Origin: Escherichia coli | Lineage (GTDB): Bacteria > Pseudomonadota > Gammaproteobacteria > Enterobacterales > Enterobacteriaceae | Reading direction: 5' to 3' (one strand) | DNA length: 64,000 bases | Assembly: GCF_013122565.1 (NCBI RefSeq) | Contig: NZ_CP053258.1 | Shown: positions 1 to 64,000 of the stretch, piece after piece | How positions within the stretch are numbered: position 1 is the stretch's first letter | Layout of the letters: each line of letters opens with the position of its first letter | Translations under genes and position numbers: made by a program | The notes under the pieces: generated by a model | The model's database searches: none | Told to the model about the DNA's origin: nothing | Seen by the model: only the letters and a program-made list of their open reading frames with translations

Positions 1-2160
1 GTTCGCCACACGAGTATTCTCTGCGCCTGGTGCTGCAATCAGAACGTTAGTTTCCCCCAGCGATTGCCCCAGGGTAATGCCCTGTGAATGGGCAACTAAA
101 CTGCCTGAAAGAGCGTAGTTCAGTTGTTGTTGACTGCCGTTATCGCTGTAGTTGTAGCCCACTCGGGCATCCGCAAACGCCCCTTTGTAATCCATGCTGG
201 CGCTACCATTAGCCGTTTTCCCCTCGCTGTTATATCCCTGTTGCACGCTGTAGCTCAGGTTACCGTCATCGAGTAGTGTCTCCGTTAAACCCAGGTTTTG
301 TGTAGTGTGCCCTTCGTTATCGATACTGGTGTTAGAGGTCATCCAGGCGTAATTTTTTTTCCTGGTATAGCTATCATTACTTCTGGGGAGCAACAGATTG
401 AGCGGCAGGGAAAAATTAAGTGCAAACACCTGATCAGCATCAGGTTGACCACGGGACTTACTGTAATTCCAGGAAACCCCTAGCGAGAGATCTTTAATTT
501 GCGTGTTGTAGCCAAACTGTAATAGCCGATCCTGTTGATCGGTATGCCAGTAAGTTTGCTGGCTACCACTTAAATAAAACGAACCGTACTCGCCTAATTG
601 CTGGGAGATATTGACCTGCAGTTTGCCACGTTTGGTGTAAAACAAATTGTAATAACGCGACCACATCGGCGTATCTTCATCATCACCGTCATTAAATTCG
701 TAGCCATCCATATGTTTATACATGGTGTCGGAAAGGGTGTAGAAACCCGACGTCGAATAGCGATAGCCCATCAATTGAAAGTTAGTACCCAATTGGTTGA
801 GCGTTTTGGCATACAGAAAACGATATGACTGACCTTTATGTTCGCTTTGGTCTGCCAGCGTACTCTTCGCCTGGGTCACATCGAACGAAATTGCTCCGAA
901 ATCGCCGAGGTTAAATCCCAGACCAAACATGGCGGCACGGTAATATTCAGCATATTGTCCACCACCATACCAGGTCGTTCCCCACGGTCCGCCCCACTGC
1001 AACGTGGCCTGGGCAAATTTGCTCTCCTGCTGTTCATTAGTATTGGTTCTGTATTTCGCCAGTGTCACCGCGTATTTGATTCGCCCCTGACGCTGGAGTA
1101 ATGGCACGCTGGAAAAGGGTACGCTGTAGCTATTGACGCTGCCGTCCGCTTCTTTGATTTCAACTAACAAATCACCGCTCGACGACGTGGAATAGAGATC
1201 ACTAATTTCAAAAGCACCAGGCGATACATAAGTTTGGTAAATGGTGTAACCATTTTGCTTAATCGTTATCTGGGCATTGCTTTTGGCGATACCACGCACC
1301 ACAGGCGCAAACCCTTTCAGGCTGTCTGGCAGCATGTTGTCATCTGACGCCAGCTGCACACCACGAAAGCTGACACTATCGAAAAAATCGCCTGCAGTAT
1401 AATCATCACCTACGGTCAGTTCGCCTTTCAGAGGAATAACCGCCCGTTGCAAATAGCTGCTGAGATTCTTCCATTCTGCGGTTTGGCCACTACTACGACT
1501 CCATGTTGAATTGTTGCGCAATCTCCATGGGCCTAAATTAACGCCACTGTTTAAATTCAGAAAATAGCTGTCGCCAGAATCACTGTCTGCGCTGCTATGA
1601 ATAGTGTTAGCCCCGCTAAACGAATATCCCAGTAATAGCGCGTTGATCCCTTCATCCCAACGTTCAGGGGGGACATAACCACGGGCATTACTTTTGATGG
1701 CAATTTGCGGTACTGAAATTTCCAGACGGAGTTTATTCACATTAAAAGTTACGCTGGCATCCGGAATAATCTCCGCCAATGGCGCACACGCTTGTTTGTC
1801 CAGTTGTTTAAAAGCCGGAAACGCATCAGTATTCACACCCATTGCATCCAGGCTTTCAGTCGTCAAACAGGCGGCAATCCCCTTCTCTGGCGTTATCTCA
1901 ACAAAATTGACGTTGCGCGTATCTACAATTGTCTGATTCAGAACAATATCGACTCGATAAACCCCTGGCGTTATTTTTTGCCCTTTTTCGAAACGGGACA
2001 AATCGGCCACCATTGAGGGATCATCTTTGAAAAAAGCTGGATCGAACCAGGTTTCAGCTTGTGCATTGAACGCTGCCGACACAAACACCACCAGCCCACC
2101 AATAAACGATGGCACTCCTCCAGAGCATAACAGGCTGTGTTGTCGGTGAGTTCTATACAT
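1..2160 (-). CDS. elfC: Fimbrial outer-membrane usher ElfC (YcbS); partial, 720 N-terminal codons present, 3' end lies beyond window start
   Basis: Reverse-strand frame read open from ATG at 2160 (MYRTHRQHSLLSSGGVPSFIGG...) to position 1; sits directly downstream of chaperone and subunit genes; only short ORFs on the opposite strand. Confidence 0.85.
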   Translation of the reverse strand, partial: MYRTHRQHSLLCSGGVPSFIGGLVVFVSAAFNAQAETWFDPAFFKDDPSMVADLSRFEKGQKITPGVYRVDIVLNQTIVDTRNVNFVEITPEKGIAACLTTESLDAMGVNTDAFPAFKQLDKQACAPLAEIIPDASVTFNVNKLRLEISVPQIAIKSNARGYVPPERWDEGINALLLGYSFSGANTIHSSADSDSGDSYFLNLNSGVNLGPWRLRNNSTWSRSSGQTAEWKNLSSYLQRAVIPLKGELTVGDDYTAGDFFDSVSFRGVQLASDDNMLPDSLKGFAPVVRGIAKSNAQITIKQNGYTIYQTYVSPGAFEISDLYSTSSSGDLLVEIKEADGSVNSYSVPFSSVPLLQRQGRIKYAVTLAKYRTNTNEQQESKFAQATLQWGGPWGTTWYGGGQYAEYYRAAMFGLGFNLGDFGAISFDVTQAKSTLADQSEHKGQSYRFLYAKTLNQLGTNFQLMGYRYSTSGFYTLSDTMYKHMDGYEFNDGDDEDTPMWSRYYNLFYTKRGKLQVNISQQLGEYGSFYLSGSQQTYWHTDQQDRLLQFGYNTQIKDLSLGVSWNYSKSRGQPDADQVFALNFSLPLNLLLPRSNDSYTRKKNYAWMTSNTSIDNEGHTTQNLGLTETLLDDGNLSYSVQQGYNSEGKTANGSASMDYKGAFADARVGYNYSDNGSQQQLNYALSGSLVAHSQGITLGQSLGETNVLIAAPGAENTRVAN

Positions 2161-2184
2161 CTCGCTCTCTTAACTGAAGACGTC

Positions 2185-2886
2185 TTACGATTTACAGTTG
2201 AGTTGCGGCGTTTCCGCCCCGTAGTCATTGATAGTTCGGTACGTTACGCTGCTGCTTTGTGCTCCCTTTGGCAGAGAGAATTGGTATTTATCAAAGGGAG
2301 AAATCATTTGATTTTTAACTACTTTTCCACCAATTTTCAGGTCTGTCAGGGTAATGAAATAAGGTGTTGGGTTACTGACCGTAACCATGTCAGCTGACGA
2401 AGTGCAACGCAGTTTCGCCGGAGCCTCGGCTAAGGGATACGCTAAACCTTTTGGTCGCCAGAAAAGTTTGATGACGCTTTGTGTGGCAATCTTCAGGGTA
2501 TTTCCCTCTTCCCGCTTCGTTGTTGAAGGGACTGCCCGTACGCTAGTGAAGAAAAGGGTTTCTCTGTCTTTCGGCAACGGCGCGCCAATGTACATAATGC
2601 GTAACAGATTCTCATTTGCCGGATTCAGCACAAATAGCGGTGGTGTAATAATAAAGTCTGCTGATTTTTTATTATCTGGGGTCATCACCCATGACTGAAT
2701 AAGATAAGGAACATCCGGACTGGTGTTACGTACACCCAGTGAAATTTGCTCTTCACCTTCTGAATAAACAAGACGTGTTGCTGCAAGTCCAATCCCGCCT
2801 TTACCTGCCGCCCATGCGGATGAGCAGCTGAGCAATATTGCCGTTAAACTTACGGTCACAATTCCCTTTGTTATGCAAGTTTTCAT
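2185..2886 (-). CDS. elfD: Periplasmic fimbrial chaperone ElfD (YcbR)
   Basis: 233-aa ORF with signal peptide and PapD-like chaperone sequence (…RIMYIGAPLPKDRETLFF…). Confidence 0.9.
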   Translation of the reverse strand: MKTCITKGIVTVSLTAILLSCSSAWAAGKGGIGLAATRLVYSEGEEQISLGVRNTSPDVPYLIQSWVMTPDNKKSADFIITPPLFVLNPANENLLRIMYIGAPLPKDRETLFFTSVRAVPSTTKREEGNTLKIATQSVIKLFWRPKGLAYPLAEAPAKLRCTSSADMVTVSNPTPYFITLTDLKIGGKVVKNQMISPFDKYQFSLPKGAQSSSVTYRTINDYGAETPQLNCKS

Positions 2887-2968
2887 AAATAGTCACTCTT
2901 AAAAAATATGAATATCCCCTCCAGAACACTGGAGGGGTACTAATTAATAAAACAATTAATGAGTTCTA

Positions 2969-3508
2969 TTAATAATAGTTAATATGGAAATTTGTTACCG
3001 CATTCACATTACCAGAAGTCGCTTTCCCCGTAGCGATATAATCAACTTTAAAAGTCAACGTCTGATCTCCATCTTGCAACAAAATGTTCCCGGTTTCTGT
3101 GTCTGGCGTGATGGCCGTTCTACCATCATTCATATACATTTGCAGGGCCACGTTTGTAGCAGCATCAGATGAGGCCTGGTTAGCAAACGCTGTAATCTGA
3201 GTAGTATCCGCAGTGCCATTAAAGGTGAACGTTGCATTTTTTGTTACGGTAGTATCACAATCTTTTAATTCAATTGGCACATCAGTTTGCACGCCAGAAA
3301 CCTGACCATTGGTTTGCAACTTCGTGGCACTAACATCTGGCAAAGTCACCACGGAATCTTTCGTCGCAGCGACCAGAGTACAAGCTGGAGCAATAACTTT
3401 ACCATTAAATGTTACTGAGCCATCCGTGATAGCATTATCATCAGCAGCCATAACGCTGGACGTTGCACATACCACAGTTATAAACGCCGTCAATACACTT
3501 TTTTTCAT
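2969..3508 (-). CDS. elfA: Fimbrial major subunit ElfA (YcbQ)
   Basis: ORF 2969..3517; start placed at MKKSVLTAFITVVCATSSVMA signal peptide (179 aa); fimbrillin-like. Confidence 0.88.
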   Translation of the reverse strand: MKKSVLTAFITVVCATSSVMAADDNAITDGSVTFNGKVIAPACTLVAATKDSVVTLPDVSATKLQTNGQVSGVQTDVPIELKDCDTTVTKNATFTFNGTADTTQITAFANQASSDAATNVALQMYMNDGRTAITPDTETGNILLQDGDQTLTFKVDYIATGKATSGNVNAVTNFHINYY

Positions 3509-3863
3509 CGTTATCATCCTGATCTCTTCGTAAATATGATAATGCCTTTAAATGACATTAGACTTAATAATAACAATAATTGTCCGCCATTTAAATCAAG
3601 CATACTAAATCCAATAAGTGACAAATCTTTAATTTATAGATTTCATGAATATTTAAATATTAACTGAACGAGTAATTCATTGATTCAACATCTAATGACT
3701 ATCCAATAAATCAATATGCGTGATATATAAAGCCCTTTCTTTAGTTTATTTTCAGAAAAAGATACACAAAATTTATATTTGGCATTTTCTTGTCTCTCCG
3801 ACAGACTGACCGAATTGTTATCAATGTTAACAAAAAAAGAACAATTGGTTATAAGGAGAGAGT

Positions 3864-4439
3864 ATGCGTGTCATCACCCTGGCGGGTAGTCCTCGCTTTC
3901 CTTCTCGCTCCAGCTCCTTGCTGGAATATGCGCGGGAAAAACTAAATGGCCTGGATGTAGAGGTTTATCACTGGAATCTGCAAAACTTCGCCCCGGAAGA
4001 TCTACTTTATGCTCGTTTCGATAGTCCGGCACTCAAGACCTTCACCGAACAGCTGCAACAGGCCGATGGGCTGATTGTCGCCACGCCTGTGTATAAAACC
4101 GCCTATTCCGGTGCGCTGAAAACCCTGCTCGACCTGCTGCCAGAACGCGCTTTGCAAGGCAAAGTGGTGCTACCGCTGGCGACGGGCGGTACGGTGGCTC
4201 ATCTGCTGGCGGTCGATTATGCCCTTAAGCCAGTTTTAAGTACGATGAAAGCCCAGGAGATCCTGCACGGCGTGTTTGCCGATGACTCACAAGTTATTGA
4301 TTACCATCACAAACCCCAGTTCACGCCAAATCTGCAAACCCGTCTTGATACCGCGCTAGAAACTTTCTGGCAGGCATTGCACCGCCGCGATGTTCAGGTT
4401 CCTGACCTTCTGTCTCTGCGAGGTAATGTCCATGCGTAA
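3864..4439 (+). CDS. ssuE: NADPH-dependent FMN reductase SsuE
   Basis: 191-aa ORF MRVITLAGSPRFPSRSS…; first gene of sulfonate-sulfur utilisation operon. Confidence 0.95.
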   Translation: MRVITLAGSPRFPSRSSSLLEYAREKLNGLDVEVYHWNLQNFAPEDLLYARFDSPALKTFTEQLQQADGLIVATPVYKTAYSGALKTLLDLLPERALQGKVVLPLATGGTVAHLLAVDYALKPVLSTMKAQEILHGVFADDSQVIDYHHKPQFTPNLQTRLDTALETFWQALHRRDVQVPDLLSLRGNVHA

Positions 4440-5391
4440 CATCATTAAACTGGCGCTGGCGGGATTGCTTAGCGTCTCTACGATTGTGGTTGCTGCAGAA
4501 TCCTCGCCTGAAGCGTTAAGGATTGGCTATCAGAAAAGCAATATCAGTTCTGTGCTGGCGAAAAATTACCAAATGCTGGAAAAACGCTATCCGCAAACAA
4601 AAATCTCGTGGGTGGAGTTTCCCGCGGGACCGCAAATGTTGGAAGCGTTAAACGTTGGCAGTATTGATCTCGGCAGTACCGGGGATATTCCGCCAATCTT
4701 TGCCCAGGCTGCCGGGGCTGATTTGGTATATGTGGGCGTCGAGCCACCGAAGCCCAAAGCCGAAGTGATTCTGGTGGCAGAAAACAGCCCGATCAAAACC
4801 GTAGCCGATCTTAAAGGTCACAAAGTTGCCTTTCAGAAAGGTTCCAGTTCACACAACCTTTTACTGCGTGCACTGCGTCAGGCCGGACTTAAGTTTACCG
4901 ATATACAACCCACTTACCTGACACCCGCTGATGCCCGCGCCGCGTTCCAGCAAGGTAACGTTGACGCCTGGGCTATCTGGGATCCCTACTACTCTGCTGC
5001 ATTATTACAGGGCGGCGTGCGGGTGTTGAAAGACGGCACCGATCTCAATCAAACCGGATCGTTTTATCTGGCAGCTCGCCCCTATGCAGAAAAAAACGGC
5101 GCTTTTATTCAGGGCGTACTGGCAACTTTCAGCAAGGCTGATGCGTTAACTCGCAGCCAGCGTGAGCAAAGCATCGCTTTACTGGCCAAAACAATGGGTT
5201 TACCGGCACCGGTGATTGCCTCGTATCTGGATCATCGTCCTCCCACCACCATCAAACCGGTGAGCGCTGAAGTTGCCGCCTTACAGCAGCAAACGGCAGA
5301 TCTGTTTTATGAAAACCGTCTGGTGCCGAAAAAAGTCGATATTCGCCAGCGCATCTGGCAGCCCACTCAACTGGAAGGAAAACAATTATGA
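4432..5391 (+). CDS. ssuA: Aliphatic sulfonate ABC transporter periplasmic binding protein SsuA
   Basis: ORF 4390..5391; start chosen at [21 protein letters not shown] signal peptide (319 aa); overlaps ssuE stop by 8 nt. Confidence 0.93.
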
Positions 5392-6533
5392 GTCTGAATA
5401 TGTTCTGGTTTTTACCGACCCACGGTGACGGGCACTATCTGGGAACGGAAGAAGGTTCACGCCCGGTTGATCACGGTTATCTGCAACAAATTGCGCAAGC
5501 GGCGGATCGTCTGGGTTATACCGGTGTGCTGATCCCAACGGGGCGCTCCTGCGAAGATGCGTGGCTGGTGGCGGCGTCGATGATCCCGGTGACGCAGCGG
5601 CTGAAGTTTCTTGTCGCCCTGCGCCCCAGCGTAACCTCACCTACCGTTGCCGCTCGCCAGGCCGCCACGCTTGACCGTCTCTCAAATGGTCGTGCGTTGT
5701 TTAATCTGGTCACAGGCAGCGATCCACAAGAGCTGGCAGGCGACGGCGTGTTCCTTGATCATAGCGAGCGCTACGAAGCCTCGGCGGAATTTACCCAGGT
5801 CTGGCGGCGCTTATTGCTGGGGGAAACCGTCGATTTCAACGGTAAACATATTCATGTGCGGGGAGCCAAACTGCTCTTCCCGCCGATTCAACAGCCGTAT
5901 CCTCCGCTTTACTTTGGCGGATCGTCAGACGTCGCCCAGGAGCTGGCGGCAGAACAAGTTGATCTCTACCTCACCTGGGGCGAACCGCCAGAACTGGTTA
6001 AAGAGAAAATCGAACAAGTGCGGGCGAAAGCTGCCGCGCATGGACGCAAAATTCGTTTCGGTATTCGTCTGCATGTGATTGTTCGTGAAACCAACGACGA
6101 AGCGTGGCAGGCCGCCGAGCGGTTAATCTCGCATCTTGATGATGAAACTATCGCCAAAGCACAGGCCGCATTCGCCCGGACGGATTCCGTAGGACAACAG
6201 CGAATGGCGGCGTTACATAATGGCAAGCGCGACAATCTGGAGATCAGCCCCAATTTATGGGCGGGCGTTGGCTTAGTGCGCGGCGGTGCCGGGACGGCGC
6301 TGGTGGGCGATGGTCCTACGGTCGCTGCGCGAATCAACGAATACGCTGCACTTGGCATCGACAGCTTTGTGCTTTCGGGCTACCCGCATCTGGAAGAAGC
6401 GTATCGGGTCGGCGAGTTACTGTTCCCGCATCTGGATGTCGCCATTCCGGAAATTCCCCAGCCGCAGCCGCTGAATCCGCAAGGCGAAGCGGTGGCAAAT
6501 GATTTTATCCCCCGTAAAGTCGCGCAAAGCTAA
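5388..6533 (+). CDS. ssuD: FMNH2-dependent alkanesulfonate monooxygenase SsuD
   Basis: 381-aa [22 protein letters not shown]…; ATGA overlap with ssuA. Confidence 0.95.
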
Positions 6534-6543
6534 GGAAGAAATA

Positions 6544-7335
6544 ATGGCAACGCCAGTGAAGAAGTGGTTATTGCGCGTTGCCCCCTGGTTTTTACCGGTG
6601 GGCATCGTGGCGGTGTGGCAACTGGCCTCCTCAGTTGGCTGGCTGTCGACGCGTATTTTGCCCTCACCGGAAGGGGTGGTGATGGCGTTCTGGACGCTCT
6701 CCGCCAGCGGCGAACTGTGGCAGCATCTGGCGATCAGCACCTGGCGGGCGCTGATTGGCTTTTCAATTGGCGGATCGCTGGGCTTGATTCTGGGACTGAT
6801 TAGCGGGCTGTCACGCTGGGGAGAACGGCTGCTGGATACCTCCATTCAGATGTTGCGCAACGTGCCGCATCTGGCGCTGATCCCGCTGGTGATTTTGTGG
6901 TTTGGCATTGATGAATCCGCAAAAATCTTTCTGGTGGCGCTCGGTACGCTATTCCCCATTTATATCAACACCTGGCACGGCATCCGTAATATCGATCGCG
7001 GGTTGGTGGAAATGGCGCGTAGCTATGGATTATCCGGCATACCGCTGTTTATCCATGTGATCCTGCCTGGTGCCCTGCCCTCAATTATGGTCGGCGTGCG
7101 TTTTGCGTTGGGCCTGATGTGGCTGACGCTGATTGTTGCCGAAACCATTTCTGCCAATTCAGGCATTGGTTATCTGGCGATGAATGCGCGGGAGTTTTTG
7201 CAAACGGACGTGGTGGTAGTCGCTATTATTCTTTACGCCTTGCTCGGCAAACTTGCTGACGTCAGCGCGCAGCTGTTAGAGCGCCTCTGGTTGCGCTGGA
7301 ATCCGGCTTATCATTTGAAGGAGGCCACGGTATGA
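6544..7335 (+). CDS. ssuC: Aliphatic sulfonate ABC transporter permease SsuC
   Basis: ORF 6499..7335; start at [19 protein letters not shown] (263 aa); multi-TM permease. Confidence 0.92.
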
Positions 7336-8099
7336 ATACTGCTCGTCTGAACCAGGGCACGCCATTGTTGCTCAATGCAGTAAGCAAACATTACGCGGAA
7401 AATATCGTCCTGAACCAACTGGATTTACATATTCCGGCAGGTCAGTTTGTGGCGGTGGTGGGCCGCAGCGGTGGTGGCAAAAGTACCCTGCTGCGCCTGC
7501 TGGCAGGGCTGGAAACGCCAACCGCTGGCGATGTGTTAGCGGGCACCACACCGCTGGCTGAAATTCAGGAAGACACGCGAATGATGTTTCAGGATGCGCG
7601 TCTGCTGCCGTGGAAATCGGTGATTGATAACGTTGGGTTAGGCCTTAAAGGCCAGTGGCGCGATGCCGCGCGTCGGGCGTTGGCTGCGGTAGGACTGGAG
7701 AATCGCGCCGGGGAATGGCCTGCCGCACTTTCAGGCGGGCAGAAACAGCGAGTGGCGCTGGCAAGAGCATTGATTCATCGACCGGGTTTATTGTTGCTTG
7801 ATGAACCGCTCGGGGCACTGGACGCCTTAACGCGACTCGAGATGCAGGATTTGATTGTGTCACTTTGGCAGGAGCACGGCTTTACCGTACTGTTGGTGAC
7901 GCATGATGTGAGCGAAGCGGTAGCAATGGCTGACCGGGTGTTATTAATTGAAGAGGGAAAAATTGGTCTGGATTTGACAGTGGATATCCCCCGTCCGCGC
8001 CGGTTAGGGTCAGTGCGATTAGCGGAGCTGGAAGCGGAAGTGTTGCAAAGGGTGATGCAGCGTGGTGAATCTGAAACTCGCCTGAGAAAACAGGGATAA
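7332..8099 (+). CDS. ssuB: Aliphatic sulfonate ABC transporter ATPase SsuB
   Basis: 255-aa ORF with Walker [10 protein letters not shown] and ABC signature LSGGQKQR; ATGA overlap with ssuC. Confidence 0.95.
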
Positions 8100-8104
8100 A
8101 TTCC

Positions 8105-8143
8105 CCGAATGGCGGCGCTATTGCCGCCATTCGGTTATTTATT
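8105..8143 (+). terminator. Rho-independent terminator after ssuB (hairpin shared with convergent pepN)
   Basis: 12-bp perfect stem CCGAATGGCGGC / GCCGCCATTCGG with 6-nt loop, followed by TTATTTATT. Confidence 0.6.
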
Positions 8144-10754
8144 AAGCCAGTGCTTTGGTGATCTTCTCGTACAGATCGCCAGAGAGATTTTCCAGCCCTT
8201 TCAACTGTTCCAGCGCCGCGCGCATTTTCTCCTGACGTTTGGCATCATAACGTTTCAGGCGAATCAGCGGTTCAATCAGACGTGAAGCTACCTGCGGGTT
8301 ACGGCTGTTGAGGTCGGTAAGCATTTCCACCAGGAACTGGTAACCGCTGCCATCTTCGGCATGGAACGCTGCCGGGTTGCTGCCCGCAAACGCACCAATC
8401 AACGAACGAATACGGTTCGGGTTGCTCATGGTAAATGAGCGATGCTGCAACAGACCACGCACCGTCTCCAGCACATTCGCCGCCGGGCTGGTGGCTTGCA
8501 GGATAAACCATTTATCCATCACCAGACCATCCTGATGCCACTTGTCGTCGTACTCCTGCATCAGCGCGTCACGGCAAGGCAGCTGTGCAGCAACCGCCGC
8601 AGAAAGCGCTGCCAGCGCATCGGTCATATTGTTTGCTTCATGGTATTGCTTGCTCACCAGCACGTCAGCCAGATGCGTTTCACCAAAAGCAAGGAAGCGC
8701 AGGCAGGCATTACGCAGAGTGCGTTTTGCAATATCTTCATGCTCAACACGGTACTCGCTCTGGTAATTCGCGTTGTAAATAGCCAGGAGCTCATCCGCCA
8801 GTTCAGTCGCCAGAGTACGAGTGAGTGCTTCGCGTACTTCGGCAATAGCAATCGGGTCGATGATATCGAACAGTTCAGCCATTTCATTGACAGAAGGCAG
8901 CGTCAGGATTTCTGCCGCCAGCGCCGGATCAATCTTCTCATCGAGCAGCACCGCGCGGAAAGCGTCAGCCACATGTACCGGCAGAGACAGCGGCTGCCCT
9001 TGCTGATGACGGGCGACGTTCAGCTTGATGTAGGTTGCCAGCAAACTTTGCGCCGCATCCCAACGGGAGAAATCATTACGCGCATGACGCATCAGGAAGG
9101 TCAGTTGCTGATCGCTCCACTTATATTCCAGTTTCACTGGCGCAGAGAATTCGCACAGCAGCGCAGGCACCGGCTGGAAGTAGACATTATCAAAAACAAA
9201 GGTCTGTTCCGCCTGAGTGACGTTCAGCACGGAATTCACCGGATGACCGCCTTTCTGCAACGGGATCACTTTGCCTTCGTTATCATACAGTTCGATGGCA
9301 AACGGAATATGCAGCGGCTGTTTTTCTGCCTGATCCGGCGTGGCTGGCGTGCGCTGGCTGATGGTCAGGGTGTACTGCTCGGTTTCCGGATTGTAGTCGT
9401 CTTTGACGGTCACAACCGGCGTACCGGACTGGCTGTACCAACGGCGGAAATGGGAGAGATCGACATTCGACGCATCTTCCATCGCCTGCACAAAGTCGTC
9501 GCAGGTTGCCGCGCTACCATCATGGCGCTCGAAATAGAGTTGCATCCCTTTCTGGAAGTTTTCCTCGCCAAGCAGGGTGTGGATCATGCGAATCACTTCC
9601 GCGCCCTTCTCGTAAACGGTCAGGGTGTAGAAGTTGTTCATCTCAATGACCATATCCGGGCGGATTGGGTGCGCCATCGGGCTGGCGTCTTCCGCAAACT
9701 GCAATCCGCGCATGGTGCGCACATTATTGATGCGGTTAACTGCACGGGAACCAAGGTCAGAGCTGAATTCCTGATCGCGGAAGACGGTTAAACCTTCTTT
9801 CAGGCTGAGCTGGAACCAGTCGCGGCAGGTCACTCGGTTACCGGTCCAGTTATGGAAATATTCATGGCCGATAACGCGTTCAATATCGAGGTAATCTTTG
9901 TCGGTGGCAGTATCGGTGCGGGCCAGCACATATTTGGAGTTAAAGATATTCAGCCCCTTATTCTCCATTGCGCCCATATTGAAGAAATCCACCGCGACGA
10001 TCATATAGATGTCGAGGTCATACTCCAGGCCAAAGCGTTCTTCATCCCATTTCATGGAGTTTTTCAGCGAGGTCATCGCCCACGGCGCGCGATCAAGGTT
10101 GCCGCGATCGACGTACAGCTCCAGTGCTACTTCGCGACCAGAACGCGTGGTAAAGGTATCGCGCAGTACATCAAAGTCGCCTGCCACCAGCGCAAACAGG
10201 TAGCACGGTTTCGGGAACGGGTCCTGCCACTGTACCCAATGACGTCCGTTTTCCAGTTCGCCTTGTGCAACGCGGTTACCGTTGGAAAGCAGGAAGGGAT
10301 ATTTGGTTTTATCGGCAATAATTTTGGTGGTAAAACGAGCCAGTACGTCCGGGCGGTCGAGATAATACGTAATGTGGCGGAAACCTTCGGCTTCACACTG
10401 GGTGCAAAGCGCATCGCCTGACTGATAAAGCCCTTCCAGCGCCGTATTCGCCGCCGGGCTTATTTCATTAATGATCTTAAGCGTAAAACGCTCCGGCAAA
10501 TTACTGATGACCAGTGCGCCCTCTTCTTCTTTCCAGGCGGTCCACGGCTCATCATTAATATGAACAGAAACCAGTTTGAGGTCTTCGCCGTTGAGACGAA
10601 GCGGAGCATCTGATGCACCATGACGGACAGCCTGGCTGACCGCGGTAACGACCGTCTTTTGCGCGTCGAGGTCAAAGGTCAAGTCAATATCAGTAATCTG
10701 GTAATCCGGCGCACGATAATCGTGACGGTATTTGGCTTGTGGCTGTTGAGTCAT
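8142..10754 (-). CDS. pepN: Aminopeptidase N
   Basis: 870-aa ORF MTQQPQAKYRHDYRAPDYQITD…; M1 zinc motif HEYFHNW…E present. Confidence 0.97.
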   Translation of the reverse strand: MTQQPQAKYRHDYRAPDYQITDIDLTFDLDAQKTVVTAVSQAVRHGASDAPLRLNGEDLKLVSVHINDEPWTAWKEEEGALVISNLPERFTLKIINEISPAANTALEGLYQSGDALCTQCEAEGFRHITYYLDRPDVLARFTTKIIADKTKYPFLLSNGNRVAQGELENGRHWVQWQDPFPKPCYLFALVAGDFDVLRDTFTTRSGREVALELYVDRGNLDRAPWAMTSLKNSMKWDEERFGLEYDLDIYMIVAVDFFNMGAMENKGLNIFNSKYVLARTDTATDKDYLDIERVIGHEYFHNWTGNRVTCRDWFQLSLKEGLTVFRDQEFSSDLGSRAVNRINNVRTMRGLQFAEDASPMAHPIRPDMVIEMNNFYTLTVYEKGAEVIRMIHTLLGEENFQKGMQLYFERHDGSAATCDDFVQAMEDASNVDLSHFRRWYSQSGTPVVTVKDDYNPETEQYTLTISQRTPATPDQAEKQPLHIPFAIELYDNEGKVIPLQKGGHPVNSVLNVTQAEQTFVFDNVYFQPVPALLCEFSAPVKLEYKWSDQQLTFLMRHARNDFSRWDAAQSLLATYIKLNVARHQQGQPLSLPVHVADAFRAVLLDEKIDPALAAEILTLPSVNEMAELFDIIDPIAIAEVREALTRTLATELADELLAIYNANYQSEYRVEHEDIAKRTLRNACLRFLAFGETHLADVLVSKQYHEANNMTDALAALSAAVAAQLPCRDALMQEYDDKWHQDGLVMDKWFILQATSPAANVLETVRGLLQHRSFTMSNPNRIRSLIGAFAGSNPAAFHAEDGSGYQFLVEMLTDLNSRNPQVASRLIEPLIRLKRYDAKRQEKMRAALEQLKGLENLSGDLYEKITKALA

Positions 10755-10972
10755 AAATAACCTTTAGCATCTTTTATAGAGTCTGGTGTTCAGTCTATTC
10801 CTGTTGCGTAAATCGCGCTATGCAGAATCTTCATCTTTTCAGGTACAAACGCCTTTATTGCTACATTTTTATAACATACACCGCGTAATGCCATCGACCA
10901 GAAAGGTGGCATATGGTGTGATCGGGGTTCAATAAATTGCGAAACAAGGTATACTCCAGCAGTTCCTGAAGA

Positions 10973-10990
10973 TGTTTATTGTACTAAACG
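10973..10990 (+). promoter_or_regulatory. Putative NadR operator in pncB leader
   Basis: TGTTTA-ttgtac-TAAACg matches the NadR box TGTTTA-N6-TAAACA; lies 30 nt upstream of the pncB start codon, just downstream of a TATACT -10-like hexamer (10950..10955). Confidence 0.5.
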
Positions 10991-11019
10991 CTCCTGTACG
11001 AGGACGCTACTGCGCACCT

Positions 11020-12222
11020 ATGACACAATTCGCTTCTCCTGTTCTGCACTCGTTGCTGGATACAGATGCTTATAAGTTGCATATGCAGCAAGCCGTGTTT
11101 CATCACTATTACGATGTGCATGTCGCGGCGGAGTTTCGTTGCCGAGGTGACGATCTGCTGGGTATTTATGCCGATGCTATTCGTGAACAGGTTCAGGCGA
11201 TGCAGCACCTGCGCCTGCAGGATGATGAATATCAGTGGCTTTCTGCCCTGCCTTTCTTTAAGGCCGACTATCTTAACTGGTTACGCGAGTTCCGCTTTAA
11301 CCCGGAACAAGTCACCGTGTCCAACGATAATGGCAAGCTGGATATTCGTTTAAGCGGCCCGTGGCGTGAAGTCATCCTCTGGGAAGTTCCTTTGCTGGCG
11401 GTTATCAGTGAAATGGTACATCGCTATCGCTCACCGCAGGCCGACGTTGCGCAAGCCCTCGACACGCTGGAAAGCAAATTAGTCGACTTCTCGGCGTTAA
11501 CCGCCGGTCTTGATATGTCGCGCTTCCATCTGATGGATTTTGGCACCCGTCGCCGTTTTTCTCGCGAAGTACAAGAAACCATCGTTAAGCGTCTGCAACA
11601 GGAATCCTGGTTCGTGGGCACCAGCAACTACGATCTGGCGCGTCGGCTTTCCCTCACGCCGATGGGAACACAGGCACACGAATGGTTCCAGGCACATCAG
11701 CAAATCAGCCCGGATCTAGCCAACAGCCAGCGAGCTGCACTTGCTGCCTGGCTGGAAGAATATCCCGACCAACTAGGCATTGCATTAACCGACTGCATCA
11801 CTATGGATGCTTTCCTGCGTGATTTCGGTGTCGAGTTCGCCAGTCGGTATCAGGGCCTGCGTCATGACTCTGGCGACCCGGTTGAATGGGGCGAAAAAGC
11901 CATTGCACATTATGAAAAGCTGGGAATTGATCCACAGAGTAAAACGCTGGTTTTCTCTGACAATCTGGATTTACGCAAAGCGGTCGAGCTATACCGCCAC
12001 TTCTCTTCCCGCGTGCAATTAAGTTTTGGTATTGGGACTCGCCTGACCTGCGATATCCCCCAGGTAAAACCCCTGAATATTGTCATTAAGTTGGTAGAGT
12101 GTAACGGTAAACCGGTGGCGAAACTTTCTGACAGCCCTGGCAAAACTATCTGCCACGATAAAGCGTTTGTGCGGGCGCTGCGCAAAGCGTTCGACCTTCC
12201 GCATATTAAAAAAGCCAGTTAA
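11020..12222 (+). CDS. pncB: Nicotinate phosphoribosyltransferase
   Basis: ORF 10972..12222; start at [24 protein letters not shown] (400 aa). Confidence 0.94.
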
Positions 12223-12230
12223 TATCATCA

Positions 12231-12255
12231 GGGAGCTAATCGGCTCCCTTTTTTT
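12231..12255 (+). terminator. Rho-independent terminator after pncB
   Basis: GGGAGC-taatcg-GCTCCC hairpin followed by T7 run. Confidence 0.6.
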
Positions 12256-12391
12256 ACCTTTAATTCCGAAATCTTTCGCTGCATTTGCGAATTCTGCTTG
12301 TCTGATTGCAGATGCCAGGTAACATAGGTATCCCCCCCATTTACGGGTGGACAAGTGTTTATTTTTTCCGACTATTAACAGAGAGAATATT

Positions 12392-13792
12392 ATGAGCGTT
12401 GTGCCTGTAGCCGACGTACTCCAGGGCCGCGTAGCCGTTGACAGCGAAGTCACCGTACGCGGATGGGTACGTACCCGCCGAGATTCAAAAGCTGGCATCT
12501 CCTTCCTCGCCGTTTATGACGGTTCCTGCTTTGATCCTGTACAGGCTGTCATCAATAATTCTCTGCCCAATTACAATGAAGACGTCCTGCGTCTGACCAC
12601 CGGTTGCTCGGTCATTGTGACGGGTAAAGTCGTGGCGTCGCCGGGCCAGGGGCAACAATTTGAAATTCAGGCCAGCAAGGTTGAAGTTGCTGGTTGGGTT
12701 GAAGATCCAGACACTTACCCGATGGCGGCAAAACGCCACAGCATTGAGTATCTGCGTGAAGTCGCTCACCTGCGTCCGCGCACAAACCTGATTGGTGCCG
12801 TCGCGCGCGTTCGTCATACGCTGGCGCAGGCGCTGCATCGCTTCTTTAACGAGCAGGGATTCTTCTGGGTTTCAACGCCACTGATTACTGCGTCTGATAC
12901 CGAAGGTGCTGGCGAAATGTTCCGCGTTTCTACGCTGGATCTGGAAAACCTGCCGCGTAACGATCAGGGCAAAGTGGATTTCGACAAAGACTTCTTTGGT
13001 AAAGAGTCTTTCCTGACCGTATCTGGCCAGTTGAACGGCGAAACCTACGCTTGCGCATTGTCCAAAATTTATACCTTCGGCCCGACTTTCCGTGCTGAAA
13101 ACTCCAACACCAGCCGTCACCTGGCGGAATTCTGGATGCTGGAGCCGGAAGTGGCGTTTGCTAACCTGAACGATATCGCGGGTCTGGCTGAAGCCATGCT
13201 GAAATATGTCTTCAAAGCGGTTCTCGAAGAACGCGCAGACGACATGAAATTCTTCGCTGAACGCGTAGATAAAGATGCCGTTTCACGTCTGGAACGCTTC
13301 ATTGAGGCCGATTTCGCGCAGGTGGATTACACCGACGCAGTGACCATTCTCGAAAACTGCGGCAGGAAGTTTGAAAACCCGGTTTACTGGGGCGTCGATC
13401 TCTCTTCTGAGCATGAGCGTTATCTGGCGGAAGAACACTTTAAAGCACCGGTAGTGGTTAAAAACTATCCGAAAGATATTAAAGCGTTCTATATGCGCCT
13501 CAACGAAGACGGTAAAACCGTTGCGGCTATGGACGTTCTGGCTCCGGGCATCGGTGAGATCATTGGTGGCTCCCAGCGTGAAGAACGTCTGGACGTGCTG
13601 GACGAGCGTATGCTGGAAATGGGCCTGAATAAAGAAGATTACTGGTGGTATCGCGATCTGCGTCGCTACGGTACTGTTCCGCATTCAGGTTTCGGTCTTG
13701 GTTTTGAACGCCTGATTGCTTACGTAACTGGTGTGCAAAACGTGCGTGATGTGATTCCGTTCCCACGTACTCCGCGTAACGCCAGCTTCTAA
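12392..13792 (+). CDS. asnS: Asparagine--tRNA ligase
   Basis: ORF 12347..13792; start at [25 protein letters not shown] (466 aa); class II aaRS. Confidence 0.95.
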
Positions 13793-13805
13793 TTTAGCGT
13801 CTACA

Positions 13806-13832
13806 AGAGCCAGCACCCGCTGGCTCTTTTTT
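13806..13832 (+). terminator. Rho-independent terminator after asnS
   Basis: AGAGCCAGC-accc-GCTGGCTCT hairpin followed by TTTTT. Confidence 0.7.
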
Positions 13833-14182
13833 ATCCTTTCTGTCAAGTTATCTGTTTGTTAAGTCAAGCAATCTATTTGCAACCCCGCCATAACGATCAT
13901 CCTGTTACGGAATATTACATTGCAACATTTACGCACAAAAAATAACCCGCATTCTTATTGCGGATTAGTTTTTTCTTAGCTGATAGCACAATTTTCATAC
14001 TATTTTTTGGCATTCTGGATGTCTGAAAGAAGATTTTGTGCCAGGTCGATAAAGTTTCCATCAGAAACAAAATTTCCGTTTAGTTAATTTAAATATAAGG
14101 AAATCATATAAATAGATAAAAATTGCTGTAAATATCATCACGCTTCTATGGAAATATGACGGTGTTCACAAAGTTCCTTAAT

Positions 14183-14245
14183 TTTTACTTTTGGTTACAT
14201 ATTTTTTCTTTTTGAAACCAAATCTTTATATTTGTAGCACTTTCA
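14183..14245 (+). promoter_or_regulatory. ompF promoter-proximal OmpR binding region (F1-F2-F3 tandem sites)
   Basis: TTTACTTTTGGTTACATATTT / TTTCTTTTTGAAACCAAATCT / TTATATTTGTAGCACTTTCAC: three tandem ~20-bp GTTACA/GAAAC-containing repeats located about -100 to -40 from the expected ompF start site (~110-nt leader). Confidence 0.55.
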
Positions 14246-14392
14246 CGGTAGCGAAACGTTAGTTTGAATGGAAAGATGCCTGCAGACACATAAAGACACC
14301 AAACTCTCATCAATAGTTCCGTAAATTTTTATTGACAGAACTTATTGACGGCAGTGGCAGGTGTCATAAAAAAACCATGAGGGTAATAAATA

Positions 14393-15481
14393 ATGATGAA
14401 GCGCAATATTCTGGCAGTGATCGTCCCTGCTCTGTTAGTAGCAGGTACTGCAAACGCTGCAGAAATCTATAACAAAGATGGCAACAAAGTAGATCTGTAC
14501 GGTAAAGCTGTCGGTCTGCATTATTTCTCCAAGGGTAACGGTGAAAACAGTTACGGTGGCAATGGCGACATGACCTATGCCCGTCTTGGTTTTAAAGGGG
14601 AAACTCAAATCAATTCCGATCTGACCGGTTATGGTCAGTGGGAATATAACTTCCAGGGTAACAACTCTGAAGGCGCTGACGCTCAAACTGGTAACAAAAC
14701 GCGTCTGGCATTCGCGGGTCTTAAATACGCTGACGTTGGTTCTTTCGATTACGGTCGTAACTACGGTGTGGTTTATGATGCACTGGGTTACACCGATATG
14801 CTGCCTGAGTTTGGCGGTGACACGGCATACAGCGATGACTTCTTCGTTGGTCGTGTTGGCGGCGTTGCTACCTATCGTAACTCCAACTTCTTTGGTCTGG
14901 TTGATGGCCTGAACTTCGCTGTTCAGTACCTGGGTAAAAACGAGCGTGACACTGCACGCCGCTCTAACGGCGACGGTGTTGGCGGTTCTATCAGCTACGA
15001 ATACGAAGGCTTTGGTATCGTTGGTGCTTATGGTGCAGCTGACCGTACCAACCTGCAAGAAGCTCAACCTCTTGGCAACGGTAAAAAAGCTGAACAGTGG
15101 GCTACTGGTCTGAAGTACGACGCGAACAACATCTACCTGGCAGCGAACTACGGTGAAACCCGTAACGCTACGCCGATCACTAATAAATTTACAAACACCA
15201 GCGGCTTCGCCAACAAAACGCAAGACGTTCTGTTAGTTGCGCAATACCAGTTCGATTTCGGTCTGCGTCCGTCCATCGCTTACACCAAATCTAAAGCGAA
15301 AGACGTAGAAGGTATCGGTGATGTTGATCTGGTGAACTACTTTGAAGTGGGCGCAACCTACTACTTCAACAAAAACATGTCCACCTATGTTGACTACATC
15401 ATCAACCAGATCGATTCTGACAACAAACTGGGCGTAGGTTCAGACGACACCGTTGCTGTGGGTATCGTTTACCAGTTCTAA
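14393..15481 (+). CDS. ompF: Outer membrane porin F
   Basis: 362-aa [25 protein letters not shown]…VGIVYQF; C-terminal Phe beta-barrel signature. Confidence 0.98.
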
Positions 15482-15507
15482 TAGCACACCTCTTTGTTAA
15501 ATGCCGA

Positions 15508-15536
15508 AAAAACAGGACTTTGGTCCTGTTTTTTTT
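15508..15536 (+). terminator. Rho-independent terminator after ompF
   Basis: AACAGGAC-tttg-GTCCTGTT hairpin followed by T8 run. Confidence 0.7.
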
Positions 15537-15665
15537 ATGCCTTCCAGAGCAATCTCACGTCTTGCAAAAACAGCCTGCGTTTTCATCAGTAATAGTTGGA
15601 ATTTTGTAAATCTCCCGTTACCCTGATAGCGGACTTCCCTTCTGTAACCATAATGGAACCTCGTC

Positions 15666-16856
15666 ATGTTTGAGAACATTACCGCCGCTCCTGCCGACCC
15701 GATTCTGGGCCTGGCCGATCTGTTTCGTGCCGATGAACGTCCCGGCAAAATTAACCTCGGGATTGGTGTCTATAAAGATGAGACGGGCAAAACCCCGGTA
15801 CTGACCAGCGTGAAAAAGGCTGAACAGTATCTGCTCGAAAATGAAACCACCAAAAATTACCTCGGCATTGACGGCATCCCTGAATTTGGTCGCTGCACTC
15901 AGGAACTGCTGTTTGGTAAAGGTAGCGCCCTGATCAATGACAAACGTGCTCGCACGGCACAGACTCCGGGTGGCACTGGCGCACTACGCGTGGCTGCCGA
16001 TTTCCTGGCAAAAAATACCAGCGTTAAGCGTGTGTGGGTGAGCAACCCAAGCTGGCCGAACCATAAGAGCGTCTTTAACTCTGCAGGTCTGGAAGTTCGT
16101 GAATACGCTTATTATGATGCGGAAAACCACACCCTTGACTTCGATGCACTGATTAACAGCCTGAACGAAGCTCAGGCTGGCGACGTAGTGCTGTTCCATG
16201 GCTGCTGCCATAACCCAACCGGTATCGACCCTACGCTGGAACAATGGCAGACACTGGCACAACTCTCCGTTGAGAAAGGCTGGTTACCGCTGTTTGACTT
16301 CGCTTACCAGGGGTTTGCCCGTGGTCTGGAAGAAGATGCTGAAGGACTGCGCGCTTTCGCGGCTATGCATAAAGAGCTGATTGTTGCCAGTTCCTACTCT
16401 AAAAACTTTGGCCTGTACAACGAGCGTGTTGGCGCTTGTACTCTGGTTGCTGCCGACAGTGAAACCGTTGATCGCGCATTCAGCCAAATGAAAGCGGCGA
16501 TTCGCGCTAACTACTCTAACCCACCAGCACACGGCGCTTCTGTTGTTGCCACCATCCTGAGCAACGATGCGTTACGTGCGATTTGGGAACAAGAGCTGAC
16601 TGATATGCGCCAGCGTATTCAGCGTATGCGTCAGTTGTTCGTCAATACGCTGCAGGAAAAAGGCGCAAACCGCGACTTCAGCTTTATCATCAAACAGAAC
16701 GGCATGTTCTCCTTCAGTGGCCTGACAAAAGAACAAGTGCTGCGTCTGCGCGAAGAGTTTGGCGTGTATGCTGTTGCTTCTGGTCGCGTAAACGTGGCCG
16801 GGATGACACCAGATAATATGGCTCCGCTGTGCGAAGCGATTGTGGCAGTGCTGTAA
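15666..16856 (+). CDS. aspC: Aspartate aminotransferase
   Basis: 396-aa [39 protein letters not shown]…. Confidence 0.97.
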
Positions 16857-16871
16857 ACGTTAAAAACAATG

Positions 16872-16897
16872 AAGCCCGCTGAAAAGCGGGCTTTTTT
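16872..16897 (+). terminator. Rho-independent terminator after aspC (in convergent gap with gloC)
   Basis: AAGCCCGCT-gaaa-AGCGGGCTT hairpin followed by TTTTT. Confidence 0.7.
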
Positions 16898-16905
16898 ATG
16901 CGCCT

Positions 16906-17553
16906 TTACCAGACGGGCATTTCGTCTTGCAGGAAGGGATTATGCAGGCGTTCATAACCAAGTGTGGATAATGGTCCGTGACCCGGAATAAATGTCACGT
17001 CATCCCCCAGTGGCAGCAATTTATCTTTGATTGAAGAAATCAGTTGATTATGATCGCCACGCGGGAAGTCACTGCGCCCTACTCCGCCTTTGAAAATAAC
17101 ATCGCCAGAAATCAGCAGCTTTGCCCGATCATCAAAAAACACGACATGACCCGGCGTATGCCCAGGGCAATGTAACACCTGTAAAGTCACATTCCCTATG
17201 CTGATAGTATCGCCTTCGTTCAGCCAACGATCTGGTGTCAGCGGCTGGCACTCTTCCAGACCAAACATACGACTTTGCGCAGGCAAGCCTTGCAGCCAGA
17301 ACTCATCTTCTTTTTCCGGGCCAAAAACCGGCACGCCGTAATGTTGCGCCAGTTCCGCCGCTGCGCCAACGTGGTCCAGATGACCATGCGTCAGCAGGAT
17401 CTGCATCAGTGTCAGGCCGCTGTCATCAACTTCCTGTTTGATTTTTTCCGCATCGCCGCCAGGATCGACCAGTGCGGCCAGGCGGGTTTGTTCACACCAG
17501 ATCAATGAACAGTTCTGGGAGAATGCGGTGACCGGAATAATACGATAGTTCAT
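16906..17553 (-). CDS. gloC: Metallo-beta-lactamase-fold hydroxyacylglutathione hydrolase (glyoxalase II-like) GloC/YcbL
   Basis: 215-aa ORF with HxHxDH motif ([12 protein letters not shown]). Confidence 0.9.
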
Positions 17554-17579
17554 ACTGCCCCTGTTTCGTTAAGCGATTA

Positions 17580-18128
17580 CTACCAGTGCCGTGCTGGCCC
17601 GGTATCAATATGCACAAAGTTACTACGTGGGTAATATCCTACACCACCTGCGCGCATAGATAACGCGGCTTTGCGAATATTGCTTAACGCGATACCTTCA
17701 ATATGGAAATCCATCGCCTGGCCTTTAGTGTGATAGCTTTTCTTCGCTACTCCACGGCTGCGGGCGCGTAGTTCATTGTTGGTATCAATAGAACGATAAC
17801 CGGAAATGAGTTGCACCGGTTTGCGAGTGCCTAACAACCCTTGCAGGCGATACAACTGGTCGAATAATCCTGGGTCGATGGACTTTATTTTGTTCGCGCG
17901 GTAATCGCGGAAAAAATGGTTAAGTTTTGCCAATTCTTCCTGAATATAGCCTCTGCCATCGAAAAACTCCGCTTTGATTGACTCTCCGGTATGAAGATTA
18001 TTGAGTGTCAAAATGCGCGGGCGTGGGGTAGAGAGTGTTGCAAACGCAGGGGTCGGCAGGATGGCGGCACCGAGTGCAACGCCACCAAGCGCCAGCAATT
18101 TGCGGCGATTAGCGTCGAATTTGTCCAT
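17580..18128 (-). CDS. mepK: Peptidoglycan L,D-endopeptidase MepK (YcbK)
   Basis: ORF 17580..18137; start at MDKFDANRRKLLALGGVALGAA (twin-arginine-type signal), 182 aa. Confidence 0.9.
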   Translation of the reverse strand: MDKFDANRRKLLALGGVALGAAILPTPAFATLSTPRPRILTLNNLHTGESIKAEFFDGRGYIQEELAKLNHFFRDYRANKIKSIDPGLFDQLYRLQGLLGTRKPVQLISGYRSIDTNNELRARSRGVAKKSYHTKGQAMDFHIEGIALSNIRKAALSMRAGGVGYYPRSNFVHIDTGPARHW

Positions 18129-18308
18129 GATAATCAAGTCTACAGGTCAATGTTATCGTTTATATGCACTTCTGGCGCACAAGAGGCACCTTAACCGCCC
18201 GTAAAGCAGACGTCAAGATGACTCAACCCCAGCAGTGACGGGGGCTGCAGAGAATTGCCCCCAATCATGCTAATTATTACGACAACTGATTTCCCCGAAC
18301 TACTTCAT

Positions 18309-20156
18309 TTACCTGATTAATTGTTCCGCTTTCGATACGATTTGCGAGCTGGATCGCGCAGGCAGATCATAATTGTAAATATCTGTACGATACTGGGTAC
18401 GACCATCTGCACCAACAAAGGCCGTCAGGTAGTAGAGATTCACCGGAATCGACTGCCGAATATTGACGTAACGTGTATCACCCTGCTTCAGCGCATCAGA
18501 AATACGTTTGTCATTCCAGCCTGCATCCTGCAACAGCATATTCGCCAGATCGGAAGCTTTATTCACTCGTACACAGCCTGAGCTCAATGCGCGTGTATCA
18601 CGCTTGAACAGATTGTGGTTCGGCGTGTCATGCAAATAAATGGCCTCTGAACTCGGCATATTGAATTTATAGCGCCCCAGCGAGTTTCGTGGGCCTGGAG
18701 CCTGCTGGAAGCGGAACGGTAAATTCGAGGCCGTGATTGTAGACCAGTCAACCTGCCATGGGTCAATCGCTTCTCTGCTGTTCCAGCCGCGCATCACCGT
18801 ATAGCCATGGCTTTCGAGATATCCCGGATCGTTGCGCACTTTCGGCAGAATATCTTTGCGTGCCAGAGTTGGTGGTACGTTCCACGGCGGGTTTACCACT
18901 ACGTTGTTAAGGGCACTGCTCATCATCGGCGTTTTGCGATCGGGGCGACCGACAATGACTCGCGAATCCAGCACCTGATTGCCGTTCTGATAATAAACCA
19001 GCGAATAGGCCGGAATGTTAACCATGATCCCGGTAGAAAGCTCTGTTGGCAGCAAGCGCAATCGCTGGATGTTGAGAGCCAACACGCCAGCACGCTGGGC
19101 GGGCGTTACGTTTAACCAGTCCCGCGTTGCCGGGCCAATAGCACCATCTGCCCCCAATCCTTGCCATGCCTGAAAACGTTTAACGGCTTCCACCAGTTCA
19201 TTATCGTAGGCGGCACGAACGGCAGGCGCAGGTTTACTACGAGACGTCGTTTGTTTGTCCATCGGTTTAGTTTCTGCTGTTTCAACAGTAACAGCGGATG
19301 GGCTGACTACCGCGTCACTTGGCGTGTCATCGCCAGGTAGAGTAATTTTCGGCCCCCCGTCCAACATGCCTGTGCGTTGCAATATTTCGCGCAACGCCGG
19401 TACGTCGTTACTCCACTGCCCTGGGCGCAACGTTGCTTTACCGGTCAGTTGAGGCCACGGTTTGGTGTCACTGAGTAAGGCCAGTAACGATTCATGCATC
19501 GCCGCATATTGCGGATGCTGCGGTGCCAGTCCTGCAACAAACGTAGGCAATTGACCTTTATCCAGCGCCAGCTGCCATTGGTTAATCACCGAAAGCGGCG
19601 GCGTTGAAAGCGCATAAGGTTTACTGCTATATAGCCAGCGAGTGCCTTTGACCGGAATATTTGCAATGAAATGGAGATAGCCCATCATCGCATCGGAGAG
19701 CACCACGTCGCGTGCCATCCCGTTAACACCAGGATCGGTCAGTAACTCTACCCATTTATTAAACTGCGGCTGGAAACCGGCAATCGCCACCTCTGCCAGC
19801 TGTTGCTGGAAGGCTTTAACAGCATCACGGTTTTCCCACATGGGTTGCATATCGCGTGCGGCATACAACAGTTGAAGCTGGTTAAGATAAACCGGCTTGT
19901 AACCTGCGGGTAATTGAGATTCGATTTGCGTGCGGGCTTTTTCAGCCGCACCTTCAGGCAATGGCTGGATCCCCGCCATTATTGCCGTGGCTTGCGCCTG
20001 CGGCAGTGCCTCGCCCTGTTCACTGACAGCCACCGGGCTGTCGCCAGGGATTACTTCAGGCTCATCGGCCTGCGCATTGAACAGTGGAGCGAATGTTACG
20101 GCCAGGCACAAACTGATTGCCGACAGCCGACGACCACACATCATATTAAGCAACAT
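18309..20156 (-). CDS. ldtD: L,D-transpeptidase LdtD (YcbB)
   Basis: 615-aa ORF with signal peptide and YkuD-type catalytic region (…ALSSGCVRV…). Confidence 0.92.
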
Positions 20157-20377
20157 CCCTTGCCCCCTGTTTTTATCATACTCTGAATAGCCAGGCTGTT
20201 ATTTTACGACTTGCCTGTACAACGCCAATACTCACGAAAGTATGACGAGCAAGCCTGTTACTCATCAGGCTTATCTTCAGTATATAAACGCCGATACGTT
20301 TTTACATAACCTAATGTAAAGAAGTTTAAAGAAAAGCGCGCCGTTATGTGCCATTTTTTTAGTGCAGAAACGGAGTT

Positions 20378-20412
20378 TTCGGAAAAAGAAAAGGCGGCAT
20401 TGCTGCCGCCTT
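20378..20412 (-). terminator. Rho-independent terminator after mukB
   Basis: AAGGCGGCA-ttgc-TGCCGCCTT hairpin; on the mukB strand followed by UUUUCUUUUUCC. Confidence 0.6.
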
Positions 20413-20416
20413 AATT

Positions 20417-23400
20417 TTAACTCGCCTGAGAAGGCGCTTCGTCACTTCCTGGAAGCGTTTCAGGGAGTTGCGGCGCAAATCCTCGCAGGCCGACGACATG
20501 AACGTGTTCGGTATTCTGGAAGACTTTACGTACCAGTTTATAGGTGGTGCCTTTTTCCGGACTGATATTTTCCGGCGCTGCGATGATGAGCTGCATTTGC
20601 AAACGTTCACACAATTCAAACAGCGTGGCGATAGAACGAGCATCCAGTCGCGCTGCTTCATCGAGGAACAGCAGGCGGCAAGGAGAGATATCTTTACCGC
20701 GCAGACGGCGAGATTCATCTTCCCAGCTTTGTACCACCATCACCAGAATCGACATACCGGTACCAATCGCCTCACCGGTCGACAATGCACCAGACTCTGC
20801 GCGCAACCAGCCATCGGAACCACGGTTAACCTCAACTTCCATTTCCAGATAGTTGCGGTAATCCAGCAGTTCTTCGCCAATGGTCTGCGGCGTGCGCTGC
20901 CCCATATCAATCTGCGGATTAAGACGCTGATACAATTTCGCCAGCGCTTCCGAGAAGGTCAGACGGTTGCTGTTAAACAGATCCTGATGCTGCTCGTGCT
21001 GTTCAGAGAGCACATCCAGCAGCATGGCGTGCGTTTCACGCACGTTCACGTTCAGGCGGACGCTGTTCACCTGACCGAACGATACGTTCTGCAAGCCCTG
21101 GTTGAGCATACGGATACGGTTCTGTTCGCGCTGAATAGTTTTGCGGATGATGTTCGCCACACTGCGGGAACTGATTGCCAGTTTCTGTTCACGGGAGGTT
21201 AACTCTTCGGTCAGACGGCTAAGTTCGATCTCCATCTGCTCGATAGCTTCCACTGGATCATCGGTACGAATAATATCCTGACGAATACGTTCACGCAGAT
21301 GCTGATAAACCGCCACGAAGAACTGGATTTTGCGCTCAGGTCGTTTCGGATCTTCCGACATACGCAGCACATCGCGCAGATGTTCGTTATCCGCCACCGC
21401 CAGACGCAGCGCACCCAACGCCTTATCCGACATGGAGCGCAAATCATCAGCGGAGAGATAAGCCAGCTCACGACGGTGTAAGCGGCGCTCAACGCCGTTA
21501 TCTTTCACCATGCGCATCACCGCACACCAGCCCGCTTTGGCGGTCACTACCTGCTCGCGCATCTCAAAGTAATCCCGCTCCAGCTTGCGCAGTTTGCGGG
21601 TCAGGTTGTCCATCTCCGCTTCGCAGAAGGTAAGCGCTTTTTCCAGTTGATTGCGGCGTGAACGGTTATTGCTCAGTTGCGCATGCAGCTCGTCACGGCG
21701 AATACGCGCCCGCTCTTCTGCCCCGCTATCAGCACGCACGCCGATATCCTGCAATTCACGTTGCAGATCGTTGAGTAGCTCTTTTTTGGTGTCGTAAGAA
21801 CTTTTCAGCGAAGCCAGCACCTGGTTGTACTGACTCAACTGCGCTGCGTGACCGCGCAACGCTTCGCGAGCGCGGGTACGCTCCGCTTCCGCCTGTTCCA
21901 GACGTTCACGCAGTTTTTCGTTGAGATCGCTGTTACCGCTAAGCATTTCTGCCGAGTCAGAGTAGCTAAAGTGCGCACGACGCTGCACCACTTCCGTCAG
22001 GGCAAACGCCTGCTGACGGGCATCACGCTGCATCTGCTGAGAGTACGCGTAATCTTCTTTTAACTGTTCGAACTGTTCCGGGTCGCTCTGCAACACTGAA
22101 ACAATCGGTTCCAGTTTCGCCAGTTGATTGCCAAACTGCTGAACAAAACGCGCGGCTTCCTGGGCTTCATCCAGACGTTCGCGGATTTCATCGACGCGAT
22201 CCGCCAGGCTGTCATCAGCCAACAGGTTGAGACGCGGCAGAATGCGGTTCAGCGCCGTAACGCCCTCTTTCGCCTGCTCAAATTGAATACGCTGCTGCTG
22301 GTTATCATTTTCATGATTACTCAGCGCCCGCTCCAGTTCGACGCGACGGCTGTTCAGTTGACGGATTTCTGCTTCCGGGTCAGACTCAAACGCCACCGCC
22401 AGATGACTGCCGATAAAGCGGCTGAACGCCTGATGCAGACGCTGGGTTTTCTGTACATCAAAGGAGAGCGTGGCGAAGCGTTCGGAAAGCACTTCACGCT
22501 CGGCATGGAGGCTTTCAATACGGCTTTCACGCGCAGCACGACCAAACAGCGGCACTTCCGGGAAACGTGAATAACGCCACTGACGATCGGCGATTTTCAC
22601 CACTACCGCTTTTTCCAGCTCATCAACGCTGAACACGCTGTCATCGAATGACTGCGGATCCCCTTCGATCAAATAGAGATCTTCCGGGCAATCGGTCAAG
22701 CCTTCCAGGTGTTCGGTTACCTGTGACAGATCTGGCACCACGATGGCGTGGCGTGACGGGCCATACAATGCCGAGAAGTACGGCGCATCTTCCAGGCTAA
22801 CGTCGTCATAAATTTCTGACAGCAGCACACCACCAAAACGCTCCGCCAGCGCGTTCAGACGCTGATCTTCCGAGCCGCCAGGCTGGCTTAAACGTTCGAT
22901 CTCTTCATCGACAGCGTTTTTGCGCGCGCCCACTTCATCGCGTTCAACAATCGCCTCTCGCTCACGCTCCAGCAACTGTTGCAGATATTCGGTAACGTCC
23001 TGGCTGGAGGTGAACTCTTCGCCGCACTGTTCGCTCAACTGGTTGAGACTGTTTTGCGCTGCCAGCCAAACCGGCGCACGCTGCATCAAACTCTGAATGC
23101 GAGACTGCAGCTGTTCCTGCTCCTGGCGCAGTGCCATACGCTCTTCGCGGGCGTTAGACACGCTATCGGAAAGAGAGGCAATACGCGCTTCCAGCTCCTG
23201 ATGCAGGGCTTCCAGTTCGTCGATATCAAAATTCTTGCCCTGACGTTTGCAGAAATCTGCCAGCAGGCGTTCGGCTTCTTGCTGCTCGCGCAGACGCTGT
23301 TCCAGTTCGCTTAAGCGCATCCGCAACGGCTGAACCTGCTCTGCCAGGTGACGCTGATCGACCCCTTCGCGCAATAGTTCGCGAGCGACATCCCACGCCT

Positions 23401-24877
23401 CGTTACGCGCCAGCGGGCCGTTGATTGCCACCACCAGCTGATAAGCCTGCTCAAACTGGCTGTGCGCGGTTTGCGCCATGCTCATTTTCTGCTCAAGAGA
23501 GAGCATTTTTTCAGTCGCTTCCAGCTCTTTCGCCTGGAAGGTTTCCAGCCATTCGGCGGCGCTGTCGGCGGTTAAGTCCGGCAGATGGCACAGTTCTTTG
23601 GCACGATTAAGCGCAGCAATCGCCTGGTTATACTGGATCGCGCGCGTTTGCTGGACGTCCAGCGCCTGCTGATAGTCAGCAAGCTGGCTTTTCAGCTCGT
23701 CCACTTCCAGTTCGGCAGCTTCCGCACGAGCCTCGTTCTCTTCCTGGCGTTCGATGGCTTCTGCCACCACTTCGTTTTGCTCTTCCAGACGGATCTGCAG
23801 CTCATCAAGATCCGCTTCGTAACGTTCGATCTTCTCCTGCTGACGTAGTGCGGTTTGCACCAGGTTCAGGTGATCGCTGGCCGCCTGATAATCTGCTTCC
23901 AGATCGCCTTCGGCACCGTTGTGCTCTGCCAGCTCACGCGCCATATCGACGTGTTTGTACTGCTCAGCCGCCAGTTGCTGACGCGAAGTATGTAGCTCGC
24001 GACGAAACTCCAGGGCTTTGTCGAGATGGACACGGCGCTCGTTGGCGTGACGCATGTAGTCCGCCGCCACGTAGTTGGTGGCTTCGCTGATCAGATGCTT
24101 AAACAGGTCACGGTCCGACTGGGTGACACGAATCGCTTCCAGCGTCATGCGATTTTCACGCAGTGCCGCTTCCATGTCCTGGAACGCTTTACGCACCCCG
24201 CTGTTTTCCGGCAACAGGTAGTCGCGCAGAGAACGGGTAATGGCACTGGAGATCCCGCCATACAGCGAAGCTTCGATCAGACGATAGAATTTGCTACGGT
24301 CAGATGCGGAGCGCAGACGACGCGCGATGATGCCCAGATCGAACATCAGCGAGTGGTAATCGGTAATGGAGTTGAACTGTTTAAACTGCACGCCTTCCAT
24401 CGCCTCGAGCTTGTCTTTCAGCTCGTTAAGCGGCAGCACGCGCGCCTGGCGTTCGTTCAGGGTTTCGGTCACCAACTGCGTCGGCTGCACCGACATCGGT
24501 AAACCCTGAATGGCAAACGGTTTGATATCGACTTTACGATCGCGTCCGGCAACCTGTTGCAGACGCACACCGACCACCACGCGCTGGTGGCGCGAGTTAA
24601 TGGTGTCGAGCATCGAATAACAGACACCCGCTTTCAGCTTACCGTGCAGACCTTTATCGCGCGAACCGCTGGTGGCCCCGGCTTCCGTAGTGTTACGGAA
24701 ATGCAGCAGGGTCAGGTCGGGGATCAGCGCCGTAACGAACGCCGCCATGGTGGTGGATTTACCCGCCCCGTTACCGCCAGAAAGCGTCGTGACCAGCTCG
24801 TCAAGGTCAAAAGTTCGGGCAAAAAAGCCGTTCCAGTTAATCAGCGTCAGTGAGCGAAATTTACCGCGTTCAATCAT
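20417..24877 (-). CDS. mukB: Chromosome partition (condensin) protein MukB
   Basis: 1486-aa [26 protein letters not shown]…; Walker [10 protein letters not shown]; long coiled-coil regions. Confidence 0.97.
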
Positions 24878-25581
24878 TATTCTTCCTCTCCGCTATCTGG
24901 CTGATTCTCTTCGGTTTCATCGTTGAGTTGCAGATGATTTTCAATCGGCATTGCTTCGCCATCACGAATCAGGCGACGCTGTGCTTCACGGGGATCGTCG
25001 CCAGCACGCACATCGGCTCCGAAGCGGAACACCGATTCGGTAATGCGGAACTTGCTGCTGTCGTGGCCCATAAACCACACCATGCCTAAACGACGCAGAC
25101 GGTTGAGCGAAGAACGTACTTTTTCCTGCAACTTCTGACGGTCAACGTCTGAACCGGTTGAACGGTTGTTCACCAGTTTCAGCAGTTTCGCTTCATCGGC
25201 CAGGGTGAGCAGTTCGTCGTACAGTTCCTGTTGAGTAAAAATCCCCTCATTCGCCAGCCGTTCCGGGCTGAGATAGAGATAACAGAGGATTTTCCCGACC
25301 ATCATATCCAGTTCCGACAAGACGGAACGAGGGATCAGCGTGGTGGAACGTGGACGTAAATAGAAGAACCCTTCCGGTGCACGAATAAGCTCAACGTTAT
25401 AACGCGCGTAAAACTCTTCCAGATATTCCTGAAAATCCATCAGGAATGCATGATTATCCAGTTCGTCGAGGCCAATATGGCGGCCTGAACGTAAGGCGCT
25501 GTCCAGCGCCGGAAATAACGGATTCGCCAGCGCCTGCGCCAGCTTAACCGGCATCACTTGTTCAATATTTGTCGATGACAT
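24877..25581 (-). CDS. mukE: Chromosome partition protein MukE
   Basis: ORF 24877..25608; start placed at [21 protein letters not shown] (234 aa); stop overlaps mukB ATG (TAATG). Confidence 0.88.
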
Positions 25582-26884
25582 GCGCCTGTACCTTGGCTCC
25601 GTAATCATTAATCGGCTGCCATTTCGCTGGCAGTCCGGTGAAATCTGCTTGCGCTACGCCAAGACGTACCGCCTGATCAATAACAATGCGCGCAACGTCA
25701 AAGTGACGTGCACGCGGATACTGTGACAGATATTCGCGTACCACCAGACCAAGATCCAGCGGCACTTGTCTGGTTTTGTACACAGCAAGTTGTTCTTCGA
25801 TGATCGCCGCCAGCTGTTCGCGGATCTCGTTAAATTCTTCGTATTCCAAATCTGGCGGAAGTTCCCCAGTCACTTCTTCATCGCGCAGTGCCATCTCTTC
25901 GTCACGCATATCCAGCAGACGATCGGCATTGGCATAAGTTAGCGCCCACGGCTCATCAAAATAGGTTTGTACCGACTGACGTAACCGCTGAGCAAAGACG
26001 CGGTTTTTATCCATATCGATCGCGGTACGAATAAATTTATGTACGTGGCGGTCGTAGCCAATCCACAAATCGATGGATTGCTGGCCCCAACTGATAATAC
26101 GGTCGAGTTTGCTCTGCAGATCGAACACCAGACGATCGACAAAATGCAGATCGTCATGAGTCATCGTCGCATCCTGAATGCGCAACAGATTAGCCTGCAA
26201 TTTGTCGCCTGCCGCTTCCAGCGTATCCTGCAATTCACGCAGCGTTCCGGAAGTTTCCGAAAGCAACAATTCACAGCTGGAAATCGCCGCCCGCCAGTCT
26301 TTGTTCAGCAACTGGGCAATATCGTCCTTCACCTGCTGCTGCTGTTCGTCCATCAGACGTTGCGTCAGGTCGATACTGTCGAAAATTTCTGCTACCGAAT
26401 ATTTCAGTGGCGCATAGACATTACGGTGCCAGTGAAATTCATCACCGCCCTCTTCGGCGGCATCTGCTGCGCGTTTTAGCTCACCCGCCACAATCGACAA
26501 CTGCATAGAAAGACGCAGCGTAGAAAACTCGCGCTGACGGATGTAATAGTCAGTAATGCCGATGCCGAGCGGCGTCAGACGGTAAATTGCGTTCCCTTCC
26601 GCCTGCTCGCTGGTAAAGCGGTTCAGCAGACGTTGACGCACCATGTCGTTGATCGCGTTGTTGGCGCGCACGCCGATGGTTTCGCTGGTTTGCTCAAACG
26701 CATCACTCACATGGCGGAATGCATCCACCAGCTCGCCTTCACTCATCTCACCATCCAGACGCTCGCTGTTCAGCGTGGCAACCGCCAGCAGAAAAGAGAG
26801 TCGGTCTACCGGCAGCGAGATGGAGAAGTCATTTTTTCTGGCCCAGGCAACCAGTTCGGGGACTGTCTGGGAAAATTCACTCAT
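25562..26884 (-). CDS. mukF: Chromosome partition protein MukF (kleisin)
   Basis: 440-aa [37 protein letters not shown]…. Confidence 0.95.
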
Positions 26885-27666
26885 ACTTTATCCTTGCTCT
26901 GCGGTTTGCGCGCGGTGACATGAATATAACGCCCCAGGGTAATATACGGTTCCTGACGGCAATAACGCGTTTCTAATTCAAGTAATGCTTCATAGCAGTC
27001 GCGCTGCTGGTGCTTCTCGCGCAGATAATCATGAAACACACGAACGCCTGTCTTACCCATAATTTGCCAACCAGCTTCTTCCAGCCACAGATAAACCTGC
27101 GCAGGGTCGCGTGGATAATCTGGCGAAAGCGTCCGTTTTTTCTTTTTCGGCATTCCCGCCTGCACGTAATCAAAATTCCCGGCGACCATGTTATGCATCA
27201 ACAAACCATGCGCATTGTAGAACATTAACGACAACACGCCGCCTGGACGCAACACTGACCACAGGGTCTGCAATACGCTGCGGGGATCAGCCACCCACTC
27301 GAGCACCGCATGGAACAATATCAGATCAACGGGCGTTTCCAAATGCGAAGCAACATCCTGAGCGGCGCAATGTATAAATTGCATGTTGTCGCTCACACCT
27401 TTTGCTTCTGCCGCCTGTTTTGCGCGGACGATCATCTGCGCAGAAAGATCGCATAAAATAACCTGATGCCCACGCTCGGCCATTTTGATTGCAGTCTGCC
27501 CTTCTCCACCGCCCGCATCCAGCACACGCAGTTTTTGCGGGCCCATTTCCGCCAGCACGCGATCGAGATCCTGCCACAGAATAGCCTGTCGAAGCTGTCC
27601 TTTGGTGGTGCCGTAAATGTTACGGGAAAACTTTTCCGCAATATCATCAAAATTGCGATCCTGCAT
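26881..27666 (-). CDS. cmoM: SAM-dependent tRNA methyltransferase CmoM (SmtA)
   Basis: ORF 26881..27678; start at [20 protein letters not shown] (261 aa); class I MTase motif LDAGGGEG; ATGA overlap with mukF. Confidence 0.9.
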
Positions 27667-27801
27667 TGCTTTCTCCACCGGTTGGCTAAGACGTTTTCTG
27701 ATAAAGACGCTATTTTGTCACAGCCACGGCGAGAATGAACCCGTCTGGTGTAATATCGCTGGCGATCCCTTGCTATATGGTCAAAAAAGGAACCAGAAAG
27801 G

Positions 27802-28581
27802 ATGCTTTTTACACTGAAAAAAGTGATCGGCGGTATGCTGCTGCCACTTCCGCTGATGTTGTTAATTATTGGCGCTGGCCTGGCGCTGCTGTGGTTTAGC
27901 CGTTTTCAAAAAACCGGGAAGATTTTTATTAGCATTGGGTGGCTGGCACTCTTGTTATTGAGTTTGCAACCGGTAGCCGACCGGCTGCTGCGTCCCATCG
28001 AAAGCACCTATCCGACATGGAATAATTCGCAAAAAGTGGACTATATCGTGGTGCTCGGAGGTGGTTATACCTGGAACCCACAGTGGGCACCGAGCTCTAA
28101 TTTAATCAATAACAGTCTGCCACGCCTGAATGAAGGTATTCGCTTATGGCGCGCAAATCCGGGATCAAAGCTGATCTTCACGGGAGGCGTAGCAAAAACC
28201 AATACGGTGAGTACAGCGGAAGTAGGTGCCAGAGTTGCGCAATCGCTGGGCGTGCCGCGCGAGCAAATTATCACCCTGGATTTGCCAAAAGATACCGAAG
28301 AAGAAGCTGCGGCAGTGAAACAGGCGATTGGTGTCGCCCCTTTCCTGCTGGTGACCTCCGCATCACATCTGCCGCGGGCGATGATCTTTTTTCAGCAGGA
28401 AGGGTTAAATCCGCTACCAGCCCCGGCGAATCAGCTGGCCATCGACTCGCCGCTTAACCCGTGGGAACGGGCAATCCCTTCTCCGGTCTGGTTAATGCAT
28501 AGCGACCGCGTTGGCTATGAAACGCTTGGTCGCATCTGGCAGTGGCTGAAAGGTTCGTCAGGCGAGCCACGGCAAGAGTGA
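27802..28581 (+). CDS. elyC: Envelope biogenesis factor ElyC (YcbC), DUF218 family
   Basis: 259-aa ORF MLFTLKKVIGGMLLPLPLMLLIIGAGLALLWF…. Confidence 0.9.
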   Translation: MLFTLKKVIGGMLLPLPLMLLIIGAGLALLWFSRFQKTGKIFISIGWLALLLLSLQPVADRLLRPIESTYPTWNNSQKVDYIVVLGGGYTWNPQWAPSSNLINNSLPRLNEGIRLWRANPGSKLIFTGGVAKTNTVSTAEVGARVAQSLGVPREQIITLDLPKDTEEEAAAVKQAIGVAPFLLVTSASHLPRAMIFFQQEGLNPLPAPANQLAIDSPLNPWERAIPSPVWLMHSDRVGYETLGRIWQWLKGSSGEPRQE

Positions 28582-29451
28582 TTTTGATGCCAGATCGAAG
28601 TTGCGCCGACTAAATCGTCCGGTATTAACCAGTTGCGCAACTTCATCCCATAACACATACAACCAACGCCGCCAGATGAACGACTCCGCCACTGGCGCGC
28701 GTTGCAGGTAACTCCAGAGCAAATCTTCCGCCAGAGAATTATCCATTAGTCGGAACAGTTCGTATTCCCGCGGTGCCCAAAGCATTAGTCCCGGCCCGAC
28801 CATCGCCAGTAACTGATCGCTGCGCGAATCTTTCAGCATGCTGCGTAAACAGAAGTTACCGTGAATCAGCACACAATTGTCGTTAAAGCCTTCAAATAAT
28901 GCCGGGAGACATTCGCGAGTGCGGAACAGGATCCGCTTATCCTGCATCGTCAGACCGGTGTTATTGAACTGATTGAGCGTGGTCCATAGCACTTCAACAT
29001 GTTGCCGGTACCATGAGGGCCAGAAATTTTCCTGAGTATTGTCGACCGCGCCGACGCAACCGCGACTGTCCTGACGGTGCCAGGCCAGTAAGGCTTCAAC
29101 GATTTGGTCTTTGAGCTGTTCCCAGCGTTCTGGTGTTCGGGCTGGTGCTTCCACCGAAACACCACGCATCCGCTCCAGTAGCAGGACATCGGGGCCGGAG
29201 TGTTCTTCATGCGTCATCACACCATAAATAGTCGGCATACGGACAGTCCCACTTCTTGCCAGCATGGTGGTTTTCCATGCCAGCTGTCGGGCTTTTCCGG
29301 GCGTACTAAAGCTTCTTGCCATTAACGGCATTGGGTTTCCCTGGCTGTCATACAAAGCCCACAACGCCGTATCCGCTTTTTCATTGACGCACTCAATACG
29401 ACTGAGTTTTTCGCCCAGTAAATGGCTTAATTCGGCACGCAGCTGTTCCAT
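28558..29451 (-). CDS. ycbJ: Uncharacterised kinase-fold (APH/choline-kinase-like) protein YcbJ
   Basis: 297-aa ORF MEQLRAELSHLLGEKLSRIECVNEKADTALWALYD…; 3' end overlaps elyC 3' end by 24 nt (convergent). Confidence 0.88.
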   Translation of the reverse strand: MEQLRAELSHLLGEKLSRIECVNEKADTALWALYDSQGNPMPLMARSFSTPGKARQLAWKTTMLARSGTVRMPTIYGVMTHEEHSGPDVLLLERMRGVSVEAPARTPERWEQLKDQIVEALLAWHRQDSRGCVGAVDNTQENFWPSWYRQHVEVLWTTLNQFNNTGLTMQDKRILFRTRECLPALFEGFNDNCVLIHGNFCLRSMLKDSRSDQLLAMVGPGLMLWAPREYELFRLMDNSLAEDLLWSYLQRAPVAESFIWRRWLYVLWDEVAQLVNTGRFSRRNFDLASKSLLPWLA

Positions 29452-29561
29452 TCAGATTACCCTCATAAAAGCTACTGCTTTCATAATGAGCGCCAATATA
29501 AAAGATGTCACCTGAATGAGATCAATTGTTGAAAAGAAAAATTGAGGAAAATCGTAACGGT

Positions 29562-29595
29562 ACGACACTCCTCCCAAAATTGTCTGGAGTGTCGT
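29562..29595 (-). terminator. Candidate terminator hairpin after kdsB
   Basis: 10-bp stem ACGACACTCC / GGAGTGTCGT with 14-nt loop; moderately U-rich tract follows on kdsB strand. Confidence 0.4.
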
Positions 29596-29604
29596 GAAGT
29601 GAAA

Positions 29605-30530
<926 letters not shown>

Positions 30531-30581
30531 AGTTCCTCCAGATGGATCGGGTTATGAATGCATAAATCTTATCATAATCAT

Positions 30582-31814
30582 TTATGCGACGGGGTCTATT
30601 TCCCAGCCAGTGCGGCAATCAGTAAAGAGACCTTGCGGGCAGCGTCCTAATGTCACCCGCGTTGCCTGCTGCCAGCTCGCGAAATCAGTAATCGCCTGAC
30701 GTAACCCTTTTTGCAGCGTTGTCGTTGGTTTAATACCTTCCTGTAACCACAGAGAGATAACTTCAAGGATGCCTATCTGGCGATGCATTTTGGCATCCAT
30801 TCGCCCAACTAATTGCCCACGATGTAATAACGGCAGAACAAAATAGCCATACTGACGTTTCGGCGCTGGGGTATAGCACTCCAGCCGGTAGCTAAAATCA
30901 AAAAGCTGCTCTGCGCGTTTGCGATCCCAGACAACAGGATCAAAAGGCGAAAGTACCGCGCTGTGCGTTGCAGTGAGCTTTCCGGCCAGCGCACGCTCGA
31001 GTAGCGGCAGCAAATCAGCATGCAGCCAAAGATTGCCCAATTTTTCAACATGCACAGCAATGATTTGCTGCTGTTCAGCCCTCGCTTCACGCCACGCCGC
31101 CAGTGCCGGACGTTTCAGCCGATAGTAATCTGCCAGCCACTGTTCGCGGAATATTCCCAGGCTACGCGCACTGTTATCCAGCATGCTGATTTCTGCTTCT
31201 GTTTGCGAAACGAGATCGCGCTCATCATCCCAGTCAGGCATGACACGGTGGGTTAAATCATAAACGCGCTGGAAGTTACGCCGTTCAATCACCATCACCT
31301 TTCCGGCAGTAAATAAACCTTCCAGATGCCGTTTATGCGGCTTCCATTCCCACCAGCCGCTTGCACCTTTACGAGGATGCTCAAAATCGGCTGAACGTAC
31401 CGGCCCCTTATCATGAATATGCTGAATTAACTGTGCAATTTCCGCCTCATGTTCCTGCATCCAGGCGTCTTTGTATTTCCAGCCCATTTTTTCAGGTGCC
31501 AGCATGCGGTGGCGAATAAGACGAAAGTCGCTACGCGGCATAAAGCAGGCTTCATGCGCCCAGTATTCCATTAATTCGCCACGCGCCAGAGACTCATCCA
31601 GCCACTGGGCAGGATAATTTCCCAGACGACTGAAAAGCACCAGATATGGACTACGGGCAACAATATTGATGGTATCGATTTGCAGCAAGGACATGCGGGA
31701 GATAGTTGCCGGAATATCCTCCAACGACGCTCGACGGCGGGGTTTGTTTAACAGGCCTTGTGCGGCAAGGTGAAGATTACGCGCATCAGCAAGGGAGAGG
31801 TGCGGCAGCGACAT
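30582..31814 (-). CDS. ycaQ: Winged-helix DNA glycosylase YcaQ (AlkZ-like)
   Basis: 410-aa ORF MSLPHLSLADARNLHLAAQGLLNKPRRRASLEDIP…. Confidence 0.88.
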   Translation of the reverse strand: MSLPHLSLADARNLHLAAQGLLNKPRRRASLEDIPATISRMSLLQIDTINIVARSPYLVLFSRLGNYPAQWLDESLARGELMEYWAHEACFMPRSDFRLIRHRMLAPEKMGWKYKDAWMQEHEAEIAQLIQHIHDKGPVRSADFEHPRKGASGWWEWKPHKRHLEGLFTAGKVMVIERRNFQRVYDLTHRVMPDWDDERDLVSQTEAEISMLDNSARSLGIFREQWLADYYRLKRPALAAWREARAEQQQIIAVHVEKLGNLWLHADLLPLLERALAGKLTATHSAVLSPFDPVVWDRKRAEQLFDFSYRLECYTPAPKRQYGYFVLPLLHRGQLVGRMDAKMHRQIGILEVISLWLQEGIKPTTTLQKGLRQAITDFASWQQATRVTLGRCPQGLFTDCRTGWEIDPVA

Positions 31815-31850
31815 TCATGACTCCATCAATCGAACGCTGCCGCGGCGTAA

Positions 31851-32837
31851 CTAGTTGCCAGAAGCCAGCGAGGTTAGTTGCGTAAGCAGTTTCGCTGGTT
31901 CTTCACCTGAAAGCTGTGCGTCAACGGGCAAATACCACCAATTTTCTTCTGCAAAGGCCCGGCATTTCACCGCATCTTTTTCAGTCATTACCAGCGTTTG
32001 CCCGGTGCTTACCAACGCGCTGACATCCGCATGGTTCAAAGACTGATGATCGGCCAGCGGTACACATTTTTCCGGTTGTACGCCGCACATCTTCAGCGTG
32101 GCAAAAAAGCGCGGCGGATGCCCAATCCCCGCCATCGCCACTACATGTTCAAGCTGAGCAACGTCACAACGCGTACCGGTACGTAAATTCACCGCCTGAC
32201 CCGGCAGCAGATGCATGGGGATTTCACCGCTGCGGGGGACACCGCCGTTGACGATTACCGCATCAACCGACTTTAAGCGCCCCGCTCGCTCACGCATTGG
32301 CCCCGCCGGCAACCACCAGCCATTGCCAAAGCGACGCACACCATCAATAACGACAATTTCCACATCACGCGCCAGACGGTAATGCTGTAAACCGTCGTCG
32401 GTTACGATGATCTGCACATCAGGGTGTTGCGCCAGAATGGCTTTTACCGCATCAGAACGCACGGGAGAAACCGCAACGGGCGCGCCAGTGCGTTGATAAA
32501 TCAACACAGGTTCATCACCCGCCTGTGCTGTGGTGGTATCTGCCGACAATAACAGCGGATAAGATTCAGCCTTACCACCATATCCCCGCGATACGACCCC
32601 CACGCGAATACCGCGCTGTTGCAACTGTTCCACCAGCCAGACAACGACCGGGGTTTTTCCGTTGCCGCCTGCGGTGAGATTACCAACCACGACAACCGGT
32701 ACGGGGGCACGCCAGGCGCGCTTCAGTTTTAGTTTATAGCAAAGACGGATCGCGCCACTCACCAGGCCATACAAGCAGGAGAGTGGCAGCAATAGCCGCC
32801 ACAAAGGGGATTCACCAGACCAGATTTTTTCGATCAT
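31851..32837 (-). CDS. lpxK: Tetraacyldisaccharide 4'-kinase
   Basis: 328-aa ORF with P-loop [12 protein letters not shown]; 4-nt overlap with msbA stop. Confidence 0.95.
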
Positions 32838-34582
32838 TGGCCAAACTGCATTTTGTGAAGTTGCGCGTAAACGCCACGGTGCTCAAGCAAATCGTTATGC
32901 GTACCGCGTTCCACAATGACACCATCCTCGACGACCACGATTTCGTCTGCCTTTTCAATGGTAGACAAGCGGTGGGCAATCACCAGAGAGGTACGGTTTT
33001 TCTGCAACTCATCCAGTGCCGCCTGAATCGCACGTTCGGATTCGGTATCCAGAGCCGAGGTAGCTTCGTCCAGAATCAGAATCGGGCTATCACGCAGCAA
33101 GGCTCGAGCGATAGCAATACGCTGACGCTGACCGCCAGAGAGCAGCACGCCGTTTTCACCAATCACTGTATCGAGACCGTTATCCATCTTATTGATGAAG
33201 TCCATGGCGTAGGCCATACGCGCCGCTTCTTCAATTTGCTCACGGCTGTACTGTTCAGTCCGTGCGTAAGCAATGTTGTTAGCAACCGTATCGTTAAACA
33301 GATGGACATTCTGCGACACCAGAGCAACCTGGTTACGTAACGACGCCAGGGTATACTCGCGCAGATCGTGACCATCCATCAGGATTTCGCCTTCATCAAT
33401 ATCGTAAAAACGCGTGATCAGGCTGGCGATAGTTGATTTACCTGAACCAGAGCGTCCAACCAGAGCAACCGTCTTCCCTGCCGGAATTTTCAGGTTGATG
33501 TTACGCAATGCGGGTACGTCACGTCCCGGATAAGTAAAGGTGACATTGCGGAATTCCACGTCGCCAGTCGCACGCTCGATCACGCGCTTACCTTCGTCTT
33601 TCTCCTGCTCACTGTCCAGAATGGTAAACAGCGTCTGACAAGCCGCCATACCGCGCTGGAACTGGGCGTTAACGTTGGTCAGCGATTTCAGTGGACGCAT
33701 CAGTGCAATCATTGAAGAGAAAACAACGGTAATCGTACCGGCAGTCAGGCTATCCATGACACTTGGGAAGCTCGCCGCATACAGAACAAACGCCAGCGCC
33801 AAAGAGGCGATCAGCTGAATGATCGGATCAGAGATGGAAGAGGCTGAAACCATTTTCATCCCCTGAAGACGCATTCGGTTACTGACTTTATCGAAGCGTT
33901 TCGTTTCCACTTCCTGACCACCGAAAATCAATACTTCTTTGTGGCCCTTCAGCATTTGTTCTGCGCTGGTGGTCACCTGCCCCATTGTGTTCTGCATGTT
34001 TTTACTGATGTTACGAAAACGCTTCGATACAACGCGAATCGCAATCGAAACAATCGGTGCCAGCACAATCAAAATGATCGACAGTTGCCAGCTGTAATAG
34101 AACATCATGATGAACAGGCCGATGATCGACGCACCTTCACGCACAACAGTAATCAGTGCGCTGGAAGAAGAAGAAGCAACCTGTTCGGAATCGTAGGTGA
34201 TACGTGACAACAGCGTACCCGTTGACTGTTTGTCAAAAAATGAAACAGGCATTCCCATCATGTGACCAAACAGGCGGCGACGCATAGTCATTACCACCTT
34301 TCCTGATACCCAGGAGATACAGTAGCTGGAGACATAGCTGGTGATACCACGTAAAATCATCAGCCCGATCACCACCAGCGGCATCCACACCAGCACGGAG
34401 CGATCTGTTTTACCAAAGCCATCATCAAGAAGTGGCTTAAGGAGCGATAACATGAAGGTATCGCTGGCTGCGTTGAGGATTAACGCTACGCCCGCCACGA
34501 TCAGACCCGCTTTAAAAGGCGCAATGGTTGGCCACAGTCGGCGGAACGTCTGCCACGTAGAGAGATCTTTGTCGTTATGCAT
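32834..34582 (-). CDS. msbA: Lipid A / phospholipid ABC exporter MsbA
   Basis: 582-aa ORF; Walker [13 protein letters not shown] signature LSGGQRQR, six-TM N-terminal domain. Confidence 0.97.
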
Positions 34583-34618
34583 TCAAAAAACCAGCATTTG
34601 TTGAAATAGCCGCATATT

Positions 34619-36883
34619 CTACCCGTTATCCACTGGCACGCCAAACCACTGATGATACCAACGAGGTAAAATTTGCTCCCTGAGGCTGCTAATCCGCCAG
34701 CCTTGCGCTGAAAAATTGACCGCTATTTGCCCCTGATGAGGAGTATCAAGCCACGTATAACCCTGTTGTTGATAGCGATGTTTAACTTTGCTTGAGGGCA
34801 ATCGCCATGCGTTATAGCGCGATGCCGATGCGAGTGCCACTTTTCCATTCACCCGCTGAATTAATGGTAACGATGATGAGGTATTACTGCCATGGTGAGG
34901 TACCTGAAGCAATGTTGCCTGCACTTGCTGCCAGTAACGGCTTAGCATCTTTTGTTCAGCGGGGACTTCAATATCACCGGTTAGAAGAATGCTATTCGTC
35001 CCGTCATCAACCTTAACCACACAGGAATGGTTATTTCCTTTATCGTTGCTAGCTTGTAAAGGCCAGTGCACGCTGAAACGCAATCCTTGCCATTGCCACG
35101 CTTCGCCACGCACACAGGGCTGATGATGTTCCCAGTTTAACGGACTTCTGATCCATAACATCGGCCATGTGTGCAATATTGAGTCCAGCCCTCCCCGGTG
35201 ATCCAGATGTTCATGACTCAGAATAACGCCTTCCGGTTCAAGATTATGCCAGTGGAGCCAGGGGATAATCAGTTGTTGCCCACTATCCCCTTCAGGCCAG
35301 GCCAATCCCGTGTCATAGAGAATCGCTTTGCCGTTTCTGGCTATCACCATTGCCAGCCCTTGCCCGACATCAAGCATGTACACTTGCCACTCGTCAGGTC
35401 GAGGTTTTTGCCACAGCGGCCAGCACATCAGCAAGCCTACAGCCACACACATTGCTGGCAACGTTCGCCAGGCGTTTAATCGCCATACCACCAGTAAGAA
35501 CCATGGGGAAAATGATAGCCATTGCCAACGTTCAGCAATGTTGATCCACCCTTCTGGCAAACTCTTTAACCCCCAGAAAAGTAAAGCCAAAGACCGGTCG
35601 GCAAGAAACCATAACCCTTGCTCCAGGATTAACAGCCCGCTTAAATGCACAACCATCGCGGCGAGGATCAACGGAACCGTGATAAATGTCACCAAGGGAA
35701 TTGCTAATAGATTTGCAATAAACGAGGTCAGACTAATGCCATGAAATATGACGATTTGCACGGGCATAAGCAGAAGTGTGATTCCCAGTTGCAGATGGAT
35801 GAGGGAAACAACTGCACGCAATACCGGCGGCAGTTGCCACTCAGGACAGGGAAACCACTGATACCAAAATATCAATGCCGCGACCGCAGCGGCAGAGAGC
35901 CATAAACTTTGCGAGAGAATGGCAACAGGATCCATCAGCAAAATTGCCGCCAGACAACATATCCATACATCCCAGCCACTCCACTGTCGCCCACTTAACT
36001 TAAGCATTCCCCACGTAGCAAGCGCCACAACGGTACGCAATGCAGGAGGTTGCATTCCCGTCAGCCAGGCATAAAAAGCAGCACAGCAGATTCCGCCAAT
36101 TAATGGCATTTGCCAGTGGATCCAGCGCCCAGGCAGAAAAATTTGTCCACTGCGAATGAGTCCGGCAGCCAGCAACGCCGCAAAAGCGATGTGCAATCCC
36201 GATATCGCCATTAAATGCGCCGTTCCAGTATCACGCATGATATTTTTGATTTCTTTAGGGACGGATAACCGTTCCCCCATACCTAAACCAAGAATAACCG
36301 CATTCCACATATAGGGTTGCAGCGTTGTTTGTAGTGACGCCAGATACTGTGCCCGCAGGCTACAATTCGGTTCAATGACACTTGCCTGCAGAAAGCGGCC
36401 GGTGAGCGGCTGATGCTGGGCAATGGCATAACGCTGGCTATCAAAGCCGCCATCATTAAGTTGACCATGAACTGCACGAACTTTGAGTTTCATTGACCAC
36501 AGTTGTCCGGCACAAACCGCTTGCGGAAGATATTCGCCATACAGCACAAGGCCTGGCGCAGGGAATATACGTCGACCTTGTAGATAAGTAATTTGACCGT
36601 AATGAGTGGTCATGCCGTCAGTAGCAGTGATCTCAACAATTGCATCCTGCGTCGCGCCAGTTAAGGTTTCTCCTGCCCACAAAATTTGCTTTGCTGATAA
36701 TATGCCCCAAACGAAAAACAGCAACGTCAGCGCGATATAACGGACGGTTTTAACAGGGATAAATGCCAGTACGCAGGCGAAGAGAGTCAGAAACGCAAGG
36801 GTTAATGTCCCAGGCAATTGGGGCAAAATCAGCAACGGAAAAATTCCGCAAATTATGCATACGCCGACTGTCGTTATTTTCAT
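34619..36883 (-). CDS. ycaI: ComEC/Rec2-family DNA internalisation-related membrane protein YcaI
   Basis: ORF 34619..36961; start placed at MKITTVGVCIICGIFPLLILPQL (754 aa); polytopic membrane domain plus C-terminal metallo-beta-lactamase motif HEHLDHRGG. Confidence 0.88.
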   Translation of the reverse strand: MKITTVGVCIICGIFPLLILPQLPGTLTLAFLTLFACVLAFIPVKTVRYIALTLLFFVWGILSAKQILWAGETLTGATQDAIVEITATDGMTTHYGQITYLQGRRIFPAPGLVLYGEYLPQAVCAGQLWSMKLKVRAVHGQLNDGGFDSQRYAIAQHQPLTGRFLQASVIEPNCSLRAQYLASLQTTLQPYMWNAVILGLGMGERLSVPKEIKNIMRDTGTAHLMAISGLHIAFAALLAAGLIRSGQIFLPGRWIHWQMPLIGGICCAAFYAWLTGMQPPALRTVVALATWGMLKLSGRQWSGWDVWICCLAAILLMDPVAILSQSLWLSAAAVAALIFWYQWFPCPEWQLPPVLRAVVSLIHLQLGITLLLMPVQIVIFHGISLTSFIANLLAIPLVTFITVPLILAAMVVHLSGLLILEQGLWFLADRSLALLFWGLKSLPEGWINIAERWQWLSFSPWFLLVVWRLNAWRTLPAMCVAVGLLMCWPLWQKPRPDEWQVYMLDVGQGLAMVIARNGKAILYDTGLAWPEGDSGQQLIIPWLHWHNLEPEGVILSHEHLDHRGGLDSILHTWPMLWIRSPLNWEHHQPCVRGEAWQWQGLRFSVHWPLQASNDKGNNHSCVVKVDDGTNSILLTGDIEVPAEQKMLSRYWQQVQATLLQVPHHGSNTSSSLPLIQRVNGKVALASASRYNAWRLPSSKVKHRYQQQGYTWLDTPHQGQIAVNFSAQGWRISSLREQILPRWYHQWFGVPVDNG

Positions 36884-37029
36884 GCACCCCTCCCTGTTTA
36901 TGGAAAGTGTGCAACTTTGTTGAGCGGTTGTCTGGTGGGAATTTTGCGTTCCCCGAGGCACATTCAGAAGAATTTAACGAAAGGGTGAAAACTGCTCAAA
37001 ACTCTGCGAGGCAGCTTCCAGTTCCTGAT

Positions 37030-37064
37030 TAGAGAAATGAAAAAAGCACCCGACAGGTGCTTTT
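37030..37064 (-). terminator. Rho-independent terminator after ihfB
   Basis: AAAAGCACC-cgaca-GGTGCTTTT hairpin; U-rich tract follows on ihfB strand. Confidence 0.6.
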
Positions 37065-37089
37065 CTCGCGTTCAAGTTTGAGTAAAAAC

Positions 37090-37374
37090 TTAACCGTAAA
37101 TATTGGCGCGATCGCGCAGTTCTTTACCAGGTTTAAAGTGAGGAACGTATTTTCCTTCCAGTTCTACTTTATCGCCAGTCTTCGGATTACGTCCGGTACG
37201 TGGTGCGCGGTAGTGCAAAGAGAAACTGCCGAAACCGCGGATTTCAATACGCTCGCCCTGCGCAAGAGTCGAGGCCATATGCTCCAGCATCTCTTTTACT
37301 GCATCTTCAACCGTCTTGGCGGGAATGTGCGATTGCTGGGTGGCAAGTCTTTCTATCAATTCTGACTTGGTCAT
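37090..37374 (-). CDS. ihfB: Integration host factor beta subunit
   Basis: 94-aa [37 protein letters not shown]…. Confidence 0.98.
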
Positions 37375-37428
37375 GATTCCTCCGGTTCCTTAAAGGCAAA
37401 TTAAGCGGCTGCTGTTGCTGCATTGATT

Positions 37429-37450
37429 AAGGGCGGCCGTAGCCGCCCTT
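37429..37450 (-). terminator. GC-rich hairpin between rpsA and ihfB (possible partial terminator/attenuator)
   Basis: AAGGGCGGC-cgta-GCCGCCCTT perfect 9-bp stem, 80 nt downstream of rpsA stop; no strong U tract. Confidence 0.4.
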
Positions 37451-37533
37451 AGTGCTTGATTACAGGACGAAACCTGCAATCTGTCAAGTAAACTCAACAA
37501 ACTTCGGAATAAAAATCCCGAAGAGTCAGAGAA

Positions 37534-39207
37534 TTACTCGCCTTTAGCTGCTTTGAAAGCTTCAGCCATTGCGTTGTTGGAGAAGTTTGCATCTTCCTGT
37601 TTGTTAACAGTTGCGATTGCATCTTTCTCGTCAGCTTCGTCTTTCGCACGAACAGACAGGCTGATTGCGCGGTTTTTACGATCAACGCCGGTGAATTTAG
37701 CTTCAACTTCGTCGCCAACGCTCAGAACCAGGGTAGCGTCTTCAACGCGGTCACGGGATGCTTCAGAAGCACGCAGGTAACCTTCAACGCCGTCAGCCAG
37801 TTCTACGGTTGCGCCTTTAGCGTCAACTGCAGTTACTTTACCGGTTACGATAGCGCCTTTCTTGTTCAGAGCAACCCAGTTGTTGAACGGATCTTCTGCG
37901 AGCTGTTTAACGCCCAGGGAGATACGTTCACGTTCTGCGTCGACCTGCAGAACAACTGCAGCGATTTCGTCGCCTTTTTTGTATTCACGAACTGCTTCTT
38001 CGCCTGCAACGTTCCAGGAGATGTCAGACAGGTGAACCAGGCCGTCGATGCCGCCGTCCAGGCCGATGAAGATACCGAAGTCAGTGATAGACTTGATTTT
38101 ACCTTCAACACGGTCGCCCTTGTTGTGGGTTTCCGCGAACTGCTGCCACGGGTTAGCTTTGCACTGTTTCAGACCCAGGGAGATACGACGACGTTCTTCG
38201 TCGATATCCAGAACCATAACTTCCACTACATCGCCAACGTTAACAACTTTGGACGGGTGGATGTTTTTGTTGGTCCAATCCATTTCGGAAACGTGTACCA
38301 GGCCTTCAACGCCTTCTTCGATTTCAACGAAGCAGCCGTAGTCGGTCAGGTTGGTCACGCGACCAGTCAGTTTGGTACCTTCCGGATAACGTTTAGCGAT
38401 AGCTACCCACGGATCTTCGCCCAGCTGTTTCAGGCCCAGGGATACACGGGTACGTTCGCGGTCGAACTTCAGCACTTTAACAGTGATTTCGTCGCCCACG
38501 TTGACGATTTCGCTCGGATGCTTAACGCGTTTCCAGGCCATGTCAGTGATGTGCAGCAGGCCGTCAACGCCGCCCAGATCAACGAATGCACCGTAGTCAG
38601 TGAGGTTCTTAACGATACCTTTAACTTCCATGCCTTCCTGCAGGTTTTCCAGCAGCTGATCGCGCTCTGCGCTGTTTTCGGATTCGATAACGGCACGACG
38701 AGAAACAACAACGTTGTTGCGCTTCTGATCCAGCTTGATTACTTTGAATTCAAGCTCTTTGCCTTCCAGGTGCAGAGTGTCACGCACCGGACGAACGTCT
38801 ACCAGAGAACCTGGCAGGAACGCACGAATACCGTTCAGCTCAACAGTGAAGCCGCCCTTAACTTTGCCGTTGATAACACCGGTAACAGTTTCAGCATCTT
38901 CGTAAGCTTTTTCCAGCGTGATCCAGGCTTCGTGACGTTTAGCTTTCTCACGGGACAGCAGAGTTTCACCGAAGCCGTCTTCTACTGCGTCCAGAGCAAC
39001 GTCAACTTCGTCACCTACCTGGATTTCCAGCTCGCCCTGGGCGTTTTTGAACTGCTCAGCCGGGATGGCGGACTCAGATTTCAGACCAGCGTCAACCAGT
39101 ACTACGTCTTTGTCGATAGCAACAACAACGCCACGAACGATAGAACCCGGGCGGGTTTCGATTTCTTTTAAGGACTCTTCAAAGAGTTGAGCAAAAGATT
39201 CAGTCAT
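37534..39207 (-). CDS. rpsA: 30S ribosomal protein S1
   Basis: 557-aa [35 protein letters not shown]…; six S1 repeats. Confidence 0.98.
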
Positions 39208-39317
39208 GTTTAATCTTCAGGTTTATATTTAACGTCCACCTGGCTCCATGCCGGATGGGGTTGTTTAACATACCCGCTGTCATTCCATTGCAACGGGGGT
39301 ACTGCAAATTCGGTCGC

Positions 39318-40001
39318 TTATGCGAGAGCCAATTTCTGGCGCGCGTATTGTAGCGCTTTTTCAATCACTTGCTCAATGCTTAAGGTGGTGGAATCCAACA
39401 CTAAAGCATCGGCTGCCGGAACCAGTGGCGCTACCGCTCGGTTACGATCGCGGTCGTCGCGTTCTTTGATCTCGGCCAAAAGGCGCTCAAAGTTAACACT
39501 AAAGCCCTTCTCCTGCAACTGTAGCATGCGGCGATGCGCACGTTCTTCCGAGGAGGCGTCAAGGAAAATTTTCACTGGCGCATCAGGGAATACCACCGTT
39601 CCCATGTCGCGGCCATCGGCAATCAGGCCTGGTAATTCGCGAAACGCGCGTTGGCGACGCAATAATGCTTCACGAACGCGTGGGAATGCCGCGACTTGTG
39701 AAGCTGCATTCGCCACTTCCTGAGTACGAATTTCGCCGCTGACATCTTCCCCTTCGAGGATCACTTCCAGATTGCCATTGGTCGACACAAAACGTACATC
39801 CAGATGGGATGCCAGCGGTACCAGCGCATCTTCCGACGCAACATCGACATGGTGATGTAATGCCGCTAGTGCCAGTACGCGATAAATTGCACCCGAATCC
39901 AGCAGATGCCATTGCAATGCTTCCGCCATAGCCTTACACAAGGTGCCTTTCCCTGCACCGCTTGGGCCATCAATGGTAATAACCGGGGCAATTGCCGTCA
40001 T
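39318..40001 (-). CDS. cmk: Cytidylate kinase
   Basis: 227-aa [32 protein letters not shown]…; P-loop. Confidence 0.97.
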
Positions 40002-40173
40002 CTTTATCTCCTTAAAACAGGCGTACCGTTAACATAACCGCGCGCATTATACGCGCCGACGCCACAAATCGTTAACGTTGTGTGCAAAAACCAGTTTTGT
40101 CTGTATTCAGATGGGGATTTATTGCGCAATTATAGCGGGCTGGCAGAAGACCAGCCCGAAAGATGACAATGAT

Positions 40174-40938
40174 TTACTTACCAGAGGCGATACGATCACG
40201 GATGTGTTGCGCACGCTCTGTTGATGGTGGGTGAGAGTCAAACATGGACTGGGTGCGACCGCCATCCAGGCTAGCCAGTTTTTCAAAGCTGCCAACCAGC
40301 CCCTGGGTGCTGATGCCACGTTTCTTCAACAGATCAAAGGAGAAATCATCTGCTTCGGACTCTTTATCGCGGGAGTATTTCGCATTGATAGCGCCTTCTG
40401 CGATATCGCCTAATTGTGAGCGAGAAAGCTGGGAAGCCACACCGCTGGTAGCGGAAATCGCATCACGTGCGGCCACGATCGCATAAGAAGCTTTCATTTC
40501 AGCCAGAGAGTGACCCAACGCGACGTGGCCCAGTTCATGGCCCAGAACGCCTTCAATTTCGTTGTCGTTCATCATGTCCATCAGGCCACTGTAGACACGA
40601 ACACAGCCGTTCGCCATCGCCCATGCGTTGACGTCGCTGGTCATATAAACCTTATAGTTGACCGGCGTGCCATTAATATTGTTACCCAATGCTTTGGCGA
40701 TTTTTGCCAGACGTTTACCGTACTTGCTGGATTTACTTGCGACTTGATTGCCGCTGTCCATTTCGGCACAGCCCTGATTGGCAATCGCTTTTGCATCGGC
40801 ATCGCTTAATGTTGCTGCTTTATAGGCATTTAAACCGGAGCTGATAGCCATATTGGTATCAATACCGTGGGTATTTTGACACCCTGTCAGTAATGCTGCA
40901 GAGACCGCAATCGCCAGCAGTAATTTAGTATTCTTCAT
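40174..40938 (-). CDS. loiP: Outer-membrane metalloprotease LoiP (YcaL), M48 family
   Basis: ORF 40174..40962; start at MKNTKLLLAIAVSAALLTGC (lipoprotein signal with Cys); HELGH zinc motif. Confidence 0.9.
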   Translation of the reverse strand: MKNTKLLLAIAVSAALLTGCQNTHGIDTNMAISSGLNAYKAATLSDADAKAIANQGCAEMDSGNQVASKSSKYGKRLAKIAKALGNNINGTPVNYKVYMTSDVNAWAMANGCVRVYSGLMDMMNDNEIEGVLGHELGHVALGHSLAEMKASYAIVAARDAISATSGVASQLSRSQLGDIAEGAINAKYSRDKESEADDFSFDLLKKRGISTQGLVGSFEKLASLDGGRTQSMFDSHPPSTERAQHIRDRIASGK

Positions 40939-41025
40939 GTGAATCATCCGTTGATTAATCATATATAAATATTATGTATCAACAACTTACATTGACAAGC
41001 GACGCTACCATTAATCAAAATGACT

Positions 41026-41058
41026 CACAAGGTCCGAAAAAAAACGCCGGCAATGTGC
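41026..41058 (-). terminator. Rho-independent terminator after aroA
   Basis: Near-perfect hairpin (A)CGCCGGCA-atg-TGCCGACG(T) followed on aroA strand by U8 (A8 run 41026..41033 on + strand). Confidence 0.55.
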
Positions 41059-41106
41059 CGACGTTTTGATAAAGAAAGATTTGGCTATTTATTGCCCGTT
41101 GTTCAT

Positions 41107-42390
41107 TCAGGCTGCCTGGCTAATCCGCGCCAGCTGCTCGAAATAATCCGGAAATGTTTTGGCCGTACATTTGGGATCAAGAATCGTCACTGGTGTATCT
41201 GACAACGCCACCAGCGAGAAACACATCGCCATCCGGTGATCATTGTATGTCGCGATCTCGGCAAAGTTCAGTTTTTCCGGTGGAGTGATACGAATGTAAT
41301 CGTGCCCCTCTGCTACTTCTGCACCGACTTTACGCAGTTCTGTTGCCATCGCAAACAGGCGATCGGTCTCTTTAACACGCCAGTTATAGATATTGCGCAG
41401 CGTGGTGGTGCCTTTTGCAAATAACGCCGCGGTGGCAATGGTCATCGCCGCATCGGGAATATGGTTCATATCCATATCAATAGCGTTCAGTTCACCACGC
41501 GTGCAGGAAATATAATCATCGCCCCAGCAAATGGTCGCGCCCATTTTTTCCAGCACATCAGCAAAGCGAATATCACCCTGCATACTGTTGCGTCCAATGC
41601 CGGTCACTTTTACAGTGCCGCCTTTGATTGCTGCTGCTGCCAGAAAGTAAGAAGCGGAAGATGCATCGCCTTCGACCAAATAAGTACCCGGAGACTGATA
41701 AGACTGCCCGCCTTTAACGACAAATTGTTGATAGTGCTGATTTTCAATTTCAACACCAAACGTCTTCATCAGATTGAGTGTGATGTCGATATAAGGTTTA
41801 GAAACCAGATCGCCTTTAATACGAATCACCGTATCTTCCGGCGCAAGAGGCGCAGTCATTAATAGTGCGGTGAGGAACTGGCTGGAAACAGAGCCATCAA
41901 CGTCAACGTTGCCGCCAGTAAAGCCGCCCTGTAAACGCAATGGCGGATAATTTTCTTGTTCCAGGTAAGTGATCTTCGCCCCGCCCAGGCGCAGCGCATC
42001 CACCAGATGACCAATCGGGCGCTCTTTCATACGCGGCTCACCGGTCAGCACAATATCATTGCTACCCAGACAAAGAGCTGCCGCCAGCGGACGCATTGCC
42101 GTTCCGGCGTTACCGAGGAACAACTCCAGGGCGCTTTTTGCGTGTAATGGACCGCCGTTACCGATAATTTCGCAACGCGTACGATCGGCTGAAAGCGTAT
42201 AGCTTACCCCTAACGCTGCTAATGCATTCAGCATATGGCGCACGTCATCGCTATCCAGCAGATTGGTTAATACTGTTTTGCCGTGTGCTAATGCCGCCAG
42301 CAATAAAGCGCGGTTAGAAACGCTCTTGGAACCGGGCAGATTAATAGTGCCATCGACACGAGCGATGGGTTGTAACGTCAGGGATTCCAT
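41107..42390 (-). CDS. aroA: 3-phosphoshikimate 1-carboxyvinyltransferase (EPSP synthase)
   Basis: 427-aa [38 protein letters not shown]…. Confidence 0.98.
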
Positions 42391-42406
42391 GAACTCAACT
42401 CTCTAC

Positions 42407-42441
42407 AACAGAAATAAAAACCCCACAGGCTGGCTGTGGGG
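42407..42441 (-). terminator. Intercistronic terminator/attenuator hairpin between serC and aroA
   Basis: CCCCACAG-gctgg-CTGTGGGG stem followed on coding strand by UUUUUAUUUCUGUU, ending 17 nt before aroA ATG. Confidence 0.55.
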
Positions 42442-42460
42442 ATTAAGCAAAATTTCGGCA

Positions 42461-43549
42461 TTAGCCGTGACGGCGTTCGAACTCAACCATGAAGTCTGTC
42501 AGCGCTTTAACGCCTTCCAGTGGCATGGCGTTATAAATGGACGCGCGCATTCCGCCGACCACACGGTGACCTTTCAGTGCATGAAGGCCAGCAGCAAAAG
42601 ACTCTTCAAGGAACAATTTGTCAAGCGCACTGTCTGCCAACTGGAAGGGTACGTTCATCCGCGAACGGTTAGGTTTCGCCACGTCGTTGCGGTAGAAATC
42701 GCTGTTATCAATCACCCCATACAGCAGTTCTGCTTTTTGCTGATTGATTTTATCCATTGCACCTACACCGCCGTTCGCTTTCAGCCATTTAAAGACCAGA
42801 CCAGACAGATACCAGGCAAATGTCGGTGGCGTGTTAAACATGGAGTCGTTATCGTTGAGGATGGAATAATCCAGAATCGACGGACACGCGATATTCGCTT
42901 TGCCCAGCAAATCTTCACGAACGATGACGATTGTCAGGCCTGCCGGGCCGATATTTTTCTGCGCGCCAGCGTAAATCACACCATAACGGTTAACATCGAT
43001 TGGACGAGAAAGAATGGTTGAAGAGAAGTCGGCGGCAACCACCACATCTTTGCCGAAGTCTGGCGTTTCGTCGATGGCGATACCGTCGATGGTTTCATTC
43101 GGGCAGTAATGCATATAAGCAGCATTATCAGAGAGTTGCCATTCACGCATTGGCTTAACCGCGCGCAGACCATCAACAGTCACTTTGGCGTCAAAGACAT
43201 TAGGCGTGCAGTATTTTTTCGCTTCTTTAATGGCACTTGCCGCCCAGTAACCGGCATCAACATAATCTGCGGTGGTTTTATCACCGAGAATATTCAGCGG
43301 TACCGCAGCAAACTGACCGCGACCACCGCCATGGCAGAATAATACCTTGTAGTTGGAGGGGACATTAAGAAGATCGCGAAAATCCTTCTCGGCTTCCTCT
43401 GCAACCTGAATGAACTCTTTGCCACGGTGACTCACTTCCATCACCGACGTACCAAGACCGTTCCAGTCGCGCAGTTCCTGTTGAGCCTGTTTAAGCACCT
43501 CTGCCGGTAGCATTGCCGGACCAGAACTAAAATTGAAGATTTGAGCCAT
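42461..43549 (-). CDS. serC: Phosphoserine aminotransferase
   Basis: 362-aa [36 protein letters not shown]…. Confidence 0.98.
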
Positions 43550-43747
43550 TTCCCCTCACCACGTTGCGTTGCTATTAACCCGCGGTCAATCGATTGCGAC
43601 CACAGGTAATACATTATTCCTGTGGCTATCGGTTTTATCATTCAGTGACACACATCGCAATGAGTAAAACCGTTGAGGGCAAAAATGTGGCTTGCATCAC
43701 ACAAAAGAATCTCTCGGATTATTAGCAAAAAGCCGATGTTTTTACTG

Positions 43748-44440
43748 TCAGGTCACCCGTTTTGCCCGACTTGCCTTCGTCCATTCTGGATTTGCACAGC
43801 GCGGACATAATTGTTTTTCCCCCGCGTTCATATGAATGATTTCACTACAACGAATGCAGGCATAGTCCGCCGACTCCGGCACCACTTTGTAACGCTGCGT
43901 ACAATCACTGGGTAAAATAAGTAAACCCGGTTTCACCTTGTCATCTTCAAAGAAATAGACACTGATTTGCCCGTTGGTTTCGAGAATTGCCAGACGTACT
44001 TGCCCCAACTGCTCTACACCACGCAATCGTAGCTCCATAAAGAACTCAAATTCCGTCATGTTGGAGTTATTGAGTTTCGACCAGGCCAGCTCGCCATCTT
44101 CAATAATAACAACCGGCTTGCCTTCCAGAAGATCTTCCAGTTTTTCACTGTGCGCCATCAACCACATTACCAGGCGGTATAACAACGCCAGAGTCATAAA
44201 GACGATAAGTACCGGCACCATCGGCACATCATCATAAAACGCCACATCTCCCGCCGCTGAACCCAGCGTCAGAATGATTAACACTTCAAAAAGCGACATC
44301 TGCCGCACTCCGCGTCGTCCGGTCATTTTGAGGAACAAAAAGACCAGTACAAAGGTATAAAGACTACGTAGTGCAACTTCGCCAAGGAAATCAAAAGGCA
44401 CTTTATCAAATGCCATACGGTGGAGATCGAACGCCTTCAT
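43748..44440 (-). CDS. ycaP: DUF421-family inner membrane protein YcaP
   Basis: 230-aa ORF with N-terminal TM helices and C-terminal CxxC…CxxC (CIRCSEIIH…CPRCANP). Confidence 0.85.
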   Translation of the reverse strand: MKAFDLHRMAFDKVPFDFLGEVALRSLYTFVLVFLFLKMTGRRGVRQMSLFEVLIILTLGSAAGDVAFYDDVPMVPVLIVFMTLALLYRLVMWLMAHSEKLEDLLEGKPVVIIEDGELAWSKLNNSNMTEFEFFMELRLRGVEQLGQVRLAILETNGQISVYFFEDDKVKPGLLILPSDCTQRYKVVPESADYACIRCSEIIHMNAGEKQLCPRCANPEWTKASRAKRVT

Positions 44441-44569
44441 TTTTATGCTCTTATCGTGGTTTATCCGCTAAAAGCATAGTCAACAGTTCATCGGCATGGC
44501 GGCGGTGATAGCGCCTTTGAGATAAAACCCGTATTATTGCGCGCTTTCCGTACGACTAAAGTGATTTTC

Positions 44570-46330
44570 ATGACGCAAACATTTATCCCCGGCAAAGATG
44601 CCGCTCTGGAAGATTCCATCGCTCGCTTCCAGCAAAAACTTTCAGACCTCGGCTTTCAGATTGAAGAGGCCTCCTGGCTGAATCCCGTGCCTAACGTCTG
44701 GTCTGTACATATTCGCGACAAAGAGTGCGCACTGTGTTTTACCAACGGTAAAGGCGCAACCAAAAAAGCAGCGCTGGCTTCTGCACTCGGTGAATATTTC
44801 GAGCGTCTCTCAACCAACTACTTTTTTGCTGATTTCTGGCTGGGCGAAACCATCGCCAACGGCCCGTTCGTACATTACCCCAACGAAAAATGGTTCCCTC
44901 TGACAGAAAATGACGATGTGCCAGAAGGGCTGCTCGATGACCGTCTGCGTGCTTTTTACGATCCGGAAAATGAACTGACCGGCAGCATGCTAATTGACCT
45001 GCAATCCGGTAACGAAGATCGTGGTATTTGCGGTCTGCCGTTTACACGCCAGTCTGATAATCAAACCGTTTATATTCCGATGAATATCATTGGTAACCTG
45101 TACGTTTCTAACGGTATGTCCGCTGGCAATACCCGCAACGAAGCGCGCGTTCAGGGATTATCTGAAGTTTTCGAACGCTACGTGAAAAACCGCATTATTG
45201 CTGAAAGCATCAGCCTGCCAGAGATCCCGGCAGAGGTGCTTGCGCGTTATCCAGCGGTGGTTGAAGCGATCGAAACACTGGAAGCGGAAGGTTTCCCGAT
45301 CTTCGCTTATGATGCCTCGCTTGGCGGTCAATATCCGGTGATCTGCGTGGTACTGTTCAATCCAGCTAATGGTACCTGCTTTGCATCCTTCGGTGCACAT
45401 CCTGATTTTGGCGTTGCACTGGAACGTACCGTGACCGAGTTGCTGCAAGGACGCGGTCTAAAAGATTTGGATGTGTTTACTCCGCCAACCTTCGATGATG
45501 ATGAAGTCGCTGAACATACTAACCTCGAAACGCACTTTATCGATTCCAGCGGTTTAATCTCCTGGGACCTGTTCAAGCAGGATGCCGATTATCCGTTTGT
45601 GGACTGGAGCTTCTCCGGCACCACGGAAGAAGAGTTTGCTACGCTGATGGCTATCTTCAACAAAGAAGATAAAGAAGTTTATATTGCCGATTACGAGCAT
45701 CTGGGCGTTTATGCTTGCCGCATTATCGTGCCTGGCATGTCCGATATTTATCCGGCAGAAGATCTGTGGCTGGCGAATAACAGCATGGGCAGCCATTTAC
45801 GTGAAACGATTCTTTCGCTCCCAGGCAGCGAGTGGGAAAAAGAAGATTACCTGAACCTTATCGAGCAACTGGATGAAGAAGGTTTTGATGACTTTACCCG
45901 CGTGCGTGAGCTATTGGGTCTGGCGACCGGGTCGGATAACGGTTGGTACACCCTGCGTATCGGTGAATTAAAAGCCATGCTGGCGCTGGCTGGTGGCGAT
46001 CTGGAACAGGCTCTGGTCTGGACCGAATGGACGATGGAGTTTAACTCATCAGTATTTAGTCCGGAACGCGCCAACTATTATCGCTGCCTGCAAACGTTGT
46101 TATTACTGGCGCAGGAAGAAGATCGCCAGCCGCTGCAATATTTGAATGCGTTTGTTCGCATGTACGGCGCAGATGCCGTGGAAGCCGCCAGTGCGGCAAT
46201 GAGCGGCGAAGCGGCGTTTTATGGCTTGCAACCAGTAGATAGCGATCTGCACGCGTTTGCTGCACATCAGTCGTTGTTGAAAGCCTACGAAAAGCTGCAG
46301 CGCGCCAAAGCAGCATTCTGGGCAAAATAA
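44570..46330 (+). CDS. ycaO: YcaO-domain protein (ATP-dependent; ribosomal protein S12 methylthiolation accessory factor)
   Basis: ORF 44537..46330; start at MTQTFIPGKDAALEDSIARFQQ (586 aa). Confidence 0.9.
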   Translation: MTQTFIPGKDAALEDSIARFQQKLSDLGFQIEEASWLNPVPNVWSVHIRDKECALCFTNGKGATKKAALASALGEYFERLSTNYFFADFWLGETIANGPFVHYPNEKWFPLTENDDVPEGLLDDRLRAFYDPENELTGSMLIDLQSGNEDRGICGLPFTRQSDNQTVYIPMNIIGNLYVSNGMSAGNTRNEARVQGLSEVFERYVKNRIIAESISLPEIPAEVLARYPAVVEAIETLEAEGFPIFAYDASLGGQYPVICVVLFNPANGTCFASFGAHPDFGVALERTVTELLQGRGLKDLDVFTPPTFDDDEVAEHTNLETHFIDSSGLISWDLFKQDADYPFVDWSFSGTTEEEFATLMAIFNKEDKEVYIADYEHLGVYACRIIVPGMSDIYPAEDLWLANNSMGSHLRETILSLPGSEWEKEDYLNLIEQLDEEGFDDFTRVRELLGLATGSDNGWYTLRIGELKAMLALAGGDLEQALVWTEWTMEFNSSVFSPERANYYRCLQTLLLLAQEEDRQPLQYLNAFVRMYGADAVEAASAAMSGEAAFYGLQPVDSDLHAFAAHQSLLKAYEKLQRAKAAFWAK

Positions 46331-46338
46331 AATCAAAT

Positions 46339-46357
46339 AGCCTACGCAATGTAGGCT
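46339..46357 (+). terminator. Hairpin immediately after ycaO stop (weak terminator candidate)
   Basis: AGCCTAC-gcaat-GTAGGCT; a second hairpin GGGGCAT-N7-ATGCCCC lies at 46383..46403. Confidence 0.35.
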
Positions 46358-46661
46358 TAATGATTCGTCTGAGTTATATTATGGGGCATTTTTTTAATGC
46401 CCCGCTTTACATATATTTGCATTAATAAAATAATTGTAATTATAAAGTTAAATATCGGTAATTTGTATTTAATAAATACGATCGATATTGTTACTTTATT
46501 TGCCTGATGCTCCCTTTTAATTAACTGTTTTAGCGGAGGATGCAGAAAAAATTCAACTCATTTGTTAATTTTTAAAATTTATTTTTATTTGGATAATCAA
46601 ACATTTACTCCGTATTTGCATAAAAACCATGCGAGTTACGGGCCTATAAGCCAGGCGAGAT

Positions 46662-46675
46662 ATGATCTATATCAA
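46662..46675 (+). promoter_or_regulatory. Putative FNR box upstream of focA-pflB
   Basis: aTGAT-ctat-ATCAA (13/14 match to TTGAT-N4-ATCAA) about 70 nt upstream of focA GTG, followed by -10-like TAGTAT (46698..46703). Confidence 0.4.
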
Positions 46676-46735
46676 TTTCTCATCTATAATGCTTTGTTAG
46701 TATCTCGTCGCCGACTTAATAAAGAGAGAGTTAGT

Positions 46736-47593
46736 GTGAAAGCTGACAACCCTTTTGATCTTTTACTTCCTGCTGCAATGGCCAAAGTGGCCGAAGAGGC
46801 GGGTGTCTATAAAGCAACGAAACATCCGCTTAAGACTTTCTATCTGGCGATTACTGCCGGTGTTTTCATCTCAATCGCATTCGTCTTCTATATCACAGCA
46901 ACCACTGGCACAGGCACAATGCCCTTCGGCATGGCAAAACTGGTTGGCGGCATTTGCTTCTCTCTGGGGCTGATTCTTTGTGTTGTCTGCGGAGCCGATC
47001 TCTTTACTTCCACAGTGTTGATTGTTGTTGCTAAGGCGAGTGGGCGCATCACCTGGGGTCAGTTGGCGAAAAACTGGCTAAATGTCTATTTCGGCAACCT
47101 GGTCGGCGCACTGCTGTTTGTACTTTTAATGTGGCTTTCCGGCGAGTATATGACCGCAAATGGTCAATGGGGACTAAACGTCCTACAAACCGCCGACCAC
47201 AAAGTGCACCATACTTTTATTGAGGCCGTCTGCCTTGGTATCCTGGCAAACCTGATGGTATGTCTGGCAGTATGGATGAGTTATTCTGGCCGTAGCCTGA
47301 TGGACAAAGCGTTCATTATGGTGCTGCCGGTCGCGATGTTTGTTGCCAGCGGTTTTGAGCACAGTATCGCAAACATGTTTATGATCCCGATGGGTATTGT
47401 AATCCGCGACTTCGCATCTCCGGAATTCTGGGCCGCTGTCGGTTCTGCACCGGAAAATTTTTCTCACCTGACCGTGATGAACTTCATCACTGATAACCTG
47501 ATTCCGGTTACGATCGGTAATATTATCGGCGGTGGTTTGTTGGTTGGGTTGACATACTGGGTCATTTATCTGCGTGAAAACGATCACCATTAA
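46736..47593 (+). CDS. focA: Formate channel FocA
   Basis: In-frame GTG start at 46736 giving (M)KADNPFDLLLPAAMAKVAEEAGVYKATKHP…, 285 aa; FNT family; no ATG in frame nearby. Confidence 0.9.
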   Translation: MKADNPFDLLLPAAMAKVAEEAGVYKATKHPLKTFYLAITAGVFISIAFVFYITATTGTGTMPFGMAKLVGGICFSLGLILCVVCGADLFTSTVLIVVAKASGRITWGQLAKNWLNVYFGNLVGALLFVLLMWLSGEYMTANGQWGLNVLQTADHKVHHTFIEAVCLGILANLMVCLAVWMSYSGRSLMDKAFIMVLPVAMFVASGFEHSIANMFMIPMGIVIRDFASPEFWAAVGSAPENFSHLTVMNFITDNLIPVTIGNIIGGGLLVGLTYWVIYLRENDHH

Positions 47594-47647
47594 TGGTTGT
47601 CGAAGTACGCAGTAAATAAAAAATCCACTTAAGAAGGTAGGTGTTAC

Positions 47648-49930
47648 ATGTCCGAGCTTAATGAAAAGTTAGCCACAGCCTGGGAAGGTTTTACCAAAGG
47701 TGACTGGCAGAATGAAGTAAACGTCCGTGACTTCATTCAGAAAAACTACACTCCGTACGAGGGTGACGAGTCCTTCCTGGCTGGCGCTACTGAAGCGACC
47801 ACCACCCTGTGGGACAAAGTAATGGAAGGCGTTAAACTGGAAAACCGCACTCACGCGCCAGTTGACTTTGACACCGCTGTTGCTTCCACCATCACCTCTC
47901 ACGACGCTGGCTACATCAACAAAGCGTTGGAAAAAGTTGTTGGTCTGCAGACTGAAGCTCCGCTGAAACGTGCTCTTATCCCGTTCGGTGGTATCAAAAT
48001 GATCGAAGGTTCCTGCAAAGCGTACAACCGCGAACTGGACCCGATGATCAAAAAAATCTTCACTGAATACCGTAAAACTCACAACCAGGGCGTGTTCGAC
48101 GTTTACACTCCGGACATCCTGCGTTGCCGTAAATCCGGTGTTCTGACCGGTCTGCCAGATGCTTATGGCCGTGGTCGTATCATCGGTGACTACCGTCGCG
48201 TTGCACTGTACGGTATCGACTACCTGATGAAAGACAAATACGCTCAGTTCACCTCTCTGCAGGCTGATCTGGAAAACGGCGTAAACCTGGAACAGACTAT
48301 CCGTCTGCGCGAAGAAATCGCTGAACAGCACCGCGCTCTGGGTCAGATGAAAGAAATGGCTGCGAAATACGGCTACGACATCTCTGGTCCGGCTACCAAC
48401 GCTCAGGAAGCTATCCAGTGGACTTACTTCGGCTACCTGGCTGCTGTTAAGTCTCAGAACGGTGCTGCAATGTCCTTCGGTCGTACCTCCACCTTCCTGG
48501 ATGTGTACATCGAACGTGACCTGAAAGCTGGTAAGATCACCGAACAAGAAGCGCAGGAAATGGTTGACCACCTGGTCATGAAACTGCGTATGGTTCGCTT
48601 CCTGCGTACTCCGGAATACGATGAACTGTTCTCTGGCGACCCGATCTGGGCAACCGAATCTATCGGTGGTATGGGCCTTGACGGTCGTACCCTGGTTACC
48701 AAAAACAGCTTCCGTTTCCTGAACACCCTGTACACCATGGGTCCGTCTCCGGAACCGAACATGACCATTCTGTGGTCTGAAAAACTGCCGCTGAACTTCA
48801 AGAAATTCGCCGCTAAAGTGTCCATCGACACCTCTTCTCTGCAGTATGAGAACGATGACCTGATGCGTCCGGACTTCAACAACGATGACTACGCTATCGC
48901 TTGCTGCGTAAGCCCGATGATCGTTGGTAAACAAATGCAGTTCTTCGGTGCGCGTGCAAACCTGGCGAAAACCATGCTGTACGCAATCAACGGCGGCGTT
49001 GACGAAAAACTGAAAATGCAGGTTGGTCCGAAGTCTGAGCCGATCAAAGGCGATCTCCTGAACTACGATGAAGTGATGGAGCGCATGGATCACTTCATGG
49101 ACTGGCTGGCTAAACAGTACATCACTGCACTGAACATCATCCACTACATGCACGACAAGTACAGCTACGAAGCCTCTCTGATGGCGCTGCACGACCGTGA
49201 CGTTATCCGTACCATGGCGTGTGGTATCGCTGGTCTGTCCGTTGCTGCTGACTCCCTGTCTGCAATCAAATATGCGAAAGTTAAACCGATTCGTGACGAA
49301 GACGGTCTGGCTATCGACTTCGAAATCGAAGGCGAATACCCGCAGTTTGGTAACAACGATCCGCGTGTAGATGACCTGGCTGTTGACCTGGTAGAACGTT
49401 TCATGAAGAAAATTCAGAAACTGCACACCTACCGTGACGCTATCCCGACTCAGTCTGTTCTGACCATCACGTCTAACGTTGTGTATGGTAAGAAAACTGG
49501 TAACACCCCAGACGGTCGTCGTGCTGGCGCGCCGTTCGGACCGGGTGCTAACCCGATGCACGGTCGTGACCAGAAAGGTGCTGTAGCGTCTCTGACTTCC
49601 GTTGCTAAACTGCCGTTTGCTTACGCTAAAGATGGTATCTCCTACACCTTCTCTATCGTTCCGAACGCACTGGGTAAAGACGACGAAGTTCGTAAGACCA
49701 ACCTGGCTGGTCTGATGGATGGTTACTTCCACCACGAAGCGTCCATCGAAGGTGGTCAGCACCTGAACGTTAACGTGATGAACCGTGAAATGCTGCTCGA
49801 CGCGATGGAAAACCCGGAAAAATATCCGCAGCTGACCATCCGTGTATCTGGCTACGCAGTACGTTTCAACTCGCTGACTAAAGAACAGCAGCAGGACGTT
49901 ATTACTCGTACCTTCACTCAATCTATGTAA
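47648..49930 (+). CDS. pflB: Pyruvate formate-lyase (formate C-acetyltransferase 1)
   Basis: 760-aa [27 protein letters not shown]…; C-terminal glycyl-radical motif RVSGYAV. Confidence 0.98.
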
Positions 49931-49971
49931 TTAGATTTGACTGAAATCGTACAGTAAAAAGCGTACAATAA

Positions 49972-49998
49972 AGGCTCCACGAAAGTGGGGCCTTTTTT
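49972..49998 (+). terminator. Rho-independent terminator after pflB
   Basis: AGGCTCCAC-gaaa-GTGGGGCCT hairpin followed by TTTTTT. Confidence 0.7.
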
Positions 49999-50121
49999 AG
50001 CACGAGAGCCTTTTTTGTCAGCTATCTATACTTTAAGGTGACTGCCAAAACAGACTCGACGTAGCCTTCGAGCTGCGCACCAACACGGCCTCAGATGGGC
50101 CACATCTGGAGAAACACCGCA

Positions 50122-50862
50122 ATGTCAGTTATTGGTCGCATTCACTCCTTTGAATCCTGTGGAACCGTAGACGGCCCGGGTATTCGCTTTATCACCTTTT
50201 TCCAGGGCTGCCTGATGCGCTGCCTGTATTGTCATAACCGCGACACCTGGGATACGCATGGCGGTAAAGAAGTTACCGTTGAAGATTTGATGAAGGAAGT
50301 GGTGACCTATCGCCACTTTATGAACGCTTCCGGCGGCGGCGTTACCGCATCCGGCGGTGAAGCAATCCTGCAAGCTGAGTTTGTTCGTGACTGGTTCCGC
50401 GCCTGCAAAAAAGAAGGCATTCATACCTGTCTGGACACCAACGGTTTTGTTCGTCGTTACGATCCGGTGATTGATGAACTGCTGGAAGTAACCGACCTGG
50501 TAATGCTCGATCTCAAACAAATGAACGACGAGATCCACCAAAATCTGGTTGGAGTTTCCAACCACCGCACGCTGGAGTTCGCCAAATATCTGGCGAACAA
50601 AAATGTGAAGGTGTGGATCCGCTACGTTGTTGTCCCAGGCTGGTCTGACGATGACGATTCAGCGCATCGCCTCGGTGAATTTACCCGTGATATGGGCAAC
50701 GTTGAGAAAATCGAACTCCTCCCCTACCACGAGCTGGGCAAACACAAATGGGTGGCAATGGGTGAAGAGTACAAACTCGACGGTGTTAAACCACCTAAGA
50801 AAGAGACCATGGAACGCGTGAAAGGCATTCTTGAGCAGTACGGTCATAAGGTAATGTTCTAA
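50122..50862 (+). CDS. pflA: Pyruvate formate-lyase activating enzyme (radical SAM)
   Basis: ORF 50095..50862; start at [20 protein letters not shown] (246 aa); CxxxCxxC (CLMRCLYC). Confidence 0.95.
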
Positions 50863-50871
50863 TTTCCCCGT

Positions 50872-50904
50872 AAAGCGGCAACTTTATTGAGTTGCCGCTT
50901 TTTT
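50872..50904 (+). terminator. Rho-independent terminator after pflA (in convergent gap with ycaK)
   Basis: AAAGCGGCAAC-tttattga-GTTGCCGCTTT hairpin followed by TTTT. Confidence 0.65.
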
Positions 50905-50943
50905 ATTCCGCGCTTCATTCTGCTACAGCGTTTTTAACACATT

Positions 50944-51534
50944 TTATAGTGCATCTACCATATCCCGTACCTGAGATAATAACGACTGATAATAGCTCGC
51001 ATGAAGTTCTTGCCCATCGAATACCACTGTATTACACAAGAAAGTGACATCGGCATCTTCAATACCAAGATAACTGCACATATTTATCAAATAATCGCTT
51101 ATATTTTTTTCCCAGCCCATCTGGACAAATGATTCTTTGTCTCCTCCAACCAGCGCCACCCAACGAACTTTATTGAATGGTAATTTGTGCCCATCTCCAT
51201 AAGCCAGCCCATTATTCCATACTCTGTCAATATATCCTTTTAGCATTGCCGGGAAGCTGTACCACCAGAGAGGAAAAACCACCACTAACGTGTCATGTTC
51301 AAGCAGCTCTGAATAAAGCTGATGAACCTCTGGAGAATAACGTTTATCCATATTCTTCCAGTCTGGTTCATCTTCTGGCGTCATCACCGGGTTGAAATTA
51401 CGCCGATATAAATCGAGTTCCGTCACCTGTATTTTCCGCTCCATTGCCCGCTGATGGATCGCATCAGCAATATGTGCGGTCAATGAATCATGACGAGGAT
51501 GGGCCCATACCAAATAAATACGTTCAGACTGCAT
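50944..51534 (-). CDS. ycaK: Flavodoxin-like NAD(P)H dehydrogenase (quinone)-family protein YcaK
   Basis: 196-aa ORF MQSERIYLVWAHPRHDSLTAHIADAIHQRAMERK…. Confidence 0.88.
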   Translation of the reverse strand: MQSERIYLVWAHPRHDSLTAHIADAIHQRAMERKIQVTELDLYRRNFNPVMTPEDEPDWKNMDKRYSPEVHQLYSELLEHDTLVVVFPLWWYSFPAMLKGYIDRVWNNGLAYGDGHKLPFNKVRWVALVGGDKESFVQMGWEKNISDYLINMCSYLGIEDADVTFLCNTVVFDGQELHASYYQSLLSQVRDMVDAL

Positions 51535-51583
51535 AATTTTACCTCCACGTTAAGTTCTGGAGCGCACTTTACGCAGGCGGCAT

Positions 51584-51604
51584 AATCATGTAAACGTGAT
51601 GATT
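51584..51604. promoter_or_regulatory. Interrupted dyad in ycaK-ycaN divergent promoter region (candidate LysR-type operator)
   Basis: AATCAT-gtaaacgtg-ATGATT (6-N9-6 perfect inverted repeat) 30 nt upstream of ycaN start and 50 nt upstream of ycaK start. Confidence 0.3.
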
Positions 51605-51633
51605 CAGGATGAGTTAATGAAGGATTTTCACTA

Positions 51634-52542
51634 ATGCGGATGAATATGTCTGACTTTGCCACTTTCTTTGCTGTGGCCCGTAATCAAAGCTTTCGTGCAG
51701 CGGGCGATGAGTTAGGCTTATCCTCGTCCGCCATTAGCCATAGTATTAAAACACTGGAACAACGTCTTAAAATTCGCTTATTCAATCGGACAACCCGAAG
51801 CGTATCGTTAACGGAAGCGGGTTCTAATCTCTATGAACGATTGCGCCCAGCTTTCGACGAAATTCAGATCATGTTAGATGAAATGAATGATTTTCGTCTG
51901 ACACCGACAGGAACGCTCAAAATCAATGCCGCCCGGATAGCTGCACGTATATTTTTAATGCCTTTACTGGTTGGTTTCACACGTGAATATCCTGATATTA
52001 AAGTCGAGCTCACAACTGACGACTCTCTTATCGATATCGTCCAGCAGGGCTTTGACGCTGGCGTTCGACTTAGTGGCATCGTCGAAAAAGATATGATCAG
52101 CGTGGCGATCGGCCCGCCAGTGAAATTATGTGTAGCAGCAACGCCAGAGTACTTTACAAGATATGGCAAACCCCGCCATCCTCATGATCTGCTTAATCAT
52201 CAATGTGTTGTTTTTCGTTATCCCAGCGGTAAACCTTTCCACTGGCAATTTGCAAAGGATCTGGAAATTGCTGTCGCAGGGAATATCATTCTGGATGATG
52301 TTGATGCTGAACTGGATGCCGTTTTGATGGGGGCTGGTATCGGGTATCTGCTCTATGAACAGATCAAGGAGTACCTTGATACCGGTCGTTTAGAATGTGT
52401 ACTGGAAGACTGGATCACAGAGCGTCCAGGCTTCCAGGTCTATTACCCAAACCGCCAGTATATGTCCTGCGGCTTGCGCGCATTTCTCGATTATGTAAAA
52501 ACGGGCCAGATCTGCCAGAGTCAGCGTCACCGACCACAATAA
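51634..52542 (+). CDS. ycaN: LysR-family transcriptional regulator YcaN
   Basis: 302-aa ORF with N-terminal HTH (FRAAGDELGLSSSAISHSIKTLEQRLKIRLFNRTTRSVSLTEAG); divergent from ycaK. Confidence 0.9.
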   Translation: MRMNMSDFATFFAVARNQSFRAAGDELGLSSSAISHSIKTLEQRLKIRLFNRTTRSVSLTEAGSNLYERLRPAFDEIQIMLDEMNDFRLTPTGTLKINAARIAARIFLMPLLVGFTREYPDIKVELTTDDSLIDIVQQGFDAGVRLSGIVEKDMISVAIGPPVKLCVAATPEYFTRYGKPRHPHDLLNHQCVVFRYPSGKPFHWQFAKDLEIAVAGNIILDDVDAELDAVLMGAGIGYLLYEQIKEYLDTGRLECVLEDWITERPGFQVYYPNRQYMSCGLRAFLDYVKTGQICQSQRHRPQ

Positions 52543-53973
52543 TTATTTACTATTCGCTTTACGCGCCAGCAGCGGGAATATCAGTCCTAATCCTACCAGC
52601 ACAAACGGCGTTGCAACATTCAGCGCCAACTGGAAGGTCCACTCTGCAGTGAAGGCTTCCATTTTCGGGAAGATCCCCGTCAAACAGGCAAAGGCGGTAA
52701 AGGCAAAACACCAAATCCCGACGGTCATTGCCAGAGACTTATTACGAATAAAGACATATTCTGGTTTATATTTCTGCGCCAGGCGAACGACTGCAATAAA
52801 TGCAACAAATACCCATAAATAACGCAGCGGCATCACTACCGAGTTAAGATTCAACAGCCATTTATAGAGATTGTTCATATCACCGATGCCGAGAGTCGGC
52901 AGCATAATCAGGATCGCCACCAGCACCAGGGTCAGAAAATAGCCATTAACGGGCGTACCAGAAGCGTTGGTACGACATAAACTGGCAGGAATATATTTGC
53001 TGTCAGCGTCGCCTAATAGCACTTTAAGCGGGGCATCAATCGAGAATACCAGCGCAGCTACTTGTCCCAGGGTATTCGCAATGGCGTAAATCACCATTAA
53101 AGTATTCCCCATGTTGTAATACTCGCCCAGCTTCTGAAAGGCGTAATACTGACCGTTAGTCATTAAGTCATCCGGGATATTACGCGAGTCAAACATCATT
53201 CCCATCGCCAGTGAGCCCAGAATGGCACAAACCGCAACCATCACCGCCAGGCATAGCATCCCTTTTGGAAATTCTTTTCCTGGGTTGCGCGTTTGATTAA
53301 CGTAAGGAGAAATCTTCTCTGCTCCGCCAACCGCGAAAACCAGCATTGAAATAGTGGTAATGTAGGTAAAGTCGATATGAGGAATGAACGTTTCCCAGGT
53401 AATGTTTGTGGTCGCAATATGCACTTCAGTAATCGCAGGCGCGGTTACTGCCATCGCCACATACAGGAGCGACATAACAAACATCGCAATCCCTGCCACA
53501 GAACCGACGATTTTCAGCGATTTCATACCGCGTGAAGCAACCCACATAAAGAAGATAAACAGCACCAGCGTTAACCCCTGTAACGCTACGACTGAATATT
53601 CTTTGATTAGCGAACCGTCGCCTTTCATCGCCCAACCGAGCGCAATCAGAATTGCCTGGGGTTTTTGTGCCAGATAGGGAATATGCACCACCCAGTAGGT
53701 CCACGCGGCGAGATAAGCCAGTCCGGGTCCCATCGTGTGTTTAATCCAGGTACTGACCCCGCCCTTCCCATCTTTGAAGGTCGAGCCTAACTGTCCAACA
53801 ATTAGCGCATAAGGTGTGAAATAGAGCGCAAAGATAAACACCCATGAAAAAACAACCACCAGCCCCTGGTTGGCATAGTTATTAACAACATTGCCAAAAC
53901 CCCAGACAGTGATAAAAGACATCAGCGCAATGTTGTACCATCGCAGCTGTTTTTCCTGAACATTCCCAGCCAT
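52543..53973 (-). CDS. ycaM: APC-superfamily amino acid/polyamine transporter YcaM
   Basis: ORF 52543..54165; start placed at MAGNVQEKQLRWYNIALMSF (476 aa) with AAGGA SD upstream; polytopic membrane protein. Confidence 0.85.
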   Translation of the reverse strand: MAGNVQEKQLRWYNIALMSFITVWGFGNVVNNYANQGLVVVFSWVFIFALYFTPYALIVGQLGSTFKDGKGGVSTWIKHTMGPGLAYLAAWTYWVVHIPYLAQKPQAILIALGWAMKGDGSLIKEYSVVALQGLTLVLFIFFMWVASRGMKSLKIVGSVAGIAMFVMSLLYVAMAVTAPAITEVHIATTNITWETFIPHIDFTYITTISMLVFAVGGAEKISPYVNQTRNPGKEFPKGMLCLAVMVAVCAILGSLAMGMMFDSRNIPDDLMTNGQYYAFQKLGEYYNMGNTLMVIYAIANTLGQVAALVFSIDAPLKVLLGDADSKYIPASLCRTNASGTPVNGYFLTLVLVAILIMLPTLGIGDMNNLYKWLLNLNSVVMPLRYLWVFVAFIAVVRLAQKYKPEYVFIRNKSLAMTVGIWCFAFTAFACLTGIFPKMEAFTAEWTFQLALNVATPFVLVGLGLIFPLLARKANSK

Positions 53974-54130
53974 AGACAAATCCTTCGCCAAAATTAAAGG
54001 GGCATCTGTAAAACGAGGGATTATGCGCGGCAAATAAGAAGTGCGGAAATAGCGAAATGCAAAATTATAACCTGCTGCACATTTTATTTTTAAACGAATA
54101 AAATTTGGAAAAAAGCAAGTCAGATAGAAG

Positions 54131-54168
54131 AAACAAAAAAGCAGAGTGTGAAACAGTAAGTTCACACT
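54131..54168 (-). terminator. Rho-independent terminator after ycaD
   Basis: AGTGTGAA-acagtaag-TTCACACT hairpin; on ycaD strand followed by UGCUUUUUUGUUUCUUC. Confidence 0.55.
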
Positions 54169-54182
54169 TTGCTTGAATTCAT

Positions 54183-55331
54183 TTACACGTGAGCAACGGG
54201 TTTCGGCGTATGACCGGCGTTGCGAAGCAACATCAGCAAATAGATAAACGATACGCTGGCGATCATGATAAACAATAAATTATCGGAGAAATTCTGCATT
54301 AGCATAGCGGTAAATGACGGGCCAAGCAGACTTCCCACGGTATAGCTCAACAGTAAGGCCTGGTTCATCGCCACCAGTTGATGATGTTCAACTTTCTCGC
54401 AAGCCCAGGCCATCGCCACCGGATATAGCGTAAAGCCAGCGGCACCGAGGATGAATAACGCTGGGGCCATCGCCGCCTGGCTAAGCATCGCGATACTGCC
54501 GAGAATGACGACAAAGACCTGAACACGCAACACCAGCAGTCGACCAAACTTATCCGCCAGACGTCCGATCGGCCATTGTCCGAGGATACCCGCACTGACC
54601 AGTACCGCCATCCAGAAACCAATGCTGGCATTGCTCACCCCTTTGTGATTGAGGTACAGCGGCATCAGGCCATATAGAGATCCCAGAACGATTCCTGAGA
54701 TAATGCAGCCATTCACGCCAAGCCGCGCCTGACGGAGTTTTAGCATTGACGTAATTGACGTCGAATCATGGTTTTCAGCCTGCTGATTCAGGACACGTGT
54801 AAACAACAGCGGTAAGATCCCTGCCAACGTCAAACCTGTAACCCACGGCAATACGCTCATCAGCTCGGTTGAGACTTTGCTGACCAGTAACTGGCCTAAA
54901 AATGTTCCCACGTAATAAACCATCATATACGCAGCAAGCAAACGCCCACGGTTACGTGACGTTCCACTGCACATCAGCGCGCTCTCAACGACTACCCAAA
55001 TCATGGCACAGCCGACGCCCGCGACAAAACGCCACGCCAACCAGCTCCAGAAACCAATCATCAGGCCAAGGCCGGCACAGCCAGCGGCAAAAATGAAGGA
55101 GGCCAGATAATAGCTGCGGTTAAAGCCAATGCGTTTAATGACATACCCTGTCAGCAATGTACCGACAAGGTTGCCGGTAAAATAGGATGAGCTGACAACG
55201 CCTACCTGCCATGTGGACATGTGTTCCTGGGCGAGCCAAAGCGGCACGAGTGTATTTAACACCGCGATCGCCAGAGTCAACAAAAGCAGGCCAGACAGCA
55301 AAAGCATGACAGGCCGGGTATACGTGGACAT
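54183..55331 (-). CDS. ycaD: MFS transporter YcaD
   Basis: 382-aa [36 protein letters not shown]…; 12-TM MFS pattern. Confidence 0.9.
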
Positions 55332-55645
55332 GAATTAAAACCGTGAGGAAGTTCAAATTTCATGCGCATCATGCCACCGCCAAAAACATTGTCAATGGGT
55401 GAAAATACGCGCATATCGCAGCGGCGGTATTATCGATTTATATTACTCATTCATAACGCTAATGCTGAAGAGATGATTAGTCTCATCTGATTGTTTTTAT
55501 TGATCTAACACAAATTTCATACGCTTCGTTCAGTCGAAAAATTTCATGGTCACAGCAAACTCATATTTCCCGTCTATGCTTTCAGAGCAATGCATCGCGT
55601 CTGACCGATTTCAGACGTACCACTGACTCTCGAAAGGAGAAGAGG

Positions 55646-56272
55646 ATGACCAAACCGTATGTTCGTCTTGATAAAAATGATGCTGCCGTTTTGCTTGTTG
55701 ATCACCAGGCTGGTTTACTTTCCCTTGTACGGGATATCGAACCCGATAAGTTTAAAAATAACGTGCTGGCGCTGGGTGACCTGGCTAAGTATTTCAACTT
55801 ACCAACTATTCTTACCACCAGTTTTGAAACCGGTCCTAACGGCCCATTAGTTCCAGAACTGAAAGCACAATTCCCCGATGCACCTTACATTGCTCGCCCG
55901 GGCAATATTAACGCCTGGGATAACGAAGATTTTGTAAAAGCAGTCAAAGCGACAGGTAAAAAACAGTTAATTATTGCCGGTGTGGTAACCGAAGTTTGCG
56001 TGGCATTCCCGGCGCTTTCAGCCATTGAAGAGGGGTTTGATGTGTTTGTCGTGACTGACGCATCAGGGACCTTTAATGAAATTACCCGGCATTCGGCGTG
56101 GGATCGCATGTCGCAAGCTGGTGCGCAATTGATGACATGGTTCGGCGTGGCTTGCGAGCTGCACCGTGACTGGCGTAATGATATTGAAGGACTGGCGACG
56201 TTGTTCTCTAACCACATTCCTGATTATCGTAATTTGATGACCAGTTATGACACGTTAACGAAGCAGAAATAA
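55646..56272 (+). CDS. ycaC: Isochorismatase-family hydrolase YcaC
   Basis: 208-aa ORF MTKPYVRLDKNDAAVLLVDHQAGLL…; catalytic Cys context VVTEVCVAFPA. Confidence 0.9.
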   Translation: MTKPYVRLDKNDAAVLLVDHQAGLLSLVRDIEPDKFKNNVLALGDLAKYFNLPTILTTSFETGPNGPLVPELKAQFPDAPYIARPGNINAWDNEDFVKAVKATGKKQLIIAGVVTEVCVAFPALSAIEEGFDVFVVTDASGTFNEITRHSAWDRMSQAGAQLMTWFGVACELHRDWRNDIEGLATLFSNHIPDYRNLMTSYDTLTKQK

Positions 56273-56299
56273 AAGAGAACCGGGGCCGAAACCCCGGTT
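56268..56299 (-). terminator. Rho-independent terminator after dmsC (in convergent gap with ycaC)
   Basis: AACCGGGG-ccgaaa-CCCCGGTT hairpin; U-rich tract follows on dmsC strand. Confidence 0.55.
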
Positions 56300-56307
56300 G
56301 TTACTGA

Positions 56308-57171
56308 TTAGCTTGCGACGGCCATCCCCACGGTCATATGCAAACCATAGAATACGCCGCGACCGATTAATTCCCCTGCCAGAAGCAGAATGAATGAGAC
56401 AGATAGTAGCGGAACCGCAGGCTGATAACCTTTTAGCTGTGGTGCAATCCACAAGCACAGGGCAACAGCCAAAAGCACGATCCGCCAGGACATCAGCGCA
56501 CCATAGTCCGGCACCAGCGCTGCGGCCTGCTGCACAGAACTATGAATAGTCGCCAGCTCAGCGCCCTGCATCACTGACATCACTCCACTCACTACTAGTG
56601 CAAGTACAGAAATGGCTGGCAGCAGACGCATCGCCCAGCCATCGACGCCAGACAGACTCAGCAACAGGTAACCCAGTAACGGGCCGCCCATAAACATTGT
56701 CAGGAAGAAGCCCATCGGCGTCCAGATGCTGTACCAGGTCGGAACGGTATCAATGCTGTTATACACACGCACCATCATCCAGACAAAGATGACGCCAAGA
56801 ACCATCGTCACTACCAGCCACAGCGTACGCAATGCCGGTGACAGCTTTTTCAGCATTGCCAGCAACCAGCCGATGCCGCCTACGGCAAAAAAGATCGAAC
56901 CGCTGGCGATTTCGTTACTGAGTGCTGAAGCCCCTACCCGGTTGAGCGAGTTAAAAGCGCGCATCGGTGAACCAAGATGGAGCATAGAGGCGATAAAGCC
57001 AATGCCCATCAGCACCCATAAGCCAAACATGCAGGCGATAACACGCTGCTGGGCTTCTGCTCGCAGGTCGCCTTTGAGCAGCGCCAAAGCCAGAACGATA
57101 AAACCACCCGCCACACATTGCCCGAAGACCGTGAAGATCATCAGCGGCCATTCATGCCATCCACTTCCCAT
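56308..57171 (-). CDS. dmsC: DMSO reductase membrane anchor subunit DmsC
   Basis: ORF 56308..57234; start at MGSGWHEWPLMIFTVFGQCVAGGF (287 aa). Confidence 0.9.
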   Translation of the reverse strand: MGSGWHEWPLMIFTVFGQCVAGGFIVLALALLKGDLRAEAQQRVIACMFGLWVLMGIGFIASMLHLGSPMRAFNSLNRVGASALSNEIASGSIFFAVGGIGWLLAMLKKLSPALRTLWLVVTMVLGVIFVWMMVRVYNSIDTVPTWYSIWTPMGFFLTMFMGGPLLGYLLLSLSGVDGWAMRLLPAISVLALVVSGVMSVMQGAELATIHSSVQQAAALVPDYGALMSWRIVLLAVALCLWIAPQLKGYQPAVPLLSVSFILLLAGELIGRGVFYGLHMTVGMAVAS

Positions 57172-57172
57172 C

Positions 57173-57790
57173 TCACACCTCCTTCGGGTTTGCCAGATAG
57201 CCAGTGGTATCCCCGGTCGGGCGGCTATTGGCATTGGGTTTGATCACAATATTCGGTTTGGTAAAGTGAGCTCGCGGCAACGGCGCAACGGCCGCCAGAT
57301 CGCCATGTTTTTTACGCAGCTCGTCGATAGGGCCGAAATCCAGCGCCCGCAGCGGACAAGATTCAACACAGATCGGCTTTTTACCCTCCGCAACACGGTC
57401 ATAACAACCATCGCATTTGGTCATATGGCCTTTCGTTTCGTTATATTGCGGTGCGCCATACGGGCAAGCCATATGGCAGTAGCGGCAGCCAATGCACACA
57501 TCCTCATCGACCACAACAAAACCATCTTCACGTTTATGCATCGCACCGCTCGGGCAGACTTTAGTACAAGCCGGATCTTCGCAGTGGTTGCACGAGATCG
57601 ACAGATAGTAGGCAAACACGTTCTGGTGCCAGACACCGTTATCTTCCTGCCAGTCGCCACCAGCATATTCATAAATGCGGCGGAAGCTGACTTCTGGTGT
57701 CAAATCTTTGTAGTCTTTACAAGCCAGCTCGCAGGTTTTGCAACCGGTGCAACGGCTGGAATCAATAAAAAATCCATACTGGGTTGTCAT
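57173..57790 (-). CDS. dmsB: DMSO reductase iron-sulfur subunit DmsB
   Basis: 205-aa ORF MTTQYGFFIDSSRCTGCKTCELACKDY…; multiple 4Fe-4S Cys clusters. Confidence 0.97.
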   Translation of the reverse strand: MTTQYGFFIDSSRCTGCKTCELACKDYKDLTPEVSFRRIYEYAGGDWQEDNGVWHQNVFAYYLSISCNHCEDPACTKVCPSGAMHKREDGFVVVDEDVCIGCRYCHMACPYGAPQYNETKGHMTKCDGCYDRVAEGKKPICVESCPLRALDFGPIDELRKKHGDLAAVAPLPRAHFTKPNIVIKPNANSRPTGDTTGYLANPKEV

Positions 57791-57800
57791 CGGTTACTCC

Positions 57801-60245
57801 TTACACCTTTTCAACCTGAACAAGGTTTGTATGTGACGGATTCCCCTTAGCGAGAGGAGACGGACGTTGAGTGGTCAGTACGTTAATACAACCACCCTTA
57901 TCGACACGTTTTGCATCCGGGTCATACCAGGCACCTTCACCCAGTGCGACCACACCCGGCATCATTCGTGGCGTCACTTTCGCCTCAATATGAACCTCAC
58001 CACGATCGTTAAAGATCCTGACTTTATCGCCGTTGTGGATACCGCGTTTTTGGGCATCAAGCGGGTTGATCCACATTTCCTGACGGCAAGCCGCTTTCAG
58101 CACATCAACGTTGCCGTAAGTTGAGTGAACGCGAGATTTATAGTGGAAACCTGTAAGCTGCAGCGGATACTGTTTGTTCAGCGGATCCTGATAACTTTCA
58201 AAGCCCGGCGTGTAGATCGGCAGTGGATCGATCACATCGCCTTCTGGCAATTCCCAGGTAGCGGCAATGTCAGCCAGCGCCTGCGAATAAATCTCAATTT
58301 TGCCCGATGGCGTAGTCAGTGGGTTTGCCTGCGGATCTTCACGGAAGGCTTTATAAGCAACGTGATGCCCTTGTGGGTCGCGCTTTTTAAAGATCCCCTG
58401 CTTGCGGAACTCTTCAAACGTTGGCAGTTCAGGAATCGCTTCCCGCGACTGGGCATACAGATGCCGCATCCACTCTTCCTGGGTACGGCCTTCAGTAAAC
58501 TGTTGCTCAACGCCAAGACGTTTTGCCAGTTCGCTGGTCATTTCATAGATGGTCTTACATTCAAAGCGCGGTTTAATCACCTGATCGTTGAAAATCACGT
58601 AAGACATATTCCCGCAGGATGCATCCAGTGCAAAGTCCATCTGTTCGGAAGCGGTGCAGTCAGGCAGCAGGATGTCAGCATATTTCGCCGATGAGGTCAT
58701 GTGGCAGTCGATAACCACAATCAGCTCGCACTTCTTATCATCCTGGAGGATTTCATGGGTACGGTTGATTTCAGAATGCTGGTTAATCAGGCAGTTACCG
58801 GCATAGTTCCAGATCATTTTGATCGGCACATCCAGCTTATCTTTCCCGCGCACACCATCACGCAGCGCCGTCATTTCCGGGCCACGTTCAATGGCATCGG
58901 TCCACATAAACATAGAAATGCTGGTCTGGATCGGGTTTTCCAAGGTCGGCATACGGACAAACGGTAAGCTGTATGAACCTTCACGCGCGCCGCTGTTCCC
59001 TCCATTAATACCAACGTTACCGGTCAGAATCGCCAGCATCGAGATAGCACGGGTTGCGATTTCACCGTTAGCGTGACGCTGCGGGCCCCATCCCTGGCTG
59101 ATAAACGCCGGTTTGGTACTGCCGATTTCACGAGCCAGTTTGATGATTTTGTCTGCCGGAACACCGGTGATTTGCGAGGCCCATTCCGGTGTTTTAGCCA
59201 CGCCATCTGGCCCTTCACCCAGAATATAAGCTTTATAGTGGCCATTTTTCGGCGCACTGGCTGGCAGGGTTTTCTCATCGTAGCCAACGCAATATTTATC
59301 GAGGAATGCCTGATCCACCAGGTTTTCGGTGATCATGACATACGCCAGACCGTTAACCAGTGCGGCATCTGTTCCCGGACGAATAGGGATCCACTCATCT
59401 TCGCGCCCGGCACCGGTGTCGGTATAGCGCGGATCGATGATGATCATGCGGGCATTAGATTTCTGGCGTGCCTGTTCAAGATAGTAAGTCACCCCACCGC
59501 CACTCATTCGCGTTTCGCCAGGGTTATTACCAAACAGCACTACCAGTTTACTGTTTTCGATATCCGACGGGCTGTTACCATCTGCCCAGCCGCCGTAGGT
59601 ATAGTTCAAACCTTCCGCAATTTGCGCGGAAGAGTAGTCACCGTAATGGTTCAGATAACCGCCGCAGCAGTTCATCAGGCGCGCAACCAGGGTATTTCCC
59701 GGGGGCCAGGAGCGGGTCATGGTGCCGCCCAGCGTACCGGTGCCATAGTTCAGATAGATGGATTCGTTGCCGTACTCTTTGATCAGGCGCTGCATATTGG
59801 TCGCGATGATGTCGTAGGCTTCTTCCCAGCTAATGCGCTCGAATTTGCCTTCACCGCGCGCCCCGACTCGTTTCATCGGATATTTCAGGCGGTCCGGATT
59901 ATAGACACGGCGACGCATGGAACGCCCACGCAAACAGGCGCGAACCTGGTGCAGGCCGTCGTAATTGTCATCGCCGGTATTGTCCGTTTCGACATATTTG
60001 ATTTCACCGTCCACGACGTGCATACGTAGCGGGCAGCGACTACCACAGTTAACTGTACAGGCGCTCCAGATAACCTTTTCGTCTGATTTTGTTGGAATGG
60101 CGCTATCGACAGCGTGCGCAATCCGACTAAAAGGTAATGTTAATGCGCTGCTGGCCATTGCCAGGCCGCCGATCGCTGTCGTTTTTACCAAACCACGGCG
60201 ACTCACCTCAGCAGCCAATACCGCATCAGGGATTTTCGTTTTCAT
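57801..60245 (-). CDS. dmsA: DMSO reductase catalytic molybdopterin subunit DmsA
   Basis: 814-aa ORF with long Tat signal peptide (…VSRRGLVKTTAIGGLAMASSALTLPFSRIAHA). Confidence 0.97.
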   Translation of the reverse strand: MKTKIPDAVLAAEVSRRGLVKTTAIGGLAMASSALTLPFSRIAHAVDSAIPTKSDEKVIWSACTVNCGSRCPLRMHVVDGEIKYVETDNTGDDNYDGLHQVRACLRGRSMRRRVYNPDRLKYPMKRVGARGEGKFERISWEEAYDIIATNMQRLIKEYGNESIYLNYGTGTLGGTMTRSWPPGNTLVARLMNCCGGYLNHYGDYSSAQIAEGLNYTYGGWADGNSPSDIENSKLVVLFGNNPGETRMSGGGVTYYLEQARQKSNARMIIIDPRYTDTGAGREDEWIPIRPGTDAALVNGLAYVMITENLVDQAFLDKYCVGYDEKTLPASAPKNGHYKAYILGEGPDGVAKTPEWASQITGVPADKIIKLAREIGSTKPAFISQGWGPQRHANGEIATRAISMLAILTGNVGINGGNSGAREGSYSLPFVRMPTLENPIQTSISMFMWTDAIERGPEMTALRDGVRGKDKLDVPIKMIWNYAGNCLINQHSEINRTHEILQDDKKCELIVVIDCHMTSSAKYADILLPDCTASEQMDFALDASCGNMSYVIFNDQVIKPRFECKTIYEMTSELAKRLGVEQQFTEGRTQEEWMRHLYAQSREAIPELPTFEEFRKQGIFKKRDPQGHHVAYKAFREDPQANPLTTPSGKIEIYSQALADIAATWELPEGDVIDPLPIYTPGFESYQDPLNKQYPLQLTGFHYKSRVHSTYGNVDVLKAACRQEMWINPLDAQKRGIHNGDKVRIFNDRGEVHIEAKVTPRMMPGVVALGEGAWYDPDAKRVDKGGCINVLTTQRPSPLAKGNPSHTNLVQVEKV

Positions 60246-60415
60246 AATGGCTCACTCAAGCTTGCTCACGATTGATTCCAGTAACAAACCGTATTGTGTA
60301 ATTATTTCTATAGCAGTTCGCTATATAGGCTTGTATACATCGAATGATTTGAAAATCAAAGAGATAGGTAGATTTTCACTCGAAAGTAGTATTACGTGTA
60401 AGTGAGGAGTAATTA

Positions 60416-60429
60416 TTGTTCGGTATCAA
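60416..60429 (-). promoter_or_regulatory. FNR box of the dmsABC promoter
   Basis: On dmsA strand reads TTGAT-accg-AACAA (TTGAT-N4-ATCAA family), about 175 nt upstream of dmsA ATG. Confidence 0.5.
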
Positions 60430-60430
60430 A

Positions 60431-60462
60431 GGGAGACAAAAAAAGCGCCCGCAGGCGCTTTT
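60431..60462 (-). terminator. Rho-independent terminator after serS
   Basis: AAAGCGCC-cgca-GGCGCTTT hairpin; on serS strand followed by UUUUUUGUCUCC. Confidence 0.65.
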
Positions 60463-60483
60463 TAGATTCAGAAAAATTGGGTA

Positions 60484-61797
<1,314 letters not shown>

Positions 61798-61866
61798 TTA
61801 AATGGGAGATGTGGCCACAGCCTGCGACCACAGGGATACAGTAACAACATTACCGCAACGATAACA

Positions 61867-63210
61867 TTAACGGTAGCGTTTTATGGGGCTATTTTGATCC
61901 TGTTCAGCCAGCCAGGCGAGCTTTTCGCCAATCTTGCCTTCAAGGCCCCTGTTTGTCGGGAAATAATAGCGTGTTTGTGCTATTTCCGGCGGGAAGTAAA
62001 CCTCACCGGCAGCATAAGCGTTTGCTTCATCATGAGCGTAACGATATTCCTGCCCGTAGCCCATTTCCTTCATTAATTTCGTCGGCGCATTACGCAAATG
62101 AACCGGTACGTCATAATCCGGACGTTCGCGAGCATCTGCCAACGCGGCTTTAAACGCAGTGTAGACAGCGTTACTTTTTGGCGCGCAGGCCAGGTAAACA
62201 ATCGCCTGGGCAATGGCGCGTTCACCTTCCGCCGGGCCAACGCGAGTAAAGCAATCCCAGGCCGCAATTGCCACCTGCATCGCTCGTGGATCAGCATTAC
62301 CCACATCTTCAGACGCTATCGCCAAACAGCGACGCGCGACATATAACGGATCGCCACCGGCGGTAATAATTCGCGCATACCAGTATAGCGCCGCATCGGG
62401 TGCGCTACCACGTACCGACTTATGCAGTGCGGAAATGAGATCGTAAAAGCGATCGCCTTTGTTATCAAAGCGGGCGCTTCGCTCACCGGCGATTTCGGTC
62501 AGTAATTCAGGCTTCAGGACCCGCTTACCGCTATCATCGACTTCGGCCATATCCGCCATCATTTCCAGCGTATTTAACGCCCGGCGCGCGTCGCCATTCA
62601 CCAGTTCAGCAATGGCGCGTCGTGTTTCATCTGGCAGAACAATATCCTGACCACCATAGCCACGGGTTTTGTCTTCCATCGCCTGAGTTAGTACTTGCTC
62701 AATATCCTCTGTACTCAGGGATTTCAACAGATAGACACGGGCACGGGAAAGCAGTGCCGAATTAAGCTCAAACGACGGGTTTTCAGTGGTTGCGCCAATA
62801 AAAGTGATGGTGCCGTCTTCAATATGTGGCAGGAATGCATCCTGCTGGCTTTTGTTGAAACGGTGAACTTCGTCAACAAAAAGAATAGTGCGGCGACCTG
62901 CATTGCGGTTTTGCCGGGCGCGCTCGATCGCCTCGCGAATCTCTTTCACGCCAGAGGTGACGGCAGAAATACGTTCCACATCAGCGTTCGCATAGCGGGC
63001 AATCACTTCAGCGAGGGTTGTTTTGCCGGTACCCGGTGGCCCCCAGAGGATCATAGAATGTAAATGCCCGGCTTCGATAGCGCGCGGCAACGGCTTCCCC
63101 GCAGCCAGCAAATGTTGCTGACCGATATACTGTGCTAAATTTTCTGGCCGCATACGCGCGGCCAGAGGTTGAAAAGTATTATCCGAAAAATCGAGCGACA
63201 GATTGCTCAC
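61867..63210 (-). CDS. rarA: Replication-associated recombination protein A (AAA+ ATPase; MgsA/YcaJ)
   Basis: 447-aa ORF; Walker [10 protein letters not shown]. Confidence 0.96.
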
Positions 63211-63220
63211 TCAGGTGCCT

Positions 63221-63832
63221 CTACTTACGTTGATCATCTACCGTGACGCCTTGCGGCGGGGTGAAGGTAAATTTCGCTGCATCCACAGCCCCATTTTGCT
63301 GGGATTTCAGCTGATAACTGCTGCGCTGATCGTCCTGCTCCACCGCGCTAAACTGATGGATTGTGCCATCACGTCCCACGTTAATGGTGAACTGCTTCAG
63401 ATTGCCATTGCTGGCTTTCGGCGTCAGGACAAAATCATCGCCATTCTGTTTGATATTGTACTGCTGCCAGTCGCTGGACTGGTTGCGGGCAATCAGCATA
63501 AACGGCGTATTACCGGTGGCATCTTTCAGCCAGGTTGCCGTAGCTTGCTCAACGAACGGGTTATAGAACCACAGTGTTTTACCGTCAGAAACCAGAATGC
63601 TTTCATCAGGTTGTGTCATATGCCAGTTGAATAAGTTTGGACGTTTCACCCACAGATCGCCCTGACCTTCCTGCACCGCCGCGCCGCTACCGTCAGTCAC
63701 TTTTTGTGTGAAGCTGGCGTGGAAGCTGCTGACTTTATCCAGGCGGCTTTTCAGATCGCTTGCGGCATCAGCCCAAACGCTGCTTGCTACTAAGCTTGAG
63801 AGTAATGCACAGGTGATGGCAATTTTTTTCAT
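63221..63832 (-). CDS. lolA: Periplasmic lipoprotein carrier LolA
   Basis: ORF 63221..63835; start at [21 protein letters not shown] (203 aa). Confidence 0.95.
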
Positions 63833-63944
63833 CATTATTCCTCAAATTACGTCACTCCCGATCGGGAGTTCCCTCTACTCTCTATTCCAGGCTAATAATC
63901 AGCTTGAGGAAAGAAGAAAATACTGAATTTTCAGTTGATAGAGT

Positions 63945-63976
63945 GCCGGATGCGACGCTACCGCGCCTTATCCGGC
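63945..63976. repeat. REP (repetitive extragenic palindromic) element between lolA and ftsK
   Basis: GCCGGATGCGACGCTACCGCGCCTTATCCGGC matches the E. coli REP consensus (GCCGGATG…CGCCTTATCCGGC). Confidence 0.55.
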
Positions 63977-63986
63977 AATGCATTAA

Positions 63987-64000
63987 TTAGTCAAACGGCG
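63987..64000 (-). CDS. ftsK: DNA translocase FtsK, extreme 3' end only (last 4 codons …PFD-stop)
   Basis: Reverse complement of 63987..63998 reads CCG TTT GAC TAA (P F D stop), matching the FtsK C-terminus as I recall it; position fits the known neighbour of lolA. Confidence 0.5.

Follow-up and report, generated by a model that had tools for sequence, protein, structure and literature searches.

The question raised by this locus is whether four genes whose stop and start codons overlap, cmoM, mukF, mukE and mukB, are translated as one obligatorily coupled unit, and whether such coupling would fix the ratio in which the three condensin subunits are made. Taken jointly, the evidence is best explained, with a probability of about 0.88, by the chromosomal cmoM(smtA)-mukF-mukE-mukB operon of the E. 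coli type, laid out as in K-12, and the overlaps between stop and start codons alone do not fix the subunit ratio. In the window, which is the whole analysed stretch of 64,000 nucleotides, the genes are placed as follows:

27666..26881, minus strand: cmoM (formerly smtA), tRNA cmo5U34 methyltransferase, 261 aa; ATG at 27666, TGA at 26883..26881
26884..25562, minus strand: mukF, kleisin subunit, 440 aa; ATG at 26884, TGA at 25564..25562
25581..24877, minus strand: mukE, KITE subunit, 234 aa; ATG at 25581, TAA at 24879..24877
24877..20417, minus strand: mukB, SMC-like ATPase, 1486 aa; ATG at 24877

The identity of these genes is demonstrated by the fact that all four products pass the NCBIfam equivalog cut-offs end to end. 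The cmoM product scores 502.5 bits against NF008264 (cut-off 366; residues 1-261 of 261 covered), that of mukF 844 bits against NF003615 (residues 1-440 of 440), that of mukE 412 bits against NF003602, where the profile starts at residue 4 of the 234-aa form, and that of mukB 2647 bits against NF003422 (residues 1-1484). Upstream of cmoM, and separated from it by an intergenic region of 135 bp, lies the divergent elyC (ORF 27802..28581, plus strand), and downstream of mukB lies ldtD (ORF 18309..20156, minus strand), both assigned by their match to K-12 and O157. The RefSeq annotation of K-12 (b0921-b0924, NC_000913.3 973537-980786) has junctions of -4, -20 and -1 that are identical to those in the window, and the O157:H7 RefSeq geometry agrees as well. 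The gene identities, their order and the overlaps described in the sequence-only reading are thus confirmed by open reading frames, sequence, NCBIfam matches and RefSeq K-12, and its placing of a tRNA-modification methyltransferase at the head of the condensin operon is upheld by the NF008264 match and the geometry at b0921.

This arrangement is already known, and its description from the sequence corresponds to the reference annotation. Passages in PMC4255302, PMC3871593 and PMC545778 cite Yamanaka et al. 1995/1996 for an smtA-mukF-mukE-mukB operon, SmtA has been identified as CmoM, the tRNA cmo5U34 methyltransferase (PMC4737166), with the renaming in 2015, and a single transcription unit starting from a promoter 5' of cmoM is described in PMC4255302 and PMC3871593, with additional support from the exchange of this promoter in PMC7163298. 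Of 5,426 complete E. coli genomes, a single one does not carry the locus; in the others it is annotated as cmoM/mukF/mukE/mukB and its identity is 95-99%, with a coverage of 80% or more in 5,424 genomes, and in this collection no complete genome exceeds 98.6% identity. It is a textbook operon of little significance beyond housekeeping.

The junctions between the genes, together with the Shine-Dalgarno sequences preceding each start, are the following:

27676..27673, minus strand: Shine-Dalgarno sequence GGAG of cmoM
26895..26891, minus strand: Shine-Dalgarno sequence AAGGA of mukF, within cmoM
26881..26884, minus strand: cmoM/mukF junction ATGA, formed by the cmoM TGA and the mukF ATG, 4-nt overlap
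25594..25590, minus strand: Shine-Dalgarno sequence AAGGT of mukE, with GGAG at 25600..25597
25562..25581, minus strand: overlap of the mukF 3' and mukE 5' ends, 20 nt, out-of-frame
24891..24882, minus strand: Shine-Dalgarno sequence GGAGAGGAAG of mukB, within mukE
24877, minus strand: mukE/mukB junction TAATG, in which the mukE TAA ends on the A that opens the mukB ATG, 1 nt

With overlaps of 4, 20 and 1 nt, each start lies as close to the upstream stop as is expected of coupled cistrons. Overlaps of 4 nt (ATGA) and 1 nt (TAATG/TGATG) are, however, among the commonest stop/start overlap classes in bacterial operons, and at least three other same-strand 4-nt overlaps occur in the window itself (5388-5391, 7332-7335 and 32834-32837). 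Conservation was assessed in a contig scan of the 80 closest loci, all from Enterobacterales and representing 78 species, and in a wider sampling based on representative MukF proteins and exact-sequence contig look-ups. All junctions are tight in the 80 closest loci (gaps of at most 3 nt), with cmoM/mukF spacings of -8 (35 loci), +3 (29) and -4 (16) and mukE/mukB spacings of -1 (58), -4 (17) and -8 (5), and the mukF/mukE overlap is -20 in every one of them as well as in Vibrio cholerae and in the more distant locus L084. The gap between cmoM and mukF widens to 11 nt in Vibrio and to 36 nt in L084. While the conservation of the arrangement is far beyond chance, the overlapping gene ends, real and conserved as they are, are ordinary.

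With respect to stoichiometry, the sequence-only reading had taken the tight coupling to imply a fixed ratio of MukF, MukE and MukB and had proposed ribosome-profiling ratios as a check. The entries that Dataset EV6 of Mori et al. 2021 takes from the ribosome profiling of Li et al. 2014 give synthesis rates of 69 copies per generation for CmoM, 204 for MukF, 263 for MukE and 356 for MukB, so that the published rates rise along the operon. The B:E:F ratio calculated from these entries is 1.75:1.29:1, which is neither 1:1:1 nor exactly 2:2:1, and uncalibrated xTop mass spectrometry yields approximately 3.4:2.8:1. Compared with the B4:E4:F2 stoichiometry of the complex (PMC8602292), the profiling ratios have the right rank order and lie within about 1.6-fold of the expected values, MukE synthesis being 1.29 times that of MukF and hence below the twofold expected from 4:4:2. 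The operon output thus only roughly tracks the composition of the complex, and a fixed stoichiometry imposed by coupling is not supported. In fact, were re-initiation the only source of initiation, downstream output could not exceed upstream output, whereas translation increases with every step down the operon; ribosomes passed along from the upstream gene therefore cannot account for all, or even most, of the initiation at the next start. For this operon, the profiling numbers mean that overlapping stop and start codons indicate neither equimolar nor purely relayed translation.

Further features, at the two ends of the operon, concern the transcription unit:

27712..27739, minus strand: candidate operon promoter, proposed from conservation
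27739..27734, minus strand: TTCATT of the candidate promoter, followed by a 16-nt spacer and an extended -10 element TGaCAAAAT (hexamer 27717..27712)
20412..20391, minus strand: intrinsic-terminator-like hairpin followed by the T-run TTCTTTTTCC, 9-bp stem containing 6 G-C pairs, 4-nt loop

Among 16 enterobacterial genera, the blocks that make up the candidate promoter are the best conserved between elyC and cmoM; a strict consensus promoter scan did not call it and returned nothing else 5' of cmoM or within the operon. The hairpin begins 4 nt past the mukB stop and, judged by its sequence, is likely to mark the 3' end of the transcription unit. An Rfam search of positions 20000-28200 returned no element. 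One mRNA would accordingly start in the 135-bp intergenic region and end just past mukB, carrying four cistrons without spacers, in which AAGGA for mukF, AAGGT for mukE and GGAGAGGAAG for mukB are embedded in the ends of the preceding genes. Relative output, which increases along the operon, would depend mainly on how strong the individual ribosome-binding sites are, and MukF is made in lower amounts than MukE or MukB, in line with a B4:E4:F2 complex. Ribosomes that have come to the end of the upstream gene may keep the next site unfolded or re-initiate there, without being the main source of downstream translation, and cmoM would be a conserved yet dispensable neighbour that has no demonstrated role in condensin function.

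Alternatively, the rise in output might come mainly from internal promoters or from decay of the mRNA at its 5' end instead of from ribosome-binding site strength, with mukFEB partly uncoupled from the cmoM transcript. That CmoM, although promoter-proximal, is made at one third of the rate of MukF would fit such a scheme. On the other hand, the consensus scan reveals no sigma-70-like coding-strand site within the operon, an argument tempered by the fact that the same scan misses the operon's own promoter. Furthermore, substitution of Para for the promoter 5' of smtA increased MukB 6.3-fold (PMC7163298), and a Para inserted at this position drives MukB expression. A predominant contribution of internal promoters or decay is therefore regarded as possible, though rather unlikely. 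Some share of the rise may nevertheless stem from internal promoters or from differential mRNA stability.

The 20-nt mukF/mukE overlap calls for separate consideration. The mukF codon supplying the AT of the mukE ATG is CAT in 77, AAT in two and TAT in one of the 80 closest loci, so that the MukF residue varies between His, Asn and Tyr and yet the mukE ATG is kept, which supports the start at 25581; elsewhere in mukF, CAT makes up 44% of the His codons. For the mukF codon that follows the one supplying AT, all 80 loci use GTC, as compared with 28% GTC elsewhere in the gene, and the commoner GTG and GTA would introduce a TGA or TAA into the frame of mukE. Third-position conservation is 0.91 over the final 20 mukF codons against 0.70 gene-wide, and AAGGT at -13..-9 of mukE is kept from E. 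coli to Vibrio and L084. Synonymous sites of mukF thus preserve the mukE ATG and its open frame, a comparative pattern that shows selection on the start at 25581.

It could be argued that this invariant overlap is a selected device and not just compact packing, and that the retention of cmoM reflects co-regulation with condensin; on present evidence such a view is quite unlikely. One possibility along these lines is that ribosomes terminating on mukF, 20 nt past the mukE ATG, may free the mukE site or use it again, thereby linking the output of MukE to that of MukF. Separately, the position of cmoM at the operon head in Enterobacterales and Vibrionaceae could reflect growth-phase-dependent tRNA methylation co-regulated with condensin. 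As to the mukF/mukE overlap, synonymous-site selection holds it from Escherichia as far as Vibrio, whereas the cmoM/mukF and mukE/mukB junctions drift.

A related proposal is that cmoM has been kept before mukFEB through a functional link of tRNA wobble methylation and condensin, beyond inherited synteny. The linkage is indeed widely kept: in each of the 77 loci of the closest enterobacterial set that include upstream DNA, mukF is immediately preceded by cmoM, the association extends over the 78 enterobacterial species, and it recurs in V. cholerae, V. variabilis, V. maritimus and the loci L094 and L084, and is predicted for V. fischeri. In Candidatus Regiella insecticola, however, mukFEB directly follows kdsB and cmoM is deleted, and more distant Muk-like loci also lack cmoM. 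The linkage reaches the Vibrionaceae, and yet a reduced symbiont genome has lost it, which speaks against a functional tie that is obligatory. Moreover, smtA is regarded in the literature as having no connection with Muk function (PMC4255302, PMC3871593), and no paper naming both cmoM and mukF was found in the literature searched. A functional link is hence considered improbable.

In its strict form, obligatory coupling would mean that ribosomes are relayed from gene to gene by termination-reinitiation, fixing the MukF:MukE:MukB ratio. This is suggested by the overlap of stop and start codons at all three junctions, by gaps of at most 3 nt throughout the 80 closest enterobacterial loci and by the membership of the Muk subunits in one complex. 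The strict form is contradicted by the climb in synthesis from 69 over 204 and 263 to 356 copies per generation: since re-initiation can involve at most as many ribosomes as have terminated, the greater part of the initiation downstream must be independent or take place on additional transcripts. In addition, the complex is 4:4:2 and not 1:1:1, the geometry of the cmoM/mukF and mukE/mukB junctions differs between species, with spacers of 11-36 nt in Vibrio and L084, and each start has a Shine-Dalgarno sequence of its own. RNA folds predicted for three 100-nt windows at the junctions did not exceed shuffled sequence in stability (z -1.26 to +0.69), so that no occluding structure lends support to a coupling mechanism. 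The literature search found no paper pairing the muk genes with "translational coupling". An obligatorily coupled unit is very improbable. Independently of these comparisons, a small hairpin 32-56 nt 5' of the mukE ATG was seen to recur in E. coli, V. cholerae and L084, where it coincides with a conserved Gln/Pro...Trp peptide.

Finally, the overlap depends on where mukE begins. The sequence-only reading had left a choice between 25581 and 25608, which the comparative synonymous-site evidence decides in favour of 25581; two further in-frame candidates that it had not mentioned, GTG at 25557 and ATG at 25554 (225 aa), both lie downstream of the mukF stop. The start of the NF003602 profile and the comparative evidence led to the rejection of 25608, 25557 and 25554 alike. 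An older annotation places the start at 25554, leaving no mukF/mukE overlap, and the 225-aa MukE was used for PDB 7V8P and, tagged, for 3RPU, whereas 3EUH, 9GMB and 9GMD contain the 234-aa protein. Met10 is present in 80 of 80 closest enterobacterial loci and in V. cholerae, and some initiation there is possible. As the principal start, 25554 is nonetheless extremely doubtful: the preceding 20 nt (GACAAATATTGAACAAGTG) contain no Shine-Dalgarno-like sequence, Met10 is replaced by Leu (TTG) in L084 and by Ile in H. ducreyi MukE, the ATG at 25581 and the frame between both starts are held by mukF synonymous-site selection, RefSeq MukE has been revised to 234 aa (NP_415443.2), and Photorhabdus MukE, annotated with 240 aa, aligns from the equivalent of 25581. 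The ATG at 25608 gives the longest ORF (243 aa, 47-nt overlap with mukF) and is found in 62 of 78 enterobacterial species, but can practically be discarded, given that it is missing in the other 16, in V. cholerae and in L084, follows ordinary AAT/AAC synonymous choice in a MukF Asn codon, has no preceding Shine-Dalgarno sequence and lies 12 residues ahead of the beginning of the NCBIfam MukE profile. On the comparative evidence, the question of the mukE start is thus settled in favour of 25581 (234 aa); the 225-aa form persists in some structural work.

Among known systems, the K-12 operon is the closest, having the same four genes, order, strand, 4-, 20- and 1-nt overlaps and elyC and ldtD flanks without any structural difference; nucleotide identity with the window is 98.2%, and there are about 130 substitutions, mostly synonymous, with 6 amino-acid differences in 2,421 codons. 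The Vibrionaceae locus (V. cholerae, V. fischeri, V. maritimus) shares the order of a divergent DUF218/elyC-like gene, cmoM, mukF, mukE and mukB as well as the identical 20-nt mukF/mukE overlap with conserved ATG, MSST and AAGGT, but differs in its 11-nt cmoM/mukF spacer, its 4-nt mukE/mukB overlap and a MukF that is 60% identical. MksBEF and Wadjet (JetABCD), which are plasmid-defence systems or accessory condensins and not the housekeeping condensin, have the same order of kleisin, KITE and SMC genes with tight or overlapping junctions (+5 and -11 in L090, -17 and +8 in L092). In contrast to the locus described here, they lack cmoM and the 20-nt overlap, their identity to MukF is 33-35%, and two loci of this type, L090 and L091, carry an extra JetD_C gene. 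Compared with overlapping gene pairs in bacteria generally, the 20-nt out-of-frame mukF/mukE overlap is longer than usual and unusually invariant.

The operon cmoM (formerly smtA)-mukF-mukE-mukB runs from position 27666 down to 20417, and the coordinates and overlaps proposed for it by a sequence-only reading proved correct, the genes being read on the minus strand, as shown by the ORFs, the sequence and a scripted check.

Genes, junctions and Shine-Dalgarno-like elements (genes from ORF listing, reverse-complement sequence and scripted check; junctions from sequence; Shine-Dalgarno-like elements from scripted check)
27666 to 26881, minus strand: cmoM, ATG to TGA, 261 aa
26884 to 25562, minus strand: mukF, ATG to TGA, 440 aa
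25581 to 24877, minus strand: mukE, ATG to TAA, 234 aa
24877 to 20417, minus strand: mukB, ATG to TAA, 1486 aa
cmoM/mukF junction, minus strand: ATGA, 4-nt overlap
25581..25562, minus strand: mukF/mukE junction, 20-nt out-of-frame overlap
mukE/mukB junction, minus strand: TAATG, 1-nt overlap
26895..26891, minus strand: AAGGA, Shine-Dalgarno-like, for mukF, inside cmoM
25594..25590 and 25600..25597, minus strand: AAGGT and GGAG, Shine-Dalgarno-like, for mukE, inside mukF
24891..24882, minus strand: GGAGAGGAAG, Shine-Dalgarno-like, for mukB, inside mukE

Each of the four products aligns over its full length with an NCBIfam equivalog model, scoring far over the curated cut-offs. Elsewhere in the window, ORF pairs overlap by 4 nt on the same strand at 5388-5391, 7332-7335 and 32834-32837, which by size and position would fit the ssu operon and lpxK/msbA; junctions of the ATGA type are thus routine here.

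Of 5,426 complete E. coli genomes, only one lacks the 7.5-kb stretch and 5,424 cover at least 80% of it; identity is 95-99%, and the genes are annotated as cmoM, mukF, mukE and mukB. The -4, -20, -1 geometry (negative values denoting overlaps in nt, positive ones gaps) and the neighbours elyC and ldtD are identical in the RefSeq genomes of K-12 (b0921-b0924) and O157:H7, and compared to K-12 nucleotide identity is 98.2%, with amino-acid differences at 6 of 2,421 codons over the four proteins. For 20300-27800, the best identity among the 5,425 matching complete E. coli genomes is at most 98.6%, and the GTDB representatives are much more distant (E. albertii 92.2%; two divergent 'E. coli' genomes 93.2% and 94.0%). 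The stretch may come from a lineage not represented among those genomes, such as a Shigella or an E. coli clade not yet sampled. PMC4255302, PMC3871593 and PMC545778 credit the smtA-mukF-mukE-mukB operon to Yamanaka et al. 1995/1996; putting Para in place of the promoter upstream of smtA raised MukB 6.3-fold (PMC7163298), and the work that identified SmtA as the cmo5U34 methyltransferase gave it the new name CmoM (PMC4737166). That a tRNA-modification methyltransferase resides within the condensin operon is therefore true, but restates known facts with the more recent gene name, and the feature as such is already known and ordinary.

With respect to the mukE start, for which 25581 and an upstream ATG at 25608 had been considered, comparative evidence favours 25581, which is also the current RefSeq start (NP_415443.2). 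Among the 80 matches listed from a scan of species-representative genomes, which extend from Escherichia as far as Serratia and Pantoea (tblastn and an ORF script), the mukF codon from which the mukE ATG takes its 'AT' is CAT in 77, AAT in two and TAT in one, so that the MukF residue varies (His, Asn, Tyr) while the mukE ATG is retained; CAT makes up just 44% of the other mukF His codons. The following Val codon is GTC in all 80 matches listed as against 28% elsewhere in mukF, and GTG and GTA, together 55% of the other mukF Val codons, would here introduce a stop codon, TGA or TAA, into the mukE frame. Third-position conservation in mukF reaches 0.91 over the last 20 codons and 0.99 over codons 427-433, compared to 0.70 gene-wide, and the AAGGT at -13..-9 of mukE is kept in E. 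coli, V. cholerae and L084, a gammaproteobacterial locus. The ATG at 25608 lacks a Shine-Dalgarno sequence; Vibrio and L084 do not have this ATG, nor do 16 of the 78 enteric species. A start at 25554, giving a MukE of 225 aa, likewise lacks a Shine-Dalgarno sequence, its Met being Leu in L084 and Ile in the H. ducreyi MukE; it is this start, not 25608, that has served as the working alternative, the 225-aa form being found in PDB 7V8P and 3RPU and the 234-aa form in 3EUH, 9GMB and 9GMD. These comparisons point indirectly to 25581 as the mukE start, and the selection keeping it together with the 20-nt mukF/mukE overlap is very strong, which leaves the feature a mild residual interest.

Ribosomes that re-initiate after termination are never more numerous than those that have terminated. 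According to the ribosome-profiling values of Li et al. 2014 for MOPS-glucose, in the form carried by Dataset EV6 of Mori et al. 2021 (mass times copies, divided here by the listed masses), synthesis amounts to 69 copies per generation for CmoM, 204 for MukF, 263 for MukE and 356 for MukB, an about five-fold increase between cmoM and mukB. Since output rises along the operon in the face of the re-initiation ceiling, most initiation on mukF and part of that on mukE and mukB must occur without ribosomes handed on from the preceding cistron, or else there are extra transcripts. RNA folds at the three junctions are not more stable than shuffled sequence, and hence give no sign of ribosome-binding sites hidden in structure that translation of the preceding gene would have to open. 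The Muk subunit ratio looks to be set mainly by the individual ribosome-binding sites, with internal promoters as a possible alternative. A small hairpin at 25613-25637 (minus strand; CUGCCA / UGGCAG, 6-nt loop) is located within mukF, 32-56 nt before the mukE ATG. At the corresponding place, V. cholerae (L083) and L084 are each predicted to have a hairpin of other sequence; the site coincides with a conserved Gln/Pro...Trp peptide, and none of the fold z-scores is significant.

The B:E:F synthesis ratio of 1.75:1.29:1 is within about 1.6-fold of 2:2:1, is no exact match to it and is not 1:1:1, and its rank order agrees with the B4:E4:F2 composition of the MukBEF complex (PMC8602292); uncalibrated mass-spectrometry values from Dataset EV6 give about 3.4:2.8:1. 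A literature search found no experiment on translational coupling in the muk operon. The sequence-only reading had held that tight coupling implies a fixed MukF/MukE/MukB stoichiometry and had named ribosome profiling as the check; these data were already published, and while the rank order fits the complex, neither the exact ratio nor the climbing output bears out that claim. The published synthesis rates contradict a simple relay model of translation along cmoM-mukFEB, and the overlaps leave room for some coupling without implying fixed stoichiometry. Overall, the observation is confirmed and its interpretation supported in part.

Concerning the ends of the operon, Rfam contained no family matching the operon region, and a strict promoter scan gave no site upstream of cmoM. 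Aligned across 16 enterobacterial genera, the elyC-cmoM intergenic region contains, at 27712-27760, the near-invariant blocks GATaTTACACCAGA, GGTTCATTCTC and TGTGACAAAATAG, of which the latter two fit a candidate -35 element and extended -10 promoter for cmoM.

Putative operon ends
27739..27734 (TTCATT), 16-nt spacer, TGaCAAAAT with -10 hexamer 27717..27712, minus strand: candidate extended -10 promoter of cmoM, spanning two conserved blocks
20412..20391, minus strand: terminator-like hairpin, 9-bp G+C-rich stem followed by TTCTTTTTCC, beginning 4 nt past the mukB stop

Farther upstream, elyC (27802..28581, plus strand) and ycbJ (28558..29451, minus strand) are convergent, their 3' ends overlapping by 24 nt at 28558-28581 as in K-12.

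Among the 80 matches listed, cmoM lies immediately upstream of mukF in every locus with upstream DNA included, and the mukF/mukE overlap is 20 nt throughout; the cmoM/mukF junction takes values of -8 (n = 35), +3 (n = 29) and -4 (n = 16), and the mukE/mukB junction of -1 (n = 58), -4 (n = 17) and -8 (n = 5). More distant loci were reached via 50%-identity representatives and exact-sequence contig look-ups. In V. cholerae, a divergent DUF218 gene precedes cmoM; 11 nt separate cmoM from mukF, mukF and mukE overlap by 20 nt, and mukE and mukB by 4 nt. The 11-nt gap recurs in V. variabilis, V. maritimus and the comparison locus L094, and smtA-mukFEB is predicted for V. fischeri. L084, with a MukF 50% identical, has the order cmoM-mukF-mukE-mukB with gaps of 36 nt after cmoM and 3 nt after mukE, and a mukF/mukE overlap of 20 nt. 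The 90%-identity cluster of the V. cholerae MukF (P0121) also counts 259-260-aa CmoM proteins as members, probably a clustering artefact, for which a gene call fused or read through over the 11-nt cmoM-mukF spacer may have formed the bridge.

In Candidatus Regiella insecticola LSR1, a reduced aphid symbiont (L093 3061-8687), kdsB directly precedes mukF, and ycbJ, elyC and cmoM are missing; mukF is split there into ORFs of 228 aa and 150 aa, and in another Regiella record MukF is 440 aa long. The linkage of cmoM to mukFEB is thus old yet dispensable. A Psittacicella MAG has junctions of +1 and -8. Locus L088 (1762-9641) codes for enlarged MukF (503 aa), MukE (457 aa, nearly double the usual size) and MukB (1599 aa), with spacers of 56 nt and 138 nt, no cmoM and a divergent leucyl-aminopeptidase-like gene upstream.

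The junctions across the compared loci indicate that tight packing is general to the Muk family, and the exact 20-nt mukF/mukE overlap defines the canonical MukBEF clade among the loci sampled. Muk-like loci with 33-35% identity lack cmoM, one type carrying JetD: in the metagenomic loci L090 (1108-8630) and L091 (402-7924), MukF-, MukE- and MukB-family genes are followed by a JetD_C-domain gene, which makes them a Wadjet-like four-gene system; their MukF is 35% identical, the junctions are +5, -11 and +11 nt, and cmoM is absent.

Follow-up and report, generated by a model that had tools for sequence, protein, structure and literature searches.

The ycbJ locus of Escherichia coli raises the question of whether a gene annotated as a "YcbJ family phosphotransferase" still encodes a working kinase. 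We analysed it within a window of 64,000 nucleotides, which here denotes the whole stretch of DNA studied. The window protein scored 567 bits against the NCBIfam equivalog NF007890 and was identified as E. coli YcbJ. Of 5426 complete E. coli genomes, 5425 contained ycbJ, annotated under the above name, with 98.7% DNA identity over the region. YcbJ contained no hydrophobic segment (maximum Kyte-Doolittle mean over 19 residues, 0.73) and is a soluble cytoplasmic protein of approximately 34 kDa. The gene lies in a conserved order, msbA-lpxK-ycaR-kdsB-ycbJ, according to synteny in Plesiomonas and in the scanned locus L003. Among the papers searched, none dealt with the function of E. coli YcbJ or called it a pseudokinase, and none reported an assay of its activity. 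The features of the locus are listed in Table 1.

Table 1 Features of the ycbJ locus, with positions counted from the first nucleotide of the window.
Feature	Position	Strand	Basis
elyC (DUF218 envelope biogenesis factor), convergent neighbour of ycbJ	27802..28581	+	ORF; E. coli annotation
ycbJ CDS, 297 aa	28558..29451	-	ORF, Pfam APH, NCBIfam NF007890, AlphaFold, Foldseek
Tail-to-tail overlap of 24 nt, ycbJ (...SLLPWLA*) / elyC (...SGEPRQE*)	28558..28581	.	ORFs, translation
V218-G219-P220, equivalent of the I-D-P metal-binding motif (FN3K Asp234); Asp replaced by Gly	28792..28800	-	Alignments
Catalytic-loop remnant H197-G198-N199-F-C-L-R-S204 (canonical H-G-D-x-x-x-x-N)	28840..28863	-	Translation, alignments, census
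Leu57 at the alphaC Glu position (partner of beta3 Lys)	29281..29283	-	Alignments, census
Arg46 at the ATP-binding beta3 Lys position (FN3K Lys41)	29314..29316	-	Alignments, census
V22-N-E-K-A-D-T28 in place of the Gly-rich nucleotide loop (G-x-G-x-Y-G in canonical relatives)	29368..29388	-	Alignments
ycbJ promoter region	29483..29525	-	Motif matches, block conservation, published FNR/anaerobic data
-10-like CATTAT of ycbJ	29488..29483	-	ycbJ promoter region
-35-like GTGACA of ycbJ	29511..29506	-	ycbJ promoter region
FNR-like box TTGATCTCATTCAG	29525..29512	-	2 mismatches
kdsB (CMP-Kdo synthetase), co-directional, upstream of ycbJ	29605..30351	-	ORF; synteny

The initial annotation had read a kinase-like fold in YcbJ, and modelling confirmed a predicted bilobal fold of the FN3K/APH small-molecule kinases. 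Pfam APH (PF01636) matched residues 64–249 with 31.5 bits (gathering cut-off, 23.2; E 2e-7). The AlphaFold model had a pLDDT of 93.8 and a pTM of 0.89, and its top Foldseek matches in the PDB were the FN3K structures 3f7w (E 6.9e-14), 9cxo, and 3jr1. TM values were 0.70–0.72 against FN3K structures and 0.64–0.75 against APH(2'')-Ia and APH(4)-Ia, with 3w0m also among the matches. Sequence identity to the FN3K structures was only 13–19%; a single-sequence PDB search with YcbJ returned nothing significant, so that profiles were required, and the YcbJ family profile reached human FN3K (9cx8) at E 1.7e-13.

The FN3K family (human 9CX8/9CXM, Arabidopsis 6OID, and T. fusca 3F7W; Pfam PF03881) gave the best solved-structure matches both by profile and by fold. 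It has in common with YcbJ the H-G-x catalytic loop, the x-(D/N/G)-P-(A/G) segment, the (W/Y)G/AxRE(x)(D/E)L motif, and the W..(F/W)(F/Y) helix. PF03881 did not match E. coli YcbJ at E <= 10, and precomputed matches to it were present on the orthologues of Yersinia, Erwinia, Pectobacterium, and Plesiomonas. This corrects the initial annotation: the nearest family is FN3K-like and not APH(3') or choline kinase. APH(2'')-Ia, APH(4)-Ia, and APH(2'')-Id resemble YcbJ in Pfam match, TM, and bilobal architecture, but these enzymes need two Asp residues, the catalytic and the metal-binding one, together with the loop Asn, and YcbJ lacks all three. Nothing points to antibiotic modification by YcbJ, and its gene is no resistance determinant but belongs to the chromosomal core, where its synteny is conserved. 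Bacillus subtilis YcbJ (MphK) shares the name and the broad APH-like superfamily but is an unrelated namesake: it works as a macrolide 2'-phosphotransferase and makes its host resistant (PMC5760710), and the papers on it are silent about the E. coli protein.

Residues 194–221 of YcbJ read VLIHGNFCLRSMLKDSRSDQLLAMVGPG, and a translation check agreed with the segment quoted in the initial annotation. Its register against kinases was determined in three ways: by MAFFT alignment with canonical relatives, by HMM profiles, and by the secondary structure of the AlphaFold model. The MAFFT alignment paired HGN199 with HGD, matched S204 to the N, and set V218-G219-P220 against I-D-P. The HMM profiles paired the YcbJ motifs with LLHGDLWSGN...IIYDPAS of human FN3K, and two different profiles gave an identical register. 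Strands 193–196 and 205–207 of the AlphaFold model flanked the H197-N199 loop, and G219 followed strand 214–217. An Asp appeared at the catalytic-loop position with none of the three methods. The reported replacements of the catalytic Asp by Asn (Asn199) and of the downstream Asn by Ser (Ser204) were thus reproduced in the alignments with both the canonical relatives and human FN3K. The metal-binding Asp is missing too, as had been claimed, but its place is taken by Gly219 and not by Ala216-Met217, an assignment that was two to three residues off.

This wrong register, together with the weak single-sequence similarity to solved kinases, might suggest that misalignment makes the motifs look degenerate and that a canonical Asp lies in a shifted register. 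We regard this as barely credible. In an alignment with 65 canonical relatives, His197-Gly198 and the flanking VL(I/V) matched VL(I/V)HGD with no gap. Pro220 aligned to the Pro of IDP; the two profiles against FN3K agreed, and the predicted secondary structure placed the motifs as in kinases. Moreover, the orthologue of Plesiomonas has D, N, and D in exactly columns 199, 204, and 219.

A pseudokinase in the operational sense has a kinase fold in which the beta3 Lys or at least one of two Asp residues, the catalytic and the metal-binding one, is missing. The window protein lacks all three and is under purifying selection, which places YcbJ in this class. The original suggestion of a non-canonical or inactive phosphotransferase is supported, and even understated, on the basis of sequence and analogy: with R46, L57, the replaced Gly-rich loop, and G219 added to N199 and S204, no canonical catalytic element is left unchanged. 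The protein keeps His197, Gly198, and the hinge Glu93, and Asp208 is conserved. Two acids were considered as substitutes and rejected. Asp208 is ancestral and is also found in the canonical relatives. Asp212 is not an equivalent of the metal Asp either: the Plesiomonas protein, which has an Asp219 of its own, shows the invariant Asp212 too.

The history of these positions was followed in a census of 448 full-length sequences, in which orthologues were defined by at least 50% identity (n = 367). The groups included Enterobacteriaceae-like (n = 249), other Enterobacterales (n = 118), Plesiomonas-type (n = 6), and distant relatives (n = 65). A first word-index search had returned only homologues of 85–99% identity, and the diversity came from a representative search and from re-querying with distant members. 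A separate scan of genome contigs covered the best 80 loci, essentially all from Enterobacteriaceae, the deep distribution being outside its reach.

Asp199 was present in none of the 367 orthologues, in all six Plesiomonas-type proteins, and in 63 of the 65 distant relatives, and S204 was found in 355 of 367 orthologues. At position 219, Gly occupied 217/249 Enterobacteriaceae-like and Asn 111/118 other Enterobacterales sequences, with Asp in 6/6 Plesiomonas-type proteins and 64/65 distant relatives. Position 46 was Lys throughout the other Enterobacterales (118/118) and the distant relatives (65/65), and Arg in 215/249 Enterobacteriaceae-like proteins; position 57 was Glu in 116/118 and 65/65 of the same two groups, and Leu in 227/249. 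Between clades, residue 199 varied as N/S/H/Q, 219 as G/N/S/A/E, and 46 as R/K/Q/H; for 219, this whole range occurred in the Enterobacteriaceae-like group. The substitutions of YcbJ are not due to chance, since they are fixed in 367 orthologues.

The Plesiomonas neighbourhood, msbA-lpxK-ycaR-kdsB-[ycbJ]-elyC-...-cmoM-mukF, is the same as that of ycbJ, which identifies the canonical Plesiomonas protein as a YcbJ orthologue. In Yersinia, Serratia, and Erwinia, the protein combines Asn/Ser/Asn with an unaltered Lys and Glu, and two scanned loci, L003 and L005, encode the intermediate types HGN..T..DP and HGK..A..AP. The catalytic loss is stepwise inside one syntenic orthologue group. The series begins with the Plesiomonas protein, in which all catalytic residues are canonical; most Enterobacterales families have Asn199/Ser204/Asn219 but keep Lys and Glu, and Enterobacteriaceae then additionally lost Lys, Glu, and Asn219. 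The neighbours of the distant canonical relatives (acetyltransferase, nucleotidyltransferase, NUDIX, and MIF genes) gave no clue to the ancestral substrate.

YcbJ is under strong purifying selection and is not a pseudogene. Nei-Gojobori dN/dS values were 0.026–0.058 for ycbJ against 0.012–0.046 for kdsB, so that ycbJ is, across all 297 codons, as constrained as this essential gene; the values for other neighbours were 0.043–0.125 (elyC) and 0.042–0.128 (cmoM). The protein was 296–301 aa long in 79 of 80 species among the best 80 loci of the scan, and the exception (L086, 276 aa) ends one base before the end of its locus. N199, H197, G198, L202, K207, D212, and Q213, as well as P220, G221, R228, and E229, were conserved in at least 95% of the orthologues. 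Dozens of residues were conserved in the YcbJ clade only, for example E101, A102, P103, R105, R126, D128, S129, D137, Q140, N142, D212, and Q213, with many of them within residues 101–156. The near-invariant Asn199 and Ser204 would fit a new catalytic role equally well.

The overlap with the convergent elyC, which had been given as 24 nt, was recovered at that length in 66 of 83 scored loci; it was 21 nt in five and 36 nt in two. It spans only eight codons, and Plesiomonas, L005, and several Citrobacter have an intact ycbJ without it. The pair has been described as a convergent excludon (PMC12288877).

Upstream of ycbJ, the promoter blocks TTGATCT, GGTGACAT, and CGCTCATTAT were invariant across ten genera, and the ribosome-binding region was conserved alongside them. 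Counting FNR boxes gave no significant enrichment (48 matches in the window versus 34.5 expected), and the right half of the box at ycbJ was not conserved; we therefore claim only the TTGATCT half-site as conserved. In the literature, ycbJ is listed as a single-gene unit that is activated by FNR and induced anaerobically, the induction being reported for E. coli, Dickeya, Pectobacterium, and Yersinia, and the protein has been seen by proteomics. The Keio deletion of ycbJ also knocks out elyC. Overexpression of ycbJ leads to an excess of glycogen, which is the sole gain-of-function phenotype.

Comparison with characterized systems bears on what the substitutions would do. In human FN3K, which among homologues of solved structure is the closest to YcbJ, the D217N and D234N variants are each without kinase activity (PMC11754801), and Asp217 and Asp234 correspond to N199 and G219 of YcbJ. 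FN3K Lys41, Asp217, Trp219, and Asp234 become R46, N199, C201, and G219 in E. coli. FN3K Trp219 contacts the gamma-phosphate and His288 binds the substrate (PMC11754801); the latter corresponds to Gln273 in YcbJ. The distant canonical relatives kept this His in 53 of 65 cases and have Asn at the position of the FN3K Trp.

A second instance of such degeneration was found in 3JR1, a "putative fructosamine-3-kinase" of Haemophilus (Histophilus) somnus that reads ILHGNLWIEN...VCNPA. It was the top PDB match of a profile built from the YcbJ orthologue group alone (E 1.3e-4), and it resembles YcbJ of Yersinia, Serratia, and Erwinia in having Asp->Asn at the base and metal sites with Lys and Glu kept. 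It differs in belonging to the FN3K family proper (E 1.8e-26 to plant FN3K) and in keeping the loop Asn, and it is distant from YcbJ in a single-sequence search (E 0.9); the degeneration in the two proteins is therefore parallel and not shared. Papers citing the 3JR1 structure make no remark on its substitutions. YcbJ also resembles pseudokinases in general, in that its kinase fold is still under selection although the VAIK Lys and both the HRD-type and the DFG-type Asp are gone, and its Lys->Arg change is one that has been discussed for ActPs2, KSR1, and EphB6 (PMC12599244). KSR1, EphB6, and the bacterial Ser/Thr pseudokinases are of protein-kinase origin, whereas YcbJ derives from FN3K-like small-molecule kinases, a lineage outside the scope of that review (PMC12599244).

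We conclude that YcbJ is probably a functional pseudokinase that has lost canonical phosphoryl transfer and acts by binding. The loss of activity is what its sequence and the mutants of its homologue would predict, and the binding role is one that we infer. The preserved cleft and the clade-specific, strongly conserved surface of the C-lobe, both assigned by homology, may hold a ligand or partner, for which a nucleotide, an ancestral sugar-type substrate, or a protein would be candidates. Acid-to-amide swaps would abolish metal binding and take away the catalytic base but leave the hydrogen-bonding capacity in place. Transcription of the gene is driven by a conserved promoter of its own, which is induced at low oxygen.

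It is highly improbable, by comparison, that ycbJ is a decaying or functionless relic or is kept just for DNA or transcript at the 3' end of elyC. The catalytic residues are indeed lost, the 24-nt overlap and the listing as an excludon are real, and no clean loss-of-function phenotype is known. This reading is strongly disfavoured by a dN/dS of 0.03–0.06 over 297 codons, matching kdsB, by a frame intact in 79/80 species with the one shorter sequence cut by its locus end, by the gene's own conserved promoter and ribosome-binding region and the detected protein, and by an overlap that is so short and that is lacking in Plesiomonas, L005, and some Citrobacter. A working phosphotransferase with a non-canonical mechanism, using displaced residues or metal-independent transfer, is very unlikely. 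It would accord with the database name, the Pfam APH score above threshold, the retained His197, Gly198, and Glu93, and the conserved Asp208, and WNK is an active kinase with a displaced Lys (cited in PMC12599244). The name, however, is derived from homology, with no functional study found in the literature, and a single D->N change kills FN3K (PMC11754801), whereas YcbJ is changed at both sites and has four more losses. Neither acid compensates, Asp208 being ancestral and Asp212 coexisting with Asp219 in Plesiomonas.

Some supposed pseudokinases are active through displaced residues (WNK) or through other chemistry (SelO, SidJ) (PMC12599244). YcbJ could accordingly be a repurposed enzyme that carries out another reaction, of the SelO AMPylation or SidJ glutamylation type, by means of Asn199/Ser204 and the clade-specific residues. 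These precedents within the kinase fold (PMC12599244), the near-invariance of Asn199 and Ser204 in place of drift, and the dozens of residues conserved in the YcbJ clade alone lend it some weight; we nevertheless consider it quite unlikely. Positions 199, 219, and 46 vary between clades, which is unusual for a working active site. In Enterobacteriaceae-like YcbJ, neither acidic metal ligand is left, and the loop Asn has gone together with the Gly-rich loop and the Lys-Glu pair, so that little remains to bind Mg-ATP. Metal-nucleotide binding residues are relied on by SidJ-type enzymes as well. SelO retains the metal-binding DFG Asp and the catalytic-loop Asn (PMC12599244). A further possibility, which we hold to be unlikely, is that YcbJ is a substrate-trap FN3K-like kinase serving as a low-oxygen sensor or sequestering factor, or else that Asn199/Ser204 perform chemistry new to the fold. 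As a trap made from a sugar or sugar-amine kinase, it would bind the ancestral ligand and/or nucleotide without turnover, the paired Asp->Asn swaps would have arisen independently in YcbJ and 3JR1, and the protein might feed into the control of the envelope (Kdo/LPS, ElyC) or of carbon storage.

We found no paper that describes YcbJ as a pseudokinase with a small-molecule kinase as its ancestor. The gene belongs to the core of E. coli and most Enterobacterales, and our analysis indicates that its database label "phosphotransferase" is misleading. If it is a pseudokinase, activity screens would fail, and effort turns from substrates to ligands and partners. Where a phenotype may be sought is suggested by membership in the conserved low-oxygen response and by the fact that the overlap with elyC confounds the deletion mutants made so far. 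The ycbJ orthologues form a rare natural series from enzyme to pseudoenzyme in one syntenic gene.

ycbJ is already known and annotated as a gene. The 1.9-kb segment 27700–29600 was matched in 5425 of 5426 complete E. coli genomes with a best identity of 98.7%, and in the matching genomes ycbJ is annotated as "YcbJ family phosphotransferase" adjoining elyC. Identity of at least 99% was found in 0 of the 5425, so the lineage behind the window, or its allele, has few representatives among complete genomes. YcbJ scored 567 bits against the NCBIfam equivalog NF007890, and the motif string quoted in the initial annotation was located at residues 194–221. The 24-nt overlap with elyC that it had described was also recovered, tail-to-tail. 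elyC could be scored in 83 loci; the overlap was 24 nt in 66 of these, 21 or 36 nt in a small number, and missing in several Citrobacter, Plesiomonas and one further lineage.

Features of the ycbJ locus (window coordinates)
Feature	Position	Strand	Remark
ycbJ	28558–29451	-	297-codon ORF
elyC	27802–28581	+	overlaps ycbJ tail-to-tail
elyC/ycbJ overlap	28558–28581		24 nt
Genes compared with ycbJ for synonymous divergence	27802–28581, 29605–30351, 26881–27678
3JR1-aligned segment	28789–28863	-	YcbJ residues 197–221, alignment
Codon 85	29197–29199	-	Ser
ycbJ promoter region	29483–29525	-	FNR-like box TTGATCTCATTCAG abutting -35-like GTGACA; -10-like CATTAT
Hairpin	29562–29595	-	10-bp stem ACGACACTCC / GGAGTGTCGT, 14-nt loop
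ycaQ	30582–31814	-	directly upstream of ycaR

The proposed kinase-like fold was confirmed. Pfam APH (PF01636) matched YcbJ with 31.5 bits, above its curated cut-off of 23.2 bits, and the AlphaFold2 model, built on a 42-sequence alignment, was confident (mean pLDDT 93.8, pTM 0.89). A single-sequence search of PDB sequences gave no significant match, and the top match of a profile of YcbJ and its relatives in the PDB profile search was human fructosamine-3-kinase (FN3K; 9CX8, E 1.7e-13), ahead of other FN3Ks, hygromycin kinases and APH(2'') enzymes. The best Foldseek matches of the model in the PDB were likewise the FN3K structures 3f7w (E 6.9e-14), 9cxo and 3jr1, with further matches to APH(2'')-Ia and APH(4)-Ia (TM 0.64–0.75). 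The nearest family is therefore that of the FN3K-like small-molecule kinases rather than APH(3') or choline kinase, although window YcbJ does not reach the PF03881 model. No hydrophobic segment was found in the sequence, so the protein is soluble and presumably cytoplasmic.

An exhaustive search of cluster representatives with YcbJ returned only 202 clusters, comprising a few full-length YcbJ-like sequences and then proteins of about 300–320 aa at 20–28% identity. The aligned distant relatives carry G-x-G-x-Y-G, V-K, E, (I/V)HGDxxxxN and IDP, where window YcbJ has VNEKADT, A-R46, L57, IH197-G-N199-FCLR-S204 and V-G219-P; profile alignments to human FN3K gave LLHGDLWSGN...IIYDPAS for the same columns. 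In the model, the HGN loop sits between strands 193–196 and 205–207, and G219-P220 follow strand 214–217, as in any kinase. The replacements of the catalytic Asp by Asn (N199) and of the loop Asn by Ser (S204) are as given in the initial annotation. The metal-binding site had been placed at Ala216-Met217; its true equivalent is Gly219, so the register shifts and the absence of an Asp stands. Apart from this correction, the reported degeneration of the motifs holds and extends to three more catalytic elements. Counted through the profile alignment to 9CX8 and the residue numbers in PMC11754801, FN3K Lys41, Asp217, Trp219, Asp234, Asn284, Asn287 and His288 correspond to YcbJ R46, N199, C201, G219, D269, A272 and Q273, respectively. 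Window YcbJ also has Ser85, where all other compared orthologues, including the main E. coli cluster, have Pro; conservation of Pro85 in the degenerate clade is 90% or more, and Ser85 is a strain-specific substitution at a conserved site within a loop.

The key columns were tabulated for 448 aligned full-length sequences. In the group at least 65% identical to window YcbJ (n = 249; named members Escherichia, Salmonella, Citrobacter, Enterobacter, Kosakonia and others), position 199 was N in 229, S in 10, H in eight and Q in two, never Asp; position 204 was S in all 249; position 219 was G in 217 and N in 23, with a few S, A or E; position 46 was R in 215, K in 29, Q in four and H in one; and position 57 was L in 227. 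The 50–65% group (n = 118; named members Yersinia, Serratia, Pectobacterium, Dickeya, Brenneria, Erwinia, Sodalis, Rahnella and Edwardsiella) had K46 and N199 in 118/118, E57 in 116, S204 in 106 (N in 10) and N219 in 111. All six Plesiomonas-type sequences retained K, E, HGD, N and D plus a G-x-G remnant, and the distant relatives (n = 65) were canonical (K 65, E 65, D 63, N 65, D 64). Different intermediates, HGN..T..DP and HGK..A..AP, were seen in two further lineages (L003 and L005). In Plesiomonas, the gene is flanked by kdsB and the convergent DUF218 (elyC) gene (order msbA-lpxK-ycaR-kdsB-X-elyC-...-cmoM-mukF), which makes its product a positional orthologue of YcbJ. The two intermediate lineages have this neighbourhood too for the length of their contigs: the L003 contig spans msbA to mukB, with elyC missing and ycbJ directly followed by cmoM, and that of L005 starts at the ycbJ homologue, followed by elyC-cmoM-mukFEB. 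These sequences are most simply explained by a two-step degeneration of an active ancestral kinase. Both acidic residues would first have become amides, with loss of the Gly-rich loop; Enterobacteriaceae would later have given up the Lys-Glu pair and Asn219 as well.

ycaQ is missing in Plesiomonas (L001:3916–5114) and L003 (3731–4944), where lpxK is directly followed by ycaR. P0123, a metagenomic, Yersinia-like 50% cluster representative, aligns to YcbJ residues 1–221 only and then continues as unrelated sequence, probably a frameshift or assembly error and no real variant. Contigs of distant canonical homologues (L090:1496–3938, L091:1123–3558, L087:4226–6275) carry acetyltransferase, nucleotidyltransferase, NUDIX and MIF genes as neighbours, and one member of such a homologue cluster is named Lachnospiraceae. 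L090 and L091 each have two FN3K-like paralogues close by on the same strand with one small gene between, a layout reminiscent of small-molecule modification or detoxification clusters.

Human FN3K is the closest solved homologue, and in it either D217N or D234N alone eliminates activity, both towards a small substrate and towards glycated lysozyme (PMC11754801). The equivalents of both changes are present in YcbJ along with four further losses, and by analogy with these mutants canonical phosphotransfer by YcbJ is very improbable, which supports its initial reading as a non-canonical or inactive phosphotransferase. Asp208 and Asp212 were considered as compensating residues and rejected: the former is ancestral and occurs in canonical relatives as well, and the latter does not vary even in Plesiomonas, where Asp219 is present too. 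YcbJ has the sequence and fold of the APH superfamily but none of its catalytic motifs. It lies nearest to FN3Ks, yet the residues that define their catalysis and substrate binding are absent, and it falls within the operational class of pseudokinases.

Asn199 and Ser204 are nearly invariant, as are H197, G198, L202, K207, D212, Q213, P220, G221, R228, E229 and an extended stretch of residues particular to the clade between 101 and 156; this pattern is expected if the cleft and C-lobe still bind something. FN3K Asp217 hydrogen-bonds sugar O3' and O4' (PMC11754801); Asp to Asn in YcbJ would keep the hydrogen-bonding geometry and remove the catalytic base and metal ligand. The 50–65% group still has the Lys-Glu pair, which suggests that nucleotide binding persisted there for longer than catalysis; the loss of the pair in Enterobacteriaceae points to further remodelling. 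Taken together, we favour a non-catalytic role through binding of a putative ligand or partner; the main rival is a new enzymatic chemistry. Overexpression of ycbJ gives a glycogen-excess phenotype, which, with the gene context (kdsB/LPS cluster, elyC), offers weak hints to the role. The Keio ycbJ deletion inactivates elyC too, so its phenotypes are not assignable to ycbJ.

The gene is under selective constraint: Nei-Gojobori dN/dS against ten species was 0.026–0.058 for ycbJ, 0.012–0.046 for essential kdsB, 0.043–0.125 for elyC and 0.042–0.128 for cmoM. dS was saturated in the more distant pairs; for ycbJ pairs within Escherichia, dN/dS was 0.026–0.029. Synonymous divergence of ycbJ within Escherichia (E. 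whittamii, Escherichia sp. E1V33) was 0.86–0.93, about twice that of kdsB, elyC, cmoM and ycaR (0.19–0.56), with dN/dS still low; codon-usage effects or past recombination are possibilities. The frame is 296–301 aa in 79 of 80 genome-scan species, the exception (L086, 276 aa) ending one base short of the locus end. Upstream, TTGATCT, GGTGACAT, CGCTCATTAT-AAAGCAGTAG and the GGGGTAA ribosome-binding region are invariant in ten genera, and these blocks coincide with promoter-like hexamers from the promoter scan. The right half of the FNR-like box is not conserved and its match alone is not significant; the layout fits published FNR/anaerobic induction. In published transcriptomics ycbJ belongs to a small core of oxygen-limitation-induced genes in E. 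coli, Dickeya, Pectobacterium and Yersinia; it is listed as a single-gene, FNR-activated unit, and the protein has been detected by mass spectrometry. The hairpin begins 10 nt past the kdsB stop codon, upstream of the ycbJ promoter. It could be the terminator of kdsB, but no T-run follows immediately and it was not called by the terminator scan. Its 3' arm is recognisable in Citrobacter braakii too.

A parallel was found in the structural-genomics entry 3JR1 from H. somnus, a solved "putative fructosamine-3-kinase" that clearly belongs to the FN3K family (E 1.8e-26 to plant FN3K). Its natural sequence is ILHGNLWIEN...VCNPA where plant and human FN3K have HGD...DPA. Its catalytic and metal Asp are both Asn, the same pair as in non-Enterobacteriaceae YcbJ, and the pair therefore arose in parallel in that lineage. 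Papers using or citing 3JR1 make no remark on it, and no description of E. coli YcbJ as a pseudokinase, or with an assigned function, was found in open-access papers and bioRxiv preprints, a coverage that is no proof of novelty. The status of YcbJ as a conserved, stepwise-evolved FN3K-like pseudokinase thus appears undescribed so far, and it is directly testable against the canonical Plesiomonas orthologue.

Follow-up and report, generated by a model that had tools for sequence, protein, structure and literature searches.

Positions 34619..36883 of the analyzed window, a 64,000-nucleotide stretch of Escherichia coli DNA, hold an intact E. coli-type ycaI gene on the minus strand. The gene is a ComEC/Rec2 orthologue flanked, as usual, by ihfB and msbA, and it is ordinary and already annotated. 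Its frame translates without interruption through 754 codons, as the preliminary description had stated without naming the strand, and the product begins MKITTVGVCII. An open frame of this length is far beyond chance, given that the probability of 754 consecutive sense codons in DNA of approximately 50% GC is (61/64)^754, or about 2e-16. The features of the locus are:

34619..36883, minus strand: ycaI coding sequence, comprising 754 sense codons and a TAG stop at 34619..34621 (open reading frame list and translation)
36881..36883, minus strand: preferred ycaI start, ATG (MKITT...), chosen on the strong Shine-Dalgarno sequence ahead of it, the NF008580 alignment, the starts of orthologues and the position of the first transmembrane helix
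36887..36894, minus strand: Shine-Dalgarno sequence GGGAGGGG, ending 3 nt before the ATG, with its GGAGG core 5 nt before it (direct reading)
36884..36961, minus strand: upstream extension of 26 in-frame codons, the first of them GTG (36959..36961), judged to be a non-coding 5′ leader
36662..36883, minus strand: three predicted N-terminal transmembrane helices (aa 3-18, 26-40 and 45-74; AlphaFold2 model)
36371..36652, minus strand: OB-fold-like beta domain (aa 78-171; DUF4131 region), modeled as five strands and one helix
35483..36283, minus strand: Competence channel transmembrane domain, PF03772 (aa 201-467; Pfam, 180.2 bits against a cut-off of 23)
34826..35371, minus strand: C-terminal metallo-beta-lactamase (MBL)-like nuclease domain, PF00753 (aa 505-686; Pfam Lactamase_B, 83.4 bits against 22.7)
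35189..35215, minus strand: MBL motif II, HEHLDHRGG (H557-E-H559-L-D561-H562; translation and alignment)
37039..37067, minus strand: intrinsic terminator of ihfB (13-bp stem and T-run), which bounds the regulatory region of ycaI on its upstream side
37005..37020, no strand assigned: candidate CRP-S-like site TGGAAgctgccTCGCA, a weak 8/10 match to TGCGA-N6-TCGCA that begins 137 nt before the ATG
34616..34644, minus strand: sigma-70-like element TTGGCG-17-TAGAAT, a candidate msbA promoter that overlaps the ycaI stop codon

Upstream of ycaI lie ihfB (37090..37374, minus strand), rpsA and cmk, and downstream lie msbA (32834..34582, minus strand), lpxK and ycaQ, which reproduces the K-12 gene order cmk-rpsA-ihfB-ycaI-msbA-lpxK-ycaQ. 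The limits of the gene are the same as those of K-12 b0913, and are identical to those assigned by PGAP to the 2265-nt ycaI ('ComEC family protein') of E. coli A30, the nearest E. coli genome identified for this locus. K-12 YcaI (b0913, NP_415433.4) is likewise 754 aa long, shares the Shine-Dalgarno sequence, start and HEHLDHRGG motif of the window protein, and is encoded between an upstream ihfB and an msbA gene located 36 nt downstream. The two proteins are identical at 732 of 754 residues, and all 22 substitutions fall outside the catalytic positions. Rfam and tRNA scans returned no match within or beside the locus. Terminator-like hairpins inside the coding sequence (for example at 36849..36835) were considered as well, and were taken as chance occurrences on a count of 7 against 3.9±2.1 in shuffled sequences.

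The earlier assignment of the gene to ycaI and to the ComEC family is borne out by five family models. Specifically, the protein scores 1313.8 bits with the NCBIfam enterobacterial equivalog NF008580 (PRK11539), for which the cut-off is 969, and aligns to positions 3-758 of the 758 positions of this model. It also scores above the curated cut-offs of TIGR00361 (ComEC_Rec2; 1101.3 bits against 190), TIGR00360 (209.1 bits against 36.5), Pfam Competence and Pfam Lactamase_B. That the gene is intact likewise holds, in that the frame is open and all MBL metal-ligand positions are occupied.

The AlphaFold2 model of YcaI, built with 70 homologues, has a pLDDT of 94.4 and a pTM of 0.92. Hydropathy peaks at aa 3-21, 26-44 and 47-65 accompany the three modeled N-terminal helices. 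The OB-fold-like region gives a DUF4131 (PF13567) score of 20.7 bits, below the gathering score of 31.6, and the DUF4131 match is clear in four orthologues. In the model, a helical bundle occupies aa 176-491 and an MBL alpha-beta/beta-alpha fold spans approximately aa 499-733. This last domain superposes in Foldseek on the ComEC structure 9ic4 with a TM score of 0.81. Foldseek also matches the domain to Pce/CbpE, RNase J, CPSF73 and glyoxalase II with a probability of 1.00 each, and Pce/CbpE and RNase J are neighbors reported for the fold of ComEC itself (PMC12455585).

With its OB-fold-like domain, competence channel and MBL-like domain, YcaI has the architecture of the characterized ComEC proteins from Moorella glycerini, Neomoorella carbonis, M. 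thermoacetica and Bacillus subtilis (PDB 9ic4, 30bt), to which identity in the MBL domain is only about 26%. YcaI keeps the equivalents of all six Moorella-type residues compared (H598, D602, H603, D700, H725 and S728). Solved Rec2/ComEC chains align by sequence search with YcaI aa 110-747 (E 1.8e-78), such that the likeness of the full-length protein to solved ComEC is sequence-based whereas the fold match covers the MBL domain only. Over this same stretch, the gammaproteobacterial Rec2/ComEC chains (PDB 9vc9, 9vcb and 9vcf) can be aligned at E values of 2e-78 to 4e-76. These chains share with YcaI the motifs DVGQGLA, GNNxSCV, LLTGDIE, PHHGS and a C-terminal WY motif, and exceed it in length by 45-80 residues, having extra residues at the N-terminus. 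Unlike the HEHLDHRGG of YcaI, their deposited motif II reads SH(G/S)ANAHAGG, which we infer to be an engineered, inactive Asp-to-Ala variant of HxDxDH. A literature search for a paper describing 9vc9, 9vcb, 9vc6 or 9vcf returned false matches only.

Comparative evidence places the translation start of ycaI at the MKITT ATG, as annotated, and makes it very unlikely that the 26-codon extension is translated. The preliminary description had considered the start ambiguous, noting that 26 further in-frame codons lead back to an upstream ATG. The open extension is indeed a fact of the sequence, but its first codon in the window is GTG. The ATG found at 36961..36963 (minus strand) is out of frame with ycaI and reaches a TAA after 21 codons. 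K-12 MG1655 carries ATG where the window has the upstream in-frame GTG, so that the 'upstream ATG' of the preliminary description matches K-12 and not the window. As for the ambiguity itself, comparison settles it in favor of the MKITT ATG. The NF008580 alignment begins at MKITT, with residue 27 of the 780-aa frame falling on model position 3, and PGAP begins there as well. Orthologues of 40-51% identity have N-termini within a few residues of MKITT, the first predicted transmembrane helix begins at YcaI residue 3, and AAGGAGG or GGGAGG also stands ahead of the start in two orthologous loci.

The competing proposal, in which translation from the GTG at 36961 yields a 780-aa product and MKITT supplies an internal methionine, is one that we find scarcely credible. 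The frame is open through these codons, GTG is a permitted start, and K-12 offers ATG at the same place. However, the upstream sequence that was inspected contains no purine-rich Shine-Dalgarno sequence ahead of the GTG, whereas GGGAGGGG precedes the MKITT ATG. Moreover, the upstream codon is unstable between strains (GTG or ATG), the extension is hydrophilic in character, and no equivalent start occurs in the upstream regions of orthologues. In strain IMT5155, the G-run of the Shine-Dalgarno sequence is 1 nt shorter, which puts the extension out of frame. Exact-word searches across 5426 E. coli genomes give this shorter allele in 1181 of them and the allele of the window in 3810, the out-of-frame effect having been examined in the one strain, IMT5155. 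A frameshift this common would not persist in an extension that was translated, and we therefore judge the extension to be non-coding.

A further reading to be weighed is that ycaI, although intact with an MKITT start, survives as a relic without function in a species that does not transform, left open by a chance of recent history and no longer under selection. Natural transformation of E. coli is known only with artificial expression of sxy together with lambda Red for recombination (PMC3330819). In addition, ycaI mutants are viable (PMC8151780), plasmid transformation on plates, which is an unrelated process, is unaffected by a ycaI knock-out (PMC6135910), and the gene contains many rare codons (23 TTA and 6 CTA). 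Set against these points is the pattern of conservation, which renders a relic very improbable. At least 80% of the 2.6-kb ycaI locus is present in 5424 of the 5426 complete RefSeq E. coli genomes, and one less-covered copy that was inspected is split by a Mu-like prophage. In comparisons with five diverse E. coli strains, from which the window protein differs at 6-23 amino acids, the dN/dS of ycaI is 0.12-0.30 and is similar across the N-terminal/OB, channel and MBL parts. The value for msbA is about 0.02, and thus the constraint on ycaI is weaker, yet clearly purifying. Nine of nine catalytic or metal-ligand positions are intact, and the order ihfB-comEC-msbA is held in orthologues of 42-51% identity, such that same-synteny orthologues persist down to about 42%. 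L417 and A721 differ from all five strains, and W69 and M192 from some of them. These residues were considered as meaningful window-specific changes and rejected, as all four lie in non-conserved alignment columns.

The nine positions are D505, H557, D561, H562, N617, D637, H663, H664 and S666, which are invariant across 70 homologues of 26-51% identity and are all present in YcaI. When the equivalents H598, D602, H603, D700 and H725 (M. glycerini numbering) are substituted, nuclease activity is lost in vitro, as is transformation in Legionella or Bacillus (PMC12455585; PMC8579336). Position 559 behaves differently in the same alignment, carrying D in 54 homologues, H in 16 and nothing else. 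Because only D or H occurs there, the alignment indicates that position 559 remains a ligand position. The HEHLDHRGG motif reported earlier does occur, once, at aa 557-565. Describing it as preserved is accurate with respect to the MBL superfamily, in which HxHxDH is the classical form, but not with respect to the ComEC proteins that have been studied, from which it differs at one ligand. In biochemically characterized ComEC nucleases, including those of Moorella and Bacillus, motif II is HxDxDH, and the nuclease domains of this form that were tested depend on Mn (PMC12455585; PMC8579336). Among 139 full-length relatives taken from the nearest 150 clusters, HxDxDH occurs in 114 and HxHxDH in 23, including YcaI. 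YcaI of E. coli has the His form, as do its closest enterobacterial relatives and nearly all relatives with more than about 40% identity, and the two forms are interleaved among relatives at 33-40% identity. HxHxDH in YcaI is a lineage-associated variant and not a defect.

With His in place of Asp, the metal preference and activity of YcaI could differ from those of the characterized ComEC proteins. Classical HxHxDH sites of MBL enzymes typically bind Zn, as opposed to the Mn-dependent HxDxDH domains of ComEC. This difference opens the way to an alternative that accepts the ComEC fold but holds that the activity has shifted, with the Asp-to-His change altering metal use or substrate handling. 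Examples would be a Zn- or Fe-dependent hydrolysis suited to the use of DNA as a nutrient, or a role in the envelope linked to msbA-lpxK. The concentration of HxHxDH in YcaI and its closest relatives speaks for such a shift, as does the conserved adjacency to msbA-lpxK. Nevertheless, His and Asp are both competent metal ligands, the interleaving of the two forms suggests that they are interchangeable, and the Moorella D600A substitution slowed the rate only about 5-fold (PMC12455585). The argument from adjacency is weakened by H. influenzae, where rec-2 adjoins an msbA homologue according to the title of Clifton et al. 1994, as it stands in PMC5031224, and Rec2 is a bona fide competence protein. 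The location of rec-2 in that species means that proximity to msbA says little on function. On balance, we regard a shifted activity as unlikely.

Expression of ycaI would be governed from the roughly 155 nt that follow the ihfB terminator, a hairpin and T-run whose equivalent is present in orthologous loci. This region contains no strong sigma-70 match. The right half of the candidate site TGGAAgctgccTCGCA is of the CRP-S type (TGCGA-N6-TCGCA, with C6 and G17), and a CRP-S scan of the whole window gave 39 matches against 43 expected, which puts this site alone at chance level. However, comparable CRP-S-like sites lie at -122 to -148 in six of seven orthologous upstream regions, just past the ihfB terminator in each, and this positional recurrence has a combined p of about 3e-5 with a positional window chosen post hoc. 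The supplement of Cameron & Redfield 2006 is said to contain a list of CRP-S sites, and Sinha et al. 2009 is reportedly a Sxy microarray/induction study; ycaI is reportedly listed among the Sxy-induced genes in a published paper or supplement. In a search for direct evidence of Sxy induction or DNA catabolism, ycaI was found unnamed in Sinha & Redfield 2012 and in Søndberg-type CRP/Sxy papers. Published phylogenetic footprinting (PMC1635313) found CRP-S-type sites at genes of Enterobacteriaceae that are orthologous to the competence genes of H. influenzae, and the putative ycaI site agrees with this qualitatively.

At the other end of the gene, TTGGCG-17-TAGAAT is the sole 9/12 promoter-like match in 34400..37500, compared with a mean of 2.9 in shuffled sequences. 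This element may drive msbA independently of ycaI. A Kan cassette inside ycaI is tolerated even though msbA is essential (PMC8151780), which is consistent with an independent msbA promoter.

Taken together, the locus is very probably an intact chromosomal ycaI that encodes a ComEC/Rec2 orthologue with a DNA-import role assigned by homology, and is translated from MKITT; its expression is probably low and probably under the influence of Sxy and CRP. Integrity, family, catalytic ligands, purifying selection, synteny and the argument for the start were computed directly. For topology, nuclease and channel activity, and regulation, we infer the following picture, the mechanism of which is drawn by homology from ComEC of Bacillus, Moorella/Neomoorella and Legionella. 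In outline (PMC12455585; bioRxiv 10.64898/2026.04.23.720307), DNA is captured by the OB fold and loses one strand to the MBL domain, and the remaining strand goes through the channel. The 754-aa YcaI would be an inner-membrane protein that binds double-stranded DNA, as it arrives, with an OB fold in the periplasm. Its MBL-like domain, also periplasmic, would degrade the non-transported strand by two-metal-ion hydrolysis, and the other strand would pass into the cytoplasm by a channel that the helical 'competence' domain forms. Translation would begin at the ATG at 36883, leaving the 26 upstream in-frame codons as an untranslated leader. Expression is probably low, which the rare codons fit, and probably needs Sxy and CRP-cAMP acting at the weak CRP-S-type site just past the ihfB terminator. 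By homology, YcaI would thus carry out the step at the inner membrane in the DNA-uptake pathway that Sxy controls. The DNA-uptake machinery of E. coli is functional but weak.

The family, architecture and likely mechanism of this annotated and near-universal E. coli gene are already established, and past annotation hygiene the locus has little importance. It is useful as a comparative case for the annotated MKITT start, in which an open 26-codon extension is a leader, and as an instance of purifying selection on ycaI in a species for which natural transformation is not known. Such selection fits a DNA-uptake function that is retained and rarely induced. The locus also draws attention to YcaI-type proteins as HxHxDH counterparts of the HxDxDH ComEC nucleases studied so far. 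It is conceivable, albeit doubtful, that replacement of the second motif II ligand in the enterobacterial YcaI lineage, from Asp to His, recreated a Zn-type HxHxDH site, and that herein lies a reason for low DNA uptake or nutrient use. If His559 does alter metal specificity or nuclease processivity, then it could partly explain how little transforming DNA E. coli and its relatives take up or, alternatively, why DNA seems to serve these bacteria chiefly as a nutrient.

The 24 kb of the window from 20000 to 44000, which includes ycaI, retains the K-12 gene order, and no IS elements were seen in it. Among 5426 complete RefSeq E. coli genomes, a collection that leaves out Shigella, the best identity for this segment is 98.7%, and every one of the 5426 falls in the 95-99% identity band. 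At the ycaI locus, the top identity in the same collection is 99.2%. The collection lacks a representative of the window's lineage, which could belong to Shigella or to a less common branch of Escherichia.

Natural loss of intact ycaI is rare, and one instance occurs in E. coli 90-3040.

NZ_CP027459.1, 5962..7185, disrupted ycaI (locus L005), annotated as a pseudogene

Here, insertion of a Mu-like prophage cuts the gene after ~408 codons, and prophage genes for Com, a DNA methyltransferase and a tail-fibre protein lie beside the truncated frame.

Alignment of YcaI residues 555-566 with the solved gammaproteobacterial Rec2/ComEC chains 9vc9_A, 9vcb_A and 9vcf_A reveals that motif II in these chains reads SH(G/S)ANAHAGG; homologues carry SHxDxDHxGG at this position. 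The three chains are probably Asp-to-Ala, catalytically dead constructs. A literature search for papers on the 9vc9, 9vcb and 9vcf structures found none.

Elsewhere in the window, long open frames lie opposite several genes, and one small RNA was recognized.

47648..49930, + strand, pflB
47669..49921, - strand, open frame of 750 codons, antisense to pflB and codon-aligned with it
38032..39171, + strand, long opposite-strand ORF inside rpsA
8442..9791, + strand, long opposite-strand ORF inside pepN
60336..60470, + strand, Rfam match to the enterobacterial sRNA STnc130, between dmsA and serS

The antisense frame of pflB is free of stops because pflB contains a single TTA codon and neither CTA nor TCA. 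A second gene antisense to pflB was therefore rejected, and the open frame is an artefact of codon bias in a highly expressed gene. The ORFs inside rpsA and pepN are similar in being long and on the opposite strand. STnc130 matches its Rfam model at full length and gathering level (138.8 bits), and the Rfam scan of the window returned no other match.

The order rpsA-ihfB-comEC-msbA is conserved at three orthologous loci (L007, L011 and L013) whose ComEC proteins share only 42-51% identity with YcaI, and at L007 it extends to cmk upstream and lpxK downstream. Across all three, a spacer of ~35-38 nt separates comEC from msbA. The end of ycaI in the window carries a promoter-like sequence match.

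34616..34644, - strand, sigma-70-like element TTGGCG-17-TAGAAT

The TAG stop codon of ycaI forms part of the -10 hexamer, and the msbA ATG lies 33 nt downstream of the end of this hexamer. As a candidate internal promoter, the element may drive transcription of msbA and lpxK, which are essential.

Follow-up and report, generated by a model that had tools for sequence, protein, structure and literature searches.

The window analysed here, a stretch of 64,000 nucleotides from Escherichia coli, carries the genes rpsA and ihfB in tandem, separated by a spacer whose features are collected in Table 1. In sense orientation, beginning behind rpsA, this spacer presents a weak hairpin, a TTGACA/TGTAAT promoter that carries an inverted repeat, a GC-rich hairpin, and finally the ihfB leader. 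Between the rpsA stop codon and a point just past the GC-rich hairpin, the 109 nt of RNA are predicted to form four hairpins (z = -7.5 for folding). A 321-base neighbourhood of the spacer is present, with at least 99% identity and in one place each, in 5425 of 5426 complete E. coli genomes. That rpsA and ihfB are co-transcribed has long been known, and ihfB is described as having two sources of transcription, readthrough out of rpsA and one or more promoters of its own (PMC8942017; bioRxiv 2023.08.24.554578).

Given the positions of both genes in the window and in the MG1655 annotation (rpsA at 961995-963668, ihfB at 963828-964112), MG1655 (version 3) coordinates equal 1,001,202 minus the window coordinate. 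Positions published in the older U00096.2 numbering were raised by 777, which we take to be the offset to version 3, such that 962975 becomes 963752, or window position 37450. This conversion gave agreement within 1-2 nt at four start sites, three of them rpsA start sites found in both the Cappable-seq and the SMRT-Cappable-seq study.

Table 1. Features of the rpsA-ihfB region, in window coordinates.
Feature	Position	Strand	Basis or remark
rpsA, ribosomal protein S1 CDS	37534..39207	minus	
rpsA-ihfB intergenic region, 159 nt	37375-37533		flanking genes both minus
rpsA-proximal hairpin, CUUCGGGAU-UUUU-AUUCCGAAG followed by UUUGUUG	37495..37523	minus	terminator-like site
-35 hexamer TTGACA of the ihfB promoter	37482..37487	minus	read from sequence
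Inverted repeat GAUUGCAGG/CCUGUAAUC, also written GATTGCAGG...CCTGTAATC	37457..37481	minus	covers promoter spacer and -10
-10 hexamer TGTAAT of the ihfB promoter, 17-nt spacer	37459..37464	minus	8 nt before mapped start
ihfB transcription start site	37450 (MG1655 963752)	minus	first A of AAGGGCGGC
GC-rich hairpin	37428..37451	minus (sense)	perfect inverted repeat, folding, covariation
rpsA transcript 3' end	37425 (MG1655 963777)	minus	Term-seq and SMRT-Cappable-seq
Shine-Dalgarno sequence GGAGG of ihfB	37379-37383	minus	
ihfB, IHF beta subunit CDS	37090..37374	minus	
ihfB canonical intrinsic terminator	37037..37067	minus	terminator-like site in scan and mapped 3' end

The GC-rich hairpin and its neighbours in the spacer

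On the plus strand, the palindrome consists of AAGGGCGGC (37429-37437), a cgta loop (37438-37441) and GCCGCCCTT (37442-37450). An extra T/A pair extends the arms to 10 bp in the output of the repeat finder (37428-37437 and 37442-37451), where they are 100% complementary around the 4-nt loop. As sense-strand RNA, the element reads UAAGGGCGGC-UACG-GCCGCCCUUA, a 10-bp stem with seven G-C pairs, one of which closes the UACG loop as a C-G pair; transcripts from the ihfB promoter retain 9 bp. Folding yields -20.1 kcal/mol for the sense strand (z = -5.1) and -18.3 kcal/mol for the plus strand, and none of 200 shuffles folded as well on either strand. The original prediction had described a perfect GC palindrome capable of forming a very stable hairpin, and this description proved exact.

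It had also pointed to the absence of a following U run on either strand, and here too our examination agrees. The sense tail contains two U residues in 8 nt when counted after the full stem (AUCAAUGC) and three in 8 nt when counted from the last G-C pair (UUAAUCAA), compared with the approximately five or more, within the first 8 nt past the stem, that define a U-tract. A terminator scan of the window did not call the hairpin.

Perfect palindromes are common in this DNA, as the window contains 10 (arms of at least 10 bp, loops of 3-8) where 100 dinucleotide shuffles contained 0.42 +/- 0.76, an excess of approximately 20-fold. The GC-rich hairpin itself occurs in a median of one place per genome among 5425 E. 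coli genomes, even when words of 11 nt are included, and therefore it is not a REP-type repeat. Membership in REP/BIME or any other repeat family, which would bring many dispersed copies, is ruled out on the same basis. One variant E. coli strain carries a UAUG loop in place of UACG with the stem unchanged. A search of Rfam at a permissive threshold returned no family at its gathering threshold and only sub-threshold matches resembling terminators. The best overlap among these, to the terminator (3') part of PhrS, scored 16.8 bits where 37 are needed (E = 0.28) and was rejected.

Two other hairpins share the spacer. The inverted repeat within the promoter folds with -13.3 kcal/mol (z = -7.6) and can exist as RNA only in transcripts derived from rpsA. 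The Citrobacter version, GATTACAGGA-TTCG-TCCTGTAATC, is perfect and its loop is UUCG. Among E. coli, E. albertii, Kluyvera and Pseudocitrobacter, the arms differ by A-to-G changes that are tolerated as G.U pairs on the sense strand only, which suggests that this element is an RNA hairpin of the rpsA 3' UTR overlaid on the promoter.

The rpsA-proximal hairpin (stem-loop 37523..37502, -10.3 kcal/mol) follows directly after the rpsA stop codon and has a T-rich tail, TTTGTTG, making it the sole canonical-looking terminator directly after rpsA. No 3' end at this hairpin is listed in the Term-seq (PMC7815308) and SMRT-Cappable-seq (PMC6131387) passages that cover the locus. Moreover, it is not conserved outside Escherichia, and Citrobacter, Kluyvera and others carry unrelated hairpins instead.

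Within the ihfB leader, an additional CAACAGCAGCCG-like segment (37406-37417, minus strand) creates a short CAGCAACAGCAGC repeat in E. coli and E. albertii and is absent from the other Enterobacteriaceae compared. A candidate upstream ORF beginning with the AUG at 37423-37421 was discarded, as it has no Shine-Dalgarno sequence and its AUG is missing in most relatives.

Conservation of the hairpin among gammaproteobacteria

We compared 80 gammaproteobacterial ihfB loci, 75 of which have rpsA upstream. A single dominant hairpin, typically with a folding energy of -14 to -22 kcal/mol, occupies the spacer in nearly all of the 75 loci with a definable intergenic region. In Aeromonas, the corresponding sequence, AAAAGGGCGGCAUUGCGCCGCCCUUUUUU, has the E. 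coli stem together with a canonical A-tract and a full U-tract. Vibrio, Pseudoalteromonas and Halopseudomonas have canonical, U-rich tails (5-7 U in 8). Tails among the Enterobacterales mostly have 1-3 U in 8 and at most 4, with the exception of Rosenbergiella, which has 6. The spacer is only 60-90 nt long in many Enterobacterales (Yersinia, Rahnella, Proteus, Photorhabdus, Pectobacterium, Erwinia), and there the hairpin begins 0-16 nt after the rpsA stop codon.

Pairing is maintained while sequence is not. We aligned 22 distinct hairpins with MAFFT on the basis of sequence only, and the stems stayed in register. Paired bases fill 90.3% of the alignment cells, changes on both sides are seen in all 10 of the pairs, and none of 500 shuffles matched either the observed percentage paired or the covariation score, although each sequence had been chosen as the best hairpin of its spacer, which favours pairing. 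When the partner strand is slid by 1-3 columns, pairing drops to 40-55%. Among hairpins with four-base loops, 9 of 13 have a UNCG or GNRA loop on the sense strand and none does on the antisense strand, where approximately 5% would be expected by chance. The restriction of stable loops to one strand points to selection on the sense RNA rather than on a DNA palindrome or an antisense transcript. Relative to dinucleotide shuffles, the best local hairpin has a negative z score in all 31 Enterobacterales intergenic regions, and for 19 of these no more than 2 of 200 shuffles are as good, in a per-region test that is conservative for short regions rich in G/C runs.

The promoter has a narrower distribution. 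TTGACA-17-TGTAAT is preserved at its exact distance from the hairpin in 10 Enterobacteriaceae sequences, and the GC-rich hairpin is invariant in 12. Carriers of the promoter include Escherichia, Citrobacter, Kluyvera, Pseudocitrobacter, Superficieibacter, Pseudescherichia and related genomes, and the hairpin is invariant among them. In Yersinia, Erwinia, Pectobacterium, Proteus and others, the best promoter matches ahead of the hairpin reach 5-8 of 12 positions, which we judged to be no better than chance. Given that, beyond the Escherichia-Citrobacter group, a promoter cannot be recognised at this place in most Enterobacterales, any role of the hairpin at an RNA 5' end is specific to this lineage.

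Several other features of these loci deserve mention. A conserved motif, (A)ACGGTAGTT(T/A)AG, follows hairpins whose stems differ (loci L016, L018-L026, L030-L032 and L041) in Yersinia, Rahnella, Hafnia, Edwardsiella, Pectobacterium, Brenneria, Photorhabdus, Proteus, Budvicia and Arsenophonus. This motif might serve ihfB as a -10-like element (TAGTTT), or it might act as a signal for processing or ribosome loading. In Vibrio (L042, L044, L045, L047-L049), a canonical rpsA terminator, AAAAGGAGCC-GNAA-GGCUCCUUUUUU, is followed by approximately 160-200 nt that contain a conserved promoter-like TTGGAA...TACTATAAT ahead of ihfB, and thus resemble the E. coli arrangement with its parts cleanly separated. 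The Pseudomonas neustonica locus (L059) has a tandem array of approximately eight copies of the heptamer GCTTGCA some 100-140 nt upstream of ihfB; at this locus and at L068, rpsA was not found upstream of ihfB.

RNA ends mapped at the hairpin

Published transcript maps place an RNA 3' end directly after the GC-rich hairpin in two independent data sets. Supplementary files 1 and 3 of a Term-seq study of MG1655 (Adams et al. 2021, PMC7815308) list a plus-strand 3' end at 963777, supported by 9925 reads for growth in LB to OD 0.4 and by 5221 on the sheet for a second condition. The flanking sequence given there ends in ...GCCGCCCTTAATC, which fixes the end at the window position listed in Table 1, 3 nt beyond the stem, 6 nt beyond the last G-C pair and 51 nt before the ihfB start codon. 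The same tables assign this end an intrinsic-terminator score of 14.4, where a value of at least 3 suggests intrinsic termination. Its Rho score is 1.34 (class 'No', the effect of bicyclomycin not being significant), in a comparison that is confounded because transcripts from the ihfB promoter raise the downstream coverage. Other plus-strand 3' ends nearby in the Term-seq passage are 961969 and 964165, and the latter (window 37037) marks the ihfB terminator, which SMRT-Cappable-seq places at 964164 (PMC6131387).

SMRT-Cappable-seq captures full-length primary transcripts, and its Supplementary Data 1 (Yan et al. 2018, PMC6131387) labels 963777 as 'novelTTS'. Of 337 reads that begin at the rpsA start site 961720, 109 end at 963777, a further 9 stop no more than 50 nt downstream of it and 67 continue past it; of 77 reads from the start site 961861, 38 end there and 15 pass. 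By these counts, readthrough amounts to 36% and 28%, respectively, and bicistronic rpsA-ihfB transcripts appear in Supplementary Data 2. A discrete in vivo 3' end a few nucleotides past the stem is what is seen at intrinsic terminators, although neither method distinguishes termination from the trimming of a longer RNA back to a stable hairpin. The end and the readthrough fraction indicate that the hairpin behaves as a partial stop or as a site of 3'-end formation. Thus, the transcript end anticipated by the original prediction does exist in the published data. The prediction had invoked a partial, factor-dependent or RNase-processing site controlling rpsA-to-ihfB readthrough; its partial stop is supported by these maps, whereas an involvement of Rho or RNase III is not supported, for reasons considered below.

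The same hairpin lies at the beginning of another RNA. Cappable-seq places the ihfB start at U00096.2 position 962975 with a score of 364.9 (Ettwiller et al. 2016, PMC4782308), and SMRT-Cappable-seq reports a transcript from 963751 to 964164 that contains ihfB (b0912) alone (PMC6131387). The long-read start corresponds to window position 37451, the extra base of the hairpin, which is also paired. Consequently, the stem starts within approximately 0-2 nt of the primary 5' end whether 37450 or 37451 is used. Because ihfB transcription begins with the first base of the palindrome, the monocistronic ihfB mRNA carries the hairpin at its very 5' end, and a leader of 54 nt connects the hairpin to the ihfB start codon. 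The -35 and -10 elements fit this experimental start site despite the failure of a generic promoter scan, which missed them because the -10 hexamer has a G at its second position. The original prediction of a site governing rpsA-to-ihfB readthrough is partly supported, but it overlooked the ihfB promoter and the fact that the hairpin also forms an ihfB 5' end.

A second Cappable-seq start (score 111.7; PMC4782308) is located at 37403 on the minus strand (MG1655 963799; U00096.2 963022), 25 nt downstream of the hairpin, with an enrichment close to that of the main site. No -10 hexamer was recognised in the sequence for this start, which may be the sigma-38-preferring ihfBp2 (bioRxiv 2023.08.24.554578). 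Because it lies downstream of the hairpin, its transcripts lack the structure. The relative strength of the main ihfB start also differs between methods. Cappable-seq scores it as being as strong as the main rpsA start (364.9 and 318.6; PMC4782308), and SMRT-Cappable-seq gives 32 long reads for ihfB and 337 for rpsA (PMC6131387). The low ihfB count could reflect size bias against a 413-nt RNA, growth conditions, or termination at +26.

Origin and possible functions of the hairpin

We consider it probable that the GC-rich hairpin is a leaky terminator or 3'-protective hairpin of rpsA that has been recruited to form the 5' terminus of ihfB mRNA. It may have descended from an rpsA intrinsic terminator whose U-tract decayed in the Enterobacterales. 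Approximately two-thirds of the primary rpsA transcripts end 3 nt past the hairpin and approximately one-third run on into ihfB, and the very stable C(UACG)G structure would then shield the rpsA 3' end from 3'-exonucleases. In Escherichia, Citrobacter, Kluyvera and their relatives, a strong TTGACA-17-TGTAAT promoter lies immediately upstream, inside the rpsA 3' UTR, and its ihfB primary transcripts open with a base of the hairpin that is already paired, so that they have no single-stranded 5' end. The absence of a canonical U-tract speaks against leaky termination. However, the tail UUAAUC is all A/U up to the mapped end, and together with the very strong hairpin this makes weak intrinsic termination plausible. 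We infer that leaky termination, rather than trimming, generates the 3' end. If the element is a true terminator, approximately two-thirds of the transcripts from the ihfB promoter should stop at +26.

It is possible, but in our view unlikely, that no termination occurs and that the 3' end results from processing only. In that case rpsA-ihfB RNAs would end at the ihfB terminator or elsewhere, be cut in the A/U-rich single strand that follows the hairpin (RNase E is one candidate) and then be trimmed in the 3' to 5' direction until the hairpin blocks PNPase or RNase II. Stabilisers of 3' ends that consist of a hairpin only, in the manner of REP elements, are well established. The missing U-tract, the distance of just 3 nt between stem and mapped end (at which exonucleases typically stall) and the bicistronic transcripts among the SMRT-Cappable-seq entries (PMC6131387) are all in keeping with this route. 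Nevertheless, the homologous hairpin is a canonical terminator in Aeromonas, Vibrio and Halopseudomonas. The preference of RNase E, RN↓WUU, is also not matched by the sequence around the 3' end. Furthermore, the A/U tail makes for a weak hybrid, and the published intrinsic-terminator score listed for this end (PMC7815308) is high. Rho-dependent termination downstream of rpsA with subsequent trimming back to the hairpin would be in line with the factor-dependent stop of the original prediction, and hairpin-capped ends of Rho-dependent transcripts are described in Dar & Sorek 2018 (PMC6061677). We regard this as very unlikely, because the Term-seq Rho score, with the confounding by the ihfB promoter noted above, reveals no significant effect of bicyclomycin (PMC7815308), the 109-nt rpsA 3' UTR is so highly structured as to be unfavourable for a Rho utilisation site, and only 51 nt lie between the hairpin and translated ihfB.

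Cleavage of the hairpin by RNase III to separate rpsA from ihfB, another element of the original prediction, can be given next to no credence. The mapped end lies outside the stem and not inside it, as placed by the Term-seq entry. RNase III sites do serve the nearby rpsO-pnp and rnc operons, but the enzyme needs approximately two helical turns, or about 20 bp, of double-stranded RNA, whereas this stem has only 10 bp. The palindrome might instead act as DNA, forming an operator at +1 to +22 of the ihfB promoter that binds a dimeric regulator or IHF itself. A perfect palindrome does overlap the start site, and an IHF-like core, AATCAAGCACTAA, with one mismatch to the consensus, covers -10 to +2. 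In addition, autoregulation of ihfB is reported in PMC8942017, which cites Aviv 1994. An operator is nonetheless extremely unlikely when the stem sequence changes completely between genera with pairing kept, stable RNA tetraloops are confined to the sense strand, and species that have no promoter there still possess the hairpin. The one-mismatch core overlapping -10/+1 is not conserved even within the Enterobacteriaceae, and we rejected it as an IHF autoregulatory site.

A leaky rpsA terminator that also begins the ihfB mRNA may affect RNA stability. Stem-loops at the 5' terminus of the ompA type protect mRNAs by slowing 5'-end-dependent decay through RppH and RNase E, and work from the Belasco laboratory on these two enzymes is said to have established the protective effect. 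The fully paired 5' end of ihfB mRNA is expected to hinder this decay pathway and thereby to stabilise the message, and the hairpin would presumably stabilise rpsA mRNA or ihfB mRNA in the cell. Measurements in Salmonella at 7 h gave mRNA half-lives of 4.93 min for ihfB and 2.19 min for ihfA (PMC8942017). Equipping the ihfA coding sequence with ihfB UTRs raised its half-life from 2.19 to 3.38 min, and equipping the ihfB coding sequence with ihfA UTRs lowered its half-life from 4.93 to 2.64 min, in a design that was not aimed at the hairpin and exchanged 5' and 3' UTRs together (PMC8942017). Part of the stability therefore appears to move with the ihfB UTRs, which is consistent with protection by the hairpin.

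The element shares characteristics with several known systems. As in leaky intrinsic terminators with imperfect U-tracts, the stem is GC-rich and its tetraloop extra-stable, the 3' end mapped in vivo is precise and readthrough is partial. The element is also homologous to the canonical rpsA terminators of Aeromonas and Vibrio, and its published score as a terminator is high. It departs from intrinsic terminators in the U-poor tail that follows its last G-C pair, and factor-independent release is only presumed. Like the stabilisers of the ompA type, the ihfB stem begins at nucleotide 1 with no single-stranded 5' tail, a geometry that blocks 5'-end-dependent decay by RNase E and RppH; unlike them, it is located 54 nt upstream of the start codon and is common to the 3' end of the upstream gene. 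Like 3' stabilisers of the REP type, it is a stable hairpin that lacks a U-tract, lies between genes transcribed together and marks where the upstream mRNA ends, but it is single-copy, is not a REP/BIME element and has been inherited vertically with rpsA. Finally, as with other internal operon promoters, ihfB in the cmk-rpsA-ihfB operon is fed both by readthrough and by its own promoters (ihfBp and ihfBp2).

A more elaborate scheme can be envisaged, which we offer tentatively and with some doubt. Loss of the U-tract would have allowed co-transcription of rpsA and ihfB, and insertion of a promoter in the Enterobacteriaceae would have set the start on the first base of the hairpin, which would then cap both the rpsA 3' end and the ihfB 5' end. 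Transcripts from this promoter might attenuate themselves at +26 and release a 26-nt RNA, predicted to be AAGGGCGGCUACGGCCGCCCUUAAUC. Combined with occlusion of the promoter by rpsA readthrough, this arrangement might constitute a switch for ihfB expression, driven by readthrough during fast growth and by the promoter during slow growth.

Both RNA ends are already contained in public data sets, where they have gone unremarked, and the locus has already been described as an operon with internal promoters. The published descriptions covered do not mention that the ihfB start and the first base of the hairpin at the rpsA 3' end are the same nucleotide. Likewise, the literature searched on rpsA-ihfB, and on ihfB together with hairpins or stem-loops, contained nothing specific. 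The hairpin is an ordinary leaky terminator-type element in an unusually neat double position, and otherwise a well-behaved example of known RNA-end biology. Its setting lends it wider relevance, since IHF and ribosomal protein S1 are central and abundant proteins, and the balance of ihfB and ihfA is set in part by mRNA stability. A single conserved hairpin at which the rpsA message ends and the ihfB message begins offers a precise and mutable handle on this system.

Follow-up and report, generated by a model that had tools for sequence, protein, structure and literature searches.

The probably leaky intrinsic terminator between serC and aroA of Escherichia coli is conserved in stem, U-run and spacing across the Enterobacteriaceae

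In E. coli, partial terminators inside operons, such as the rplL-rpoB attenuator and the rpsU-dnaG terminator, fix the level of one gene relative to another. The locus analyzed here has its closest described counterpart in K-12, whose serC(pdxF)-aroA operon carries an internal Rho-independent terminator associated with the work of Duncan and Coggins in 1986 (Biochem J 234:49) and of Man, Pease and Winkler in 1997 (J Bacteriol 179:3458), two papers that PMC11878033 cites. It is the same site; the leaky serC-aroA terminator is thus already known. Duncan and Coggins are said to have sequenced the operon. In the abstract of Man and colleagues, 80–90% of serC transcripts are reportedly single-gene, likely owing to Rho-independent termination between serC and aroA, and the cotranscripts reportedly end at a second Rho-independent terminator past aroA. 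RNase T2 protection in the same study is said to have been consistent with 3' ends in the U-tract, and the serC-only and serC-aroA transcripts are said to shift in parallel, with regulation in the conditions examined exerted at the promoter through Lrp activation and CRP-cAMP repression. Full-text literature searches on serC-aroA termination, attenuation or readthrough returned no account of the site; both the 1986 and the 1997 papers lay outside that search. Compared with the K-12 terminator, the site described here occupies the same locus, has an identical spacer and follows the same order of promoter, serC, hairpin with U-tract, aroA and second terminator, with no detectable difference; the present analysis adds an 80-genome comparison, covariation and an asymmetry between the two strands.

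Among mapped E. coli terminators, 264 of 1,774 lie inside operons and allow partial readthrough, and the internal terminator of sdhCDAB-sucABCD is a further intra-operon partial terminator (Conway et al. 2014, PMC4161252). As at rplL-rpoB, rpsU-dnaG and sdh-suc, a hairpin followed by a U-run lies between the cotranscribed genes serC and aroA; aroA, the downstream gene, would be expressed only by readthrough, and serC at the higher level. Unlike at the other intra-operon terminators, the two genes belong to different pathways, serine plus pyridoxal-phosphate synthesis on one side and the shikimate pathway on the other, and, unlike at sdh-suc, no secondary promoter follows the terminator.

The window, meaning the whole 64,000-nucleotide stretch of E. 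coli DNA that was analyzed (contig NZ_CP053258.1 of RefSeq assembly GCF_013122565.1), carries both genes on its minus strand. The first gene of the operon, serC (42461..43549), encodes phosphoserine/phosphohydroxythreonine aminotransferase, as identified from the list of open reading frames, a match to NCBIfam NF003764 (E = 2e-166) and the E. coli annotation, and ends in a UAA stop codon at 42463..42461. The second, aroA (41107..42390), encodes 3-phosphoshikimate 1-carboxyvinyltransferase (EPSP synthase), assigned likewise from the open reading frame, a match to TIGR01356 (E = 3.7e-139) and annotation. Approximately 6 kb around the two genes is 98.5% identical to and collinear with E. coli K-12 MG1655, and the 70-nt intercistronic spacer (42391..42460, minus strand) is identical at 70 of 70 positions to K-12 958742..958811, where a K-12 coordinate is 1,001,202 minus the window coordinate. 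Because the spacers are identical, experiments done in K-12 apply to this locus. The junction is also nearly universal in the species: a 261-nt query spanning the site was matched over at least 80% of its length in 5,422 of 5,426 complete E. coli genomes, with a best match of at least 95% identity in all records except one, and with serC and aroA annotated beneath. This query, which includes the serC and aroA flanks as well as the hairpin, has a median of one place per genome and is little informative on dispersed copies of the 21-nt palindrome itself. Five matches to the junction fall on plasmid-labelled records, and no genome among the 5,426 has more than two places; such plasmid or extra matches could be F-prime-like captures, duplications or assembly labels.

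A candidate for the operon promoter is a sigma-70-like match, ATGATA-17-AATAAT (43613..43641, minus strand), which agrees with the consensus at 9 of 12 positions and precedes the serC ATG by ~64 nt. Further upstream, a 230-aa open reading frame (43748..44440, minus strand) has no NCBIfam match at E <= 0.001; its K-12 counterpart is annotated as ycaP, a DUF421 domain protein. At the other end, a terminator-like hairpin, AACGUCGGCA-CAU-UGCCGGCGUU (41035..41065, minus strand, -14.3 kcal/mol), follows the aroA stop codon by ~41 nt, and the last two U's of UGCCGGCGUU open a run of eight U's. An A-run precedes this distal hairpin and a T8 run follows it, so that by sequence the hairpin looks like a bidirectional terminator; a first site scan had given only the plus-strand reading of it (41048..41060), and the stronger minus-strand reading came from a stricter scan, whose thresholds are given below. 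The adjacency of serC and aroA has been described as the remnant of an old gyrA-serC-...-aroA-cmk-rpsA-himD linkage group whose intervening genes were lost in enterics (PMC1173090, where EPSP synthase is named aroF).

Read along the sense strand, the spacer has the order UGCCGAAAUUUUGCUUAAU-CCCCACAG-CCAGC-CUGUGGGG-UUUUUAUUUCUGUU-GUAGAGAGUUGAGUUC-AUG. The 5' arm of the stem, CCCCACAG (42441..42434, minus strand), starts 19 nt past the serC stop codon; it is followed by the loop CCAGC (42433..42429), whose sequence and length (3–7 nt) are free to vary between species, and by the 3' arm CUGUGGGG (42428..42421). Together they form a hairpin (42441..42421) of 8 bp, six of them G-C, with a 5-nt loop and a folding energy of -13.4 kcal/mol when folded alone. 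The U-tract UUUUUAUUUCUGUU (42420..42407, with its core UUUUUAUUU at 42420..42412) abuts the stem directly, such that the next 9 nt contain eight U's on the minus (sense) strand only. The stem itself is a perfect 8+8 palindrome that reads the same on both strands, and on the plus strand it is followed by AUUAAGCAAAA. Transcripts that carry serC alone are expected, from this arrangement, to have their 3' ends within the U-tract, which corresponds to K-12 958782..958795. Between the U-tract and the aroA ATG at 42390 lie 16 nt, GUAGAGAGUUGAGUUC, which include GAGAG (42399..42403, minus strand; positions -13 to -9 from the ATG), a likely Shine-Dalgarno sequence of aroA to judge from its position.

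A canonical intrinsic terminator combines a G+C-rich stem of ~5–14 bp, a loop of 3–8 nt and a U-rich tract of ~7–9 nt located directly 3' of the stem on the transcribed strand, and the serC-aroA spacer carries all of these. A preliminary description of this DNA had placed a strong hairpin and U-tract inside the serC-aroA operon, 17 nt before the aroA start, and had noted that the pair looks like a complete intrinsic terminator. The sequence is indeed there, on the minus strand, with 16 nt between tail and ATG, in agreement with the stated 17 nt, and the designation as a terminator is borne out by the 8-bp stem with its six G-C pairs, by the abutting U-run in the sense orientation and by conservation accompanied by covariation. 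The loop had been given as gctgg, which is correct for the plus strand; in the mRNA it reads CCAGC.

Terminator-like sites of this kind are strongly enriched in the window. The stricter scan, which demanded a stem of at least 7 bp with at least five G-C pairs, a loop of 3–8 nt and at least six T's in the following 8 nt, returned 12 sites on both strands of the 64 kb, against 0.4 ± 0.55 expected from 30 dinucleotide-preserving shuffles. The motif appears to mark gene or transcript ends in this genome, because the serC-aroA site and the 10 others for which an upstream open reading frame could be assigned lie 4–42 nt past the stop codon of a long frame. Within a scan of a 5.5-kb region, the serC-aroA site ranked first among the minus-strand terminator-like sites; its stability is ordinary for the window, at -13.4 kcal/mol within a range of -12.6 to -24.1 kcal/mol. 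What distinguishes it is the presence of a same-strand gene only 30 nt past the hairpin, compared with 61–307 nt, or no such gene at all, for the other sites of the window. Taken over its full 70 nt, the spacer has a modest folding z-score (-2.0), since the signal resides in the local hairpin and not in a global fold. A long-range helix pairing GCUUAAU with GUUGAGU around the hairpin, proposed by the single-sequence minimum-free-energy fold, was dropped as not conserved by RNAalifold. A second candidate for an intra-operon site, at 56298..56279 (minus strand), proved to be the ordinary terminator of dmsC facing the convergent gene ycaC.

Two other structures in the window were recorded alongside. 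A hairpin at 20391..20412, GGCGGCA-loop-UGCCGCC, scores as a terminator on both strands, follows on the minus strand the end of an open frame of 1,492 codons at a distance of 4 nt from its stop and is a probable bidirectional terminator on these features. The window's only Rfam match at gathering level is to the STnc130 sRNA family (60336..60470, plus strand, 138.8 bits), situated between serS and dmsA on the other strand from serS, where it overlaps the serS terminator hairpin, AAAGCGCC-UGCG-GGCGCUUU with its U-run (60461..60442, minus strand), 22 nt past the serS stop codon.

The element is retained throughout the family. Species-representative genomes were scanned with SerC, which yielded 80 loci from Enterobacteriaceae, covering genera that include Escherichia, Salmonella, Citrobacter, Enterobacter, Klebsiella/Raoultella, Kosakonia, Kluyvera, Lelliottia, Trabulsiella, Mangrovibacter and Franconibacter. 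In all 80, aroA lies downstream of serC, at a distance of 63–84 nt, or of 123 nt in one metagenome-assembled genome (L073). An uninterrupted hairpin of 8–11 bp with a directly adjoining T-rich tail is present in about 77 of the 80; two more loci (L030 and L049) retain the hairpin with one mismatch. The stems of L070 and L077, both perfect 9-bp helices, are in a different register. A MAFFT alignment of 80 rows was built from the window and 79 loci, with L073 excluded. The hairpin starts 12–22 nt past the serC stop codon in 79 of the 80 rows (median 17) and ends 29–35 nt before the aroA ATG in 78 of them (median 32). The tail is conserved as well: each of positions 1–5 is T in 69–80 of the 80 sequences, position 6 is A in 57, and the 9-nt tail holds seven or eight T's in 70 rows. 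The GAGA core of the putative aroA Shine-Dalgarno sequence occupies invariant alignment columns (G58 A59 G60 A61) and, given its position 9–13 nt upstream of the ATG, is probably the aroA ribosome-binding site.

Three loci depart from this pattern. The long spacer of 123 nt in L073 (Enterobacteriaceae UBA5654, L073:3590-3715) contains an extra upstream 12-bp hairpin, CUUCAGGUCGCA...UGCGGCCUGAAG, and its terminator stem has no directly adjoining T-run; L061 and L064 share a different stem, CCCGCGCC/GGCGCGGG, followed by a weak tail interrupted by C. To judge from these sequences, termination may be weaker or absent in the three lineages.

The stem changes in sequence between genera while its pairing is kept. 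In addition to CCCCACAG/CUGUGGGG, the arms occur as CCCCGCAG/CUGCGGGG, CCCCACGG/CCGUGGGG, CCCCAUGG/CCAUGGGG, CCCCGAAG/CUUCGGGG and CCCCUGUCG/CGGCAGGGG, besides the CCCGCGCC/GGCGCGGG pair already mentioned. Over the alignment, 91.8% of cells are paired, and double, compensatory changes occur at six of nine stem pairs, in 51 cells. The covariation score is 0.259, compared with 0.148 ± 0.008 in shuffled alignments (none of 500 reaches 0.259) and 0.03–0.13 in controls in which the partner columns were slid, and RNAalifold recovered the same stem independently. The wobble pairs are distributed asymmetrically, with 28 G·U cells on the sense strand and one A·C cell, the latter corresponding to a wobble on the other strand, which identifies the serC-sense RNA as the target of selection, as opposed to a palindrome in the DNA or an antisense RNA. 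The compensatory changes and the sense-strand G·U pairs are those of a structure maintained as RNA by selection, as befits an intrinsic terminator.

How aroA is expressed in spite of this terminator was approached from the sequence upstream of it. A consensus scan found no sigma-70-like site on the minus strand in 42391..43549, that is, in the spacer and all of serC, and the nearest such site to aroA is the 9/12 match ~64 nt upstream of the serC ATG. The 30 nt between the hairpin and the ATG would leave no room for a promoter and a leader. A promoter embedded near the 3' end of serC would be expected to lower synonymous variation there. The relative synonymous-codon entropy of serC, calculated over 81 sequences in windows of 15 codons (mean 0.67, sd 0.06), has no dip in the 3' half of the gene: the last twelve windows (start codons 337–348) range from 0.63 to 0.71, which gives no hint of a conserved regulatory element within that end of the gene. 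The sole marked dip in serC, 0.41–0.51, covers the first ~25 codons (43475..43549, minus strand), which fits a constraint on translation initiation and/or the reported GcvB pairing region (PMC11878033). Cotranscription of aroA with serC is documented (PMC11878033; PMC6883840); a pulse of GcvB, which acts on the serC 5' UTR, lowers aroA mRNA in the same way as serC mRNA and leaves an aroA translational fusion unrepressed (PMC11878033), and the authors of a serC deletion added aromatic compounds owing to expected effects on aroA (PMC6883840).

The downstream gene thus shares the strand of serC, lacks any visible promoter and is expressed from the upstream one, as is characteristic of a partial, readthrough terminator. 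Since only 30 nt separate the hairpin from aroA, the gene would be reached only by polymerases that read through the hairpin. Leakiness is deduced here from the need to express aroA and not from the motif, which by sequence looks as strong as the gene-end terminators of the window. In our assessment, the element is very probably a constitutive, leaky intra-operon intrinsic terminator that would yield more serC than serC-aroA mRNA, with predicted 3' ends in the U-tract.

A fixed leaky terminator would operate as follows. Transcription would begin upstream of serC. Once the spacer is transcribed, the emerging RNA would fold into the 8-bp G+C-rich hairpin at the moment when the U-tract, as a weak rU:dA hybrid, occupies the active site. 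Most complexes would then release an RNA that ends within the U-tract. This monocistronic serC mRNA would be shielded from 3' exonucleases by its 3' hairpin. A minority of polymerases would pass the further 16 nt into aroA and produce a bicistronic serC-aroA mRNA, which would end at the second hairpin and its U8 run past aroA, closing the operon. The predicted outcome is that a single promoter inherently yields more serC than aroA message, with the two genes sharing regulation at the promoter and differing in level.

The preliminary description had gone further and had proposed, from the lack of an obvious promoter in the 70-bp gap, that regulated partial readthrough sets the serC:aroA ratio. 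Its premise stands, with no sigma-70-like minus-strand site in either the spacer or serC, and partial readthrough into aroA appears obligatory in view of the 30-nt gap, the empty promoter scan, the flat synonymous profile and cotranscription. An excess of serC over aroA is likewise what the abstract of Man, Pease and Winkler is reported to describe. The word ‘regulated’, whether applied to the readthrough or to the ratio, found no such backing: there is no antiterminator pairing, the stem probability is 0.999, and neither a leader open reading frame nor an Rfam match accompanies the site. A fixed leaky terminator explains all observations.

In a conditionally regulated attenuator, the fraction of polymerases that pass would vary with a signal, for which candidates are transcription-translation coupling through the position of the ribosome at the serC stop codon, NusA/NusG, an sRNA with Hfq, or a metabolite. 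Like the leader-peptide attenuators of trp and pheA, the terminators of riboswitches and T-boxes, and protein-dependent antitermination systems, the serC-aroA site has an intrinsic terminator upstream of a gene. Sensor-controlled attenuators, however, need a mutually exclusive antiterminator and a sensing element, and the serC-aroA site has neither present or conserved; in addition, what precedes it is a translated gene of full length, not a leader. RNAalifold found the terminator stem only, with no conserved alternative pairing in the spacer, and in partition-function folding of the 80 sequences the stem of the window sequence has a pairing probability of 0.999 when 100 nt of upstream RNA are included, with a median over loci that is also 0.999. 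A leader open reading frame or an aptamer would not fit into the 19 nt that separate the serC stop codon from the stem, and a permissive Rfam scan of 41000..44000 gave no match at E <= 1. The parallel change of serC-only and serC-aroA transcripts across conditions, reportedly found in the 1997 study, likewise speaks against a signal that acts at the terminator.

More favorable to regulation is the position of the hairpin. At 19 nt past the serC stop codon here, and at 12–22 nt in all but one of the aligned rows, it lies inside the distance-sensitive range of less than 30 bp: the efficiency of model terminators depends strongly on stop-codon distances below ~30 bp, at which a trailing ribosome can interfere, and was ~0.8 at 18 bp in one series and ~0.12 at 17 bp in another (Li et al., PMC4824070). 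The conserved interruption of the U-tract (A at position 6 in 57 of 80 sequences) could similarly keep termination sub-maximal and tunable. The short distance is, however, unremarkable in this window, where 10 other sites lie at 4–42 nt. On balance, a conditionally regulated attenuator is unlikely. The specific version in which leakiness is set co-translationally, by a trailing ribosome that suppresses the hairpin 12–22 nt past the serC stop codon, is unlikely as well. If it were true, a larger share of polymerases would enter aroA under tight coupling of serC to translation and a smaller share when serC translation is slowed or repressed, as by GcvB or starvation, and the capacity of the shikimate pathway would be tied to translation status without a dedicated sensor.

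A different explanation for an excess of serC message places the role of the hairpin after transcription. Here, every polymerase would enter aroA, and a cut in the bicistronic RNA, made for instance by RNase E at its U-rich stretch, would let exonucleases trim back as far as the hairpin. The hairpin would serve chiefly to stabilise the mRNA 3' end or to mark where processing stops, leaving a stable serC and an unstable aroA message. REP elements are dispersed ~35-bp repeats of conserved sequence with no adjoining U-run. As with REP stabiliser hairpins such as that of malE-malF, a stable intercistronic hairpin can raise the upstream relative to the downstream mRNA; unlike in REP elements, the serC-aroA stem differs in sequence between genera with its pairing kept, and the U-run is conserved. 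Processing would draw on the downstream U/A-rich single-stranded UUUUUAUUUCUGUU, which resembles a sequence preferred by RNase E, and on the persistence of the stem where a good U-run is missing, as with the strong stem and weak U-tract of L061 and L064 and the absence of an adjoining T-run in L073; differential decay inside operons is, moreover, a recognised mechanism (PMC4161252). Against it, the T-run that abuts the stem, conserved at its first five positions in 69–80 of 80 sequences, is needed for termination and not for a barrier to exonucleases, and the canonical terminator geometry is shared with the gene-end sites of the window. We consider it improbable that stabilisation or processing is the main role, while noting that termination and 3' stabilisation are not mutually exclusive.

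A still weaker case can be made for a full-strength terminator that separates two transcription units, with aroA served by a hidden promoter located in serC or overlapping the hairpin. The terminator looks by sequence as strong as the gene-end terminators nearby, and weak or non-sigma-70 promoters would evade a consensus scan. Arguing against such a promoter are the lack of any promoter-like minus-strand site in 42391..43549, the mere 30 nt from hairpin to ATG and the unremarkable synonymous variation of the last 12 serC windows (0.63–0.71 against a mean of 0.67), which hold no conserved embedded element. Insertions in serC of Salmonella were also reportedly shown to be polar on aroA by Hoiseth and Stocker in 1985. 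The decrease of aroA mRNA together with serC mRNA under GcvB, with an aroA translational fusion unrepressed (PMC11878033), points the same way, and a hidden promoter is very improbable. A palindrome that acts as DNA, whether to bind a protein or as a REP-like repeat, with no role as RNA would account for the perfect 8+8 inverted repeat that is identical on both DNA strands, but was rejected as extremely improbable on the 28 G·U cells against one A·C, an asymmetry that selection for DNA symmetry would not give, and it also conflicts with a stem that varies in sequence while its pairing is kept and with a U-run found on one strand only.

Beyond confirmation, the fixed leaky terminator is of little consequence for the accepted picture of the operon, which it leaves unchanged, and it raises no new question. 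The comparative result provides a clean, textbook-style case of a conserved intra-operon terminator, in which stem, U-run and spacing are all kept across Enterobacteriaceae. The element is relevant to the deletion or replacement of serC, where polarity on aroA has to be considered, and to engineering for the production of aromatic amino acids. For the biology of the organism, it accounts for how a single promoter would give rise to unequal amounts of an enzyme of serine and vitamin B6 synthesis and an enzyme of the shikimate pathway.
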